NCBI GenBank assembly: GCA_946221385.1
Contig: CAMIGX010000002.1
Coordinates: 10,824 to 74,823 of the forward strand
Origin: an uncultured Propionimicrobium sp.
Lineage (GTDB): Bacteria > Actinomycetota > Actinomycetes > Propionibacteriales > Propionibacteriaceae
Length of the DNA: 64,000 nucleotides
Direction of reading: 5' to 3'
The position numbers were made by a program, and so were the translations under genes. This document shows, piece by piece, positions 1-64,000 of the stretch. Within the stretch, counting starts at the first letter, position 1. Every line of letters begins with the position of its first letter. Under the pieces are notes generated by a model, which saw nothing but the letters and a program-made list of their open reading frames with translations, was not told where the DNA came from and ran no database searches.

Positions 1-889
1 CCAAGTCGCCAAGGAATGGGGATTGAGCCAAGAAATCACGTTGGTCGCCGGCCTCGGTGACGGCCAAGCTGCCGGCATCGGCGCGGCCGCTGTGCAGCCC
101 GACATCGCCTACCTCAACATGGGCACCGCAGTGGTCGCGGGCGTGCTCGCCAACGATTACGCCTACGGCCCGGTATATCGGACGCTGGCCGGTGGCATCC
201 CCGACACCTACGTTCTTGAAGTGCTGCAAAGCTCTGGGGCGTATCTATCGACTTGGTATCGCCGTGCGTTTGGCAATCCTGAGCTTCGTGGCCGGCCAGA
301 TCCCGAACTCGAGCGCGCTGCCGCTGATCGTGCCCCCGGCTCGGGCGGCTTGGTGACGCTGCCCTATTGGAACGCCGTCCAGTCGCCCTACTGGGATCCG
401 GATGCTCGCGGCGCGATCGTCGGCTGGCGCGGCACGCACGGCCGTGGCTCGATGTACCGCTCGATCCTGGAGGCGATCTGCTTGGAGATGGACCGCTCGT
501 TGCGTGGCCTGGAAGAAGCCACCGGCACCAAGCTGACCACCGTCCGCGCGATGGGTGGTGGCGTGCGCTCGCCGCTGTGGCGTCAGATCATGGCGGACGC
601 GACTGGTCTGCCAATCACCCCATGCCTGGAAGACGAAATCTCCGCGCTCGGTGCCGGCGTCTTGGCGATGGCTTCGACCGGCGTTTACGGCGACAAGTCG
701 ATCGCGACCGCCGCAGAACACATGGCTCGTTTCGGAGAGGTCACCGAGCCAAACATGGAGCTCAACAAGGTCTATCGCGAACTGGGCGAGATCCAAGGCA
801 AGCTCTACGACCAGCTCAAGGAGACCACCGACGCGCTGCAAGAGTTTGCATCTCGTCACCCAGACGCAGAAGTAGTGGAGGCTGAATGA
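1..889 (+). CDS. FGGY-family carbohydrate kinase, C-terminal portion (5' end lies outside the window)
   Basis: The ORF runs in from the window edge. The translation has FGGY C-terminal-domain character (xylulokinase/glycerol-kinase-like). Its stop overlaps the next gene's ATG (ATGA-type coupling). Confidence 0.65.
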   Translation, partial: QVAKEWGLSQEITLVAGLGDGQAAGIGAAAVQPDIAYLNMGTAVVAGVLANDYAYGPVYRTLAGGIPDTYVLEVLQSSGAYLSTWYRRAFGNPELRGRPDPELERAAADRAPGSGGLVTLPYWNAVQSPYWDPDARGAIVGWRGTHGRGSMYRSILEAICLEMDRSLRGLEEATGTKLTTVRAMGGGVRSPLWRQIMADATGLPITPCLEDEISALGAGVLAMASTGVYGDKSIATAAEHMARFGEVTEPNMELNKVYRELGEIQGKLYDQLKETTDALQEFASRHPDAEVVEAE

Positions 890-1950
890 CAATGAACCAA
901 ATCACAATCCTCGGCGCCGGAGCGATGGGCTCGGCGCTAGCCAACGCGATGGTGCGCGCCGGCTGGCAGACCCACCTGTGGGGTACCTGGCTGGACGACC
1001 ACCTCGTCGACGCGATCGAAGCCGGCCAGCCGCATCCCCGCATCGACGTCGTCATCGACTCCAAGGTGCGTACCTTCCGTTCCGATCAGCTAGCCGAAGC
1101 GATGGCAGGTTCGCAGGTCATCGCGTGCGCAGTGGCGTCAGTCGGCGTCCCGGAGGTCATCAAGCTGGCGCTAGACGGCATCAGCCAAGCTGATGCGCTG
1201 TGGCTCACCTCCAAAGGATTCCTGACCGCGCCAGACGGCAGCATTGAATTGCTGCCCGACGGCATCCGACGGATCGCTGCCGCTGAAGGCAAGCAGCTGC
1301 CCCCGATCGTGGCGATCGGCGGTCCGGTCAAGGCCAATGAGTGTGCTGCCGGCGAGCCGACGGCGACGATCTTCGCCTGCCGTGACTTTGAGGTGGCGAA
1401 GAAATATGCGCTCGCGGCACGTTCGGAAAGCTACTGCCCCGAAGCCAGCGATGACGAGATCGGTGTCGAGATCTGCGCGCCAATGAAGAATGTTTACGCC
1501 ATCATGCTGGGCATTCCCGATGGCCTGCACGAGTTGCGGCAACGGCCTCACCACAACCTCAAGTCGGCGACCTTCGCGCAATCCGTGCGCGAAATGTCGA
1601 TCCTCGGTCAGGCGCTGGGCGCCCGCCCAGAGACCGCATTCGGACTGGCTGGCGTCGGTGATCTCGAGGTGACGGGGCTGGCCGGGCGCAACAAGTTCTA
1701 TGGCGTGCGGATCGGCAAAGGCGAGGGTTCGCGTCAAGCGCTGCAGACGATGACCGAACTCGAGCAGACCGTCGAGGGCGAGCCGGCTGTCGGTTTGGCG
1801 GTGCAATTGGTCGACCAACTCGGTGAGGGGCTGGCCGATCAGCTGCCGCTGCTAGCGACCGCCCGCAAGATTATCCAAGACGACCCAGCCGACTATGAGG
1901 CGCTACTAGCTAAAGCAGTAATGCCCGCAGCACCCGAAAGGAATATCTAA
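886..1950 (+). CDS. NAD(P)H-dependent glycerol-3-phosphate dehydrogenase family protein (GpsA-like)
   Basis: N-terminal Rossmann motif ILGAGAMGSALA; central ...CAPMKNVYAIMLGIPDGL... typical of the GpsA family; GGAGG-like RBS upstream of the ATG. Confidence 0.6.
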   Translation: MTMNQITILGAGAMGSALANAMVRAGWQTHLWGTWLDDHLVDAIEAGQPHPRIDVVIDSKVRTFRSDQLAEAMAGSQVIACAVASVGVPEVIKLALDGISQADALWLTSKGFLTAPDGSIELLPDGIRRIAAAEGKQLPPIVAIGGPVKANECAAGEPTATIFACRDFEVAKKYALAARSESYCPEASDDEIGVEICAPMKNVYAIMLGIPDGLHELRQRPHHNLKSATFAQSVREMSILGQALGARPETAFGLAGVGDLEVTGLAGRNKFYGVRIGKGEGSRQALQTMTELEQTVEGEPAVGLAVQLVDQLGEGLADQLPLLATARKIIQDDPADYEALLAKAVMPAAPERNI

Positions 1951-2988
1951 ATGCGTGCATATATGTTCTACGGGCCCGGCGATCTGCGGCTCGAAGATAT
2001 CCCCGAGGAATCCGCCGGACCGGGCGAGATTCGCGTCGAAATCAAGGCCGCGGCGACCTGCGGCACGGATTTGAAATCCTATCGGCGTGGTCATCCGACG
2101 CTCTTCCCGACCCTGCCGGCACGTTTCGGACACGAGTTCGCCGGCATCATCACCGAAGTCGGCGAAGGAGTCGAGGGCTTCGAGGTCGGTCAGCGGGTCG
2201 TCGCAGCCAATACCGCCCCATGCGGACATTGCTGGGCATGCACGATCGGTCGCGAATCGCTGTGTGAGAATTTGCAATATCTCAATGGCGCTTTCGCTGA
2301 GCAGATCGTCATTCCTGAGGCCATCGTCAAGCGCAATACCTATGTGATTCCGGATTCGTTGGCCTTCGAAGCAGCAGCACCGCTCGAGCCGCTCTCTACG
2401 GTCGTGCACGGCATGCACGAGTCCGGCATTCAGCTAGGCGACACCGTCGTCATCAATGGCGCCGGACCGATCGGCCAGATGTATTTGAAACTAGCCCAGT
2501 TGCGCGGCGCGACGGTCGTCATCGCAGACCGTTCGGCGACTCGCTTGGAGCAGGCACGGCAGGCTGGAGCGGCCGTCACGGTCGACTTGACGGGTCTGGA
2601 GACGCCTCAGGAATGTGCAGACGAAATCAAGCCGCATACTCCTGGCGGGCGGGGCGCTGACGTCGCCATCGAGGCAGTCGGTCTACCGCAGGTCTGGGAG
2701 CAGACGGTATTGTGTCTGCGACCCGGCGGCACTGCAGTGTTGTTTGGTGGCACCCCGAAGGGCGCTCCGTTCTCGGTGAACTCGTCGGATATGCACTATC
2801 AGGAGTACACACTCAAGGGTGTCTATCACCACCAGCCGCGATTCGTGCAGGTTGCCGTAGAGTTGCTCAGCACCGGAAAATTCGACGGCATGAGCCTGTG
2901 CAGCGAGATCCGTCCACTCGAAGCATTGGTCGAATCGCTAGAGGATATGGCCGCCGGCAAGGGCTCGAAGTACATTCTGCGACCGTAA
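1951..2988 (+). CDS. Zn-dependent alcohol/polyol dehydrogenase (MDR superfamily)
   Basis: CGTDLKSY...GHEFAGIITEVG zinc-binding signature; GAGPIGQ NAD-binding motif; about 345 aa. Confidence 0.7.
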   Translation: MRAYMFYGPGDLRLEDIPEESAGPGEIRVEIKAAATCGTDLKSYRRGHPTLFPTLPARFGHEFAGIITEVGEGVEGFEVGQRVVAANTAPCGHCWACTIGRESLCENLQYLNGAFAEQIVIPEAIVKRNTYVIPDSLAFEAAAPLEPLSTVVHGMHESGIQLGDTVVINGAGPIGQMYLKLAQLRGATVVIADRSATRLEQARQAGAAVTVDLTGLETPQECADEIKPHTPGGRGADVAIEAVGLPQVWEQTVLCLRPGGTAVLFGGTPKGAPFSVNSSDMHYQEYTLKGVYHHQPRFVQVAVELLSTGKFDGMSLCSEIRPLEALVESLEDMAAGKGSKYILRP

Positions 2989-3017
2989 ACTGAGCCGAGG
3001 TCGCGCTAGGAGTTTCG

Positions 3018-3803
3018 ATGGCGAGCACGTCTGCCAAGCAACATCGGCATGAGCAGCTGATGGAAATCGTCTTTGAGCAAGGCGTCGTCAGAGTCGAGGA
3101 CCTCCAGCGCGACCTCGGCGTTTCCAATATGACCCTCTATCGGGACCTCGCAGAACTGGAATCCCGGCAAGTAATCAGCCGCAATCGCGGCGAGGTTTCC
3201 GCTATAGCTTCCTCACTATCGGAGACGTCATTTAGCTATCGGATGGCGAACGAGACTGCCGCCAAGACCTTGCTCGCGCCGTTGGCAGCTGATTTGGTCA
3301 AGCGCGGCGATTCGGTCATGGTCGACGATTCGACGACAGCGCACTTCGTCTTGACCGAGCTCGTTTCGCGCGGCCCCCTGACGTTGGTCACCAATGGCCT
3401 GGGCGCGATCGAATTAGCCCACGAAAATCCTGACTTGGACGTCATCATGTTGGGCGGACGCTATTCGCGCGCACTGCACGCCTATTACGGTCCTGCGACG
3501 ACAGCTGGGCTAGGACATCTGCAGCCCGACGTCGTGGTGATGGGAGCGGCAGCGATTCAAGACGGCATGGTCTTGCATCCCTATGAAGAAGTCGCAGAAT
3601 TCAAGCATTTGGCGTTGCGTCAATCCAAGTTCAAGATCTTGGTCGTCACCGCGTCGAAGTTTTCGCGTACCGCGCTCTATCGGGTCGCGCCACTGACCGA
3701 TTTTGACGTCATCGTCACCGATTTGCCCGCCCCGCAAGCAGATCTGGCAGCAGCGCGTGAGACGGGGGTTGAAATCCTGACCCCTAGCGTGGCGAATGTC
3801 TGA
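3018..3803 (+). CDS. DeoR/GlpR-family transcriptional regulator
   Basis: N-terminal HTH (...VRVEDLQRDLGVSNMTLYRDLAELE...) plus a DeoR C-terminal sugar-phosphate-binding domain. Confidence 0.75.
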   Translation: MASTSAKQHRHEQLMEIVFEQGVVRVEDLQRDLGVSNMTLYRDLAELESRQVISRNRGEVSAIASSLSETSFSYRMANETAAKTLLAPLAADLVKRGDSVMVDDSTTAHFVLTELVSRGPLTLVTNGLGAIELAHENPDLDVIMLGGRYSRALHAYYGPATTAGLGHLQPDVVVMGAAAIQDGMVLHPYEEVAEFKHLALRQSKFKILVVTASKFSRTALYRVAPLTDFDVIVTDLPAPQADLAAARETGVEILTPSVANV

Positions 3804-5610
3804 GATGCGCGGGCTGCGTCCGCACGACGCGGAACGCGTCAACCCCGCGGACCGAGCGCAACTGGACCGCAAACCCGTACCACCCAAGCGACTCTTGGCG
3901 CTGTTCAAGCCGCATGCGGGCACGATCACGCTGGTCATGGGGCTGATCGTCGTCTCATCGCTGGCCGGACTGGCGCAACCGTTCTTGGTTCGCGAAGTCA
4001 TTGACGTCGCGATCCCCGAACAGCGGACTGGCTTGCTGATCGGATTAGTCGTCGGCATGCTCGCGGTGACGATCGTCGCCCAATTGGTCGGCATCGCGCA
4101 GACCTGGCTCAGTTCGCGCACCGGTCAGCGCGTGATGCATTCGCTGCGCAGTGAAGTATTCGCCAATCTGCAGCGGCAATCCTTGGGATTTTTCACCCGC
4201 ACCCGTTCTGGCGAGGTGCAGTCGCGACTGATCAATGACGTTGCCGGCATGCAATCCATCGTGACGACGTCTGCGACTGCAATCGCGACGAACCTGACAA
4301 CAGCAATCGCTACTGCTATCGCGATGGTCGCTTTGAGTTGGCGGCTCAGCTTGCTGTCGTTGATCGTCTTGCCGCCTGCGATCTTGTTGACGCGCCGAGT
4401 CGCGCTGATTCGCCGCGACGTAACCGCTGAGCGACAAGCCACGATGGCTCAAATACATGGTGTCGTCGAAGAGACCTTGTCGGTCTCCGGGATGCGGTTG
4501 ACGAAGACCCTGGGCGCTCAAGAACGGGTGCAACGCCGCTTCGAAAAAATCTCTAGCCGATTGATCGATCTAGAATTGCGTTCCCAGTTAGCTGGGCGTT
4601 CGCGCATCGCGACGATGCAGATCATGGTCGGCGCGATCCCAGCGCTGGTCTATCTCGTCGCCGGCTGGCCAGGACTGACTCCTGGCATGACGATCGGCAC
4701 CTTGATCGCATTCACGACGCTGCAAAATCAGATCTTCCGTCCACTGCTGGGCTTGTTGAATATCGGCGCGCAGTGGGTCGCGTCGATGGCACTGTTCAGC
4801 CGGATTTTCGAATATCTGGACCTCGAACCAGAGATCCCTGAGCCGAGCGAGCCGGTCGCCATTGATCCAACGCAGGTGGTCGGTGAGGTGCGTTTCGAGG
4901 GCGTCAGCTTCGCCTATCCGGACTCCGCGGTCCCGGCTTTGACAGATATTGACCTGACCATCCCGGCGGGTCAGACTCTCGCAGTCGTCGGCGAGACCGG
5001 TTCGGGAAAATCGACGCTCGCTTCGCTGCTGGCCAGGCTAAATGATCCAAGCTCTGGGCGGATCTTGATTGACGGGATGGATCTGCGTCAAATATCAGCT
5101 AGCGACCGCGCCAAGTTGATCGGCATGGTCAGCCAGGAGACCTATCTGATGCATGACAGCGTCCGCGCCAATCTGCTGCTGGCTAGGCCGAACGCTAGCG
5201 AAGCGGAGCTGTGGACGGCGCTGCAGATCGCGCAAATTGACCATCTGATCGCCGATCTTCCAGACGGCCTAGAGACGCTGGTCGGCGCCCGCGGCTATCG
5301 CTTCAGCGGTGGCGAGCAGCAGCGCATCGCGATCGCGCGGACGATCCTGCGCAATCCCCCAATCTTGATCTTGGACGAGGCGACCAGCGCATTAGATAAC
5401 GAAACTGAACGCGAGGTGCAGGCGGCGCTTGACGCATTGGCCCAGCATCGCACGACGTTGACCATCGCTCACCGGCTGTCGACGGTGCGAAATGCCGAAT
5501 CCATCGCGGTGTTGGACGCTGGCCGCGTCGTCGAGCTTGGCGAGCACGAACAATTGCTAGCGGCCGGTGGTCGATACGCGCTACTCGCCCAACAATCAGT
5601 GGCCGACTAG
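3796..5610 (+). CDS. ABC transporter, fused transmembrane and ATP-binding domains (type I exporter half-transporter)
   Basis: Six predicted TM helices N-terminally; Walker A GETGSGKST, ABC signature LSGGEQQR, Walker B ILILDEATSALD. Confidence 0.8.
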   Translation: MSEMRGLRPHDAERVNPADRAQLDRKPVPPKRLLALFKPHAGTITLVMGLIVVSSLAGLAQPFLVREVIDVAIPEQRTGLLIGLVVGMLAVTIVAQLVGIAQTWLSSRTGQRVMHSLRSEVFANLQRQSLGFFTRTRSGEVQSRLINDVAGMQSIVTTSATAIATNLTTAIATAIAMVALSWRLSLLSLIVLPPAILLTRRVALIRRDVTAERQATMAQIHGVVEETLSVSGMRLTKTLGAQERVQRRFEKISSRLIDLELRSQLAGRSRIATMQIMVGAIPALVYLVAGWPGLTPGMTIGTLIAFTTLQNQIFRPLLGLLNIGAQWVASMALFSRIFEYLDLEPEIPEPSEPVAIDPTQVVGEVRFEGVSFAYPDSAVPALTDIDLTIPAGQTLAVVGETGSGKSTLASLLARLNDPSSGRILIDGMDLRQISASDRAKLIGMVSQETYLMHDSVRANLLLARPNASEAELWTALQIAQIDHLIADLPDGLETLVGARGYRFSGGEQQRIAIARTILRNPPILILDEATSALDNETEREVQAALDALAQHRTTLTIAHRLSTVRNAESIAVLDAGRVVELGEHEQLLAAGGRYALLAQQSVAD

Positions 5611-5649
5611 CCTTAAGAAATAAACCTTTGACAGTCCCAGGAGCCCAGC

Positions 5650-6435
5650 GTGGAAGTAATCATCGTTGACGACACCGAGCAGATCGGCCCGCTAGCTGCG
5701 CAATACATCGCAGCCCAAGTAACCAAGAAGCCTGACTCGGTCTTGGGTGTGGCTACCGGGTCTAGCCCGTTGAACATTTACGCAGACCTTGGTCGTCGCG
5801 TCGCTGCTGGTGAACTGAGCCTGGCGCAGTGCAGCGCCTTCATGCTGGATGAATACGTCGGGCTGCCCGCTGATCACCCAGAGCGATACCGCAATTTCAT
5901 TGACCGCGAGTTCGTCGCACGGGTGGATATTGAGCCGACAAATGTGCACGGCCCAGACGGCCTAGCCGACGACCTGTTCGCCGCCTGCGAGGAATATGAA
6001 GCCGCAATCAACGCTGCTGGCGGCGTCGACATTCAAATCTTGGGCGTCGGCACCGACGGCCACATCGCGTTCAATGAACCAGGCACTTCGCTGGCCGCCC
6101 GTACTCACATCGGCATCTTGACCGAGCAGACTCGGCGCGACAATGCCCGTTTCTTTGACGGCGACATCGACCAGGTGCCGCAGCTGTGCTTGACCCAGGG
6201 CGTCGGCACCATCTTGGCAGCCCGCCACCTGCTGCTGGTCGCCAACGGTGCAGCGAAAGCCGAAGCCATCGCGGCAATCGTCGAAGGACCCGTGACCTCG
6301 ATGTGGACCGGCTCGGCGCTGCAGCTACATCCGCAAGCCACGGTTATCGTCGACGAAGCCGCGGCCGGCCAACTGAAGCTGACCGACTATTACAAGCAGT
6401 GCTACGCGGCTAAGCCAGACTTCTTGCGTCCCTGA
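5650..6435 (+). CDS. nagB: glucosamine-6-phosphate deaminase
   Basis: The translation matches the NagB family throughout (...GVATGSSPLNIYADL..., FMLDEYVGLPADHPERY, DIQILGVGTDGHIAFNEPG). GTG start with a CAGGAG RBS. Confidence 0.85.
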   Translation: MEVIIVDDTEQIGPLAAQYIAAQVTKKPDSVLGVATGSSPLNIYADLGRRVAAGELSLAQCSAFMLDEYVGLPADHPERYRNFIDREFVARVDIEPTNVHGPDGLADDLFAACEEYEAAINAAGGVDIQILGVGTDGHIAFNEPGTSLAARTHIGILTEQTRRDNARFFDGDIDQVPQLCLTQGVGTILAARHLLLVANGAAKAEAIAAIVEGPVTSMWTGSALQLHPQATVIVDEAAAGQLKLTDYYKQCYAAKPDFLRP

Positions 6436-7140
6436 TTAGGCCGGCGCCTTGATGGCGTCGACGAACCAGCGCGTGATGCTGGTCGGATGGGTGATTGCGG
6501 TGCCGACGCACACAGCGAAGGCACCCATCTGCATCACCTTGGCGGCCTGCTCGAGATTGTGCACGCGTCCCTCGACGACCACCGGCGCCTGGACTGCGCC
6601 GATGACCTGCTCGATGACCTCATAATCGGGGCCGACCGTCTTGGGCCGTTCCCCGGAGTACCCCGCGAGCGTGGTGCCGATGATGTCAGCGCCACCCTGC
6701 TCGGCGGCCAGTGCGTCATCCAGCGAGCCGCAGTCAGCCATGACCAGCACATCCGGGAAACTCTGCTTGAGCCCAGCGACCGTATCAGCGAAGCTCAGTC
6801 CGTCTGGACGCGGTCGACGGGTGCCGTCCATCGCCACGATCTCGCAGCCCGTATTGGCGACCGCCAGCGCGTGTTGCAGCGTCGGGGTGATGAAGACGCC
6901 GTCGTCGCCGTCCTTCCAAATGCCGATGATCGGGACGGAAAGCAGCTGCCGGAATTCGACCAGATCAGCCAGGCCTTGACCGCGGACGGCGACCGCGCCG
7001 CCTTGCTCGCAGGCCAGCGCGATCTGGGCTAGCGTCCTGGGATCTCGCATCGGCTCGCCAGGATAGGCCTGCGCGGAGGCGATCAGGCCCCCGCGCATCC
7101 GATCTAGCACGGCATTCACTTGCCGACCTCCGCGCGCCAA
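6436..7140 (-). CDS. nanE: N-acetylmannosamine-6-phosphate 2-epimerase
   Basis: NanE-family TIM-barrel features (...GIWKDGDDGVFITPT..., ...CEIVAMDGT...). Convergent with nagB and in a nan gene neighbourhood. Confidence 0.7.
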   Translation of the reverse strand: MARGGRQVNAVLDRMRGGLIASAQAYPGEPMRDPRTLAQIALACEQGGAVAVRGQGLADLVEFRQLLSVPIIGIWKDGDDGVFITPTLQHALAVANTGCEIVAMDGTRRPRPDGLSFADTVAGLKQSFPDVLVMADCGSLDDALAAEQGGADIIGTTLAGYSGERPKTVGPDYEVIEQVIGAVQAPVVVEGRVHNLEQAAKVMQMGAFAVCVGTAITHPTSITRWFVDAIKAPA

Positions 7141-8045
7141 CGATCAACTGCCGCGTGAACACCGGCGATTGCCGTCTGATCCAGCGGCTGAATCGGCGAA
7201 GCCATGGTGGCGGTCGGCAAGTAGCCGAGGTAGGCCATGGCGGTCTTGAAACCGCCGACACCTGCTGCGTCACCAGAGCGTCCGGGCGCCTGGAAGGCGA
7301 TGTCCATCAAGTTGGTCAAGATGTCTTGAATTCGGGCGACGGCTGTCCAATCGCCAGCCTGACGGGCTCGCCACATCGCGACATAACCGTCCGGATCGAC
7401 ATTCGCCAGGCCGGGGACGATGCCGTCGGCGCCACCTAGCAGCGTGCCGTCGCAGACGATCTCGTGACCGGTGTAAAGCTTCAGCGGCGAACCTGCGGCC
7501 CGGTTGGCCAAGATCAGGCGACGGAAGCCGACGTCGTCACCCGAAGAGTCCTTGACGCCGACGATGGTGCCTTCTTGGCCGAGTTCGACCAAGGTGTTGA
7601 AACCCATCTTGTGGTGGGTGCGAACTGGCACGTCATAGGCCACCAGGGGCAGGTCGACGGCGTCTCGTACCAGACGGAATTGGTCAGCAATCTCAGCAGG
7701 TGAGTTGATCGCATAGAACGGTGCGGCGATGACCAACGCCGCGACGCCGGTGCCGACATAGTGCTTGGCCTGCTCGACCACGCGTTTGCCAGTGGTCTCG
7801 ATGCAGCCGACCAAGACGGGCACTCGCCCGGCGGCTTGGTCGAGGACGATGTCGACGATGCGATAGCGCTCGTCATTGGTCAGATAGGCGACCTCACCGG
7901 TCGAACCCATCGCAAATAGGCCGTCCACGCCCGCCGCGATCTGACGGTCGACCAGCTGCCGCAAGGCGGTCTCGTCGATTTGACCGTCAGGAGTGAAGGG
8001 GGTGACCAACGGGGGCAAAATGCCCGTCAAATTGAATTCAGCCAT
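7116..8045 (-). CDS. nanA: N-acetylneuraminate lyase / dihydrodipicolinate synthase-family aldolase
   Basis: DapA/NanA-family motifs (GILPPLVTPF, GSTGEVAYLT). Start chosen at MAEF (GGAG RBS 8 nt upstream) rather than the longer ORF. Context of nanE, ABC importer and GntR regulator. Confidence 0.7.
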   Translation of the reverse strand: MAEFNLTGILPPLVTPFTPDGQIDETALRQLVDRQIAAGVDGLFAMGSTGEVAYLTNDERYRIVDIVLDQAAGRVPVLVGCIETTGKRVVEQAKHYVGTGVAALVIAAPFYAINSPAEIADQFRLVRDAVDLPLVAYDVPVRTHHKMGFNTLVELGQEGTIVGVKDSSGDDVGFRRLILANRAAGSPLKLYTGHEIVCDGTLLGGADGIVPGLANVDPDGYVAMWRARQAGDWTAVARIQDILTNLMDIAFQAPGRSGDAAGVGGFKTAMAYLGYLPTATMASPIQPLDQTAIAGVHAAVDRWRAEVGK

Positions 8046-8067
8046 GGCTAATTTTCTCCAAATTTGA

Positions 8068-9042
8068 TTAAGCAGCGGTGCGAGTGGGATCAAGCAAGCT
8101 CGGCGTAGCAGCCAAGAGCTTCTTGGTATATGGGTCTTGCGGATCAGCGAAGATCTGCTCAGCCGGACCGGTTTCGACGATGTGGCCGAAATACATCACC
8201 ACGATACGGTCGGAAATGTAGCGCACCGTGTTGATGTCATGGCTGATGAAGACCATGCCCAAGCCGAGTTCTTGCTTCAGATCGGTGAGCAGGTTCAACA
8301 CCTGCGCGCGAACCGAAACGTCCAAGGCCGAAGTCGGCTCGTCAGCGACCATGATGTCGGGTGACAAGGTCAAGGCACGCGCGATCGCTACGCGTTGCCG
8401 CTGGCCACCAGAGATCTGCCGCGGCAGCACGTCCAGCGCCGATAGCGGCAAACCGACCATGCCGAGCAGTTCACGGACGCGCTGCTCACGTTCGTCTTCG
8501 GTACCGATCTTGTGCACATCGAGCGGGTCGATCAGTTGATCGTGCACCGTCATGCGTGGGTTCAAGGCGGTGGCGGGATCTTGGAAGACCACCGACACCG
8601 CTTTGCCGAGCTCGCGACGAGACTTCCTGTCGCGCTTGAGCTCTTGGCCATTGAACAAGACCTTTCCGCCGGTGGGCTGCTGCAAGCCGATCATCATGCG
8701 TGCCATCGTCGACTTGCCACAGCCTGATTCACCTACGATGCCGACGGTCTCACCGCGGCTGACGGAGAAGTTGACCTTATCGACGGCCCTGACCAGGTTC
8801 GGCTTGAAGAGCTTTCCGGTGCGGGCTTTGAAGGTCATCTCAATGTCTTGCAACTCCAAGACCGGCGTGCGATCTGGATAGTGCACGATGGCCGATTCAT
8901 TGCGTTCTTCGCGCGAAATTTCGCTGTCGTTTGTAGTCAGCGGAGCTTCGACGTGGAGGAATGCACTGTCCTTGACGTCTTGGCCAGGCTGCGCGTGGGC
9001 CTGCTCGCCACGCTTTGCAGGCTGCGGAACGTTAGTTGCCAT
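8068..9042 (-). CDS. ABC transporter ATP-binding protein (oligopeptide/DppF-type)
   Basis: Walker A GESGCGKST, signature ISGGQRQRVAIA, Walker B MVADEPTSALD, C-terminal oligopeptide-type extension. Confidence 0.8.
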   Translation of the reverse strand: MATNVPQPAKRGEQAHAQPGQDVKDSAFLHVEAPLTTNDSEISREERNESAIVHYPDRTPVLELQDIEMTFKARTGKLFKPNLVRAVDKVNFSVSRGETVGIVGESGCGKSTMARMMIGLQQPTGGKVLFNGQELKRDRKSRRELGKAVSVVFQDPATALNPRMTVHDQLIDPLDVHKIGTEDEREQRVRELLGMVGLPLSALDVLPRQISGGQRQRVAIARALTLSPDIMVADEPTSALDVSVRAQVLNLLTDLKQELGLGMVFISHDINTVRYISDRIVVMYFGHIVETGPAEQIFADPQDPYTKKLLAATPSLLDPTRTAA

Positions 9043-11191
9043 ATCTGGCCTCCTCTAGCTCTGGGTGGGTGGCGTAGCTGTGCTGGGTACCTGGTACGTA
9101 ACTCATCACCGGCTTGGTCTCCCGACCAATCTCAGGATGCGAAGACCGCGGCGAGAAGCGGTCGCCGGGGACGAAGTCACGCGGCGACGGGACGACACCT
9201 GGGATCTGGTGCAGCCGTTCGCCGCCGTCTTCGATTGACAGCACCGCGCCCAGCAGACCGCGGGTGTATTCGTGCCGCGGGTCGCTCATCAGCTCGGTGG
9301 TGGTACCGGTCTCGACGACTTGCCCGGCGTACATCACGGTGATGCGGTGCGCCAACTGCGCGACCAGAGCCAAGTCGTGAGAGACGAAGACCATGGCGAA
9401 ACCGAGCTTTTCACGCAGCTCATTGAGCAAGTCGACGACCTGCTGTTGGACGGTGACGTCCAGCGCGGTGGTCGGTTCGTCAGCGATGACCAGCTTGGGA
9501 TCACGCGTCAAGCCCATGGCGATTAGCACGCGCTGGCGCTGGCCGCCAGATAATTCGTGCGGATAGCTGGCTAGTGTCCGCTTTGGATCTAGACCCACCA
9601 GATGCAGCAGCTCTTCGGCGCTGCGGGTACCGCCGCGCTTGGTCAACTGCGCCATCTGATTCTTGATCAGCATCGACGGGTTCAGCGAGCTGAGCGCGTC
9701 CTGATAGATCATGCTCATGCCCTTGCCGCGCAGCTCATTGCGCTGCTGGGGGGACATCCGCAGCAGATCTTGGCCGTCGAAGATGATCTCGCCTTGGATG
9801 CGGGCGGTCGGTGGCAGCAGACCCATGATCGCCAGCGAGGTGATCGACTTGCCACAGCCAGATTCGCCCACCAAGCCCATCGTCTCGCCCGGACGCACCG
9901 AGTACGAGACATGGTCGACGATGTTGACGTCGCCGTGTGCACCCGGGAATGCGATGCACAAGTCACGCACCTCCAGCAGCGGGGCGGGCGAATCGACCGG
10001 GTTGTAGATGAGCCGATCGGTGCGGGCCAATTCGACCTCACGCAGTTGGGTCAGGCGCTTGCCGAGTAGTTCCATCGAGCCGCCGACGATCGCCTTCGGC
10101 GCGGTGGTGTCCAGTCCGGCTGCGCCAGCTCCGGTGACGTCAGCGACCATTTCGTAGGCGCCGGGATCGAGCTTGAGGTCGGGCTCGGCGTTCTCGGCGA
10201 CGGTGTCCTGCGTGGCGACGGCGTCGTCGGTGACGGCCAGCGTCTGCGCCTCATTAGGATCGACGATCTTGGCCGGCTTGCGGGCCGCCGGCGCGACCAT
10301 CGCGTCAGTCATGCCCTCGCTGAGCACGTTCAAACACAGCACCGTGATCAAGATGAACAAGCCCGGGAAGAAGGTCGGCCACCAACGCCCCGACAGCAGC
10401 AGCTGCTTGCCGTCAGCGAGGATATTGCCCCACGACGGCTCAGGCGGGGTGATGCCGGCGTTGATGAAGCTCAGGGACGCTTCGAAGACGATCGCGTCAG
10501 CGACCAGGACGGTCGCGAAGACCAAGACCGGCGCGATGCAGTTCCGGGCGACGTGCTTCATGATGATCCACCACGTCGAAGCACCGACCACTCGGGAGGC
10601 AGAGACATAGTCTTCGCCATACTGGGCCAGCACATTGGCGCGCACCACGCGGGTGATCTGTGGCACGTAGAGGAAAGCGATCGCGAAGATCAGCACTGGT
10701 AGCCGGGGAATCGGCTGGCCGTCAGCGGTCTTCGAGAAGGCCGCGACGAAAGCCGCCGCCAGCGCGATGCCGGGGAAGCTCATGATGATGTCGAGGATGC
10801 GCATCAGCACCTCGGCGACAACCTTGTTTGCCGTCGCAGCGATCGACCCGAGCACGGCGGCGAGGACCAACGCCAAGCCGGTGGCGCACAGACCGATGGT
10901 CAGCGATTTGCGAGCACCGAAGACCACTCGGGTGAAGATGTCACGGCCGATGGCGTCGGTGCCGAACCAGAAATCAGCGCTCGGGCCGACGACCGGACCG
11001 AGGCTCGGGTCGTAACCACGGGAACTGGGCAGGCCAGTCTCTTGGGGGCCATATGGAGTCAGCAGTGGACCAAAGATGGCCAGCAGGATGATCAAGCCCA
11101 AGATGCCGAGCGCGATCTTGGAACCGACACTCATCTGCCCGATACGAGCACCTGGATTCTTGATCAGACGTTCAGTCAGCGATTTACGCAT
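9032..11191 (-). CDS. fused ABC permease (DppC-like) and ATP-binding (DppD-like) protein
   Basis: N-terminal ~300 aa with permease TM helices and an ABC-permease EAA-like region; C-terminal ~330 aa with Walker A GESGCGKS, LSGGQRQR, ADEPTTALD. Confidence 0.75.
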   Translation of the reverse strand: MRKSLTERLIKNPGARIGQMSVGSKIALGILGLIILLAIFGPLLTPYGPQETGLPSSRGYDPSLGPVVGPSADFWFGTDAIGRDIFTRVVFGARKSLTIGLCATGLALVLAAVLGSIAATANKVVAEVLMRILDIIMSFPGIALAAAFVAAFSKTADGQPIPRLPVLIFAIAFLYVPQITRVVRANVLAQYGEDYVSASRVVGASTWWIIMKHVARNCIAPVLVFATVLVADAIVFEASLSFINAGITPPEPSWGNILADGKQLLLSGRWWPTFFPGLFILITVLCLNVLSEGMTDAMVAPAARKPAKIVDPNEAQTLAVTDDAVATQDTVAENAEPDLKLDPGAYEMVADVTGAGAAGLDTTAPKAIVGGSMELLGKRLTQLREVELARTDRLIYNPVDSPAPLLEVRDLCIAFPGAHGDVNIVDHVSYSVRPGETMGLVGESGCGKSITSLAIMGLLPPTARIQGEIIFDGQDLLRMSPQQRNELRGKGMSMIYQDALSSLNPSMLIKNQMAQLTKRGGTRSAEELLHLVGLDPKRTLASYPHELSGGQRQRVLIAMGLTRDPKLVIADEPTTALDVTVQQQVVDLLNELREKLGFAMVFVSHDLALVAQLAHRITVMYAGQVVETGTTTELMSDPRHEYTRGLLGAVLSIEDGGERLHQIPGVVPSPRDFVPGDRFSPRSSHPEIGRETKPVMSYVPGTQHSYATHPELEEARYGN

Positions 11192-11194
11192 GAT

Positions 11195-12160
11195 TTACAC
11201 GCTCCTGATCCGCGGGTTGACGACGACGTAGAGCATGTCAACCAAGATGTTGATGACGATGAAGGCGATGGCTACGGTCAAGGTGACGCCTTGGACGAGG
11301 AAGACGTCATTGCGGTTGACGCCGTCCAAGATCAATTGACCCATGGCCTGGATGTTGAAGATGATCTCGATGATGACCGCGCCACCCATCAGATAGCCCA
11401 CGCGCAAGCCGAGCACGGTGATCGGGGTGATCAACGCGTTGCGCAGCACGTTGCGGCCGATGACGACCGGACGCGGAATGCCGGCGCCGATCGCGGTGCG
11501 GACATAGTCTTTGTCGAGTTCTTCGACCATCGACGTGCGCACCACACGAGTCAACGAACCAATGACGGGAACAGCCAAGGCGACCGCCGGCAAGGTAATG
11601 TTGTTGAGCCAGACCGTCGGATTTTCTGCGAACGGCACCCACGTCTTAATCAGCGCCGGATAGACCCCAGCACCACCCGGCACATCGCCTAGCCACTGGA
11701 TCAGCAGCAGCGCCAGCCAGAACGATGGCGTCGCCAAGGCCGCGATCGACAAGACGCGAATCAATTGGTCGGGCCAGCGGTCGCGATAGAGCGCAGCGAT
11801 GATGCCGAAGATCAACGCGAAGATGATCGCGATGAAAAGACCGACGAAGGTCAGCTGCAAGGTGATCGGGAAGGCCTTAGCGACCAACTCCGTCACTGGC
11901 ACGTTGCCAGATGACGTGCCCAGATCGCCGCGCAGCAGGCCGCCCATGAAGTTCAGATATTGCTGCCATAGCGGCAGGTTGAGGCCGTGCTCGACGCGAT
12001 ATTGCTCGAGCGCCTCTTGGCTGGCGCCTTCGCCCAGCGCGAGCCGGGCCGGGTCAGCTGGCGAAAAACTCATGATCACGAAGACCAGCAAGGTGATGCC
12101 GATGATCATGACCGGCAACGCGACTAGCCGTCGCCCAATCAGACGAAGAAGTTGGCTCAT
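11195..12160 (-). CDS. ABC transporter permease (DppB-like)
   Basis: Six TM helices and a binding-protein-dependent transport signature region; same operon as the ATPase genes. Confidence 0.8.
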   Translation of the reverse strand: MSQLLRLIGRRLVALPVMIIGITLLVFVIMSFSPADPARLALGEGASQEALEQYRVEHGLNLPLWQQYLNFMGGLLRGDLGTSSGNVPVTELVAKAFPITLQLTFVGLFIAIIFALIFGIIAALYRDRWPDQLIRVLSIAALATPSFWLALLLIQWLGDVPGGAGVYPALIKTWVPFAENPTVWLNNITLPAVALAVPVIGSLTRVVRTSMVEELDKDYVRTAIGAGIPRPVVIGRNVLRNALITPITVLGLRVGYLMGGAVIIEIIFNIQAMGQLILDGVNRNDVFLVQGVTLTVAIAFIVINILVDMLYVVVNPRIRSV

Positions 12161-12281
12161 GACCTCTCGATTGCTCAGGTTGCAGAGGGTTTTTGCGACG
12201 ACCCGTCAACACTGACGAGCGGTCGAGGGAAAGATAGTCAGCGCGGGGCCCGTCAACACTGACGAGCCCCGCACTAGCAAA

Positions 12282-13916
12282 TTACTTAGTGGTACCGACG
12301 TTGGAGAAGGTGAAGCCGGTCTGGCTGATCGGCTTGAAGCCGACGAGCGTCTTGGCATCGTAGGCGGTGGGCACCTTGCGGTGGAACAACGGATACAGCG
12401 GAACGTTCTCGCTGATCACATCGTAGATCTCGCCCCACAGCTTCTTCTGCTCGTCGCCAGTAGCGGCACGAGCCTTGTCGAGCAGCTCTTGCACCTTCTT
12501 GTAAGAATCCTGGCCCTTCCAGTGCATCCGGGAGTCGGTCCAGGTGTCACCGGCGTACCACCAGCGCAGCAGCAGGTCAGCGTCACCACCGAACACCGAA
12601 GGATCGCCAGGAGCGACCACGATGTCGAAGGCTTCCGGCTTGCCGTCGATGGTGTTGTAGACGTTCGCCGAGGTCATTTCGGTGAATTCGACCTGGACGC
12701 CAGCGGCTTCCAAGGACTCCTTCAGAATCGGAGTGACCGGCTTCAACCAGTCGTGGTTGGTGACCAGCATGCGCACCTTGGTCAGGCCAGTCTCCTTGAA
12801 CAGCGCCTTGGCCTTCTCCACGTCCTTGTCGTAGACGACCTTGGCCTTCTTGTAGGACGGGTGGTTCTCCGGGACGAAGCAGGAGACCTTCGAAGCGTTG
12901 CCCAGGAAGGCGGTCGAGATGACCTTGTCCATATCGAAGGAGTAGAGCACGGCCTGACGGTTCTTGACGTTGTCCATCGGCGCAGAGCCGCAGTTGAACA
13001 TCACGAAAGCCAGGTTGAAGCCCTGCACCGAATCGACAGTGGCGCTGGACTTGAGAGTGTCGATGGACAGGTACGGCACCGAGTCGATGACCTGCACCGA
13101 ACCCGAGGTGATGGCGTTGGTACGCGTCGAGGCGTCCGGGACGACCTTCCAGACCATCTTGGGCGCCTTGGCCGGACGCTTGCCGGTATAGTCGGCGAAC
13201 TTCTCGAAGACGACTTCCTTGGATGCTGCCGAGTTGTCGGTCATCTTCCACGGACCAGTACCGATCGGGTTCGCAGCGAAGGCCTTGGCGTCAGCTTCAA
13301 CGATCTTCTTGGGGACGATCTTGACCACGGCCAGGCGCTCAGCGACCAGCGAGAAGGGGAACTTCAGCTCGAAGGCGACGGTCTTGTCGTCCTTCTTGGT
13401 GACCTTGTCGATGAAGGAGATGAACTGGACGTACAGCGACTTGTTCGCCGGGTCCATGACGCGCTCGAAGCTGAAGATGACGTCCTCGACAGTGACGGGA
13501 TCGCCGTTGTGGAACTTAGCGCCGTCGCGCAAGCTCACCTCGTAGTGGGTGTCGTCGATCTTCTTGGGCAGATCGGCACCCAAAGCAGCGTAGGGCTTGG
13601 AGTTGTCGGCGAAATCGAGCTCGGTCAAGCCCTCCATGGTGTGCCAGTTAGCAGCCAAGGTGAGCGCCGCGGTGGTGCTCATCGGGTCGAAACCGTTGGT
13701 GCCCAATTCGTAGGAAATACCAGCAGTAATGGTGCCGTTGGGGTTAGCGGACTGTTGCGCCGGCGCTTCGCCAGTCTGCGAGGTCTGCTTGTTCGGGTTG
13801 TCGCTACCCCCGCCACAGGCGGTCAGGCTCGTCACCGCAGCAGCAGCACCGACGGCGGCCATGCCCTTGAACAGTGAACGGCGGCTAGCTGGACGCTGGA
13901 AAATTTCTGATCCCAT
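12282..13916 (-). CDS. ABC transporter substrate-binding lipoprotein (solute-binding family 5); candidate sialic-acid-binding component
   Basis: Signal peptide with lipobox LTAC-GGG; about 540 aa, family-5 SBP-like; AAGGAG RBS. Sialic-acid specificity is inferred only from the neighbouring nanA/nanE/nagB genes. Confidence 0.75.
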   Translation of the reverse strand: MGSEIFQRPASRRSLFKGMAAVGAAAAVTSLTACGGGSDNPNKQTSQTGEAPAQQSANPNGTITAGISYELGTNGFDPMSTTAALTLAANWHTMEGLTELDFADNSKPYAALGADLPKKIDDTHYEVSLRDGAKFHNGDPVTVEDVIFSFERVMDPANKSLYVQFISFIDKVTKKDDKTVAFELKFPFSLVAERLAVVKIVPKKIVEADAKAFAANPIGTGPWKMTDNSAASKEVVFEKFADYTGKRPAKAPKMVWKVVPDASTRTNAITSGSVQVIDSVPYLSIDTLKSSATVDSVQGFNLAFVMFNCGSAPMDNVKNRQAVLYSFDMDKVISTAFLGNASKVSCFVPENHPSYKKAKVVYDKDVEKAKALFKETGLTKVRMLVTNHDWLKPVTPILKESLEAAGVQVEFTEMTSANVYNTIDGKPEAFDIVVAPGDPSVFGGDADLLLRWWYAGDTWTDSRMHWKGQDSYKKVQELLDKARAATGDEQKKLWGEIYDVISENVPLYPLFHRKVPTAYDAKTLVGFKPISQTGFTFSNVGTTK

Positions 13917-14137
13917 GGAGGCTCCTTTGCACGTCAGACATCAGATCTCTTCTGATATTAAGCAATCACGCGGCCATGAATCAAGACCCTCCGGTAACGA
14001 TTGGGTTACTCCCAGCCGTAGCCAAGGTGACCAGTCCCGGTTTCCAGCACTAGCAGCCTTGGCTGGACGTCAGACCTCTGGGCTAGGCTGGGACAGATCG
14101 CAATGCCGCGCGATATGGAATATTTCGAGGGGTCCGC

Positions 14138-14869
14138 ATGGCAATTGGCACTAGAGACGTGTCAGCCTCCGTCACCGACCAAATCACACAGCTGATCGTG
14201 GAGCGCGATCTAAAACCTGGCGATCCGATGCCGACCGAGTTCGAACTGTGTGAGCAGATGGGAGTCTCCCGCTCATCGGTGCGCGAAGCGGTACGGACGC
14301 TGGCAGCCTTGGACATCGTCGACGTGCGACATGGGACGGGCACCTTTGTCGGCCATTTGAGCCTGCAGCCACTTGTGAACTCGATCGCACTGCGATCATC
14401 GATAGCCCCCGGGGAGGCGAATGCATCGCTGCGCGAAATCGTCGAGGTGCGACTCGCGCTCGACCTCGGCTTCGCCCGGACGATTTGCGCTTCATTGCAG
14501 GGCAAGACACATCCCGAACTTGAGGGGCTGGTCGCCGAGATGGCGGAGCTTTCAGATCGGGGCGAAAGTTTCGCCGGCCAAGATCGGCGCTTTCATCGGC
14601 TGCTAGCCCAACAGTCAGGCAATCAGTTGATGACTGATCTGATTGACGCTTTCTGGGCGGTTCATACGCAGATGCTGACCAACCAAGGCCTGCCGACCCC
14701 TGACGACATTCGCAACACTGCCCAGGCCCATGGCGCGATGTTGCACGCGGCGCAAAGTGGCGACGTCAACGCGTTCCGGGTCGCCGTCAGCGAACATTAC
14801 GCTCCGCTGTTGGCGGTCTTGGATCGCTCCGAAGACGAACACCTGGCCAAGATCGAGGACGCAAAATGA
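14138..14869 (+). CDS. GntR-family (FadR/FCD subfamily) transcriptional regulator; candidate NanR
   Basis: N-terminal GntR HTH (...EFELCEQMGVSRSSVREAVRTLA...) with a C-terminal FCD-type domain. Divergent from the ABC importer operon. Confidence 0.65.
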   Translation: MAIGTRDVSASVTDQITQLIVERDLKPGDPMPTEFELCEQMGVSRSSVREAVRTLAALDIVDVRHGTGTFVGHLSLQPLVNSIALRSSIAPGEANASLREIVEVRLALDLGFARTICASLQGKTHPELEGLVAEMAELSDRGESFAGQDRRFHRLLAQQSGNQLMTDLIDAFWAVHTQMLTNQGLPTPDDIRNTAQAHGAMLHAAQSGDVNAFRVAVSEHYAPLLAVLDRSEDEHLAKIEDAK

Positions 14870-15810
14870 GCGAATGTCTGCTGTGCATCGATGCTGGTCA
14901 GACTGGTGTCCGGGGCGAACTGTTCACGTTAAATCCCGACGGGCAGATCGCTGATTTAGTCGCTGAGCTGGATGCGCCAGGACTGCAGAGTAACCGGCCG
15001 GCGCTGAATCAACTGTCACAGCTGGTGGTCCGTGCCGCCGACCAGAGCCCAGCCGACAGCAGGCTGAGCGTCGTCAGCGCTGGCGTATCTGGTATCTCCG
15101 CTGACGAAGACGTCGAACGCTGGCTGGCTGAGCTACCGGTCGAAGTGTCCAGGGTCGTCGTAGCGCATGATTCGATCACTAGCTATCTGGCTGCACTCGG
15201 CGATCGGCACGGCGCCGTCATCGCTTGTGGCACCGGAGTGGTGACCTTGGCGGTTGGCCCCGACGGTCTGACCCGCGTCGACGGCTGGGGGCATCTGCTG
15301 GGCGATGCGGGCAGCGGATTTTGGATCGGTCGAGCGGGTCTGGATTTGGTGATGCGCGCCTATGACGGACGAGCTGCGGCTACGACGTTGACCGAGCCAG
15401 TGCGCGCAGAATTCCCGGACCTGGAAGAGATGTATCTGCTCTTGCAGCGCGATCCGGCGCGGGTGTCGAAGATCGCGAGCTATGCGAAATTAGTCAGCGA
15501 ACATGCCGCAGCCGGTGACGAAGGTTGCCAGCGTATCCTGGCCGACGCCGGACGAGAACTGGCCACCTCGGTGCTCGCTGCTTTGGCGCGAGTTGGCTTA
15601 GCTGAGGCAGAATCGCCAGCCATTGGTCTGGTCGGCATGGTCTTTGAGTCGCCTGGTCTGCGGGATGCCTTCGAAACTGCCGTGCGCGAGCATCATGGGC
15701 ACGCTCAGTTCATCCGTGCCGCCAAGCGCGGGCTGGCTGGAGCGCGCGCCTTAGCGAGTCTGGCGACGGATTCCACCTTGGTCGACGCTGTGCTAACCGC
15801 TCGCCGCTGA
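14866..15810 (+). CDS. BadF/BadG/BcrA/BcrD-type ATPase (N-acetylmannosamine/N-acetylglucosamine kinase-like)
   Basis: N-terminal LCIDAGQTGVRGE phosphate-1 motif and DAGSGFWIG motif typical of BadF-type sugar kinases. Translationally coupled to the GntR gene (ATGA overlap). Confidence 0.55.
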   Translation: MSECLLCIDAGQTGVRGELFTLNPDGQIADLVAELDAPGLQSNRPALNQLSQLVVRAADQSPADSRLSVVSAGVSGISADEDVERWLAELPVEVSRVVVAHDSITSYLAALGDRHGAVIACGTGVVTLAVGPDGLTRVDGWGHLLGDAGSGFWIGRAGLDLVMRAYDGRAAATTLTEPVRAEFPDLEEMYLLLQRDPARVSKIASYAKLVSEHAAAGDEGCQRILADAGRELATSVLAALARVGLAEAESPAIGLVGMVFESPGLRDAFETAVREHHGHAQFIRAAKRGLAGARALASLATDSTLVDAVLTARR

Positions 15811-15822
15811 TAGCCTGAGCCT

Positions 15823-17010
15823 ATGCCACGATTTGAGCCATTTCGCGCGCTGCGTTATTCGTCCTCGGGTCACCTCGATAAGGTGGTGGCGCCGCCTGCT
15901 GACGTCATCGGCAAGAAGGACGTGCAGGCGCTGCGCGAGCTCGATCAGCACAACATCTCTTGGGTGCAGTATCCGAACGGCGGCAAGAAATTTCAGACTG
16001 CGGCATATCGGCTCGAGGAGTGGGAATCCGGCGCACATCTGACGCGCGAGACCGTCCCGAGCTTGACGATCTATCGCATCGCCTATCGCACTGAAACTGG
16101 CGATCCACGTCAATTGAGCGGCGTGGTCGGCGCGCTGGAATTGGACGAGGACTCCTTCAGTTTGGCGCAGACACCGCGCGAACAAGACATCTCTGAGCAG
16201 CTGGAGTTGCTGCAGGTCAGCGGCACGGAGCTTGAGCCGACCTGGGCGATGGCTGACGCCAAGGGATTACAAGCCGCCTTGCATGAGTCGGGCGAATTGA
16301 TTGGGCGGGTCCAATATGGCGACGTCGTTCACACCATTGAACGGATCATTGATCCAGACCGCATTGAATTAATTTGCCGCTTGATTTCGCGTTCTGATGT
16401 CACGTTGGCCGCTGGGGTGCACAATTTCAAGACCGCACTGGAATATCGCAAACAAATTCGTGCCATTACTGGTTCGCGTAATACCGCGGCGGAATTCACG
16501 ATGGCTTTCGTCACAGATTTACATGAGCAGTCCGTCGAATTTCTGGCGACGCATCGGTTCTTGGATGGGCTTTCGCACGAGAAACTGCGCAAGCAGCTTT
16601 CTGGGGTATTCACTTTCGAGCCATTCGAGGGGCCAATTACTCGGCACATTTTGAATGAGATGGTCGCACTCGATCGGCTGGTATTGGTCAGTCCGAACGG
16701 CAATGGCACCTGGCTGGTGCCGCGTCCCGGAGCGTTCACTGGCGTGCGCAAACTCGACTCCGCATGGCTCGAGCACGCCTTCGCCGGCAGCTTCGTCGAG
16801 CTTTCGACTCAACCCAATTTTGATTGGCTGCTCGCCGATGTGCGTCACCATAAGGGCGCGATCTTGGTTCGTCCCGCCAGCGCCGAGGACTATCTGGAGG
16901 CCATTGACGGCGACCTGGCGCCGGCCGAGACCGTCGCGCTGTCGCCGCGTCCGTACGCAGGCATGGTGCTACGTCCGACTGTCCAGGTTTCATCGCAGAA
17001 TTCAAAATAG
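15823..17010 (+). CDS. DUF1015-family protein
   Basis: N-terminus MPRFEPFRALRY... matches the characteristic DUF1015 start; about 395 aa. Confidence 0.5.
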   Translation: MPRFEPFRALRYSSSGHLDKVVAPPADVIGKKDVQALRELDQHNISWVQYPNGGKKFQTAAYRLEEWESGAHLTRETVPSLTIYRIAYRTETGDPRQLSGVVGALELDEDSFSLAQTPREQDISEQLELLQVSGTELEPTWAMADAKGLQAALHESGELIGRVQYGDVVHTIERIIDPDRIELICRLISRSDVTLAAGVHNFKTALEYRKQIRAITGSRNTAAEFTMAFVTDLHEQSVEFLATHRFLDGLSHEKLRKQLSGVFTFEPFEGPITRHILNEMVALDRLVLVSPNGNGTWLVPRPGAFTGVRKLDSAWLEHAFAGSFVELSTQPNFDWLLADVRHHKGAILVRPASAEDYLEAIDGDLAPAETVALSPRPYAGMVLRPTVQVSSQNSK

Positions 17011-17032
17011 AAACTCGAATAAAGGAAACAAA

Positions 17033-18547
17033 ATGGCTAGCCGCATTGACAATGAAGTATTCGCCTCGAAGGTCATGGACGCCGCCAGCGCGGCTGCCCT
17101 GATCGAACCCGGATCCAAGATCGGATTCTCGGGCTTCACCGGCGCGGGTTACCCGAAGGCTCTTCCGGTAGCTTTAGCCACCCGCATCCGCGAGCTGCGC
17201 GCTAAGGGCGAGGACTTCAAGATCGAGGTCTTCACTGGTGCCTCAACCGCACCCGAGCTCGATGGCGAGCTCGCCGAATCCGGCGGCGTCTATCGCCGTT
17301 CGCCGTACCAGTCGGATCCGACGTTACGTTCGCGGATCAATTCGGGCGAGATCAATTACATCGACGCCCACCTGTCACATCTACCTCGCCAAGTCGGTAT
17401 GGGCATGTGGGGCGAGCTGGACTACGCAGTCGTGGAAGCGACGATGATCGATGCTGAGGGTCACGTCGTCCCAAGCTCTTCGGTCGGCGCCAGCAATACC
17501 TATCTGAACCGCGCCAAGAAGATCATCCTTGAGGTCAATTCCTGGCAAAGCGAAGACCTGTTTGGGCTGCACGACGTGTTCAATATGGACATCACCCCGC
17601 CTAACACTCCCATCATTCCGATCACCCATCCTGGCGATCTGGTCGGCGACAAGTGGTTCACCATCGATCCCGAGAAGGTCGTCGCGGTTATCGAGACCGA
17701 CGCCGCGGATCGTAACAGTGAATTCAAACCTCTAGATGACGATTCGCGCAAGATCGCTGGCTACCTGCTCGATCTGCTCGAGCACGAGGTCAAGATGGGC
17801 CGGCAGCCGGAGAACCTATGCCCGATGCAGTCTGGCGTGGGTAATATCGCAAACGCGGTTCTTGAAGGTCTGCTGGACGCACCCTTCGAAGGCATGACCA
17901 GCTACACCGAGGTCATCCAAGACGGCATGATTCGGCTGATCGACGCCGGCAAGATCTCGGTGGCTTCGGCTACCGCCTTCTCGCTAAGCCCAGACGCAGC
18001 CGACTACATGAATGAAAACGCTCGCGACTACCAAGGCAAGATCATTCTGCGTCCGCAAGACGTCTCCAACCATCCTGAGGTAATTCGCCGGCTTGGCGTC
18101 ATCTCTTGCAATGGCATGATCGAGGCCGACATCTACGGCAACGTGAACTCGACCCACATCATGGGCACCCGGATGCAAAATGGCATCGGCGGCTCGGGTG
18201 ACTTCACTCGTAACGCGGGCTTGTCGATCTTCGTCAGCCCGTCGACGGCCAAGGGCGGCGCGATCTCTGCGGTCGTGCCGATGGTCAGCCACCACGACCA
18301 CACCGAGCATGACGTCAACGTCATCATCACCGAGTACGGAGTCGCCGATCTGCGTGGCCTGGCGCCGCGTCAACGGGCCAAGGTCGTCATCGACAACTGT
18401 GCGCACCCGGATTACCGCGCTGAGTTGCATGACTACTACGAGCGTGCACTGAAGGTCTCCAAGGGCATTCACACTCCGCACGTGCTGCCCGAGACGCTCA
18501 GCTGGCACCAGCGCTTCCTCGAAACTGGCACGATGAAGAAGAGCTGA
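17033..18547 (+). CDS. acetyl-CoA hydrolase/transferase-family protein (succinyl-CoA:acetate CoA-transferase-like)
   Basis: Start placed at MASRIDNEVF, with an AAGGA RBS 7 nt upstream; the longer ORF would overlap the DUF1015 gene. About 504 aa with two-domain CoA-transferase character. Confidence 0.7.
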   Translation: MASRIDNEVFASKVMDAASAAALIEPGSKIGFSGFTGAGYPKALPVALATRIRELRAKGEDFKIEVFTGASTAPELDGELAESGGVYRRSPYQSDPTLRSRINSGEINYIDAHLSHLPRQVGMGMWGELDYAVVEATMIDAEGHVVPSSSVGASNTYLNRAKKIILEVNSWQSEDLFGLHDVFNMDITPPNTPIIPITHPGDLVGDKWFTIDPEKVVAVIETDAADRNSEFKPLDDDSRKIAGYLLDLLEHEVKMGRQPENLCPMQSGVGNIANAVLEGLLDAPFEGMTSYTEVIQDGMIRLIDAGKISVASATAFSLSPDAADYMNENARDYQGKIILRPQDVSNHPEVIRRLGVISCNGMIEADIYGNVNSTHIMGTRMQNGIGGSGDFTRNAGLSIFVSPSTAKGGAISAVVPMVSHHDHTEHDVNVIITEYGVADLRGLAPRQRAKVVIDNCAHPDYRAELHDYYERALKVSKGIHTPHVLPETLSWHQRFLETGTMKKS

Positions 18548-18599
18548 CCTAGAGTCGGCTCAGCACTCCACTCCCCCATCCCCCAAAGGAGTCCTAGCC

Positions 18600-19235
18600 A
18601 TGAAAACCCCGAAGATCGCCGCTATTGTCACCGCCGCCGCACTCATCTTGACTGGATGTGGCGGCGGCGGTGAGCAGCCAACCAATCCAGATCCGCAACC
18701 CTCCGCCACTTCAGCGCCAGCCGATAAAAAGCAGGACGGCAAAGTCGACGCAAAAGACGTCGCCAAGAAGATGGAGGCTGCCTGGAAAAATCTGCAGTTC
18801 TACAAGATTGAACTGGACTATCGCGACGGCACCAAAGACGAATACGAAGTAGATCGACGAGACGCTAAAGCTCCGAAGTTCTACTCACGCAGCACGCTGA
18901 GCAATGGTGAGGTCACCGAGACCATCGAAATTCCTGGCGATGGCGTCTACATCAAAGAAGGCGGCACCTGGTATAAGTCCCAGGCATATGCCGGCACCTT
19001 CGATTTTTCGGAGACGTTCCAAGATATCGCCCAGGACGGCAACCTGATTTTAGTCGGCACCGAAGACCGCAACGGCATTAAATGCCAGCATTACCAAAAT
19101 CCAGACGAAATCACCCGCTCCGATTTCTGGGTCGACGACAAATTCAACATTGTCGAATATGACTTCGGTAAAGATCGTGGTGTTTTCAAACTCTGGGATC
19201 ACAATGTGCCAGTTGAAATCAAGGCACCTATCTGA
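18600..19235 (+). CDS. lipoprotein of unknown function
   Basis: Signal peptide plus lipobox LTGC followed by a Gly-rich linker; GGAG RBS. Confidence 0.5.
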   Translation: MKTPKIAAIVTAAALILTGCGGGGEQPTNPDPQPSATSAPADKKQDGKVDAKDVAKKMEAAWKNLQFYKIELDYRDGTKDEYEVDRRDAKAPKFYSRSTLSNGEVTETIEIPGDGVYIKEGGTWYKSQAYAGTFDFSETFQDIAQDGNLILVGTEDRNGIKCQHYQNPDEITRSDFWVDDKFNIVEYDFGKDRGVFKLWDHNVPVEIKAPI

Positions 19236-19886
19236 TTAACCGAGCAGCAATTCGCGCAGCTGGGTAGCGTCGTCGACGATCGCCACCTGCGGTTGTTCGG
19301 CCAAGGCGTCGCGTTGTCCGGCGCCCCAGCTGACACCGATACCCGCCATGCCGGCAGCCGCTGCGGCCTGCAGATCAAACACGGAATCGCCGACGTAGAC
19401 GCTGTCGGCCGCAGCAGCCTCCATGGCCTGCAAGCCATGCAACAGCGGAGCTGGATCGGGCTTGTGCCGATCGGTGTCATCCATAGTGCTGGCCAGCAGC
19501 AGATCGTCCGGCAGCCCGGCCAGCGGCAAGACCAGCAGGCTCGACGAACGTCGCCGCGAGGTCGCGACGCCTACTTTCACGCCAGCAGCGACGAGGTCCG
19601 CTAAGAGTTCCGGAATCCCCAGATAGCCGGTTACATATTCAGCCAGGTGCGCCTCATTGAAGCTGCGGTAGGTGCGCTCCAGTTCGCCTGCGTGCTGTGG
19701 GCTGAGCTCGTTGAAGATGTCAGGCAGCGTGCGTCCGATCCAACTCTTCGCCTCAGCGTCGCTGACCTCCTGACCGAGTACTTCGCGGATCGCGTGTTGG
19801 TAGCTGTAGATGATCACGTCGATGGTGTTTGCGAGGGTTCCGTCCAGATCAAAGAGCACAGACGACCAGCGTGGAGTTGGATGCAT
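19236..19886 (-). CDS. HAD-superfamily hydrolase (phosphoglycolate-phosphatase-like)
   Basis: Motif I LFDLDGTL near the N-terminus, motif III/IV VGDSVFD; about 216 aa. Confidence 0.65.
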   Translation of the reverse strand: MHPTPRWSSVLFDLDGTLANTIDVIIYSYQHAIREVLGQEVSDAEAKSWIGRTLPDIFNELSPQHAGELERTYRSFNEAHLAEYVTGYLGIPELLADLVAAGVKVGVATSRRRSSSLLVLPLAGLPDDLLLASTMDDTDRHKPDPAPLLHGLQAMEAAAADSVYVGDSVFDLQAAAAAGMAGIGVSWGAGQRDALAEQPQVAIVDDATQLRELLLG

Positions 19887-19921
19887 ATCTCTAAGCTAGC
19901 CGGCAAGGTAGGCTCGGCAAT

Positions 19922-20560
19922 GTGAGTTCACCGGCCGCACCAGCTGAGCAGCAGACCCCGGTAGGCGATACGGGAGGCTTAGGCGTATCCCCCGCCACCG
20001 AGATCGTCGCGTTGCCGCCGCAGCCAGTGAATCTGTCCGGGCTGGATATTGACCCCAAGACCGGCGAGCCACGCAGAACAGCTTTGATCAAGGCCATCAT
20101 CGCCACCTTCGCTGCAGCTGGGGCGGCGGTCTTCGTCGGTTATTGGCTGCACTGGTGGTGGGCGATCAACATCGTCAATTTTGCCCACAGCGCCAACTTG
20201 ATCAACTGGGTAAATCCTCGGCCAGGATCTGGCATGTCGATCTTCTTGGTCATCGTGCTGGCCGTCATTGGGGCGGCTGGCGTCGCCGGGCCTTGGATCG
20301 CCTCCTACAACCTGCACGGTGGTGCGCGCTGGTCTCGCTGGGCGGGTGTCGCGGCGATCATCACCAGCGTCCTAGCGACGGTGCTCTTGCACTATTGGCT
20401 CGCTGTGGCAGTCGTTCTCTGCGTTGTCGCGACGGGACTGCTGTGGACGCGACCCGCCGAGGAATATTTCCGTCAGTGGGATGAGTATTTGGAGCCACCG
20501 GTGGCGCCGATTACGCCGCCTGAACACGTCGAATATGGCCCGACGGCACGCTTTAGCTGA
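19922..20560 (+). CDS. integral membrane protein (four predicted TM helices), function unknown
   Basis: Four hydrophobic segments; the N-terminal tail contains LDIDPKTGEP, the same short motif that is tandemly repeated in the B proteins of the cassette array. Confidence 0.4.
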   Translation: MSSPAAPAEQQTPVGDTGGLGVSPATEIVALPPQPVNLSGLDIDPKTGEPRRTALIKAIIATFAAAGAAVFVGYWLHWWWAINIVNFAHSANLINWVNPRPGSGMSIFLVIVLAVIGAAGVAGPWIASYNLHGGARWSRWAGVAAIITSVLATVLLHYWLAVAVVLCVVATGLLWTRPAEEYFRQWDEYLEPPVAPITPPEHVEYGPTARFS

Positions 20561-20568
20561 GGACGCAG

Positions 20569-21093
20569 ATGGCTGGCTTTAATTGGGAACGGATCATCCG
20601 TGACGTATTGCGCGCGATGTGGCGCTCGCTTGGCGTCGACCCGCGTCGCAGCTCAAAATCCAGCCCTGCGCCGCGTCCGACTACGAACTATCCCGGTGAC
20701 TTCCGCGGCCTACCAGAGCTGCACTACGGCCCGCGTCGTGACCAGGTGGCTGACCCTGGTGAGGTCATTTGGGCTTGGGTGCCCTTTGAGGAGGATTTCA
20801 GTCGCGGCAAGGACCGGCCCGCTTTGGTCGTCGGCTATGACGGCGGTTGGGTCTTAGCGTTGCCTATGAGCAGTCAAGATCATGGCTTGGACGCAGCTCA
20901 AGAGCAGCGCGCTGGACGCTATTGGGTAGAGATCGGCAGCGGGAAATGGGATTCTCAAGGCCGCAGCTCGTGGGTGCGCGTCGATCGGATCGTGCGCGTC
21001 AATCCAGCTGATGTGCGTCGGCACGCCGGCGATATCGATCGGGCGACCTTTAATCGCGTCGCTTCCGGGCTTCGTCGACACTGGCGGGATTAG
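20569..21093 (+). CDS. PemK/MazF-like domain protein
   Basis: The segment GEVIWAWVPFEEDFSRGKDRPALVVGYDGGWVLALPMSSQ resembles the MazF/PemK core, where the typical form is GDIVxVDF...RPALVLS...ITS. No adjacent antitoxin-like gene was recognised. Confidence 0.4.
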   Translation: MAGFNWERIIRDVLRAMWRSLGVDPRRSSKSSPAPRPTTNYPGDFRGLPELHYGPRRDQVADPGEVIWAWVPFEEDFSRGKDRPALVVGYDGGWVLALPMSSQDHGLDAAQEQRAGRYWVEIGSGKWDSQGRSSWVRVDRIVRVNPADVRRHAGDIDRATFNRVASGLRRHWRD

Positions 21094-21334
21094 CCGGCAG
21101 CCCGATCAATCCCCAGCGCGGTTGATCCATGCGCCAAAAATGCTCGACGCCGGTGACGCGGATGATGCGCGCGTCCGGGTCGACCGCGTAGTGCACGGTG
21201 AATCCCGGACGCTCGACTTTGTCAACGCAACGACGGTGCTGGTCGGCGACTAGTTCGTCAATGGCTTGCTGGACGGCTAAGCGATAAGCGGGCGGCACGA
21301 GCCCCAGCTCGCGCCCGCCCCGCTCCGTGAACTC
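21050..21334 (-). pseudogene. RelE/ParE-like toxin remnant (no in-frame ATG)
   Basis: The C-terminal ~95 codons of ORF 21050..21496 read LEFTERGG...YRLAVQQAIDEL...GFTVHYAVDPDARIIRVTGVEHFWR, which resembles the RelE/ParE fold consensus. The upstream part of the ORF overlaps the 3' end of the BCCT gene in another frame, and no ATG exists in frame. Confidence 0.2.
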
Positions 21335-21347
21335 CAAGCCCCATCGC

Positions 21348-23147
21348 TCAGGGCTTGGGCTTTGGCTTAGCGATTCGTCCAACGGTGTGCTTCTTGAACT
21401 GTTCGATCTCGAGCTGTTCTCGGTGGCGTCGACGCTCGATTGCCAGCTGGCGTCCGAAGCGTTCCTGTTCGCGCTGGTCGAGATAGATCGTGTCATTGCG
21501 AACGTCCTTGACGAAGGCGAACATCAAGCCGATCAAGATGAACAAGAACGGGGTCGCCGCGACGATCGTCACCGATTGCAGCGCGTTGAGCGCCTTGCTA
21601 CCACCGGCGAGCAGCAACGTCAGGCCAACGAAAGCCGTCGCGACACCCCAAATACCAGCCAGCCACGGCTTAGCGTCGGACTTACCGTTTTGGGACAGTG
21701 AAGCCATGACGGTCGACGCTGAGTCTGCCGAGGTGATGAAGAAAGTCGCCAGCAACAAAAGCGCAGCGAAGCCCATGATCTGGCCGCCGGGCAGCTGGTG
21801 CAGCAGGTTGAACAGCTGCTCCTCAGTGCCGCCCTCGCCGAAGATCGAGCGACCATCCTGCTCGAACTTGATCGCGGTGCCGCCGAAGATCGCGAACCAG
21901 ATTGTCGACAGCAGCGAGGGGACGACCATGACGCCGACGCAGAATTCGCGGATGGTGCGGCCGCGCGAAATGCGCGCCAAGAAGGTGCCGACGAAGGGCG
22001 ACCAAGAGATCCACCACGCCCAGTAGAAGATCGTCCAGCCACCCAGCCATTCGCCAGCGGTGCCGTCAGCGGACTCTGCGGTGCGGGCTGCCATCTCAAA
22101 GAACTGATTGAAATATTGGCCGATCGCTGTGGGCAGCATGTTCAGCTGTGCGACGGTCGGGCCCAGCACAAAGACGAAGATCGCCAGTGCAGCAGCGATG
22201 ACCATGTTGACGTTCGACAAGATCTGAATGCCGCGTCCCACGCCAGACATCGCCGACAGCAAGAAGGCCAGCGTCAACACCGCGACGATGCCGGCAGTCA
22301 AGCCCGAACCGGGATTATCCACCAGCCCGGACGCGCGCAGGCCAGCGGTGATCTGCAGCGCACCCAGACCTAGCGAGCAAGCGGTACCGAAGATGGTCGC
22401 GAAGATCGCGAAACCGTCAATGAGCTTGCCGAGCCAACCCTTGGCGAGCTTCTCGCCGATGAGCGGAACGAAAGCGCTAGACAGCAGCTGACGGCGTCCC
22501 AGGCGGAAGGTCGAGTAGGCGATCGCGAGGCCCATGATCGCGTACAGCGCCCACGGGTGCAGTGTCCAGTGGAACATGGTCTGGGCCATCGCGGTGCCGA
22601 CCTCGTTGGCTTCGTGGCCGGGCACACCATTGCGATAGAAGCTGAGCGGTTCGGAGGCACCATAGAACATCAGACCGATGCCCATTCCGGCGGCGAACAT
22701 CATCGCGATCCAGGAGGTCGTCTTAAATTCGGGTTGTTCGTCAGCGCCGCCGAGTTTGATCTCGCCGAATTTGCTGAATGCGATGACGATGACGAAGATC
22801 ACGAAGATCGAGCCAAAGAGCACGAAGGCCCAGCCAATATTGTTCATGACCCAGCTGAATGAGGCGCCGGCGAAGTCGATGAAGCTCGCGCCACCGAGCA
22901 AGCCCCACAGCACGACGGCCGCGACGATCACGACCAGTGGCACGACGATTGACCAGTCGATCTTGGCGTTCTCGTCCTCGGCAGCAAGGACTACTTGCTC
23001 TTCTTTATCAACAGCAGTTTCGGCGCGACTACCGCTCAATTCAGCGGCGATAATAGCCGCCAATTCACCAGTCGCCGACGGATCAGGTTCAGTCTGGATA
23101 GTTGGATTTTCTTCTGGCGGATCTTGGTTTAGGCCTTGATCAGTCAA
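21348..23147 (-). CDS. BCCT-family transporter (betaine/carnitine/choline)
   Basis: Twelve TM helices and the BCCT signature region ...[32 protein letters not shown]...; apparent TTG start with a GGAG RBS. Confidence 0.8.
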
Positions 23148-23267
23148 GAATCGTCACTCCTCGCAGCATGGACGTCAAACGTTCAGCACCCTAGCCGAGA
23201 TGACCCGTCCGCGCGATGCGTTAGACTATTTTTTGCTGCTTACAGCCGACGCTGAAAGCACCCCCAC

Positions 23268-23341
23268 GCGGGCGTAGCTCAATGGTAGAGCGCCAGCTTC
23301 CCAAGCTGGACACGCGGGTTCGATTCCCGTCGCCCGCTCCA
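23268..23341 (+). tRNA. tRNA-Gly (anticodon CCC)
   Basis: 74-nt cloverleaf: acceptor GCGGGCG/CGCCCGC, D-arm GCTC..GAGC, anticodon stem CCAGC/GCTGG with loop TTCCCAA, T-loop GGTTCGATTCC, encoded CCA. Confidence 0.85.
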
Positions 23342-23484
23342 CTATGACGTCGAAAATGATAAACACCCTCTTGCGTTAGCGAGTGCAGCGCAAAGGTGTA
23401 AATTTTTGCCACCGTTGAGGAACTCGTGTCATTTGCCTCTTCCAAGCCACAGCTTGATGAGTCGACCGACTAGAAAGGCATTGC

Positions 23485-23907
23485 ATGAGACATGGCCTAA
23501 TATTCGTCTCGGCTGTCATTGCATATTTTGTGGGTTCTTGGATATTCCTGGGGCTGATCAGCGTTGCCAGTGATGCTAATCAGCGCTTTGTCATCATCTT
23601 TTTCTTGATGCCAGTCGCGTTCATGGTATTCACTGCGGCCGTCCAGCGTTTTCTTTGTTTCATGACAGACACGCGAAACAGCTATTTCTTACACATGGCG
23701 CTAGGCGCTTTTACCGGGCTGTCTTGCTTTTTGTTCTCCCTCGATGGGTTGGGGCAAGTGCTTAACGCCGATGGATTCCTTCAGCTGTTGAGCCAGTTCT
23801 TGATACCAGGCGTCGCTGCGATAGCTGCCGGGGTTGGAGCGTCGGTTTCCATGTGGCTACCCGAGCGCTCCAACAGTCAAGGCATGAAGACAACGCCTAA
23901 TAGATGA
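23485..23907 (+). CDS. hypothetical membrane protein (four TM helices) in the low-GC islet
   Basis: The ORF shows AT-rich codon usage unlike its neighbours and hydrophobic helices. Confidence 0.35.
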   Translation: MRHGLIFVSAVIAYFVGSWIFLGLISVASDANQRFVIIFFLMPVAFMVFTAAVQRFLCFMTDTRNSYFLHMALGAFTGLSCFLFSLDGLGQVLNADGFLQLLSQFLIPGVAAIAAGVGASVSMWLPERSNSQGMKTTPNR

Positions 23908-24048
23908 AATCAGCAAGCGCCTGACAAGCAGCTAGTCGAATATTCTCAGAGACGTATCCAGCGAGCGAGCGGCTGAGAACTCCACTGTCGAGATCTGCGT
24001 ATTCAGCTATCTTTCGATATGCCTCGTCACGATTGTGTGCATCCAGGC

Positions 24049-24417
24049 TCATGCGATTTGTTTGAATCGGTTGGCTAGTTTACTTGTGTCGTTGTAGTAC
24101 TCGCGTAGCGTTGCCGACAGTAGATGGGCGTTGGAGTCGTTACCGTTTTCTAGGGTTTCTGCCAGTACGATTGCGTCTCCGTCGCAGCATAGATCGTCGC
24201 GGTTACAGTTGTTGCCTACTGAGTCCCATGACCCGTTTTCGTTTTTCTTGTCGAGGAGGAGTCCTGCAAGGCCAGGATGCTGGCGGTAATCGTTTCCTTG
24301 CCCGACTAGCGCTGAAGCTACATCATGCGAGCTGCACTCGACTACCGACGAAAGAACCCAGACAACCTCCACGTCCCAGAGATCGGAATGCTCACCTACA
24401 ACGACTCGACCGCACAC
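24049..24417 (-). CDS. hypothetical protein in the low-GC islet
   Basis: ORF only; atypical composition; an overlapping +strand ORF (24084..24437) makes the strand uncertain. Confidence 0.2.
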   Translation of the reverse strand: MCGRVVVGEHSDLWDVEVVWVLSSVVECSSHDVASALVGQGNDYRQHPGLAGLLLDKKNENGSWDSVGNNCNRDDLCCDGDAIVLAETLENGNDSNAHLLSATLREYYNDTSKLANRFKQIA

Positions 24418-24740
24418 AAAAATGTCGTTTTCGCTGACGTTCTAGAAGTAATTGAATCCGTCATCCTCTTCTGAATCTCGAACTACTTCCTCCGATTCTC
24501 GAACGAATACAAACTGTTCCACGAAGTAGAAAACTTCCCCAACGACTGGTACCAATACGTCGAATACGGCACAACCAACGAGAACCTCAGCGCGAAAATA
24601 GCCGAGACTCCAGCCCAGAAACCGTCGCGCTGCGGGCGACCAATTCGGCTCGGGCTTCGCTGTAAACCAGCAAAACCGCTAGTCCGGGGCAGTTCTTAGT
24701 GATCTGAGCTTTTTATCATTTTCGATGTCTTAGTCTCTCG

Positions 24741-25403
24741 TCATGCCGGGCGCGCCGGCTGCTTTCCGTACCCGGCGATCGCCACGATCGCTTCGTCCAT
24801 CTGCTGCTCAGACAGCAGCGCAATGTCAGCGCCGGTCGACATGGCCTTGAGGTGCACCTCGCAGATGTACTCCAGCAGCGGCAGCAGATTGACGGCCTTC
24901 TTCGCCGAATCACCGATAGTGATCGCGCCGTGATTCTTCATCAGCGCGCCCTTGCGATCCTTCAGCGCGTCAGTGACATATTGGGCCAGCTCGTCGCTGC
25001 CGAAGTGGGCATAAGGAGCGACGCGGATGATGCCGCCGAACATGCCGGAGTAGTAGTGCGACGCCGGGATCTCGTCGACGAGCAGCCCGAGCGCGGTCGA
25101 CGCGACGGCGTGGTTGTGGGTGATCGCATTCGTGCCGGTGCCGCGGTAGACGCTCAAGTGCAGCGGCAACTCTGAGGACGGATTCAGGAAACCGTCGACC
25201 TTTTCCCCGTTGACGTTGTAAACGACCACATCTTCGGCAGTCATTTCGTCATAGGGCACACCGGACGGCGAGATCGCGATCAGATCATCGACGCGAATCG
25301 ACACATTTCCCGCGGTGCCCACGATCAAATCTTCAGCCTGCATGAACAGGCAGGTGTCGACTACTTCTTGGCGTTCTTTAGCTAGCAGCATTTGAATTCT
25401 CAC
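24741..25403 (-). CDS. class II aldolase/adducin-family protein (L-ribulose-5-phosphate 4-epimerase / L-fuculose-phosphate aldolase-like)
   Basis: ...GTAGNVSIRV... N-terminal motif and the His-rich metal site typical of AraD/FucA; last gene of a seven-gene minus-strand operon. Confidence 0.7.
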   Translation of the reverse strand: MRIQMLLAKERQEVVDTCLFMQAEDLIVGTAGNVSIRVDDLIAISPSGVPYDEMTAEDVVVYNVNGEKVDGFLNPSSELPLHLSVYRGTGTNAITHNHAVASTALGLLVDEIPASHYYSGMFGGIIRVAPYAHFGSDELAQYVTDALKDRKGALMKNHGAITIGDSAKKAVNLLPLLEYICEVHLKAMSTGADIALLSEQQMDEAIVAIAGYGKQPARPA

Positions 25404-26437
25404 TTTCGATTTTCTAGGGCCTCTGGATTTGCTACATGTTTGGGGTTCTCGCCGCGGGCAAAAGCCGCGATGTCAGCGGCTCCGATGCGGGCAGCTAGTC
25501 GCGCAGCTTCTTTCGAAGCACCGCCGAGGTGCGGGGTCATCGTGATGCGGGGCGTGCTGAACAAGCGATGGTCTGCGGGCAGGGGTTCGACCGGCAAGCA
25601 ATCAAAGCCTGCCGCAAACAGCTGTCCTGAGTCGATCGCGTCACAGACCGCGTCATAGTCCACCAATGAGCCGCGGGCACAGTTGATCAAGAACGAACCG
25701 CGGGGCATCTTGGCTAGGGCCGCTGCATTGATCATGTGGTGATTTTCTGCAGTGACCCGGGCGTGCAGCGTCAAGATGTCAGATTGCGGCAGGAGTTCGT
25801 CAAGAGAGTCGACGAATTCGATTTTGGCCGGAACAGATTGCGGCTTGGCCCACGGATCGTAGACGAAGACCTGCGCGCCCATCGCGGCCATGGTTGCCGC
25901 GACCCGACTGCCGACGGCGCCGTAGCCGACGACGCCGACCCTAGACGATCCGATTTCTGGCCCAACACTTTCGAACTTGTAATAGTCCGAGCGCCACTGG
26001 CGGGCGACCACTTCCATATGTCGCTGCACGATCTGCCGAGCGGTAGCCAGGATCATCGCCACGGTGTGTTCAGCGGTCGCGACCGCGTTGCGTCCCGGGG
26101 TGAAGGTGACGACGACTCCGGCGTTAGTCGCAGCTTCCAGATTCGCGTTGACTGGGCCACCGCGGCAGACCGTCACGAGTTTCAGGTCTGGGCAGGCAGC
26201 GAAGACCTTTTCAGTGAATGGATAGGTGTGCGTCAACGCCACCTCGCAGCCTTGCAATGCTGCGATCAGTTCATCTTCGTCGCCATAAGCTTCTTTGACG
26301 TCCGCGATGTCCAAGAATGGCTCGTCGGGCCATTCGGATGTGATCGATGCGGTTTCGGCGTCGGGAAGTTCGTTCTTCAGCGCTTCAGCCATGACATCGG
26401 CGGTGACGAAACCGTCTGCAGCTAGCAGGACGCGCAT
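25400..26437 (-). CDS. D-isomer-specific 2-hydroxyacid dehydrogenase (phosphoglycerate-dehydrogenase-like)
   Basis: NAD-binding GYGAVGSRVA and the catalytic His/Glu/Arg region. Start placed at MRVLLAADGF (GAGGAG RBS), overlapping the upstream kinase stop by 1 nt. Confidence 0.7.
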   Translation of the reverse strand: MRVLLAADGFVTADVMAEALKNELPDAETASITSEWPDEPFLDIADVKEAYGDEDELIAALQGCEVALTHTYPFTEKVFAACPDLKLVTVCRGGPVNANLEAATNAGVVVTFTPGRNAVATAEHTVAMILATARQIVQRHMEVVARQWRSDYYKFESVGPEIGSSRVGVVGYGAVGSRVAATMAAMGAQVFVYDPWAKPQSVPAKIEFVDSLDELLPQSDILTLHARVTAENHHMINAAALAKMPRGSFLINCARGSLVDYDAVCDAIDSGQLFAAGFDCLPVEPLPADHRLFSTPRITMTPHLGGASKEAARLAARIGAADIAAFARGENPKHVANPEALENRK

Positions 26438-27954
26438 CACTTGCTCCTCGAGGTAGAACGTTGGATCTTGCGCATCGCTGGCCATACCGAGCTGAGTGCC
26501 GAACGGGTAGCCAGGAAAACGTCGTAGGCCATCTGATAGATCTCTTTGTTTCCTGGATTGGGTTCGAAGACTTCCATCTCAGTGCCTAGCGCGCGAGCGG
26601 CTTCGTGGACACTTTCGAAGCGTCCAGCCGAGACCAGCGCCAACACCGCGGCGCCGCGGGCACCGGCTTCAGGGGTGTCTTGACGAAGAATCTTGCGTCC
26701 CAAGGTGTCTGCCAAGATTTCACAAAGCAGATCGGAGCGGAATCCGCCGCCGGAGACGACCAGATCATTTTCGATTTGCAAAGTCTGGACGCATTCCGCC
26801 AGCGAAAATGCGACGCCTTCGTAGACCGAACGCAGCACATCCTCGCAGGTAGTCGTCAGTGACATGCCCTGCCAGGAAGCTGAAGCGTTCGAGTCGAGGA
26901 ATGGTGCGCGTTCGCCACCAGGTGAGGCATAGGGCAGATAGACCACGCCGCGCGCACCCGGACCAGATTGACGCGCACCCCGCTCAATTTCGTCCCAGCC
27001 AAGCTTTTCCAAGCCGAGCGTGCGACGGATCCAATCAAGATTCGGGGTGCCGGTCATGGGCGCGAAGAATTCCAAGACCTGGGAATCATTGCCGGTCGCC
27101 AGCACCATCGAAATGTCTGAACGCCGCTGCTCAATGCTGGGCAGCAACGTCCCGACGAAACCGGTCGTGCCCAAAATGAGCCAGCAGTCGCCGTCATTGG
27201 TGGCGTCCAATCCCATGCCGGTGACGGCGACGTCAATCATGCCGACGCCAACTGGGATTCCCGCTGGCAGGCCAGTCTCTGCTGCCGCCTGCTCGGTGAG
27301 CGGAGCCGGTTCGCCAGCTGGATGCTTGATCTCCGGTAGCAACTTCATGGCCTCCGGAATGCCCACCGCTTCAGCGAGCTCGGCATCGAAGCCGCTGGCA
27401 CCGCGGACGTCAAAGAAGCTGCGCGAAGCCTCGGTGTGATCGGTCGCGCGCACCCCGGTGAGCTTGAAACGCAGCCAGTCTTTACAGTTCAAGTGCGTCG
27501 CGGCACGAGCGATGACCTCCGGCTCGTTCTCTTTAAGTTCTTCGTAAAGGACCGGGAAGAGACCACTAAAAAGCGTGGTGCCGGTAGTCTGCAAGACTTT
27601 TTCGCCGCGGCCATCAGAGTTCCACCGATTAACTCGTTCTGCGGCTCTGCCATCGAGCCAGGTAGCCGCCGGACGTACGGGTTCTCCGTCAGCATCGATG
27701 AGCCAGGCGCCGTCGCCTTGACCAGTGAGCCCGATGGCGATCACATCATGGTCTGCGACCTGTTCTGCCACCGACCGCAAACAACCTGCGACTGCCTGCC
27801 AGATCTGATCCATGTCTTGTTCAGCCTCGCCTGCGGGGCCGTAGTTGACCGGAACTGATTCGTGGTGGCTGGCTTGAATCTTGCCATCCATATCGAAGGC
27901 CACTGCCTTGACGGCCGTCGTGCCGCCATCGATACCAATTACGATGTCACTCAT
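26437..27954 (-). CDS. FGGY-family carbohydrate kinase (xylulokinase/ribulokinase-like)
   Basis: N-terminal IGIDGGTTAVKAV and both actin-fold FGGY domains; about 505 aa. Confidence 0.75.
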   Translation of the reverse strand: MSDIVIGIDGGTTAVKAVAFDMDGKIQASHHESVPVNYGPAGEAEQDMDQIWQAVAGCLRSVAEQVADHDVIAIGLTGQGDGAWLIDADGEPVRPAATWLDGRAAERVNRWNSDGRGEKVLQTTGTTLFSGLFPVLYEELKENEPEVIARAATHLNCKDWLRFKLTGVRATDHTEASRSFFDVRGASGFDAELAEAVGIPEAMKLLPEIKHPAGEPAPLTEQAAAETGLPAGIPVGVGMIDVAVTGMGLDATNDGDCWLILGTTGFVGTLLPSIEQRRSDISMVLATGNDSQVLEFFAPMTGTPNLDWIRRTLGLEKLGWDEIERGARQSGPGARGVVYLPYASPGGERAPFLDSNASASWQGMSLTTTCEDVLRSVYEGVAFSLAECVQTLQIENDLVVSGGGFRSDLLCEILADTLGRKILRQDTPEAGARGAAVLALVSAGRFESVHEAARALGTEMEVFEPNPGNKEIYQMAYDVFLATRSALSSVWPAMRKIQRSTSRSK

Positions 27955-27957
27955 GGT

Positions 27958-28749
27958 TCACTCCTCGTCGAGTGGATGGGTAATTAATAATTCGGTGCCA
28001 CCTTCACGGCACAGAGTCGTAAATTCTTCGCCTGGATCTTTGTCGGTAATGACGTAATCAAATTCTGTGATGGCCGCGGTCTTTATCAACGCGCGGCGGG
28101 AGAATTTCGTATTGTCGACCAGCAAAATATTGGTCTTCGCTGCGGCGAGCATCGCCCGTTTCAAGGCGCTGACGTAATCGTAGGGATTGCAGATAAATCC
28201 GTCACTGACTGCCGAATCGCTCATCAAACAAATATCGACTTGGAATTCCTGCAGCTGATCAATGGCGCGATTGCCATAAAACGCATCTGACCATTTCGCG
28301 TATTTACCACCGATCATTTGCACATCCACAGAAGGATGGCGTCCCACTCGTCGCAAGACCGCCAGCGAGTTCGTGACGACAGTTACCGGGGTCTGCTCGC
28401 TGATCAGATCTAAGGCTGGCAGCACCGATGACGAGTCATCTGCGATGATGGACGCTCCACGCGGCACTAGCGGCGCGACGGCGCGGGCGAAGGCCCGCTT
28501 AGCGTCCAACTCGAGTTCCGAGCGCATCACAGAACTCATGTCAAAGATTGACGACGCTGTCGCCCGTACCCGGCCTTTCTCGAGGGAGACGATGCCTTCC
28601 TTCTCGAGCTGCGCGACGTCGCGATAGACGGTGACGACCGAAACTTGGAGAAATTCCGCGAGTTCTTCGACGTCGGCGCCGCCCTGCTCGACCACCAATT
28701 TGGCCAAATTGGTCTTGCGGTGATCGGCAGAACGGTGCGTCTCAGACAT
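27958..28749 (-). CDS. DeoR-family transcriptional regulator
   Basis: N-terminal HTH ...VSVVTVYRDVAQLEKEG... with a DeoR C-terminal domain; paralogue of the 3018..3803 regulator. Confidence 0.75.
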   Translation of the reverse strand: MSETHRSADHRKTNLAKLVVEQGGADVEELAEFLQVSVVTVYRDVAQLEKEGIVSLEKGRVRATASSIFDMSSVMRSELELDAKRAFARAVAPLVPRGASIIADDSSSVLPALDLISEQTPVTVVTNSLAVLRRVGRHPSVDVQMIGGKYAKWSDAFYGNRAIDQLQEFQVDICLMSDSAVSDGFICNPYDYVSALKRAMLAAAKTNILLVDNTKFSRRALIKTAAITEFDYVITDKDPGEEFTTLCREGGTELLITHPLDEE

Positions 28750-28760
28750 GTGCGAGCTTC

Positions 28761-29801
28761 CTACTGGGGGACGATCGCGACTTTAATGCCTTGGCCAGAG
28801 GCTGCGTATTCGATGCCCTGTTTCACGTCCGCGAGCGCGAAAGTGTCGGTGTGCAAAGACTTGACGTCAATTGCACCGGCTTCGATGAGCCGCAGCGCTT
28901 CGGCTTGATTCGCCCGACCGGCATTGGACGCGCCGGTCACGAAGAGCTCGCCATAGTGGATCAGGTTCGGATCGATGCTCGCCAGGTCGGTCTTCGAGAA
29001 TCCGGCGAAAGCATTGACTCGACCCCGTTTGCGTGCACAGCGCAAGGCGTCATTGAGTAGGCCGGGGTGCCCGATGCAGATGACGACGACGTCCGCGCCT
29101 TGACCGTCGGTCAATTCTTTGACTTTCTCGACGAGATCTTCTTTGCTCGCGTCGATGGTCGTGGTCGCGCCGAATTTCTTTGTCATCTCGAGGCGACTAG
29201 CCGAAATGTCAGAGACGATGATCTGCGCTGCGCCGGCATAGCGACAAACCTGGGCGTGCAGCAAGCCGATCGGTCCGGCGCCCATGATGACGACGGTGTC
29301 GCCAAAATGCGGCTGGTAGTTGCTGGCGCCATTGATGACGCAGCCCAGCGGTTCGGTCAGCGCGACCTCGACTGCGGTCAGCTGCTTTGACGCTCGATAG
29401 ACGCCACCTCGTTGCAGCGCTTCGCCAGGCACGCGGATGTATTCGGCCAGGCCGCCGTCAATGGCGTAGCCAAATAGCTTCGAGTTCTCGCAAAGATTTT
29501 CGTTGCCTCGGACGCAGTAGTAGCACTTGCCGCAGGGCACAGTGGGCAGCAGGCCGACTAGGTCACCTTCGGAGAAGCCCTCGACGTGGCTGCCGACCTC
29601 GACGACATTGCCAGCGATCTCGTGTCCGAGTACCACACCGATGTCGATGCCGGCGCTCTTTTCGCCGCGCAGGATTCGTCCGTCGGTGCCGCAGACGGTG
29701 TTTGCGCCGACCTTCAGTACCAGTCCGTCACGGCCGGCCTCTGGATCGGGTACGTCCTTGAGCTGCAGGTCACCAGGACCGGCGAAGACGGCGGCTTTCA
29801 T
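28761..29801 (-). CDS. Zn-dependent polyol dehydrogenase (MDR family; sorbitol/galactitol-1-phosphate dehydrogenase-like)
   Basis: CGTDGRIL...GHEIAGNVVEVG zinc site, second structural-zinc Cys cluster (CGKCYYC), GAGPIGL. Confidence 0.75.
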   Translation of the reverse strand: MKAAVFAGPGDLQLKDVPDPEAGRDGLVLKVGANTVCGTDGRILRGEKSAGIDIGVVLGHEIAGNVVEVGSHVEGFSEGDLVGLLPTVPCGKCYYCVRGNENLCENSKLFGYAIDGGLAEYIRVPGEALQRGGVYRASKQLTAVEVALTEPLGCVINGASNYQPHFGDTVVIMGAGPIGLLHAQVCRYAGAAQIIVSDISASRLEMTKKFGATTTIDASKEDLVEKVKELTDGQGADVVVICIGHPGLLNDALRCARKRGRVNAFAGFSKTDLASIDPNLIHYGELFVTGASNAGRANQAEALRLIEAGAIDVKSLHTDTFALADVKQGIEYAASGQGIKVAIVPQ

Positions 29802-30589
29802 GCTTGGGCTCCGTGCAAAATCTCGTTGAGATCGTTAATGACCGCCGGCATATCTTCGGCCTGCCAAACATTGCGGCCGAAGATCAAGCCGGTCGCACCG
29901 GCGCTGATTGCGTCTTGGGCGGCCTGCTTGACCGATTCGCGGGACGCGGCCGCCCCGCCGAGGGTGAAGACCGGAATGTTGCCGACCTCTTCAATGATGG
30001 TGCGCTCTGCTTCGACGTCGCCGACATATTCGGTCTTGATAGCGTCTGCGCCGAGCTCGGCGGCAATCCGGCACATGGTGCGCAGTCGCTCGGCGTCCTT
30101 GAGGTCCTCGTTGCGCAGACCCCAAAGCGTCGCTTCCACGATGACCGGTAGGCCGATCGCGTGAGCACGGGAGACGTAGTCAGCTACGCCTTCGACATTG
30201 TCGAAGAACATCTGATCGGCCTTGGGACGGCCAATCAGATAGACGCAGACCGCCGACGCACCCAAGCGCAATGCCTCTTCAGGGGTCGTGATGATGCGAT
30301 GGGCTTCACCCAACTCCTCTTTCATGGCCTTGTCCAGTGGGGTCCAATCGGCGCGCAGAATAGGCGCGGGAGCTCCTGGGCGCGCGAATAGATCACTGGC
30401 CTGTTCCAGCATGCCGCGGTTTAGCAGGATGCCTTCGACGCCGCCGTCGATAATCTTGCCGAGTAGCTCGACGGGATTGCCTAGCCCTTTGACGATCGGC
30501 AGCGATTGGCCGTGGTCAAAAGCGACGATGAAAGAACGTCCACTTTCTGGATTAATTAGTTGTTGCAGTCGAATTGCGCGTCCGGACAT
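29798..30589 (-). CDS. DhnA/FbaB-type class I aldolase (DeoC/LacD family; LsrF-like)
   Basis: About 263 aa with (beta/alpha)8 aldolase character (...IVAFDHG...). Sits in a sugar-phosphate operon, where this family usually cleaves ketose-phosphates. Confidence 0.55.
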   Translation of the reverse strand: MSGRAIRLQQLINPESGRSFIVAFDHGQSLPIVKGLGNPVELLGKIIDGGVEGILLNRGMLEQASDLFARPGAPAPILRADWTPLDKAMKEELGEAHRIITTPEEALRLGASAVCVYLIGRPKADQMFFDNVEGVADYVSRAHAIGLPVIVEATLWGLRNEDLKDAERLRTMCRIAAELGADAIKTEYVGDVEAERTIIEEVGNIPVFTLGGAAASRESVKQAAQDAISAGATGLIFGRNVWQAEDMPAVINDLNEILHGAQA

Positions 30590-31399
30590 TTAATATTCCT
30601 CGTCTACTTCGGGGTCTTTACTGGTGCGGGGGAAATCGACGGCGTCCAGCGTCGCCAATTCTTCGTCAGACAATCGGATTTCTGCGGCAGCGAGATTAGC
30701 CCGCCAACGCTCAGGAGTCGCCGACTTCGCGATAGAGCAGATGCCGCGGGTGGCAGCCCAGGCGATGCATAGCTGGGCTGGAGTGCAGCCCTTGTCAGCT
30801 GCCATTTGCTGGACGGTCGGGTCGTCCAGCAGGCCGCGGCCACGTCCAATGACGCCCCAGCCTTGTACCGCGATGCCATTCGCCTGGCAGAACTCGACCC
30901 ACTCATGCTGGGGATAGCCGGGATGCAATTCGAACTGATTGATCACCGGATATTGATCGAATTCTTGTTTAATCGCTTGCAGGTGGCGATTGGGGAAATT
31001 ACATACCGCGACGTGACGGATATATCCGTCAGCTTGCAATTCCAGCATCGTCTCGTAGGACTCCAAATAAAGCCCAAGACGCGGCAGCGGCCAGTGGATG
31101 AAATAGATATCCACATATTCAGTGCCGAGATTGCGTAGCGACGCGAAGAAGGCGCGTCGGGCTTGGTCGCGGCCCTGGTCGCCACCACGCAATTTGGTGG
31201 CGACCATCAGCTCTTCTCGGGGAATAGAAGAGTCTTTGATGCCGCGTCCGACGCCGTATTCGTTGTGATAGCGCATTGCGGTGTCGATGAGGCGGTAGCC
31301 GTCATCGATAGCTGACGCGACGCAGCGCTGAGCGGCCGCGTCATCGAGTTGCCAGGTGCCGTAGGCGACCGGGGGGAGGGTCAGTTGTTGACGGTTCAT
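30590..31399 (-). CDS. aldo/keto reductase
   Basis: AKR N-terminus ...YGTWQLDDAAAQRCVASAIDDGYRLIDTAMRY... and a C-terminal IPKS-like region; first gene of the operon. Confidence 0.8.
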   Translation of the reverse strand: MNRQQLTLPPVAYGTWQLDDAAAQRCVASAIDDGYRLIDTAMRYHNEYGVGRGIKDSSIPREELMVATKLRGGDQGRDQARRAFFASLRNLGTEYVDIYFIHWPLPRLGLYLESYETMLELQADGYIRHVAVCNFPNRHLQAIKQEFDQYPVINQFELHPGYPQHEWVEFCQANGIAVQGWGVIGRGRGLLDDPTVQQMAADKGCTPAQLCIAWAATRGICSIAKSATPERWRANLAAAEIRLSDEELATLDAVDFPRTSKDPEVDEEY

Positions 31400-31540
31400 G
31401 AAACACCCTTGTTTTGCACGGATATGAAATTTTTATCATTCAAGTGATCGGGTGTCAATGCTTTTGTGCATTCAGCGCGGCCACCTGGGCCTAACCTGCC
31501 GGGCTAAAGTTGAGTTCAAATCCACGCTCAGGAGACCCCA

Positions 31541-32461
31541 ATGGACTTCACTTGGCTCATCGTCGTCGTTGTCTTGATCATGCTAGGGATCGTCTTGCTG
31601 GCAGGTTCGATTTTCATCGTCCATACCCAGCAAATGGCGATCATTGAACGTTTAGGTAAGTTCGTCCGGGTCGCCGGACCGGGTTTGAATCTCAAAATCC
31701 CGCTGATCGATCGCGTCGCGGCGCGACTGAATATGCAAGTTCAGCAGTTGATCGTCGAAGTCGAGACTAAGACCAAGGACAATGTCTTCGTCTCGATTCC
31801 CGTAGCGGTGCAATTCCAAGTGATTCCCGGACGCGAACGAGACGCTTATTACGCGTTGCAGCAGCCGATCGCGCAGATTAACTCCTACGTGCAAGACAAT
31901 GTGCGGACCTCGCTGGCGTCGCTGACCTTGGACCAGTCCTTCGAATCCAAGGATTCGATCGCGGCTCACGTCGAAAGCACCTTGTCTGATCGCATGGGCA
32001 CCTATGGTTGGGCGATCGTCAACACCCTGGTGACCGACATTCGACCTGACGCGCGCGTCATGAATTCGATGAACGAAATCAACGCAGCGCAGCGGCAGCG
32101 CGACGCGGCCGTCAGCTTGGCTGAAGCCGAGAAGATCCGCCTGGTCACGACCGCCGAAGGTGAGGCAGAGGCCAAGCGCCTGCAGGGTCAGGGCATCGCG
32201 ATGGAACGCGAGGCGATCGTTGAGGGTCTTGCCGAACAGATCAAGACCCTGCAGGAAGCCGGCGTCGAGTCGTCGCCGGAGCAGCTGTTGTTGTTGACCC
32301 AATATTTCGACACGCTTCGTGACGTCGCTCGCACCAGCCGATCGTCTGTCATGTTCATGCCGTCCAATCCGGGCGGGGTCGCGCAAATGGGCGACGAGCT
32401 GATGCGCGCTTTTGTCGCGGTTGATCGGCTGGACGACAACGTCAACCGATCCGACGGTTGA
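31541..32461 (+). CDS. SPFH/band-7 (stomatin/prohibitin-like) membrane protein
   Basis: N-terminal TM helix followed by SPFH domain and a coiled-coil C-terminus. Confidence 0.75.
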   Translation: MDFTWLIVVVVLIMLGIVLLAGSIFIVHTQQMAIIERLGKFVRVAGPGLNLKIPLIDRVAARLNMQVQQLIVEVETKTKDNVFVSIPVAVQFQVIPGRERDAYYALQQPIAQINSYVQDNVRTSLASLTLDQSFESKDSIAAHVESTLSDRMGTYGWAIVNTLVTDIRPDARVMNSMNEINAAQRQRDAAVSLAEAEKIRLVTTAEGEAEAKRLQGQGIAMEREAIVEGLAEQIKTLQEAGVESSPEQLLLLTQYFDTLRDVARTSRSSVMFMPSNPGGVAQMGDELMRAFVAVDRLDDNVNRSDG

Positions 32462-32522
32462 TTCCACCAGAGAAAAGTCGCGGACTGCCCGAGCAGTACG
32501 CCGAACTGCAAGAATTCCAGTC

Positions 32523-33023
32523 ATGGCGAATATCACTTTGCGTGGCAATGAAGTTTCAACCGTCGGAAACCTGCCGCTGGTCGGCGGTGACGCGCCGGAT
32601 TTTGAGCTGGTCGGCATTGACATGGAGCCCGTGCGACTGAGCGATTTCGACGGCAAGCGTGTCGTGCTGAACATCTTCCCCAGTGTCGACACAGGCGTTT
32701 GCGCGACTAGCGTGCGGACCTTCAACGAACGCGCGGGCGGCTTGGATAACACGGCGGTGGTCTGCGTCAGCCAGGATCTGCCAATGGCTTTGGGGCGCTT
32801 CTGTGCGGCTGAAGGCATCCAAAATGTGGTCGCGGCATCGGGTTTCCGCTCATCTTTTGCTGATGACTACGGCGTACGGATGACTGATGGACGATTGGCA
32901 GGTCTTTGCTCGCGTGCAGTCGTCGTCCTGGACGAAAACCACGTCGTCGTATTGACCGAGCAGGTGCCTGAAATCGGTCAGGAGCCTGACTACGATGCAG
33001 CGATCGCTGCTTTGGAGGTGTGA
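32523..33023 (+). CDS. tpx: thiol peroxidase (atypical 2-Cys peroxiredoxin)
   Basis: Start at MANITLRG; motif ...FPSVDTGVCA... with the peroxidatic Cys and a second conserved Cys (VSQDLPMA...RFCAAEGI); about 166 aa, Tpx-like. Confidence 0.8.
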   Translation: MANITLRGNEVSTVGNLPLVGGDAPDFELVGIDMEPVRLSDFDGKRVVLNIFPSVDTGVCATSVRTFNERAGGLDNTAVVCVSQDLPMALGRFCAAEGIQNVVAASGFRSSFADDYGVRMTDGRLAGLCSRAVVVLDENHVVVLTEQVPEIGQEPDYDAAIAALEV

Positions 33024-33028
33024 GAGAA

Positions 33029-33238
33029 ATGTTTGAAGATCGTGGCCCGGGCTGGGAACAGCTACCGGCTTCTCCCGAAGACCTAGACCTCGTCGAGGAA
33101 GCACTCAATACTGCTCAACGCGAGGGACTGGTCTCCGGTTCGGACTTTAATCGGATCTACTTCAACATTCGCGCTGCGGAGACGCTGGGCGATCTTGAGG
33201 CCTGCCTGCAGCGCATCCCCACCCCGCAAGCAGAATAA
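33029..33238 (+). CDS. small hypothetical protein (69 aa)
   Basis: ATG with a GGAGGTG RBS 8 nt upstream, just after the tpx stop; no recognisable domain. Confidence 0.35.
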   Translation: MFEDRGPGWEQLPASPEDLDLVEEALNTAQREGLVSGSDFNRIYFNIRAAETLGDLEACLQRIPTPQAE

Positions 33239-34201
33239 TCACGCGTTGCGGGCGGCGTTCCATGCGCTGGCGACCATGTCGTCAAGATCGTGCGTCATCC
33301 GCCAGCCAAGATCGCGCGCTGCTAGATCACCATTTGCGACGATACGGGCTGGGTCACCTGGCCGGCGCGGCGCACGCTCGGCTTGGAAGTCAATGCCTGT
33401 GACTCGAGCGATCGCCTGCATGATTTCTGCGACGGAGCTGCCGTCGCCGCTACCGAGGTTGTAGGCGTACTCTAAATTACGTCCCTCAGTCATTGCTTGC
33501 GCTGCGGCTACGTGCGCGTCAGCGAGATCCGCCACGTGGATGTAGTCGCGAACGCAGGTGCCATCTGGTGTTGGGTAATCGTCGCCAAAAATCTTGGGAG
33601 TCGTACCTGACAGCAGAGCGTTGAAGACGATCGGGAAGAGATTGTGCGGGCTCGCGTCATATAGATCTTCGGCCCCAGAGCCCACGACATTGAAATATCG
33701 CAAATTCGTGAATCGCCATGCAGGGTCAACGGCCGCTATATCTGCCCCGAGCCATTCGCCGATGAGTTTGCTTTGCCCGTAGGGAGATTCGGGTTTCAAA
33801 GCTGTGTCTTCGGTGACCAGATCGACATCGGGGGTTCCGTAGACAGATGCGGAACTAGAGAACACGTAGTTGTGCACGCCAACGTCCTGCATAGCCCGCA
33901 GCAGACTGACGGTGCCCTGCACATTTTGGTCGTATGTGTGTAGCGGTCGTTGAACTGATACCCCGGCGTACTTGAACCCAGCAAGGTGGACGACTCCGAC
34001 GCAGTCGTGTTCTTGCAAAGCTCGACCAACAGCTTCCGTGTCCAGAACGCTTGATCGCACGAGCGCGACGTCGTTAGGTACAAACTTTTCAAAGCCGCTG
34101 CTGAGATCGTCGATAACCACTGGCGTGATGCCTGCAGCTTTGAATGCGCGCACCACATGACTACCGATATAGCCTGCTCCGCCAGTGACTAACCAGCTCA
34201 T
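33239..34201 (-). CDS. galE: UDP-glucose 4-epimerase
   Basis: Start at MSWLVTGGAGYIGSH (Rossmann GxxGxxG); SDR catalytic YxxxK region; about 321 aa. Confidence 0.8.
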   Translation of the reverse strand: MSWLVTGGAGYIGSHVVRAFKAAGITPVVIDDLSSGFEKFVPNDVALVRSSVLDTEAVGRALQEHDCVGVVHLAGFKYAGVSVQRPLHTYDQNVQGTVSLLRAMQDVGVHNYVFSSSASVYGTPDVDLVTEDTALKPESPYGQSKLIGEWLGADIAAVDPAWRFTNLRYFNVVGSGAEDLYDASPHNLFPIVFNALLSGTTPKIFGDDYPTPDGTCVRDYIHVADLADAHVAAAQAMTEGRNLEYAYNLGSGDGSSVAEIMQAIARVTGIDFQAERAPRRPGDPARIVANGDLAARDLGWRMTHDLDDMVASAWNAARNA

Positions 34202-34246
34202 AACGAAACCCTCCACTACGGTTTCGTTTAATCCTGGCACAGTCCT

Positions 34247-35629
34247 CTAGCAGATCATCGGAAGGTGACGATCAAGTCGCTTCGTTCCATCGGCCGTTAC
34301 CAAAAACCTTGCACCGGTCGGTGACTCCCAATAGAAAGCACCCTCTTGGGGCTGCTGTAACTTCCAACCTCCGTGCGTCTTGGCTCTGTGATGCCGTCTC
34401 GATAACGGCGCCAAATTATCGGGCCGAGTTTGGCCTTGCACATCGTCTTCGAAAGGCACGGTATGGTCCAGATCACAGAGCCGAGCGGGCCTAGTTCCGA
34501 ACGGGAATACGTCATTGGGATTGCGTTGCTGGACCGCGAAACGCATGCTTTCCGGAGCTCGATAGGAATCGGTTGGCTGGATCGTGGCTGGATCAATGAT
34601 TGGCCGGACGACGACCCTGGAATTGCGCAGGAACTCCGGCAGATCTTCAACTAGGACGTCACCCCATTGCTCGACCGTCGCGACTCCACCACCAGGAGCG
34701 CAGCGTCCAGCAACGTCACATACCTGCGCTGATCCCCGTTGCATCTCCGTATCCGCAGTCTCGGCCTCGTGCTGTTGACTGATCACATCCCTGGCGTCCA
34801 CGTGCACCACGAGGGTGTGCGTCGCCAGCGACTCTTGGCCATAAGCAGAGCGCGCCAAAATTCCCAGCGCTGCCGCTCGTTTCGCGTCCCGAGCCCGGTG
34901 TTCAAAGATCTCCCCAGTCTTGGGATCAACGATCGGTTCCGGGTCGGGCAGCGTCGCTGCGATCTGGTTAAGCACGTGGTCCAAGGCTGCCGCGTCCTCA
35001 CCCGCTAATTGCCCACCAATCTTGGCCTCACCCCCGTCGAAACCGTCAATCCAAACACCGCGCCAGGACTTTTTCTTCATCCGTTCGCGCCGCATCGCGT
35101 CAGGATCTACCTTCGCGATCTGACGAGTGAGGTTACGCGTAAGGGTCATCCAGGAAGCATCACCCAGCAATGGGGCGATTCGCGCATCCACCTCCTCCGC
35201 TTGCTGCAAAGACAAGTTGCTGCAACGCTGCGCGATCTGAGCCGCAATTCGCCAAGAGATCTCTTGCTGCAAGAACGCCTGCCAGGTCGACCGATGACGT
35301 TGCGAAACGTCCAGCACGTCAGCAATCAACTCCAGAGCTCGACGCGAACCGATGCCCATCCGGGCACCAATCTCCAGGGCGAGGAATTCACCGACTCCAC
35401 CGGTGCCAGCAGATCCAGGATTGATGACGGCCTCCATGCCGTCATAGACCGCCTCAGTCGTCACTTCATAGGAATCGATCAGTCTCGCGATTGCAATGAT
35501 CACACCGACCTCAGCAGCCCGCTGCTTAGCGCAACATTCGTCGAGCTCGTCAAACTGCCCGCGCAGGCGCGCTTGCTCAACGTCTCCGGCAACGTCCGTC
35601 CGCGGGCCGTCCATAATCGATTCGATCAT
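34247..35629 (-). CDS. HNH endonuclease-domain protein with N-terminal DUF222-like region
   Basis: C-terminal HNH signature ...CDLDHTVPFEDD...LAPLSRRHHRAKTHGGW...; the N-terminal helical region is DUF222-like, as in actinobacterial 13E12-type proteins. Start taken at MIESIMDG; the upstream in-frame extension is uncertain. Confidence 0.6.
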   Translation of the reverse strand: MIESIMDGPRTDVAGDVEQARLRGQFDELDECCAKQRAAEVGVIIAIARLIDSYEVTTEAVYDGMEAVINPGSAGTGGVGEFLALEIGARMGIGSRRALELIADVLDVSQRHRSTWQAFLQQEISWRIAAQIAQRCSNLSLQQAEEVDARIAPLLGDASWMTLTRNLTRQIAKVDPDAMRRERMKKKSWRGVWIDGFDGGEAKIGGQLAGEDAAALDHVLNQIAATLPDPEPIVDPKTGEIFEHRARDAKRAAALGILARSAYGQESLATHTLVVHVDARDVISQQHEAETADTEMQRGSAQVCDVAGRCAPGGGVATVEQWGDVLVEDLPEFLRNSRVVVRPIIDPATIQPTDSYRAPESMRFAVQQRNPNDVFPFGTRPARLCDLDHTVPFEDDVQGQTRPDNLAPLSRRHHRAKTHGGWKLQQPQEGAFYWESPTGARFLVTADGTKRLDRHLPMIC

Positions 35630-35688
35630 GTTATCCAGTCTGACGCCCGAATTGCGTGAATCCCCTGATCCAATGAAACAGACAACAC

Positions 35689-35782
35689 CCCTGTGGATAA
35701 CCCAAGAAACCCGAGCGCCACCTGTGGATAACACCGGGAAAGTCCGCGAAGTTATCCCCAAAGCGCGCTATTTATCCACAGA
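35689..35782. promoter_or_regulatory. cluster of three perfect CTGTGGATAA/TTATCCACAG 10-mers (DnaA-box-like) plus one 8/9 match
   Basis: CTGTGGATAA at 35691-35700 and 35722-35731, TTATCCACAG at 35772-35781, and TTATCCCCA at about 35753-35761. All lie in the intergenic/leader region upstream of the HNH/DUF222 gene. Confidence 0.4.
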
Positions 35783-35803
35783 ACAACAGGTTCACGGGGC
35801 TAA

Positions 35804-36508
35804 TCAGTTCACGTCTGGCCCGTCGGCAGCACCTTCCGGAACTTCAGCATTCCCTAGCTCGTCCCAGTCGGCGTCCAACAAATCGTTCAAGCTCTCCACG
35901 ACCAAGATCGCGCCCGATTCTTTCAGCTCAGTCTCACTGAATCCCCCAGTCAGCACACCAATGCAAGGGAATCCGGCCCGCGCGGCAGCGACCACGTCAT
36001 AGACCGAGTCCCCGATCACGATCGCACTAGAACCATCGACCTTGCGGCACGCTTCGCCGAAAATATCTGGGTCCGGTTTCGATTCCTCAACATCCGAGGA
36101 GGTCGTCATCCCGTCAACGTCACGCGCTTTCAAGCCGACGATCGCCAGCGACTTTTCGACGTCCTTCTTCTCCCCAGACGAGCCAATCACGACTTTGAAG
36201 TCACCACGCAGCTGCTCGATCAACTCTTTAGCGCCTGGCAGCGGCTCGATCAGATCACGAACCTTCGCAAACAGTTTCGACTGCCGATCACGAATCTTGT
36301 CGCCCTTGTCGGCCTCGACGTCCTCGCCCGCGACTTCCGTCACGATCTTGTCGCCACCCAGCCCAATCGAACGGTGAATGCGCCAGGTCTCGACGTCCAC
36401 ACCATAGTCGTGCAGCGCCTGCTGCCAGGTGATCGCATGGTGGTAGGTGGAGTCCACCAAGGTGCCATCCATATCAAAAATCACGGTGTCATGTTTGCGC
36501 TCAGTCAT
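35804..36508 (-). CDS. HAD-superfamily hydrolase (beta-phosphoglucomutase/phosphatase-like)
   Basis: Motif I VIFDMDGTLVDS, with HAD motifs II-IV present. Confidence 0.65.
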   Translation of the reverse strand: MTERKHDTVIFDMDGTLVDSTYHHAITWQQALHDYGVDVETWRIHRSIGLGGDKIVTEVAGEDVEADKGDKIRDRQSKLFAKVRDLIEPLPGAKELIEQLRGDFKVVIGSSGEKKDVEKSLAIVGLKARDVDGMTTSSDVEESKPDPDIFGEACRKVDGSSAIVIGDSVYDVVAAARAGFPCIGVLTGGFSETELKESGAILVVESLNDLLDADWDELGNAEVPEGAADGPDVN

Positions 36509-36539
36509 ACATAGACCCTAGCCGCACCGCGTCCGTCGC

Positions 36540-38759
36540 TCAGCGCAAAGCTTCGAACTGTTTGACCAGCCGGCCCGCAAATGCGCTGTCTGCCCGGACG
36601 AATGCAGCCGGCTGCCCAAGCGGGGCGTCCACCTTCATTCGCTGATCACCAGCGACTTTCTCGCCGGTGAACAAGTGCACCCACTCCCCCGGCGGCAAGG
36701 TCACGTCGACCTTCGTCACACCAGCTTTGAGCACCGGCGCCACGAAGACATCTGAGCCGAAGAAGAATTGAGTATCCAGCTTCGCAGCTTTTGATTCCGG
36801 CACTTCCAACCACGCATGCCGGATCGCCGGGACGCCGGTGGTCAATGCCTCGTGAATCACCGCTTCCCGATAGCTGCTCAGCGCGGCAAAGATCTTGCTA
36901 TTGCGCGCGAACTCAGCTGCTTCGTCATCGTCATAGACCTGACGATTTTCCGCCGGCCGATTGCCCTCATGGCTCCGCATGACGACGCCGAACGCAGCCA
37001 GCTCACCCCAGCGCGTCAAAAGCTCTGGGGAGCGCACATAGTTCTTCACCACCGCATTGATGGACGTGTAGCCGCCGACGTCTGCGTGCGTCAACGGCCA
37101 GCCGGAGACTCCCGCGGAGAAGGTGCCGCTCAGCACGGACGCCAACCCGTCGTTAGCGCTGAAGTTGACCATCTGGTCACCATTCCAAAACAGCGTGGCG
37201 TGCTGCGAAGAGCTGGCCGAACCAGCCCTAAACCACGTCAGGCAATCTGGTTTGCCAGCGAATTCACAAGCCATTTCGACGGTTTCAGCCCACCAGCCAG
37301 CCCAGGCGTTGTGCACCTCGGCCCCCGAGCCCCCACCGGTCACCGCATGCGGTGGCGGTCCTTCAGCGAAATCAGCCATGAAGCCGTCGACCTCACCCCG
37401 CAATACCTCGGTGGCGATCACATCGGCATACCAATGCCGAGTCGCTCGCTTGCTCAGGTCAATCATCGCCGCTGAAAACTCGCCTTGATCAGCGAGCAGG
37501 ACATTGCCGTCGGCGTCCTTGACTAGGTGATCTGCCTGGTTGGCTTCGGCGAACAAGTTACGCACCGAGCCCGCGTCCCCGCGCTCAGTGACGTCGACGA
37601 TGAAGGGGTTCACATAGGTCGTGACGTGGATGCCTTGCTGTCGTAGCTCGCCGATCAGCTGATCCCAGTCGGGATAGCGCTGCGCGTCTAGCTGCCAGGT
37701 CCACCAGAGCCGATCGCCAAATGACGTGGTGCGCCGTCCGACCCAGTCTTGAATCCACACGCCAGTCAGCTGCGTGCCAGCGGCTTTCAAGGCTGCCACT
37801 TTGCGCCGCACCTCGTCCGAACCGCCTTGGACGCCGACGATCGTGCCCCGAGTCGCCCACTGCGGTAGTGAATAGGACGATGAATAGATATGCCGCTTGG
37901 CGATCAGTTCTTTGGGATTCGAGGCTTGCGTCAGCTGAGCGGTGAATTCGTCATGCCAAATCTCTAAGGCGACCCGATTTGCCCTAGTCGCGTCAGCAAT
38001 CGTGATTGCATCGGTGCCCTCGGCTCGGGGTAACAGTTGCACCCCGCGCACGTCGCCGGTGACGAAACTTGGCCACGCCGCATAGCTGAAATGCTGGTTC
38101 GCTCCGGCGCCCTTGTTCGTCACGTCAGCCAAGAACGTGAGCGGCTGCTGGCCACGTCCGACGCCCTGCTCACGGTTGACCAGCGGGAAAATCTGCCCAG
38201 ACAGATCGAAGGGCTGGAATTGCTCACCCATGCCGTGCACGGCAGCCCCACGAGAGCGGCCAGTGACGAAATTGACCGCATCGGCACCCTTGACCTGGGC
38301 GTGCATTTCGATGCTGTCGCCTTCGGCGGCAAATTCCACGCGCATCGGCAGTTTGCCGACCGAACCTTGCAAGGTGATGCGCCCGGCTTCGGTTGTGACG
38401 GAGTCGATCTTCTGGTCCTTGGCGACCTCATCACGCTGCGGGCGCACCCACAGATAGCCGCGATGCTCGGTCAAATGCAGCCGGCCTTTGACGGCAGTCA
38501 CGAAGGCCGCCCCGCGGTCGGATTCCCAGATCGTCGCACGGTCCAAGCCGACGCGAATCTGGCCGTCTTCGAGGTAGACCATCAAACTGTCAGCTTGATG
38601 CAGCCCGTTGGCTTCGGCTGCGACTTTCAAGCGCCCCACCGGGGAAGGCGCGATTCGGTCGCGCGGCACCGTACCGAGCATGATTGCGACCGCCAACAGC
38701 AAGACGCTCAAGCCGATAGCTAAGATTCGTAAGCCCCAGCGGAGTCGAGGTTGCGGCAT
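36540..38759 (-). CDS. glycoside hydrolase family 31 (alpha-glucosidase/alpha-xylosidase-like) with N-terminal membrane anchor
   Basis: N-terminal TM helix; GH31-like catalytic region (...GVWIQDWVG..., ...DGFMADFAE...); about 739 aa. Confidence 0.6.
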   Translation of the reverse strand: MPQPRLRWGLRILAIGLSVLLLAVAIMLGTVPRDRIAPSPVGRLKVAAEANGLHQADSLMVYLEDGQIRVGLDRATIWESDRGAAFVTAVKGRLHLTEHRGYLWVRPQRDEVAKDQKIDSVTTEAGRITLQGSVGKLPMRVEFAAEGDSIEMHAQVKGADAVNFVTGRSRGAAVHGMGEQFQPFDLSGQIFPLVNREQGVGRGQQPLTFLADVTNKGAGANQHFSYAAWPSFVTGDVRGVQLLPRAEGTDAITIADATRANRVALEIWHDEFTAQLTQASNPKELIAKRHIYSSSYSLPQWATRGTIVGVQGGSDEVRRKVAALKAAGTQLTGVWIQDWVGRRTTSFGDRLWWTWQLDAQRYPDWDQLIGELRQQGIHVTTYVNPFIVDVTERGDAGSVRNLFAEANQADHLVKDADGNVLLADQGEFSAAMIDLSKRATRHWYADVIATEVLRGEVDGFMADFAEGPPPHAVTGGGSGAEVHNAWAGWWAETVEMACEFAGKPDCLTWFRAGSASSSQHATLFWNGDQMVNFSANDGLASVLSGTFSAGVSGWPLTHADVGGYTSINAVVKNYVRSPELLTRWGELAAFGVVMRSHEGNRPAENRQVYDDDEAAEFARNSKIFAALSSYREAVIHEALTTGVPAIRHAWLEVPESKAAKLDTQFFFGSDVFVAPVLKAGVTKVDVTLPPGEWVHLFTGEKVAGDQRMKVDAPLGQPAAFVRADSAFAGRLVKQFEALR

Positions 38760-38799
38760 GCGCTGAGAATATCGGACTAGCGCCGATAGCCGGAGTAGT

Positions 38800-39474
38800 T
38801 TGGCTGCCGTGGACTTTCGCTATCTGGGTGGGCTGGACCGGCCGGATCCGACGACCGTCGACTATCAGACCGCCTGGGATCTGCAACGTGCAATTCACGC
38901 GCAGGTCGCCGCGCGCGAAATCGCCGATCAGGTCTTGTTCGTCGAGCATGATCCGGTCTACACCGCTGGTCGACGCACCGAGCAGCGCGAACGACCACGC
39001 GACGGCACGCCTGTGATTGACGTCGACCGCGGCGGCAAAATCACCTGGCATGGCCCTGGTCAGCTGACCTGTTATCCGATCATTTGGTTGCCTGACGGGA
39101 TCGGGGTCGTCGACCACGTCCGTTGCGTCGAGGCGGCCGTCATCGCTGGGCTAGCTGATTATGGATTGGACGCGATCCGCGTCGAAGGACGCACCGGCGT
39201 GTGGCTGCCCGCCACGGATAGCCGTCCGGAACGCAAAATCTGCGCGATCGGCATTCGCGTGGCCAAACGCACCTCGCTGCATGGTTTCGCGCTCAATGTT
39301 GACGACGACCTGACCCGATTCGACAACATCATCCCTTGTGGTATCGAGGATGCCGGGGTGACGTCACTGGCCCGCGAACTGCCCGCTGAGGTGTCCGTCC
39401 CGAGTGTCGCGGATGTCGCCCGGAGTCTGGAGCCGCATCTTCGCGCGCTGCTGAGTTATCAGCCGCGCGGGTAA
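38800..39474 (+). CDS. lipB: lipoyl(octanoyl) transferase
   Basis: LipB-family residues (...[12 protein letters not shown]...[12 protein letters not shown]...) and adjacency to lipA. Confidence 0.8.
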
Positions 39475-39484
39475 GCTGGCCTGC

Positions 39485-40450
39485 GTGAGCGTTACTTCTG
39501 AGGGCCGTCGGCTACTTCGTCTGGAAGTCAAGAATTCGCAGACCCCGATCGAAGACAAACCGGGGTGGATCAAGACCACTGCGCACGTCGGGCCGAACTA
39601 CAAAGACCTGCAGGGCTTGGTGCGCGACGAAGAGCTACACACCGTCTGCAAAGAAGCTAACTGTCCGAACATTTTCGAATGCTGGGAGGATCGCGAAGCG
39701 ACCTTCTTGATCGGCGGCGATTCGTGCACGCGGCGCTGCGATTTTTGTCAGATCGAGTCACGGCGGCCATCTGGTTTTGACCGTGAAGAGCCGGCACGCG
39801 TCGGCGATTCAGTACGCAAAATGGGCCTGCGCTATGCGACCGTCACTGGCGTTTGCCGCGATGATCTCGAAGACGAGGGCGCCTGGCTTTATGCGGAGAC
39901 GATCCGTCAGATTCACCTGCAAAACCCGACCGTGGGCGTCGAAATGCTCGCCCCCGATTTCTCTGGCCGCCGTGAGCTGGTCCAAGAGGTGCTCGATGCC
40001 CGCCCTGAGGTCTTCGCGCACAATGTGGAGACCGTCCCGCGGATTTTTAAACGCATCCGTCCCGGCTTCCGCTACGACCGTTCGCTCGCGGTATTGACGC
40101 AATCTCGCGAAGCCGGGCTGGTCACTAAGTCCAACCTGATCTTGGGCATGGGCGAGACTGATCAGGAGGTCTTGCAGGCCCTGCAGGATCTCTACGACGC
40201 CGGGGCCGAAATCATCACCATCACTCAGTATTTGCGACCAAACCAATATCTGCTGCCGGTGCAGCGCTGGGTGACGCCGGCTGAGTTCGCCGACTTCGGT
40301 CAAGCCGCCGAAGAAATCGGCTACTCCGGGGTGCTATCCGGACCGCTGGTTCGTTCGTCCTATCGCGCGGGACGCCTATATCGTCAGGCGATGGAGCGAC
40401 GCGGCACTCCCGTCGACCCAAATGACATGACGAAACTGCTAGCCAGCTAG
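39485..40450 (+). CDS. lipA: lipoyl synthase
   Basis: Two Cys clusters: [12 protein letters not shown] and radical-SAM CTRRCDFC; about 321 aa. Confidence 0.9.
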
Positions 40451-40600
40451 AACTGTAACCATCAGAGAGCTGAAAACAATTGGCTATAGCCGCCCCTCAA
40501 TCTTCAACTGCATCACTCGCTGCGACGGCGCGCCAATCCGGCTCCAGCCGTCGATTTATCCGACATGACGAAGCTAATTTCCAGCTGATTTCAACTCATC

Positions 40601-40645
40601 GAAGAGCCCCGCACCTCTTGCGGTGCGGGGCTCTTCGATTTGCTA
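40601..40645. terminator. bidirectional rho-independent terminator between lipA and the convergent LGFP gene
   Basis: Perfect 13-bp stem AGAGCCCCGCACC / GGTGCGGGGCTCT with 6-nt loop, followed by a TTCGATTT tract. Confidence 0.6.
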
Positions 40646-40655
40646 GTTAGCTGCG

Positions 40656-41045
40656 TCATCCTCTGGTCCAGGTGAGCACTGCTCGCTGGAAGTTTTGAGC
40701 AACACCGTCGGCGACTTCGTACTCGCCACCTACCGGTACGCCGAAAACTCCGTGTCCGCCACCGTTAATGAAGCCGGTCAAGATGGCGCCGTGAATAGCG
40801 CGCGAACCGGTCTTCGGGGTGTAGTAGATACGGCCATGCTCAAAGGTCTGAATCATGACACCATCGCCTAGGGCAGTCTCATTGCCCGTGGGCTTACCCA
40901 GCGCACCACCAGCGCCACCTAGGCGCTGCCATTCCTCGTTGATGCCAGAGCCCAACCAACGAACGCCCGCACTGTCATCCGCCCAGTAGGCGACGCCGTT
41001 CTGGAACTCCTGGGTGACCGCACCCTCGTATTTCGGGGCAGGCAT
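40656..41045 (-). CDS. LGFP-repeat protein (no signal peptide of its own)
   Basis: Two to three LGFP-type repeats (ALGKPTGNETALGDGVMIQTFEHGRIYYTPKTG; GVFGVPVGGEYEVADGVAQNFQRAVLTWT). In the same reading frame as the upstream gene, separated only by TAA-GAG. Confidence 0.5.
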   Translation of the reverse strand: MPAPKYEGAVTQEFQNGVAYWADDSAGVRWLGSGINEEWQRLGGAGGALGKPTGNETALGDGVMIQTFEHGRIYYTPKTGSRAIHGAILTGFINGGGHGVFGVPVGGEYEVADGVAQNFQRAVLTWTRG

Positions 41046-41048
41046 CTC

Positions 41049-41678
41049 TTAAGAAAGCTTGCGTCCCCAAACGCCGAATTCGCTGCCCTGAGCGCGCCAG
41101 GCCTGCAGAATCGCAGTGTCCGCAGCCGGCTTGTTGGCCTCAGCCTGAGCCTTCTTAGCGTCTTCCTGAGCCTTCTTGGCCTGCTCCAGCAACTCAGCCG
41201 CGCGCTCTAGCGCGGACTCCGACTGCTGCTTGCCGCGGAGAGCGACCTCACGCATCTCCTTGGCCTGCGCCAGGCCACGCTTGGCCTTATCGAGAGTCGC
41301 TTGGGCCTGCGCTAGAACTGTCTGGGCCTGTTGCTTTTGCTGGGAATCTGTCATGCCAGCAACCTGCGCCTTGTAGACATCCAATTTGACTTGAGCTGCG
41401 TTGAGCTCAGTCTCAGCCTTCGTCAGCGCCTCTTCAGCCTTGCCCTGCCACTCATTGAGGGTCGCACGCTTGGCATCAAGCTCAGCAACGATGGCATTGG
41501 CCTCTTCGAGGATCTTCTCAGCGCGCTCGAGCGGGGTGCCCTCGTGGGTCACACCGGCCTGAACCGAATCCAGCTTGACCGGCTCAGCCGGTGCGTCCTC
41601 GGCGAAAGCCGGCATGGCCAGCGCCGGTCCGGCGATCAGACCACCAGCGAGCGCTAGAGCAACAATGCTCTTCTTCAT
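41049..41678 (-). CDS. secreted Ala/Glu/Lys/Gln-rich coiled-coil protein
   Basis: Start at [13 protein letters not shown] (signal peptide, GGAGG RBS); the mature part is predicted coiled coil. It ends in ...[15 protein letters not shown] immediately before the LGFP ORF. Confidence 0.5.
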
Positions 41679-41851
41679 TGTCTTCCTCCCCAGGAACATG
41701 TTTGGGCTCCCCCGTTTGCATGAGCCCAGATTCAGGGACGACCCCCAATCGAGGACCGCATGCAGCCAACCAGACGATGCAACGTCGCGCTCCCCTTTCG
41801 GGTGTAGAGCCGCAAAATTCTTCATCAAAGATCGCCGCTAGGCTGGGCTAC

Positions 41852-42688
41852 ATGTCGAATGTGTTGGGTATTGACATTGGCGGCTCGGGCATCAAGGGTG
41901 CACCCGTCGATTTGGAAACTGGCCAGTTCGCCGCTGAACGGCTCCGGATCGCTACGCCGCAGCCGGCTACCCCTGAGGCATGCGCGCAGGTCGTCGGACA
42001 GATCGTCAAACACTTCGACGCGCAGTTGAGCTCCGACTCGGCGATCGGCGTGGCGCTGCCGGCTCCGATCCGGCACGGCGAGATTCCATTCATGGCCAAT
42101 CTCGACCAGTCGTGGGTGGGCGTCAACGTTAATGAACTTTTTAGCCAACAGCTCGCGCACGCCACCAGCTTCGTCAATGACGCTGACGCCGCCGGCTTGG
42201 CGGAGGTGCGCTATGGCGCTGCCAAGGACGTCAAGGGTGTCGTCATCGTGACGACGCTGGGCACCGGCATCGGCACCGCGATCATCAATGACGGTGAGCT
42301 GCTGCCCAACACTGAGCTGGGCCACCTTGAAATCGACGGCTATGACGCCGAATCGCGCGCGTCTTCCGCGGTCAAAGCAGAAAAGAAATTGACTTTCAAG
42401 GCCTGGTCGAAACGGCTGCAGCGCTATTACTCGACGCTAGAAAAGCTGTTTTGGCCCGACTTGTTCATCGTCGGCGGCGGCGTGTCGAAGCAGCACGAGA
42501 AATTCTTGCCGCTGCTCGATTTGAAGACTCCGATCAAGCCCGCCGCGTTGCTCAATCAAGCCGGCATCACCGGTGCGGCCGTCGTCGCGGCAGAGGCCGC
42601 TGAACAGCGCAGCGGACATGACGATGGTCACCACGATGTGCCGACCGGGCTGATGGACGCGCCAGCGAAGAAAAAGAGCACTGAATAA
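41852..42688 (+). CDS. ppgK: polyphosphate glucokinase (ROK family)
   Basis: Start [21 protein letters not shown] (PPGK N-terminus); ROK-family body; TAGGCT -10-like hexamer 7 nt upstream (leaderless-type). Confidence 0.65.
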
Positions 42689-42729
42689 CCACTAAATAAC
42701 AAGGAAACCCGGGCAACTGAGTTCAGCCA

Positions 42730-44364
42730 CTACATCCGCTCGGGTGCTGGGATGCCGAGCAGATAGAGCCCGCGACCGAGCACGGCCTTCGTCGCTGCTA
42801 CCAACGTCAACCGGCTAGCCTGAACCTCACCTTCAGACTTCAGCACCGGGCAGCGCTCGTAGAAGACCGAATATTTGCCGGCCAACTCATATAGATAGCC
42901 GCACAGCTTGTGCGGGGTGAGTTCGTCAGCGACGGCTTGCACCGTCTCGCCAAAGCGCGTCAGCCAAAGCGCTAGTTCCTGCTCGGCCGGCTCAGTGATC
43001 TGCGTGACGCTGCCGTCCGCCAAACCGCGCGCCTCCGACTCCCGCAAGATCGCCGCGCAGCGGGCGTGCGCGTACTGCAAATAGGGCCCGGTGTCGCCGG
43101 TGGTCTGCGTCATGCGTTCGGCGTCAAAGACGTAATCCTTCTGCAGGCCAGAACTCAGGTCGGCGTATTTGATCGCCGCGATCGCGACCTCTGGCGAGGC
43201 CAACTCTTCGGCCTGATTCAGCAGATCATCCAGGTGCACCGCAGTGCCTTCGCGGGTCTGGAAGGGACGTCCGTCTTTGCCGAGCACCATGCCGTATCCG
43301 ACGTGTTCGGCGGTGACATTTTCAGGCAAATAGCCCGCCTTGCGAGCGACGGCGAAGACCAACGCGAAGTGATTGGCCTGGCGAGCGTCAGTGACGTAAA
43401 TGATCCGATCCGCGCCGAGAGCCTCGGCGCGATACTTCAACGCGGCGATGTCGGTGATGTCATAGCCGAAACCGCCTGCGGAATTCCGGATGATCGCCGG
43501 CGCATCGAAGCCGTCGACAAAGACCACCAGCGCGCCTTGATCCTCCACCGCGATGCCGCGTGCCTGCAGATCTTCGGCGATCCCGGCCAGCATCGCGTTA
43601 TAGAAAGACTCCCCCGCGATGTCCTCGTCAGTCAGCAACACCCCTAGTCGGGCGTAGATTTCGTTGAAGCCAGCCAGGCTGATCGCGATCAGCTTGCGCC
43701 AGGTCGCCAGGGTCGCTTCGTCGCCGGCTTGCAGCTTGACGACGCGCGCCCGCGCCCGATCCGCGAAAGCCTCGTCTTCCTTCAGCCGGGCATTGGCGCG
43801 CAGATAGAGCTGTTCAGCGCCAGCCAAGTCAAGGCTGTCAACGTCTAGAGCCTCATCACCGATCTGCTCGATCAGCATGCCGAATTGCCGACCCCAGTCA
43901 CCGATGTGATTTTGCGCGATGACCTCGTCACCGGTCGCGCTCAGCACACGATTGAAACAGTCGCCGATGATCGTGGTGCGCAAATGCCCGACGTGCATCT
44001 GCTTGGCGACATTGGGGCTCGAATAGTCGATGACGACGCGCTGCGGCTGCTCCAGCTGCGGAATGCCCAACGCCTCATCAGCGAGCAATTCATTGACAGC
44101 CCCCGCCAAGACCTCGTCACGCAGCCGGAAATTGATGAATCCTGGCCCGGCGATCTCCGGAGGCTGGCAGATGTCGTCGACCGCCAATTTTTCGACGATC
44201 TGAGCCGCCATCTCGCGCGGATTGACGCCCTGAGTTTTGCCTAGCCGCAGCGCGACATTGGATTGGAAATGACCAAACTGCGGTTTGGTCGCCGGACGCA
44301 ACTCCGGATCGATCCCAGTGACGTCATAGATCCGCTGATTCAACAAGCCCGGCAAAGATTGCAT
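42730..44364 (-). CDS. argS: arginine--tRNA ligase
   Basis: Class I aaRS HIGH-type motif (HVGHLRTTIIGD), DALR anticodon-binding C-terminus, about 544 aa. Confidence 0.9.
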   Translation of the reverse strand: MQSLPGLLNQRIYDVTGIDPELRPATKPQFGHFQSNVALRLGKTQGVNPREMAAQIVEKLAVDDICQPPEIAGPGFINFRLRDEVLAGAVNELLADEALGIPQLEQPQRVVIDYSSPNVAKQMHVGHLRTTIIGDCFNRVLSATGDEVIAQNHIGDWGRQFGMLIEQIGDEALDVDSLDLAGAEQLYLRANARLKEDEAFADRARARVVKLQAGDEATLATWRKLIAISLAGFNEIYARLGVLLTDEDIAGESFYNAMLAGIAEDLQARGIAVEDQGALVVFVDGFDAPAIIRNSAGGFGYDITDIAALKYRAEALGADRIIYVTDARQANHFALVFAVARKAGYLPENVTAEHVGYGMVLGKDGRPFQTREGTAVHLDDLLNQAEELASPEVAIAAIKYADLSSGLQKDYVFDAERMTQTTGDTGPYLQYAHARCAAILRESEARGLADGSVTQITEPAEQELALWLTRFGETVQAVADELTPHKLCGYLYELAGKYSVFYERCPVLKSEGEVQASRLTLVAATKAVLGRGLYLLGIPAPERM

Positions 44365-44513
44365 GGGTTCAATCTTTGCAGTCAGTACTTCAACGGCAAA
44401 GCTAGCTCGAATGCAGCGATGAAGGCCATCGCTAATTCATCTCCCTGTTCTGCAACGAGCACCGACATGACGGCCAAGAGCCTGCTGCGAAATGGGCCCC
44501 AATTGGGATGCGC

Positions 44514-45188
44514 TCAAAAGGTCGCCAGCCAGATTGCGACGTAATGACAAATCGCGGCCAAGATCGTGCAGCTGTGGAAGATTTCATGGAAGCCGTACCA
44601 GCGCGGCGCGGGATTTGGCCGTTTGATGGCATAGATGATGGCGCCCGCGGTGTAGATAACGCCGCCAGCAACGACCAGTCCGACGACCCACCAGCCGCCG
44701 GCGCGGATCATGTCTGGCATCCACCACAACGCGACCCAACCCATCGCGATATACAGCGCGGTGTAGAGCCAGCGCGGGGCACTCATCCAAAGCACGCGCG
44801 CCAGCACGCCGACCACTGCGCAAGCCCAAATGACGATCAGCAATCTCGTGCGCGAATCTCCGGTCAATAGCTGCACTGTCAGTGGCGTATAGGTCGCCGC
44901 GATGAAGATGAAGATATTTGAGTGGTCGAGCTTTCGGAAGATCGCACGCGTCCGGTCGTCCCACGGGCCAGTGTGATAGAGCGCGGAATTGCCGAAGAGG
45001 ATCAACAGCCCGACGGTGTAAATCGCCGCCGCGGCACGCCCCGGTACGGTCGGCGTCAGCACGACGAGGACCAACCCCGCGGCCAATGCGATCGGCGTCA
45101 TCCCAGCATGCAACCAGCCTCGCAGTTTGGGCTTAGCAAGCGCGTTTGACGTTGTAGATGCGGACTTCTCCTGAGTCTTGACGGGCAT
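44514..45188 (-). CDS. hemolysin-III/PAQR-family membrane protein
   Basis: Seven TM helices with conserved His-containing motifs (...HSCTILAAICHY...). Confidence 0.7.
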   Translation of the reverse strand: MPVKTQEKSASTTSNALAKPKLRGWLHAGMTPIALAAGLVLVVLTPTVPGRAAAAIYTVGLLILFGNSALYHTGPWDDRTRAIFRKLDHSNIFIFIAATYTPLTVQLLTGDSRTRLLIVIWACAVVGVLARVLWMSAPRWLYTALYIAMGWVALWWMPDMIRAGGWWVVGLVVAGGVIYTAGAIIYAIKRPNPAPRWYGFHEIFHSCTILAAICHYVAIWLATF

Positions 45189-45299
45189 CCGGCAGACCTT
45201 CCTAGAGATGAACCTACGGTTGCGTAAGTTACGCTTCCATCTAACCTACTGTTCCGTAGCTTTGTCAAAATCGGGGACGTAGCCAGCTAGGCTGGCGAC

Positions 45300-46652
45300 G
45301 TGCTGATCAGCGTCATTGGATGTGGATATTTAGGAGCCGTGCACGCGGCAGGCATGGCCATGTTGGGCCACAAAGTCGTCGGCATTGACGTCGATGAGGC
45401 TAAAGTCGCCAAGCTGAATGCCGGCCAAGCGCCCTTCCACGAGCCAGGCTTCGATGAGCTGCTCGCCGAGCAGATCGCATCCGGACGGTTGCGTTTCGCC
45501 ACCGATCCGGCCGCCGGCGCGCAAGCCAAGATCCACTTCATCGGTGTCGGCACCCCACAACTGCCTGGTCGCAACGCCGCCGACATGCGCTACGTCCGCG
45601 CCGCCGTCGACGACTTGCTCGCCAACGCCGAGCCCACCGACGGACCGGCGATCATCGCGGGCAAGTCCACCGTCCCGGTCGGCACAGCCGCGCAGATTGC
45701 GCAGACCGCTGACGAATCCGGCAAAGACCTCATCGTGGTGTGGAATCCCGAATTCCTGCGTGAAGGTTTTGCCGTCCAAGACACCTTGCATCCCGATCGC
45801 ATCGTCTACGGCCTGCCCGACGATCCGACCCGCGCCGAGCTCGCTACCAAGATCATGGACGACTGCTATCGCCAGCTGTTGAACGAACAGATTCCACGGT
45901 TGACTACGAATTATGCGACTGCTGAGCTGGTCAAAGTCGCAGCCAACTCGTTCTTAGCGACCAAGATCAGCTTCATTAATGCGATGGCTGAATTGTGTGA
46001 CGCGACCGGCGGCGACGTCACCGAGCTGGCCCATGCGATCGGCTTCGACCCGCGCATCGGCAACAAATTCCTGCGTGCCGGCATCGGTTTTGGGGGCGGC
46101 TGCCTACCCAAAGACATCCGCGCTTTCATGGCTCGTGCTGGCGAATTGGGCGTCGAGCAGGCGCTGACTTTCCTGCGCGAAGTCGACGCGATCAACCTGC
46201 GGCAGCGCGCCCGAACCGTCGAATTGGCTAGCCAATTGGTCGGCGGTCGTTTCATCGGACGCAAGGTCGCCGTCTTGGGTGCAGCGTTCAAACCCAATAG
46301 TGACGATTTGCGTGACTCGCCGGCCCTCGACATCGCCCAACAGATCTGGGCGCGCGGGGCTGACGTCGTCATCACCGACCCGGCTGCGGCCAACAATCTG
46401 CGTAACCAGCGGCCCAATCTATGCGTCGTAGACGACGTCGAAGATGCGCTGCGCGACGCCGATCTGGTGCTCTTGTTGACCGAATGGCAGGACTACGTCA
46501 ATCTCGATCCTGCTTGGGCAAAGACCCTGGTCCGCGAGCCACGGATCATTGACGGCCGCAATGTCCTCGACCCGCAGACCTGGATCGCCGCGGGCTGGGA
46601 ATATCGCGGCATCGGCCGGCACGCAGATCCTGCCCGGATCGAGCCCGCTTGA
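45300..46652 (+). CDS. UDP-glucose 6-dehydrogenase (UDP-glucose/GDP-mannose dehydrogenase family)
   Basis: N-terminal ISVIGCGYLGAVHAAG; catalytic Cys region GFGGGCLPKDI; about 450 aa. Confidence 0.8.
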   Translation: MLISVIGCGYLGAVHAAGMAMLGHKVVGIDVDEAKVAKLNAGQAPFHEPGFDELLAEQIASGRLRFATDPAAGAQAKIHFIGVGTPQLPGRNAADMRYVRAAVDDLLANAEPTDGPAIIAGKSTVPVGTAAQIAQTADESGKDLIVVWNPEFLREGFAVQDTLHPDRIVYGLPDDPTRAELATKIMDDCYRQLLNEQIPRLTTNYATAELVKVAANSFLATKISFINAMAELCDATGGDVTELAHAIGFDPRIGNKFLRAGIGFGGGCLPKDIRAFMARAGELGVEQALTFLREVDAINLRQRARTVELASQLVGGRFIGRKVAVLGAAFKPNSDDLRDSPALDIAQQIWARGADVVITDPAAANNLRNQRPNLCVVDDVEDALRDADLVLLLTEWQDYVNLDPAWAKTLVREPRIIDGRNVLDPQTWIAAGWEYRGIGRHADPARIEPA

Positions 46653-46698
46653 CCTGCAGAATCCATAGGCTGGAGCCAATACCCCCAGGAGGCCAACC

Positions 46699-47451
46699 GT
46701 GAATGACTGGATTGACGACGACGAAGACGACTTCCTCTCCGCTGGCTTCGGCGGAAAATCTGACGACCAAAGCAACGACGAAAGTCCCACCGAGCCACCC
46801 GCTGACGGCGGCGAGCTCGCGATGGACGAGGAAGGCTGGACCCCCGCCGCAGGTTTCCCCGACGGCACCAACGCGGTGCGGCTCTGGGCCGATGAGGACG
46901 GCAATCTGAGCAAAGTTCGAGTCTCACTGGCTTGGAAAGAAAAGCTGCGCAACAGTTCGCTTTCGACCGCTTTCATGATCGCGTTGACCTATCTCAACGG
47001 CTGGTACCAGTTCGGCAGCCTGGACGAGGGTGACGTCTACGACGACGTGCCCGATTCGACTTCCAAGCAGCTGCTGTCTGCCGAGGCGTTAGCAGCCCAC
47101 CGCCGCGCCACCACTGAACTTCACCAGCGCATCATGGACACCCCTGGTCCGAACAGCATCGTCAAGGGAAGCCCAGCTAGCGCCAGCGATTATGACGGCG
47201 CGGTGACGGTGACCCTAGACCCAAGCGGACGAGCCTATCGCGTCGATTTTGACGAGGAATGGCTCGAGAATGAAGCTAACTCGGCAGCTATCGCTCGTTC
47301 GGTGATGAACTGCTATCGCTGGGCCAAAGCGAAGTGGCGGCCACCGACGGTCGAGCTCACTGAGCGCGGTGAATTACTGCGCGAACAACGCAAGCTGAGC
47401 AAGGAATTGGACGCGATGTTAGCTAATGGCGTCCAGATCTCTCGGGGCTGA
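46699..47451 (+). CDS. cassette 1 protein A: acidic protein with YbaB/EbfC-like C-terminal region
   Basis: GTG start with a CAGGAGG RBS. N-terminus MNDWIDDDEDDFLSAGFG shared with A2/A3. C-terminal ...SDYDGAVTVTLDPSGRAYRVDFDEEWLENEANSAAIARSVMNCYRWA resembles the YbaB/EbfC consensus G.V.V.V.G.G..V.ID..L..D.E.LEDLI.AA.N.A. Confidence 0.6.
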   Translation: MNDWIDDDEDDFLSAGFGGKSDDQSNDESPTEPPADGGELAMDEEGWTPAAGFPDGTNAVRLWADEDGNLSKVRVSLAWKEKLRNSSLSTAFMIALTYLNGWYQFGSLDEGDVYDDVPDSTSKQLLSAEALAAHRRATTELHQRIMDTPGPNSIVKGSPASASDYDGAVTVTLDPSGRAYRVDFDEEWLENEANSAAIARSVMNCYRWAKAKWRPPTVELTERGELLREQRKLSKELDAMLANGVQISRG

Positions 47452-47544
47452 TGACCGATCAAAGGCCACAATAGAGATTGCAAGCCCTTGAACGCATGAC
47501 TCGGCGACCAAACGTCGAGCGTACCAACGTCACGAGGAAACGCG

Positions 47545-48867
47545 ATGAGCCAATTTCCGTTCGAAAAGCCAGCTAACGACCCGCAGCGCGCTGCCGAAAG
47601 CGGCGCCACCGGGTACAACCGTGAAACCGATGACGAACTGCGCGACCTCGAGCTAGGCGAAGGCAATATCAACCCCGGTTCGCAACGCAGCGGCAGTGGC
47701 GCCGGCGGCCCCGGCGGCATGATGCCGCCAATGATGGGCATGATGGGCCGCGGCGGCGGCGCGGGTGCCGGCGCCGGCGCTGGCGGCGCAGGCGCGATGA
47801 ACGCCGGCATGATGGGCGCGACCGCGGGCCGGGCTGGCACCGTCCCAATGGGCGCGGCAGGCGCGGGCGGCATGGGCCCCGGCGGCGTCGGCGCTGGCGG
47901 TATCGGCTCAGGGGTCGGAGCAGGTGGCATCGGAGCCGGTGGCATTGGCGGTGTCGGCGGCCTGGGCAATTTCCCGCGCACCGGCGGCACGATCGCAGCT
48001 GGCGCGTCCGGCTCAGGCTATTCGCCCTATGGCATCAATCCTGCGACCGGAGAGCCCTGGAAGCCGTCCGATCCCGGCTACCCGCCGATCGGTGGCATCG
48101 GCGCCGGCTATACCCCGCCGAGCTTCACCCCTTATCAGCCTCGCGATTTCAGCTCCACTGGCGTCGGCGGCATCAACGGCTCTATGCCTAGTGTCACGCC
48201 CCCCAATTTCAATGCCAACACTCCCGGCGTGCAGGCACCGAATATCAATGGCGTGCAAGCTCCCAATGCGAGCGGCATCAAGCCCCCGTCGGCCTCTGGC
48301 ATTGATTCGCGGACGGGCCTGCCAATCGACCCCAAGACTGGCCTGCCAATCGACCCCAAGACGGGATTGCCGATTGATCCGGTCACCGGCAAGCCATTCG
48401 ACCCAAACGCGCCTGGCGTCGACGGCGTGAATCCGGCGACCGCCCCGATTTCAGCACCAGCCGGCGGCCCGTCAGGCGGACCCGCGGGCGGACCCAGCAT
48501 CGCAGGTCCTGGCGGTGGCCCCGACAACAGCTACAACGTCGACACCGCAGATCTGGATAACACCGGCAAGCATTGGGATGCGTTGGGTGACCAGATGCGG
48601 CAGATCGAGCAGCAGATCGCTCAGTTGGTCGTTGCTGCGGCAGAATTCGGGCTAGTAGACGACCCTGCCGCAAACTATGCCGAGGCGCAACGCGAAGCGA
48701 ACGTCTCGGTCTCTCGCTCGGCGAACAACTTCGCGACTAATGCGTCCAACCTGGGCGCTTCGTCCAACAGCTATGCCGACGCAGAAGCTACCAACACCGC
48801 TGCTGCAGCTGCCACATTGGGTGGCGGCGGTGGCGCTGGCGGCCAGCAGACTTATTCGATCAATTGA
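47545..48867 (+). CDS. cassette 1 protein B: Gly/Ala/Met/Pro-rich low-complexity protein with IDPKTGLP tandem repeats
   Basis: Conserved N-terminus MSQFPFEKPA...AAESGATGYNRETDDELRDLEL, a long G/A/M/P-rich middle, four 8-aa repeats, and a conserved helical C-terminal ~100 aa (...TGKHWDALGDQM...AAEFGLVDDP...). Confidence 0.65.
   Translation: MSQFPFEKPANDPQRAAESGATGYNRETDDELRDLELGEGNINPGSQRSGSGAGGPGGMMPPMMGMMGRGGGAGAGAGAGGAGAMNAGMMGATAGRAGTVPMGAAGAGGMGPGGVGAGGIGSGVGAGGIGAGGIGGVGGLGNFPRTGGTIAAGASGSGYSPYGINPATGEPWKPSDPGYPPIGGIGAGYTPPSFTPYQPRDFSSTGVGGINGSMPSVTPPNFNANTPGVQAPNINGVQAPNASGIKPPSASGIDSRTGLPIDPKTGLPIDPKTGLPIDPVTGKPFDPNAPGVDGVNPATAPISAPAGGPSGGPAGGPSIAGPGGGPDNSYNVDTADLDNTGKHWDALGDQMRQIEQQIAQLVVAAAEFGLVDDPAANYAEAQREANVSVSRSANNFATNASNLGASSNSYADAEATNTAAAAATLGGGGGAGGQQTYSIN
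48301..48396 (+). repeat. 24-bp coding tandem repeat (IDPKTGLP unit, 4 copies incl. degenerate ends) in B1
   Basis: ATCGACCCCAAGAC(T/G)GG(C/A)(C/T)TGCC(A/G) units read directly from the sequence. Confidence 0.6.
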
Positions 48868-48883
48868 TGCAGGAGACGATGTC

Positions 48884-49771
48884 ATGATGCAAGCAATGAT
48901 TGGCGCCGAAGGTGGCAACGTCAGTAGCGGAGTGTTGACGCAGACTGCTGATGACTTGAAGCAAATGGCTGAGGACGCGATCCGGACGGATCAGCAGGAA
49001 CTGGACGCGGCCCTGAACGCCGTCCAAGATAACTGCTTCCGCGGTGGGCACAACGCCCAAGCGACCATCGACGCCTGCAATGCCTTGGCACAACAGCTAC
49101 GCGAGATGGTCAAGCAGATGGCAGATGTGACGCGCAACACCATCGCCAAGAACTGCGACTACGCAGAAAAGATTGAGCGGGAGGTGACCCCTGGTTGGGA
49201 GTCGGTGCTCGAGCAGCTCAAATCGGTCCACGAAGAGATGCGGACGTTGAAGATCGACAGCTGGCAAGGCACCGCAAGCAACGCGTATCACACCAAGGTC
49301 GGTACGCAAGTCAATGACACCGCCAAACACATCGGCCTGTCACAGAACGCCAGAAATTCCATTGAAGCGGTCTCGCTGGTGCAGCGCGGTATCACCGAGC
49401 AGGCATATAGCGCGCTGCTGAACGCTATGTCCGGTGCACAGGGCACGGTTAGCCAATCGGCGGAAAGCTTCTCTAAGGGCTCTTGGTTTAGTCGCGGTGC
49501 CAATGACCAAGAATTCAGTTTCAACTTCTATCGACGCACCGCGGCCATGCTGAACTCCTGCGCACCACAGCAGAGCGTGCTCAATGAGTTGGCCGGCGGT
49601 AATCCGTGGCGGCCCACTTCGACGGGCATTGCAGACCAGCTCGGCACCGCGCTGACGGAGGCCCGTGCCGATCAGGAGATCACGGCTGGCAACTACGACT
49701 CGACCGTCGACCAGGTGGGCGACGAATACAAGTCCGATCTAGACGTCGACCTGGTTAAAATTCAGCGCTGA
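48884..49771 (+). CDS. cassette 1 protein C: helical protein with W-x-G motif
   Basis: Start MMQAMIG with an AGGAG RBS. Motif KIDSWQGTASNAYHTKVG (W-x-G...AY), conserved with C2 and C3, and two conserved Cys (DNCFRGG, KNCDYAE). Confidence 0.6.
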   Translation: MMQAMIGAEGGNVSSGVLTQTADDLKQMAEDAIRTDQQELDAALNAVQDNCFRGGHNAQATIDACNALAQQLREMVKQMADVTRNTIAKNCDYAEKIEREVTPGWESVLEQLKSVHEEMRTLKIDSWQGTASNAYHTKVGTQVNDTAKHIGLSQNARNSIEAVSLVQRGITEQAYSALLNAMSGAQGTVSQSAESFSKGSWFSRGANDQEFSFNFYRRTAAMLNSCAPQQSVLNELAGGNPWRPTSTGIADQLGTALTEARADQEITAGNYDSTVDQVGDEYKSDLDVDLVKIQR

Positions 49772-49802
49772 AAATCCGATACTCAGGCCAAAGGCTCGTT
49801 TT

Positions 49803-49847
49803 AGGCCACTCGTCTTGATCGAACTCGATCAATCGAACGAGTGGCCT
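49803..49847. terminator. bidirectional terminator hairpin between cassette 1 C and D
   Basis: Outer stem AGGCCACTCGT / ACGAGTGGCCT (11 bp) enclosing an inner palindrome TTGATCGA-ac-TCGATCAA; followed by TTAACTTTT. Confidence 0.5.
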
Positions 49848-49856
49848 TTAACTTTT

Positions 49857-50966
49857 CTACCGCTGCACCTCTTTGCCGTCTTGATCTAGCCAAACACCTT
49901 GACTGCCATCCGCCGCGACAACGCCAATCACTACAGTCTTTTCGTCAAATTGTTCGACGCGCAGTGGGCTATTTGGACGTGGCTTTAGGCCGCGCTGCAG
50001 CAAATTATCGAGTTGGGCATGCAATTTATCGCGATCGATAGTCTCGAAATTCAAATAGTGCTGTGGTTTAACGTCATTGCCTGAAGTTCTGCGCATTAGC
50101 GGTTGAATCATTGGAGAATTTACGAAGGATGAAAGCGCATAGCTAGGAGTTGCCTGTAAACCCGAGCAAGCTCGGAATGATTCACCGGTCGATTCCAACT
50201 TCGCGAACGGCAAGTCATAGTGGCTGGCGATGGCAAGGATCTTGTCTAATTCGTCGTGTTCACCCTTGACCTTGGTGGTGTAGGCAGTGCCGTTGATGGT
50301 GAAATCGTAGGTGTGCGGCAGTTGAGTGTTATAACCCGTATCGCATTTGTGCGTGAACATTGGGGTACCGTCTGGCAGCAGCACCATTCGTGCTAGCCAG
50401 AAATCTTTCTTGTCGCAGGGGGCGGCGTCGATGTATGTCTGGAAGGCATTTAAATGCTCGGACGTCACCTTGACATTCTTTAAATCCTGCAGATAAGGAT
50501 TGCTGTCGAGTCTGCCGCTTTTATCGCTATCAAAAGGATGTTCACTGTAATAGTTCAAAGTTTTACCTTCATACCAATACAAATCCAGATAATAGGTGCG
50601 ATTGCGCAGATCCTCTTTAGCGACCGGACCGAGCCGCCATTCCAGCATGGACGCTTTGCCGTCCGGCGTCTTAGAAATCATCGACGACCATTGCTCTGCC
50701 AAAGCGGGACGTTTGGGGCCGCGCGGCGCGAAATTCCAAACCAGATATACCGTCAAAGCAGCGACCAGCAGCGCGCTGACGACGATCCACAGCGTTCGCC
50801 GTCCCTTCTTCTTGGGCGGCTGGCTTGAGGACTGCTGCACGCTATTCATCGCATGCTGGCCAAAGCCCTGTTGGGGATAACCCTGCGGCGGATAGCCCGG
50901 CTGCGGACGGTCAGGTGGTGGGATATTCGGCTGGGGGCGGCCGGGCATTGGGTGGTTAGCGCTCAT
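49857..50966 (-). CDS. cassette 1 protein D: single-pass membrane protein with Pro/Gln-rich N-terminal tail and conserved extracytoplasmic domain
   Basis: Start MSANHPMPG (shared MSAN start with D2). N-terminus PQGYPQQGF-rich, then KKKGRR plus TM helix. Conserved motifs shared with D2/D3: EQW...EWR.GP, YYLDLYWY, FTHKCDTGYNT, LQQRGLKP. Confidence 0.6.
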   Translation of the reverse strand: MSANHPMPGRPQPNIPPPDRPQPGYPPQGYPQQGFGQHAMNSVQQSSSQPPKKKGRRTLWIVVSALLVAALTVYLVWNFAPRGPKRPALAEQWSSMISKTPDGKASMLEWRLGPVAKEDLRNRTYYLDLYWYEGKTLNYYSEHPFDSDKSGRLDSNPYLQDLKNVKVTSEHLNAFQTYIDAAPCDKKDFWLARMVLLPDGTPMFTHKCDTGYNTQLPHTYDFTINGTAYTTKVKGEHDELDKILAIASHYDLPFAKLESTGESFRACSGLQATPSYALSSFVNSPMIQPLMRRTSGNDVKPQHYLNFETIDRDKLHAQLDNLLQRGLKPRPNSPLRVEQFDEKTVVIGVVAADGSQGVWLDQDGKEVQR

Positions 50967-51120
50967 CTTCGAAACTCCAAGCGTCCGGGGGATATGGCTC
51001 AGCGTAACGGATTGGCAACTGCTTTAACGGCCATCGGCGTCGTCAACTCATCGGATGAATCGACACCTCGCAGTTGACCCCCTAGGCCTAGGCTGTTGAC
51101 CACGCACCCCAGGAGCAACC

Positions 51121-51858
51121 GTGAACGACTGGATCGATGACGAAGACGAGGACTTTCTCACCGCTGGCTTCGGGGCCGCAGCAGAAGCTGACGATTCCGC
51201 CGAACAGACTGACCTGGCCGATCAAGAGCATGCTGAACCTGCCCTTGACGAGGCGTCCTGGGAGCCCAGTGCTGGTTTCCCGGACCCCAGCAATTCGATT
51301 CGGATCTGGGCTGACGAGGACGGCAACCTCACCAAGATCCGCGTCTCATTGTCGTGGCGCGAGAAACTCCAAGGCAGCCTGAGCGACGCGTTCAATGTCA
51401 CCTTGATGTACCTCAATAATTGGTATCGCGTCGCGCGGTTGGATTTCAGCGTCGATGACGGCCCGGCGGTACATACGACACGGCAGTTTTCAGCTGACGC
51501 GCTGCGCGAAGTTCAACAGCGAATCGAGCAGCTCGACGCCCGACTGGCGCAGTTGCCCGTCGAAGACGAGCAAAAATTTGACGGCGCTAGCGTCAGCGCG
51601 TCCGATTATGACGGCGCCGTGAAGATGACCTTGGATCTGCACGGCTACCCCAGTTCGGTCTATATCGAGCAGAAATGGGCCGAAGAAGAGGCTAATGCCT
51701 CGGCTATCTCGCGATCGGTGATGAACTGCTATCGCTGGGCGCGAGCAAAGTGGAGGCCACCGACGCAGGCGGTGTCTGAGCGTGGGCAATTGCGGCAAGA
51801 ACGCGAACAGCTGAGCCGTGAACTGCTGGCCATGATGAGCAATGGCATCGCCAGTTAA
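51121..51858 (+). CDS. cassette 2 protein A (paralogue of 46699..47451)
   Basis: GTG start with a CAGGAGC RBS. MNDWIDDEDEDFLTAGFG N-terminus and the same YbaB-like C-terminal block ...SDYDGAVKMTLDLHGYPSSVYIEQKWAEEEANASAISRSVMNCYRWA. Confidence 0.6.
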   Translation: MNDWIDDEDEDFLTAGFGAAAEADDSAEQTDLADQEHAEPALDEASWEPSAGFPDPSNSIRIWADEDGNLTKIRVSLSWREKLQGSLSDAFNVTLMYLNNWYRVARLDFSVDDGPAVHTTRQFSADALREVQQRIEQLDARLAQLPVEDEQKFDGASVSASDYDGAVKMTLDLHGYPSSVYIEQKWAEEEANASAISRSVMNCYRWARAKWRPPTQAVSERGQLRQEREQLSRELLAMMSNGIAS

Positions 51859-51932
51859 ACCCGGCCATGACCCCCTATCAGGGGAGAATGGAACCATCTG
51901 AATCAAGTTCAGCATCGTGACGAGGATCCGCT

Positions 51933-53312
51933 ATGAGTCAGTTTCCGTTCGAAAAACCAGCCAAGGACGCTAAGCGCGCCGCGGAAAGTGGCGCCACCGG
52001 GTACAACCGTGAAACCGATGACGAGCTTCGCGACCTCGAGCTGACCGAAGGCAATATCAACCCTTCCTCGCAGCGCAGCGGTGGCGGCGCTGGTGGCCCC
52101 GGCGGCATGATGCCGCCAATGATGGGCATGATGGGCCGCGGCGGCGGCGCGGGTGCCGGCGCCGGCGCTGGCGGCGCAGGCGCGATGAACGCCGGCATGA
52201 TGGGCGCGACCGCGGGCCGGGCTGGCACCGTCCCAATGGGCGCGGCAGGCGCGGGCGGCATGGGCCCCGGCGGCGTCGGCGCTGGCGGTATCGGCTCAGG
52301 GGTCGGAGCAGGTGGCATCGGAGCCGGTGGCATTGGCGGTGTCGGCGGCCTGGGCAATTTCCCGCGCACCGGCGGCACGATCGCAGCTGGCGCGTCCGGC
52401 TCAGGCTATTCGCCCTATGGCATCAATCCTGCGACCGGAGAGCCCTGGAAGCCGTCCGATCCCGGCTACCCGCCGATCGGTGGCATCGGCGCCGGCTATA
52501 CCCCGCCGAGCTTCACCCCTTATCAGCCTCGCGATTTCAGCTCCACTGGCGTCGGCGGCATCAACGGCTCTATGCCTAGTGTCACGCCCCCCAATTTCAA
52601 TGCCAACACTCCCGGCGTGCAGGCACCGAATATCAATGGCGTGCAAGCTCCCAATGCGAGCGGCATCAAGCCCCCGTCGGCGTCGAATATCGACCCCAAG
52701 ACCGGACTGCCCATTGATCCCAAGACCGGGCTCCCGATTGACCCCAAGACCGGACTGCCGATCGACCCCAAGACCGGGCAGCCGATCGACCCCAAGACCG
52801 GGCAGCCGATCGACCCCAAGACCGGGCAGCCGTTCGATCCGAACGCACCCAACGTCAATGACGTCAACGCTGCGAGCGCCCCGATTAGCGCGCCCAGCGG
52901 TGGACCTAGCGGCGTCCCGGGTGGCGCCCCAGGCATCGGCGGTCCCGGCGGCGGCCCCGACAATAGCTACAACGTCGACACTGGCGATTTGGACAACACC
53001 GGTAAGCACTGGGACGCGCTCGGCGAGCAAATGCATCAGATTGAGCAGCAGATCGCCCAGCTGGCCGTCGCGGCAGCCGAGTTCGGCCTAGTCTCCGACC
53101 CAGCGTCGAACTACGCAGAGGCTCAGCGCGAGGCAAATGTCTCCGTCGGACGCTCCGCCCAGAACTTCACGACCAACGCCACCAACTTGGGCACCTCCGC
53201 GAATAGCTACTCCGACGCCGAAGCGACCAACACTGCAGCCGCAGGCGCCACGCTCGGTGGCGGCGTCGGTGGAGGCCGCGTTGGCTCCCAGAACTCGTAC
53301 ACGATCCACTGA
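51933..53312 (+). CDS. cassette 2 protein B (paralogue of 47545..48867) with six IDPKTG[LQ]P repeats
   Basis: Shares an apparently identical ~590-nt tract with B1. Six 24-bp repeat units at 52689..52832; conserved C-terminal helical block. Confidence 0.65.
   Translation: MSQFPFEKPAKDAKRAAESGATGYNRETDDELRDLELTEGNINPSSQRSGGGAGGPGGMMPPMMGMMGRGGGAGAGAGAGGAGAMNAGMMGATAGRAGTVPMGAAGAGGMGPGGVGAGGIGSGVGAGGIGAGGIGGVGGLGNFPRTGGTIAAGASGSGYSPYGINPATGEPWKPSDPGYPPIGGIGAGYTPPSFTPYQPRDFSSTGVGGINGSMPSVTPPNFNANTPGVQAPNINGVQAPNASGIKPPSASNIDPKTGLPIDPKTGLPIDPKTGLPIDPKTGQPIDPKTGQPIDPKTGQPFDPNAPNVNDVNAASAPISAPSGGPSGVPGGAPGIGGPGGGPDNSYNVDTGDLDNTGKHWDALGEQMHQIEQQIAQLAVAAAEFGLVSDPASNYAEAQREANVSVGRSAQNFTTNATNLGTSANSYSDAEATNTAAAGATLGGGVGGGRVGSQNSYTIH
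52689..52832 (+). repeat. 24-bp coding tandem repeat (IDPKTG[LQ]P unit, 6 copies) in B2
   Basis: Six consecutive 24-nt units; the last three are identical (ATCGACCCCAAGACCGGGCAGCCG). Confidence 0.65.
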
Positions 53313-53330
53313 TTTAGGAAGCGAATAGTC

Positions 53331-54215
53331 ATGCACGCGATGATGGACGCCGGCGGTGGCGCGGTAAGCAGCTCTTTGCTCACTACGACTGCCGATGAGT
53401 TGAAGACTCTGGCCGATACTGCGATAGCTAACGATGAAGCGGAGCTACAAGCCGCGTTGAACGCCATCCAGGACAACTGTTTCCGCGGCGGTCACAACGA
53501 GCAAGCGACTAGGCAGGCCTGCGACGCACTAGCCCAGCAACTGCGGGACATGGTCAATCAGATGGGCGAAGTCACCAAAAACAGCATCGCGAAGAACTGC
53601 GACTACGCCGAGAAGATCGAACGCGAAGTCAGCCCCGGTTGGAGGAATGTCGTCGATCAACTGACCGCAGTGCGCGAAGAAATGAATGCCATGAAGATCG
53701 ACAGCTGGCAGGGCACGGCCAGTGACGCGTACCACACCAAGATCGGCAAACAGATGAATGATGCCAACAAGCACATTGGTCTGTCGCAAAATGCCAAGGG
53801 CTCGATTGACGCGGTTGCGTTGGTGCAGCGCGGAATCACCGACCAGGCATATTCGGCATTGCTTTCAGCCATCAGCGGCGGCAGTTCGTCGGCTAATCGC
53901 GCGCCGGCGAGTTTCACCAAGGAATCTTGGTTTAACCGGCAAGCAAATGACCTCGAGTTCAGTTTCGAATTTTATTCCCGCACTGCTGCCATGCTGAATG
54001 CTTGCGCGCCCCAGCAGAGCGTCTTGAACGAGCTAGCTGGTGGCAACCCTTGGCGTCCGACGTCGACCGGTATCGCCGATCAGCTCGGTGTGGCGATCAG
54101 CGAAGCCCGTTCAGACCATGACATCGCCACCGACCAATACGATTCGACGGTCGACAAGGTCGGCGATCAGTACAAGTCTGACCTCGACGAAAGCGGCCGC
54201 CAGATCCAGCGCTGA
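53331..54215 (+). CDS. cassette 2 protein C (W-x-G motif protein, paralogue of C1)
   Basis: KIDSWQGTASDAYHTKIG, DNCFRGG, KNCDYAEKIERE; about 65% identical to C1 by eye. Confidence 0.6.
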   Translation: MHAMMDAGGGAVSSSLLTTTADELKTLADTAIANDEAELQAALNAIQDNCFRGGHNEQATRQACDALAQQLRDMVNQMGEVTKNSIAKNCDYAEKIEREVSPGWRNVVDQLTAVREEMNAMKIDSWQGTASDAYHTKIGKQMNDANKHIGLSQNAKGSIDAVALVQRGITDQAYSALLSAISGGSSSANRAPASFTKESWFNRQANDLEFSFEFYSRTAAMLNACAPQQSVLNELAGGNPWRPTSTGIADQLGVAISEARSDHDIATDQYDSTVDKVGDQYKSDLDESGRQIQR

Positions 54216-54227
54216 TCGCAACACGAT

Positions 54228-55340
54228 TCAGCGCCGGACTTCGTTACCGTCCTTGTCTAGCCAGGTGCCTTGGGTGCCATCCAATGACGTGATGCCGATG
54301 ACGACGGTCGATTCGTCGAGTTGCTCGATTCGCAGCGGCGTCGAAACGGACGGCTTCAGGCCGCGCTGCTGCAGGTCAGCGATTCGCGCGTGCAATAGTT
54401 CTCGATCCAGCGTCGCGAAGTTCAAGTAGTGCGTTGCTTTGGCGCTGGTGCCGCCCCCGGTCATGATCGGCTGCAGCATCGGCGCGTTGACCGGCACGGC
54501 CAGCGCATAGCTAGGAACTTGCTGCAGGTCTGAACCTGCCTTGAATGCGCCACCGGTAGATTCAAGTTTTGCGAAAGGCATTTCAAAGTGCCGCGCGACC
54601 GCAATGATCTTGTCTAATTCAGATTCTAGGCTTTCGAATTTCGTCGAATATTCCACACCGTCAATCGAGAAGTTCCGCGTCGCAGGCAATCTATTGGTGT
54701 TAAAGGCGGTGTCGCATTTATGGGTGAACATTGGTGCCCCGTCAGGCAACATCATCATGCGCGCCACCCAGAATTCTCCGCCGCTGGTGTCACACGGTGC
54801 TGAATCGATGTATTTTTGGAAATCCGCTAGGTGCTCATCGAGAATTTTGACGTTCCCCATGCCTTGGACGGGCTCCCAGCCCGGCACTGGGCCATTTTGC
54901 GCGCTGTCCATCGGATGTTCGGTGTAATAGTTCAATTCCGATCCGTCATACCAATAAAGGTCTAAGTAGTACGTCGGCTTGGAAATGTCGTTGCCCGTGG
55001 GGCCGTCACGCCATTCCATGATGGCGACTTCGCCATTTGGCGTATGAGCCATTTGTGCCGCCCACTGCTCAGCCAAATCCTGACGCTGCTTTCCGCCACC
55101 CGAAAAATTCCAAATCAGAAAGACCGCTAGAGCCACGACCAACACCCCGACGATTGCGATCCACAGCCAGCGGCCCCTCTTCTTCGGTGGCTGCTGAGCG
55201 TTGCCGTGCGGAGCTGACATTGGGGGTTGGGCGGCAAAACCCGGCTGCTGTGCAGCGTTGGGCTGCGTAGGGCGCGACATGGGTGGCTGATTCGCATTCC
55301 AACCCTGCGGACGGCCAGCTGGGGGATAGTTAGCGCTCAT
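54228..55340 (-). CDS. cassette 2 protein D (membrane protein, paralogue of D1)
   Basis: Start chosen at MSANYPPAG, by analogy with D1 and an identical TAGCGCTCATCTTCGAA start context. TM helix plus conserved extracytoplasmic motifs. Confidence 0.55.
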   Translation of the reverse strand: MSANYPPAGRPQGWNANQPPMSRPTQPNAAQQPGFAAQPPMSAPHGNAQQPPKKRGRWLWIAIVGVLVVALAVFLIWNFSGGGKQRQDLAEQWAAQMAHTPNGEVAIMEWRDGPTGNDISKPTYYLDLYWYDGSELNYYTEHPMDSAQNGPVPGWEPVQGMGNVKILDEHLADFQKYIDSAPCDTSGGEFWVARMMMLPDGAPMFTHKCDTAFNTNRLPATRNFSIDGVEYSTKFESLESELDKIIAVARHFEMPFAKLESTGGAFKAGSDLQQVPSYALAVPVNAPMLQPIMTGGGTSAKATHYLNFATLDRELLHARIADLQQRGLKPSVSTPLRIEQLDESTVVIGITSLDGTQGTWLDKDGNEVRR

Positions 55341-55488
55341 CTTCGAACTCCAAGGCTCAGTGGGGGGACGCTTTCTAGCGTAGAGGCTGCCGCTGCTGAA
55401 CATGTACAGCAGCAGGATGAAAGGGATCAAGTGCCAGCTTCAGCTGACCCCCGCGGCTTAAGCTTTTGTCAAAGACCCGGGAGGCAGC

Positions 55489-64000: not shown

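Follow-up and report, generated by a model that had tools for sequence, protein, structure and literature searches.

Two neighboring genes of an uncultured Propionimicrobium sp., here called B1 and B2, share a long stretch of identical DNA between strongly diverged flanks. Was this stretch made by recombination between the two genes, or by the assembler? A preliminary description, made from the sequence alone, reported about 590 bp of identical DNA and read it as gene conversion or unequal recombination. We compared the B genes of the window (the whole stretch of 64,000 nt that was analyzed) with each other, with those of other strains and with those of a sister species.

Organization of the locus

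B1 and B2 are the second genes in adjacent copies of a four-gene cassette of 4.4 kb, in which A, B and C are followed by D on the opposite strand. A UDP-glucose dehydrogenase gene and pgi enclose three such cassettes, arranged in tandem (Table 1). Outside the B genes the cassettes are 45–77% identical in a cassette-wide profile; at the protein level the A genes show 49% and the D genes 53% identity. LGFP and cutinase genes are among the neighbors of the locus. The sole match in the Rfam/tRNA scan is a tRNA-Gly at nt 23268, and PADLOC gave no defence-system match.

The B family is uncharacterized, unannotated and glycine-rich, and its N-terminal motif is common to about 91 sequence clusters. 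In B1 a conserved motif at the N-terminus is accompanied by low-complexity sequence rich in Gly, by repeats rich in Pro and, at the C-terminus, by a helical hairpin of about 100 aa. The closest B proteins from outside share 54–58% identity over their length and diverge inside the tract. A scan of genome contigs found only distant relatives, in Propionibacteriaceae and Nocardiopsaceae.

Table 1. Features of the B1/B2 locus, in nucleotide positions of the window (sB2, sister-species B2 orthologue).
Feature	Position	Strand	Remarks
Cassette 1	46699–50966		A1 46699–47451 (+), B1 (+), C1 48884–49771 (+), D1 49857–50966 (-)
Cassette 2	51121–55340		A2 51121–51858 (+), B2 (+), C2 53331–54215 (+), D2 54228–55340 (-)
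Cassette 3	55489–59561		A3 55489–56250 (+), B3 (+), C3 57650–58546 (+), D3 58548–59561 (-)
B1	47545–48867	+	440 aa
B2	51933–53312	+	459 aa
B3, third paralogue	56319–57629	+	436 aa
Identical tract, B1 copy	47707–48293	+	B1 codons 55–249 plus 2 nt
Identical tract, B2 copy	52095–52681	+	0 mismatches to the B1 copy
Segment just 5′ of the tract	47637–47706	+	B1 vs sB2, 1/70 differences; B2 vs sB2, 16/70
Copy-specific patch in other strains	47778–47840	+	Sites 47778, 47781, 47820, 47832 and 47840; identical in the window
Uninterrupted tract core	47841–48293	+	453 bp; no copy-specific differences assembled in any sampled strain
Second conversion-like segment, older	47965–48074	+	B1/B2 vs B3, 2 mismatches in 110 nt
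B3 counterpart of the second segment	56730–56839	+	Same 110-nt comparison
24-nt tandem repeat array, B1	48301–48383	+	PIDPKTGL units, about 3 copies, just 3′ of the tract
24-nt tandem repeat array, B2	52689–52867	+	PIDPKTGL units, about 6–7 copies

The identical tract in B1 and B2

The two copies of the tract are identical over 587 bp in an ungapped comparison at an offset of 4388. The last mismatch on the 5′ side of the B1 copy is at nt 47706 and the first on the 3′ side at nt 48294. The extent given in the preliminary description is borne out, with no scattered mismatches; its coordinates stand for B1, while its B2 start, nt 52094, was one base early. The second-longest identical run between the two genes is 35 bp. 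When the columns of the alignment were shuffled (n = 5000), the longest run was at most 75 bp. For the 587-bp run the analytic bound is about 1e-55; with the lower divergence of the 5′ flank, P is still about 2.5e-45.

The flanks are sharply diverged, and more so than the one difference in eight first described: B1 and B2 differ at 26 of their first 162 nt (16%), and 3′ of the tract the divergence is about 25–55%, plus indels. For the 5′ and 3′ flanks, synonymous divergence (pS) is 0.49 and 0.72, respectively; in the tract 0/159 sites differ, which confirms that the identity extends to synonymous positions. Codons 55–181 of B1 form the Gly/Met/Pro-rich part that is conserved in the family, with PSDPGYPP at its end, and codons 182–249 lie within the region that varies across the family. 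B3 does encode a similar protein with many synonymous differences, as had been described; against the conserved part of the tract (codons 55–181) its pS is 0.33 and its pN 0.04, and over all tract codons pS is 0.33–0.79.

Sister species and mosaic ancestry

The syntenic locus of the sister species (L033) carries two B genes, sB1 and sB2, which are 82% identical over 546 nt and have no identical tract. The homogenization of B1 and B2 is therefore lineage-specific. Elsewhere the two species are 95% identical in pgi and 87% in argS. Upstream of the tract, B2 differs from sB2 at 1 of 117 positions, and in the segment just 5′ of the tract it is B1, not B2, that matches sB2 (Table 1). The tree topology thus changes along the gene. 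The match of B1 in the segment just 5′ of the tract implies an older transfer from B2-type sequence to B1, with the 5′ part later overwritten in B2.

A second near-identical segment links B1 and B2 with B3. Between nt 47962 and 48074 B1/B2 differ from B3 at 4 of 113 positions, vs 17–23 of 113 for the sister-species genes (P about 1e-8 to 1e-10). A 110-nt part of it is 98% identical, showing that all three copies exchange sequence. Between the species a break lies near nt 48103: A2 and the 5′ half of B2 are 88% identical to the sister species, and beyond this point the sequences are unalignable.

Comparison of strains

In other strains B1 (contigs L027, L028 and L002) and B2 (L011, L012, L015 and L016) differ only at the five sites of the patch, four of them synonymous and one a T/S change. 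From nt 47841 onward the assemblers merged both copies in these samples. At the five sites B1 of the other strains reads C,A,C,A,G, with which the sister-species B2 orthologue agrees at 5/5, and their B2 reads A,T,G,G,C, with which B3 agrees at 4/5. In the window C,T,G,G,C is found in both copies, which is not simply either haplotype seen elsewhere. The strain variants inside the tract agree with alleles of other paralogues.

The presence of the five copy-specific sites in other strains shows that the first 134 nt of perfect identity are strain-specific, or possibly assembly-specific. The extra identity of the window strain came either from a later B2-to-B1 event or from smoothing by the assembler. 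Smoothing as the source of identity in the 47781–47840 patch has an appreciable, though minor, chance of being right.

Support from assemblies

All the sequences compared are short-read de Bruijn assemblies, and such assemblers can pop bubbles between near-identical copies. Independent SPAdes, MEGAHIT and Logan assemblies (k = 31, 55 and 141) break exactly at the tract edges, and the starts of the loop contigs in the other assemblies precede nt 48293 by 30, 55 or 141 nt. The Logan loop contig starts 30 nt before nt 48294. In the SPAdes assembly ERZ1031755 the IN contig ends 55 nt into the tract and the loop contig spans nt 48239–52149; the SPAdes loop contig L013 ends at nt 52149, which is 55 nt past the 5′ boundary of the tract. 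The MEGAHIT loop contig has a 141-nt terminal overlap ending at nt 52681, and the loop contig L011 ends at the same nucleotide, the 3′ edge of the tract. The same break points in three assemblers indicate that reads from both contexts share the tract sequence. Coverage in ERZ1031755 is 18.05 for the loop and 18.43 for the flank, and contig L015 covers all of B2 with its unique flanks. The worry about an assembly chimera is thereby largely answered, by contig breaks across assemblers rather than at read level, and the tract may contain a few hidden differences.

Two contigs, L002 and L027, show only two cassettes, with B1 and B2 fused within the tract into one hybrid gene. They are most likely assembler shortcuts. 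In ERZ27289756 (MEGAHIT) L027 and the loop contig L012 occur in one sample. A genuine deletion by recombination within the tract was considered for L002 and L027 and is unproven, since the loop contig co-exists in the same sample; together with the equal coverage in ERZ1031755, this co-occurrence means that no deletion allele is demonstrated. No JGI loop contig turned up when C1, D1 and A2 were looked up as exact sequences, and a single residue change would hide such a contig. For short reads the locus is a trap: at least two public assemblies for this species (those with L002 and L027) have a most likely false two-cassette layout with a hybrid gene, and gene counts and allele calls here are unreliable without long reads.

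Gene conversion and its alternatives

An assembly artefact, in which differing copies were collapsed into one consensus by bubble popping or contigs were mis-joined through the repeat, is an improbable source of the tract. The window is itself a short-read SPAdes contig that lacks the five copy-specific sites of other strains, and the MEGAHIT shortcut L027 beside the loop L012 demonstrates that the repeat confuses assemblers. However, three assemblers break at the same tract edges, loop and flank are equally covered, and the window haplotype is not simply one of the two found elsewhere. MEGAHIT also kept the five-site patch as two haplotypes and found nothing separable after nt 47841. A handful of hidden SNPs would still leave at least 99% identity, vs 50–85% in the flanks, so that the inference of conversion stands. 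The artefact is serious only for the 47781–47840 patch. Unequal crossing-over, or a recent segmental duplication with flanks that diverged afterwards, has less to commend it and is quite unlikely. Direct repeats 4388 bp apart would permit such events, and hybrid two-cassette contigs do occur in other assemblies (L002 and L027). Yet both flanks are at synonymous saturation, and such divergence can not have followed an event so young that 587 bp still lack any change. After a single unequal crossover, the identity would also run into the neighboring genes on one side. The loop contig is present along with the hybrid in ERZ27289756, and the equal coverage of loop and flank in ERZ1031755 suggests a stable copy number. 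With flanks diverged on both sides, the unequal recombination offered earlier as an alternative finds no support.

Still less likely is that both copies independently received the same allele by horizontal transfer from another strain or species. The sequence upstream of the tract in B2 is 99% identical to the sister species, closer than pgi or argS, which hints at exchange between lineages at this locus. The transfer would nevertheless require two identical imports with identical end points, and no outside donor of the whole tract came to light, the nearest B proteins from elsewhere being the distant ones described above. Selective constraint at the nucleotide level (an embedded RNA, a regulatory element or an overlapping gene) could keep the copies identical without recombination; the Met-rich motif region (nt 47707–47760) is unusually conserved in 5/5 compared B genes, and long antisense ORFs are present, e.g. 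nt 47313–47990 (-). But in codons 55–181 between a third and a half of the synonymous sites of B3, sB1 and sB2 differ from the tract (pS 0.33–0.40), codons 182–249 of these genes are unalignable or saturated, and the tract has no Rfam match. Such synonymous change in the three other genes effectively refutes constraint, which we hardly credit at all. The antisense Pro-rich ORFs were rejected as genes; they are the mirror image of GGC-rich Gly codons.

Saturated flanks, identical synonymous sites, an unhomogenized sister pair and paralogue-matching variants together indicate non-reciprocal recombination between tandem paralogues, in support of the gene conversion first suggested. B1/B2 is a real case of gene conversion, a known phenomenon at a new locus. 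It is very probable, in our view, that the 587-bp identity arose by multi-step gene conversion between tandem B paralogues in cassettes of probable type VII secretion substrates.

Proposed history of the tract

The history comprises more than one recent event: the core of the tract is older, its extension is specific to the strain, and B3 takes part in a tract of its own. Comparison of strains shows that a tract ending at nt 48293 was homogenized before the sampled strains diverged, seeing that all of them have the same 3′ edge and the uninterrupted core. In the window strain, derived B2 alleles at nt 47781–47840 may then have been copied into B1 to yield the 587 bp of identity; alternatively, this four-site patch may have been smoothed by the assembler.

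The 3′ edge of the tract would be fixed by the 24-nt repeat array, whose length heterology between B1 and B2 coincides with it. With about 3 units in B1 vs about 7 in B2, a heteroduplex can not extend in register. The present 5′ edge (nt 47706/47707) is probably secondary; B1 matches sB2 back to about nt 47637, and the B2 sequence 5′ of the tract appears to have been overwritten later by a patch, about half of whose alleles match B3. For the 5′ edge this order was reached by parsimony, from five genes only. As a net effect of gene conversion, the N-terminal half of B, with its conserved motif, Gly/Met/Pro-rich region and PSDPGYPP, would evolve in concert, whereas A, C, D and the C-terminal half of B are free to diverge.

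Putative link to type VII secretion

A1 matches Pfam YbaB (PF02575) with 17.9 bits (cutoff 25.5), in residues 161–212 only. C matches WXG100 with 22.3 bits (cutoff 27.3), EspA_EspE (PF18879) with 17.5 bits (cutoff 27) and TIGR03930 with 22.9 (cutoff 44.85), and has an invariant SWQG motif. PDB sequence searches with A1, C1 and D1 gave no meaningful match. The helical-bundle model of C1 has a pTM of 0.70, and a fold search with it found only generic long-helix matches (TM ≤0.29).

The C-terminal domain of B has sub-threshold matches to WXG100 in 6/8 members and to EspC in 4/8. The WXG100 match of the B1 domain has E = 0.064, and the best family member matches EspC with E = 1.3e-4, below the gathering score. 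In the wider B family (n = 44) WXG100 is matched by 3 (best 8.4e-7) and EspC by 5 sequences; a Tessaracoccus homologue reaches 21.0 bits for EspC (cutoff 23.5). The AF2 model of the domain is a helix-turn-helix with helices at residues 9–42 and 51–100 (pLDDT 72.5). Its top 15 Foldseek matches in the PDB are all Esx/WXG100 proteins (query TM 0.49–0.78, E 0.07–1), the hairpin being a low-information fold. The turn reads FGLVxDP, without W-x-G, and an invariant Trp is located in helix 1 (HWDALG). Near the C-terminus, Y-A-D-A-E of B1 and Y-S-D-A-E of B2 fit YxxxD/E, and B3 has F-E-A-A-E.

No type VII core gene (EccC etc.) was found within the window (ORFs ≤739 aa) or beside the distant homologues, one of which (in L019) has gyrBA, DUF3566 and pilus/sortase genes as neighbors. 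By weak hits only, at sub-threshold scores, A, the C-terminal hairpin of B and C resemble the triads of a chaperone and two substrates in mycobacterial ESX-1. Judged from these sequence matches, the cassettes probably encode type VII secretion substrates.

Implications

The case leaves the understanding of gene conversion itself unchanged. It provides a clean non-mycobacterial example of concerted evolution of part of one gene in a small unannotated family. A homogenized N-terminal half of B vs fast-diverging partners suggests one part with a shared function and another that meets a variable partner. The three-cassette array might even be a recombination-driven 'constant head, variable tail' system, with a 5′ half of B that repeated conversion keeps uniform and with the 3′ half of B, C and D as swapped modules. 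We think this rather unlikely, although the break near nt 48103 supports it. If it is true, the uniformity of the 5′ half of B would serve homologous exchange and a shared secretion or anchoring function, and the locus would stand as a type VII-like counterpart, in a host-associated actinobacterium, to loci of polymorphic toxins or antigenic variation.

Comparison with known systems

RecA-dependent conversion makes duplicated genes of other bacteria evolve in concert, e.g. tufA/tufB in Salmonella and pilE/pilS and opa in Neisseria. Conversion of tuf maintains whole genes, and pilE/pilS is a directed donor-to-expression-site system. As in tuf, pilE/pilS and opa, the synonymous identity of the B genes is confined to the tract, the flanks are diverged and the tract ends where homology is interrupted. 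Unlike tuf and pilE/pilS, B is only partly homogenized, and no silent/expressed asymmetry is evident.

The ESX-1 triads EspD-EspC-EspA and EspH-EspF-EspE are closer in composition. The YbaB-like EspH and EspD are chaperones of EspE/F and EspA/C (PMC6107294). Like the genes of these triads, A, B and C are adjacent and co-oriented. A is weakly YbaB-like, as are EspD, EspH and EspL; the tail of B is an EspC/WXG100-like hairpin; and C matches EspA_EspE and WXG100 weakly and carries W-x-G. In contrast to the triads, all matches of the cassette are below the Pfam gathering scores, the gene order differs, B has a disordered Gly/Pro-rich N-terminal extension of 330 residues, a fourth gene, D, encodes a single-pass membrane protein, and no ESX core genes are nearby.

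In M. tuberculosis the antigen diversity of ESX-substrate-like families is known to be shaped by gene conversion, which the PE, PPE and esx paralogues undergo recurrently (Marin et al., bioRxiv 2026, PMC13061034). There, as here, the exchange is non-reciprocal and occurs between paralogues for type VII substrates (putative ones in our case), variants that match paralogues are clustered, and short reads resolve the copies with difficulty. The present genes differ in being adjacent tandem cassettes of an unannotated family in an uncultured actinobacterium. They differ also in outcome: epitope diversification is documented in M. tuberculosis, whereas here it is the N-terminal half of B that is homogenized.

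The cassette array and the B family

Between 46.6 and 59.7 kb the window contains a 4.4-kb cassette in three tandem copies, flanked by a UDP-glucose dehydrogenase gene and pgi. Each cassette comprises four genes, A to D, numbered here by cassette. Outside B, cassettes 1 and 2 exhibit 45-77% nucleotide identity, and cassette 3 is less similar to both than these are to each other. The proteins of cassettes 1 and 2 are 49% (A), 86% (B), 70% (C) and 53% (D) identical. The D genes diverge fastest in the cassette (30-53% identity); their products are predicted to have a Pro/Gln-rich N-terminus, a hydrophobic stretch that by eye resembles one transmembrane segment, and a domain of ~290 residues, and family and structure searches with them gave no match. 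The mechanical ORF of C1 (48677-49771, 364 aa) overlaps the 3′ end of B1; the gene calls of public assemblies and alignment with C2 and C3 back 48884 as the start (295 aa). Long antisense Pro-rich ORFs face the Gly-rich part of the B genes and are unlikely to be genes, being the mirror image of GGC codons.

Features of the cassette array and comparisons between its copies (window positions unless a contig is named; sB1 and sB2, B genes of the sister-species locus, sB2 being the B2 orthologue)
Feature	Position	Strand	Size or result
A genes		+	~250 aa
B genes	B1 47545-48867; B2 51933-53312; B3 56319-57629	+	436-459 aa
C genes		+	~295 aa
D genes	49857-50966; 54228-55340; 58548-59561	-	337-370 aa
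Antisense Pro-rich ORFs	47313-47990; 51938-52378; 56342-56755	-	
5′ flank, B1 vs B2	codons 1-54		0.49 synonymous differences per synonymous site
Tract, B1 vs B2	codons 55-249		0 synonymous differences / ~159 sites
3′ flank, B1 vs B2	codons 250-end		0.72 synonymous differences per synonymous site
Segment	47485-47601		B2 vs sB2, 1/117 differences; B1 vs B2, 41/117
Segment	47637-47706		B1 vs sB2, 1/70 differences; B2 vs sB2, 16/70
Segment	47962-48074		B3 vs B1/B2, 4/113 differences; B1/B2 and B3 vs sister-species genes, 17-23/113
Hybrid two-cassette layout	L002 1311-5444; L027 6001-10254		window 46699-47706 joined to 52682-55340

A word-indexed search returned 8 matches for B and 4 for C. The N-terminal motif of B, ~80 residues encoded at 47545-47800, defines a small unannotated family (P0013-P0100) and is N-terminal in nearly all members, a few of which give significant C-terminal WXG100 scores (best 8.4e-7). 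When 1.84 billion proteins were scanned with a profile built on the first 80 residues (RAAxSG..GY..TDDxL..LE..INP..GGPGGMMPPMMG), 91 cluster representatives matched. The IDPKTGLP peptide repeat of B (48301-48383, 52689-52867) also occurs in proteins of 395-559 aa (P0006-P0008) that are unrelated apart from this repeat, and P0006 and P0008 carry a GG(M/V)PPMMPPMGMGG motif close to the C-terminus as well.

A gene conversion tract in B1 and B2

Compared at a constant offset of 4388 bp, nt 47707-48293 of B1 and 52095-52681 of B2 are identical over 587 bp without a mismatch. The run is bounded by mismatches at 47706 and 48294; the second-longest identical run between cassettes 1 and 2 is 35 bp. The preliminary description had placed these edges correctly except for the start of the second interval, set one base too early. 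The first 162 nt of B1 and B2 differ at 26 sites (16%). The longest run in 5000 shuffles of the alignment columns was at most 75 bp; the analytic chance of a 587-bp run is ~1e-55, and is still 2.5e-45 when the divergence of the whole gene is set to that of the first 162 nt.

Codon-level counts (Nei-Gojobori) show that codons 55-181 are conserved in the family (pN, nonsynonymous differences per site, 0.04 vs B3) and synonymously free (pS 0.33 vs B3 and 0.40 vs the relative on contig L031), and that codons 182-249 vary strongly in the family (pN ~0.5). Selection at the protein or nucleotide level therefore cannot account for the identity and is excluded as its cause. The tract is a real product of gene conversion between the tandem paralogues B1 and B2, bearing out the earlier reading, and the locus around it shows several conversion events. 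Gene conversion itself is well known; the locus and the gene family are new.

The 3′ edge has the same position in all strains compared. It lies 7 nt upstream of a 24-nt tandem repeat encoding PIDPKTGL, with ~3 units in B1 and ~7 in B2, and this length heterology could plausibly stop a heteroduplex from extending further.

Assembly of the locus

ENA ERZ1031113 NODE_2, a SPAdes contig of coverage 19, matches the window at 100% identity. The ERZ1031755 assembly (SPAdes, k = 55) breaks its upstream contig, NODE_40, at 47761, precisely 55 nt inside the tract, and places the loop, the DNA between the two tract copies, on a separate contig (NODE_1311, 48239-52149) reaching 55 nt into either copy. 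A Logan contig (k = 31) begins 30 nt ahead of 48294, and a MEGAHIT contig (k = 141), which has a terminal overlap of 141 nt, runs from 48153 to 52681. Thus three assemblers meet a repeat with exactly these edges. ERZ1031113, ERZ1031755 and SRR1647118 are mutually 100% identical over common stretches and may share reads; they are independent as assemblies, not necessarily as samples.

Coverage in ERZ1031755 is 18.05 for the loop contig and 18.43 for the flanking contig, indicating one loop per genome and thus the three-cassette layout. Contig L015 (ERZ1031337) runs through the whole of B2 and into unique sequence on either side. Contigs L002 (JGI 3300012314) and L027 (MEGAHIT, ENA ERZ27289756) have just two cassettes and a B1/B2 hybrid gene of 459 aa joined within the tract. 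The sample of L027 holds the missing 3.8-kb loop on its own contig, L012. These contigs are therefore rejected as evidence of a deletion; they probably arose where the assembler took a shortcut through the 587-bp repeat, and at most they reflect a mixed population. Such assembly pitfalls at this locus are worth recording.

Strain variation and mosaic structure

In a second haplotype group (ERZ27289756, ERZ27290029, ERZ27289841, ERZ1031337 and JGI 3300012314) the two tract copies differ at five sites, leaving an unbroken identical core at 47841-48293 (453 bp), plus 47707-47777 (71 bp).

Alleles at the five sites within the tract
Gene	47778	47781	47820	47832	47840
B1, other strains (tract entered from A1)	C	A	C	A	G
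B2, other strains (tract entered from A2)	A	T	G	G	C
B1 and B2, window	C	T	G	G	C
sB2	C	A	C	A	G
B3	A	T	G	G	A

The B1 haplotype of the other strains equals sB2 at all five sites, and their B2 haplotype equals B3 at four of the five. Most simply, B1 would have received derived alleles from B2 in the lineage of the window; alternatively, identity over the four-site patch in the window would reflect a SPAdes bubble collapse.

The syntenic locus of the sister species (L033, ERZ1029978) contains two cassettes, and its pgi and argS are 95% and 87% identical to those of the window. Its B genes, sB1 and sB2, show 82% identity over the 5′ 546 nt and no identical tract; homogenisation is therefore confined to the species of the window. 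B3 or sB1 shares roughly half of the alleles of B2 within 47637-47706. The similarity of B3 to B1/B2 at 47962-48074 has P ~1e-8 to 1e-10, and at exact offset 47965-48074 and 56730-56839 (B3) show 2 mismatches in 110 nt. These segment differences suggest an older transfer of B2-type sequence into B1 starting near 47637, a later patch that would have overwritten the 5′ end of the tract in B2 to leave the present sharp edge at 47706/47707, and a separate exchange with B3, the order given being the most parsimonious one.

A2 and the 5′ half of B2 (51089-52491) are 88% identical to the sister species (L031 1101-2484, L033 11985-13374). Alignability ends sharply at ~52491 (48103 in B1, where PSDPGYPP ends), beyond which the 3′ half of the sister-species B, with C and D, is a different, hardly alignable module; this boundary suggests a module exchange. 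Nt 51873-51989 differ at 1 of 117 nt from L033 (upstream region of sB2 and the opening 57 nt of this gene), a near-identity which, against 95% for pgi and 87% for argS, could stem from inter-lineage exchange or from the promoter and 5′ end of B2 being strongly constrained. At 4663-5231 of L033, argS and the HlyIII gene are separated by an insertion that the window lacks, consisting of a gene for a PemK-type toxin and a small ORF upstream of it.

Comparison with known systems

For A, B and C no family match reached a curated threshold, and no type VII core gene was found within the window or beside the distant homologues. Protein A weakly matches YbaB (17.9 bits). Protein C, with an invariant SWQG motif, weakly matches WXG100 (22.3 bits) and EspA_EspE (17.5 bits). 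AF2 models the protein as a long bundle of helices (pTM 0.70); a fold search with this model returned nothing informative. The last 100 residues of B are predicted to form a helix-turn-helix hairpin (pLDDT 72.5), whose top 15 PDB matches are all Esx/WXG100 proteins (TM 0.49-0.78 on query, E 0.07-1.1). Among eight homologous B domains, WXG100 is matched by six and EspC by four, all weakly; the Tessaracoccus homologue scores 21.0 bits for EspC (cutoff 23.5).

Mycobacterial ESX-1 combines a YbaB-like chaperone with EspC/F-like and EspA/E-like substrates (PMC6107294), and the weak leads for A, B and C each point to one of these three parts. By this analogy, the best functional guess is a putative role as ESX-1-like chaperone and substrates, not membership of that system. 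Were the array to diversify secreted proteins through a constant head and a variable tail, the significance of the locus would be greater.

L015 carries two more B2 variants, one of which, 52463 G, is the B3 allele. Variants matching a paralogue are expected from ongoing conversion, and have been reported for the M. tuberculosis PE/PPE/esx genes (PMC13061034).
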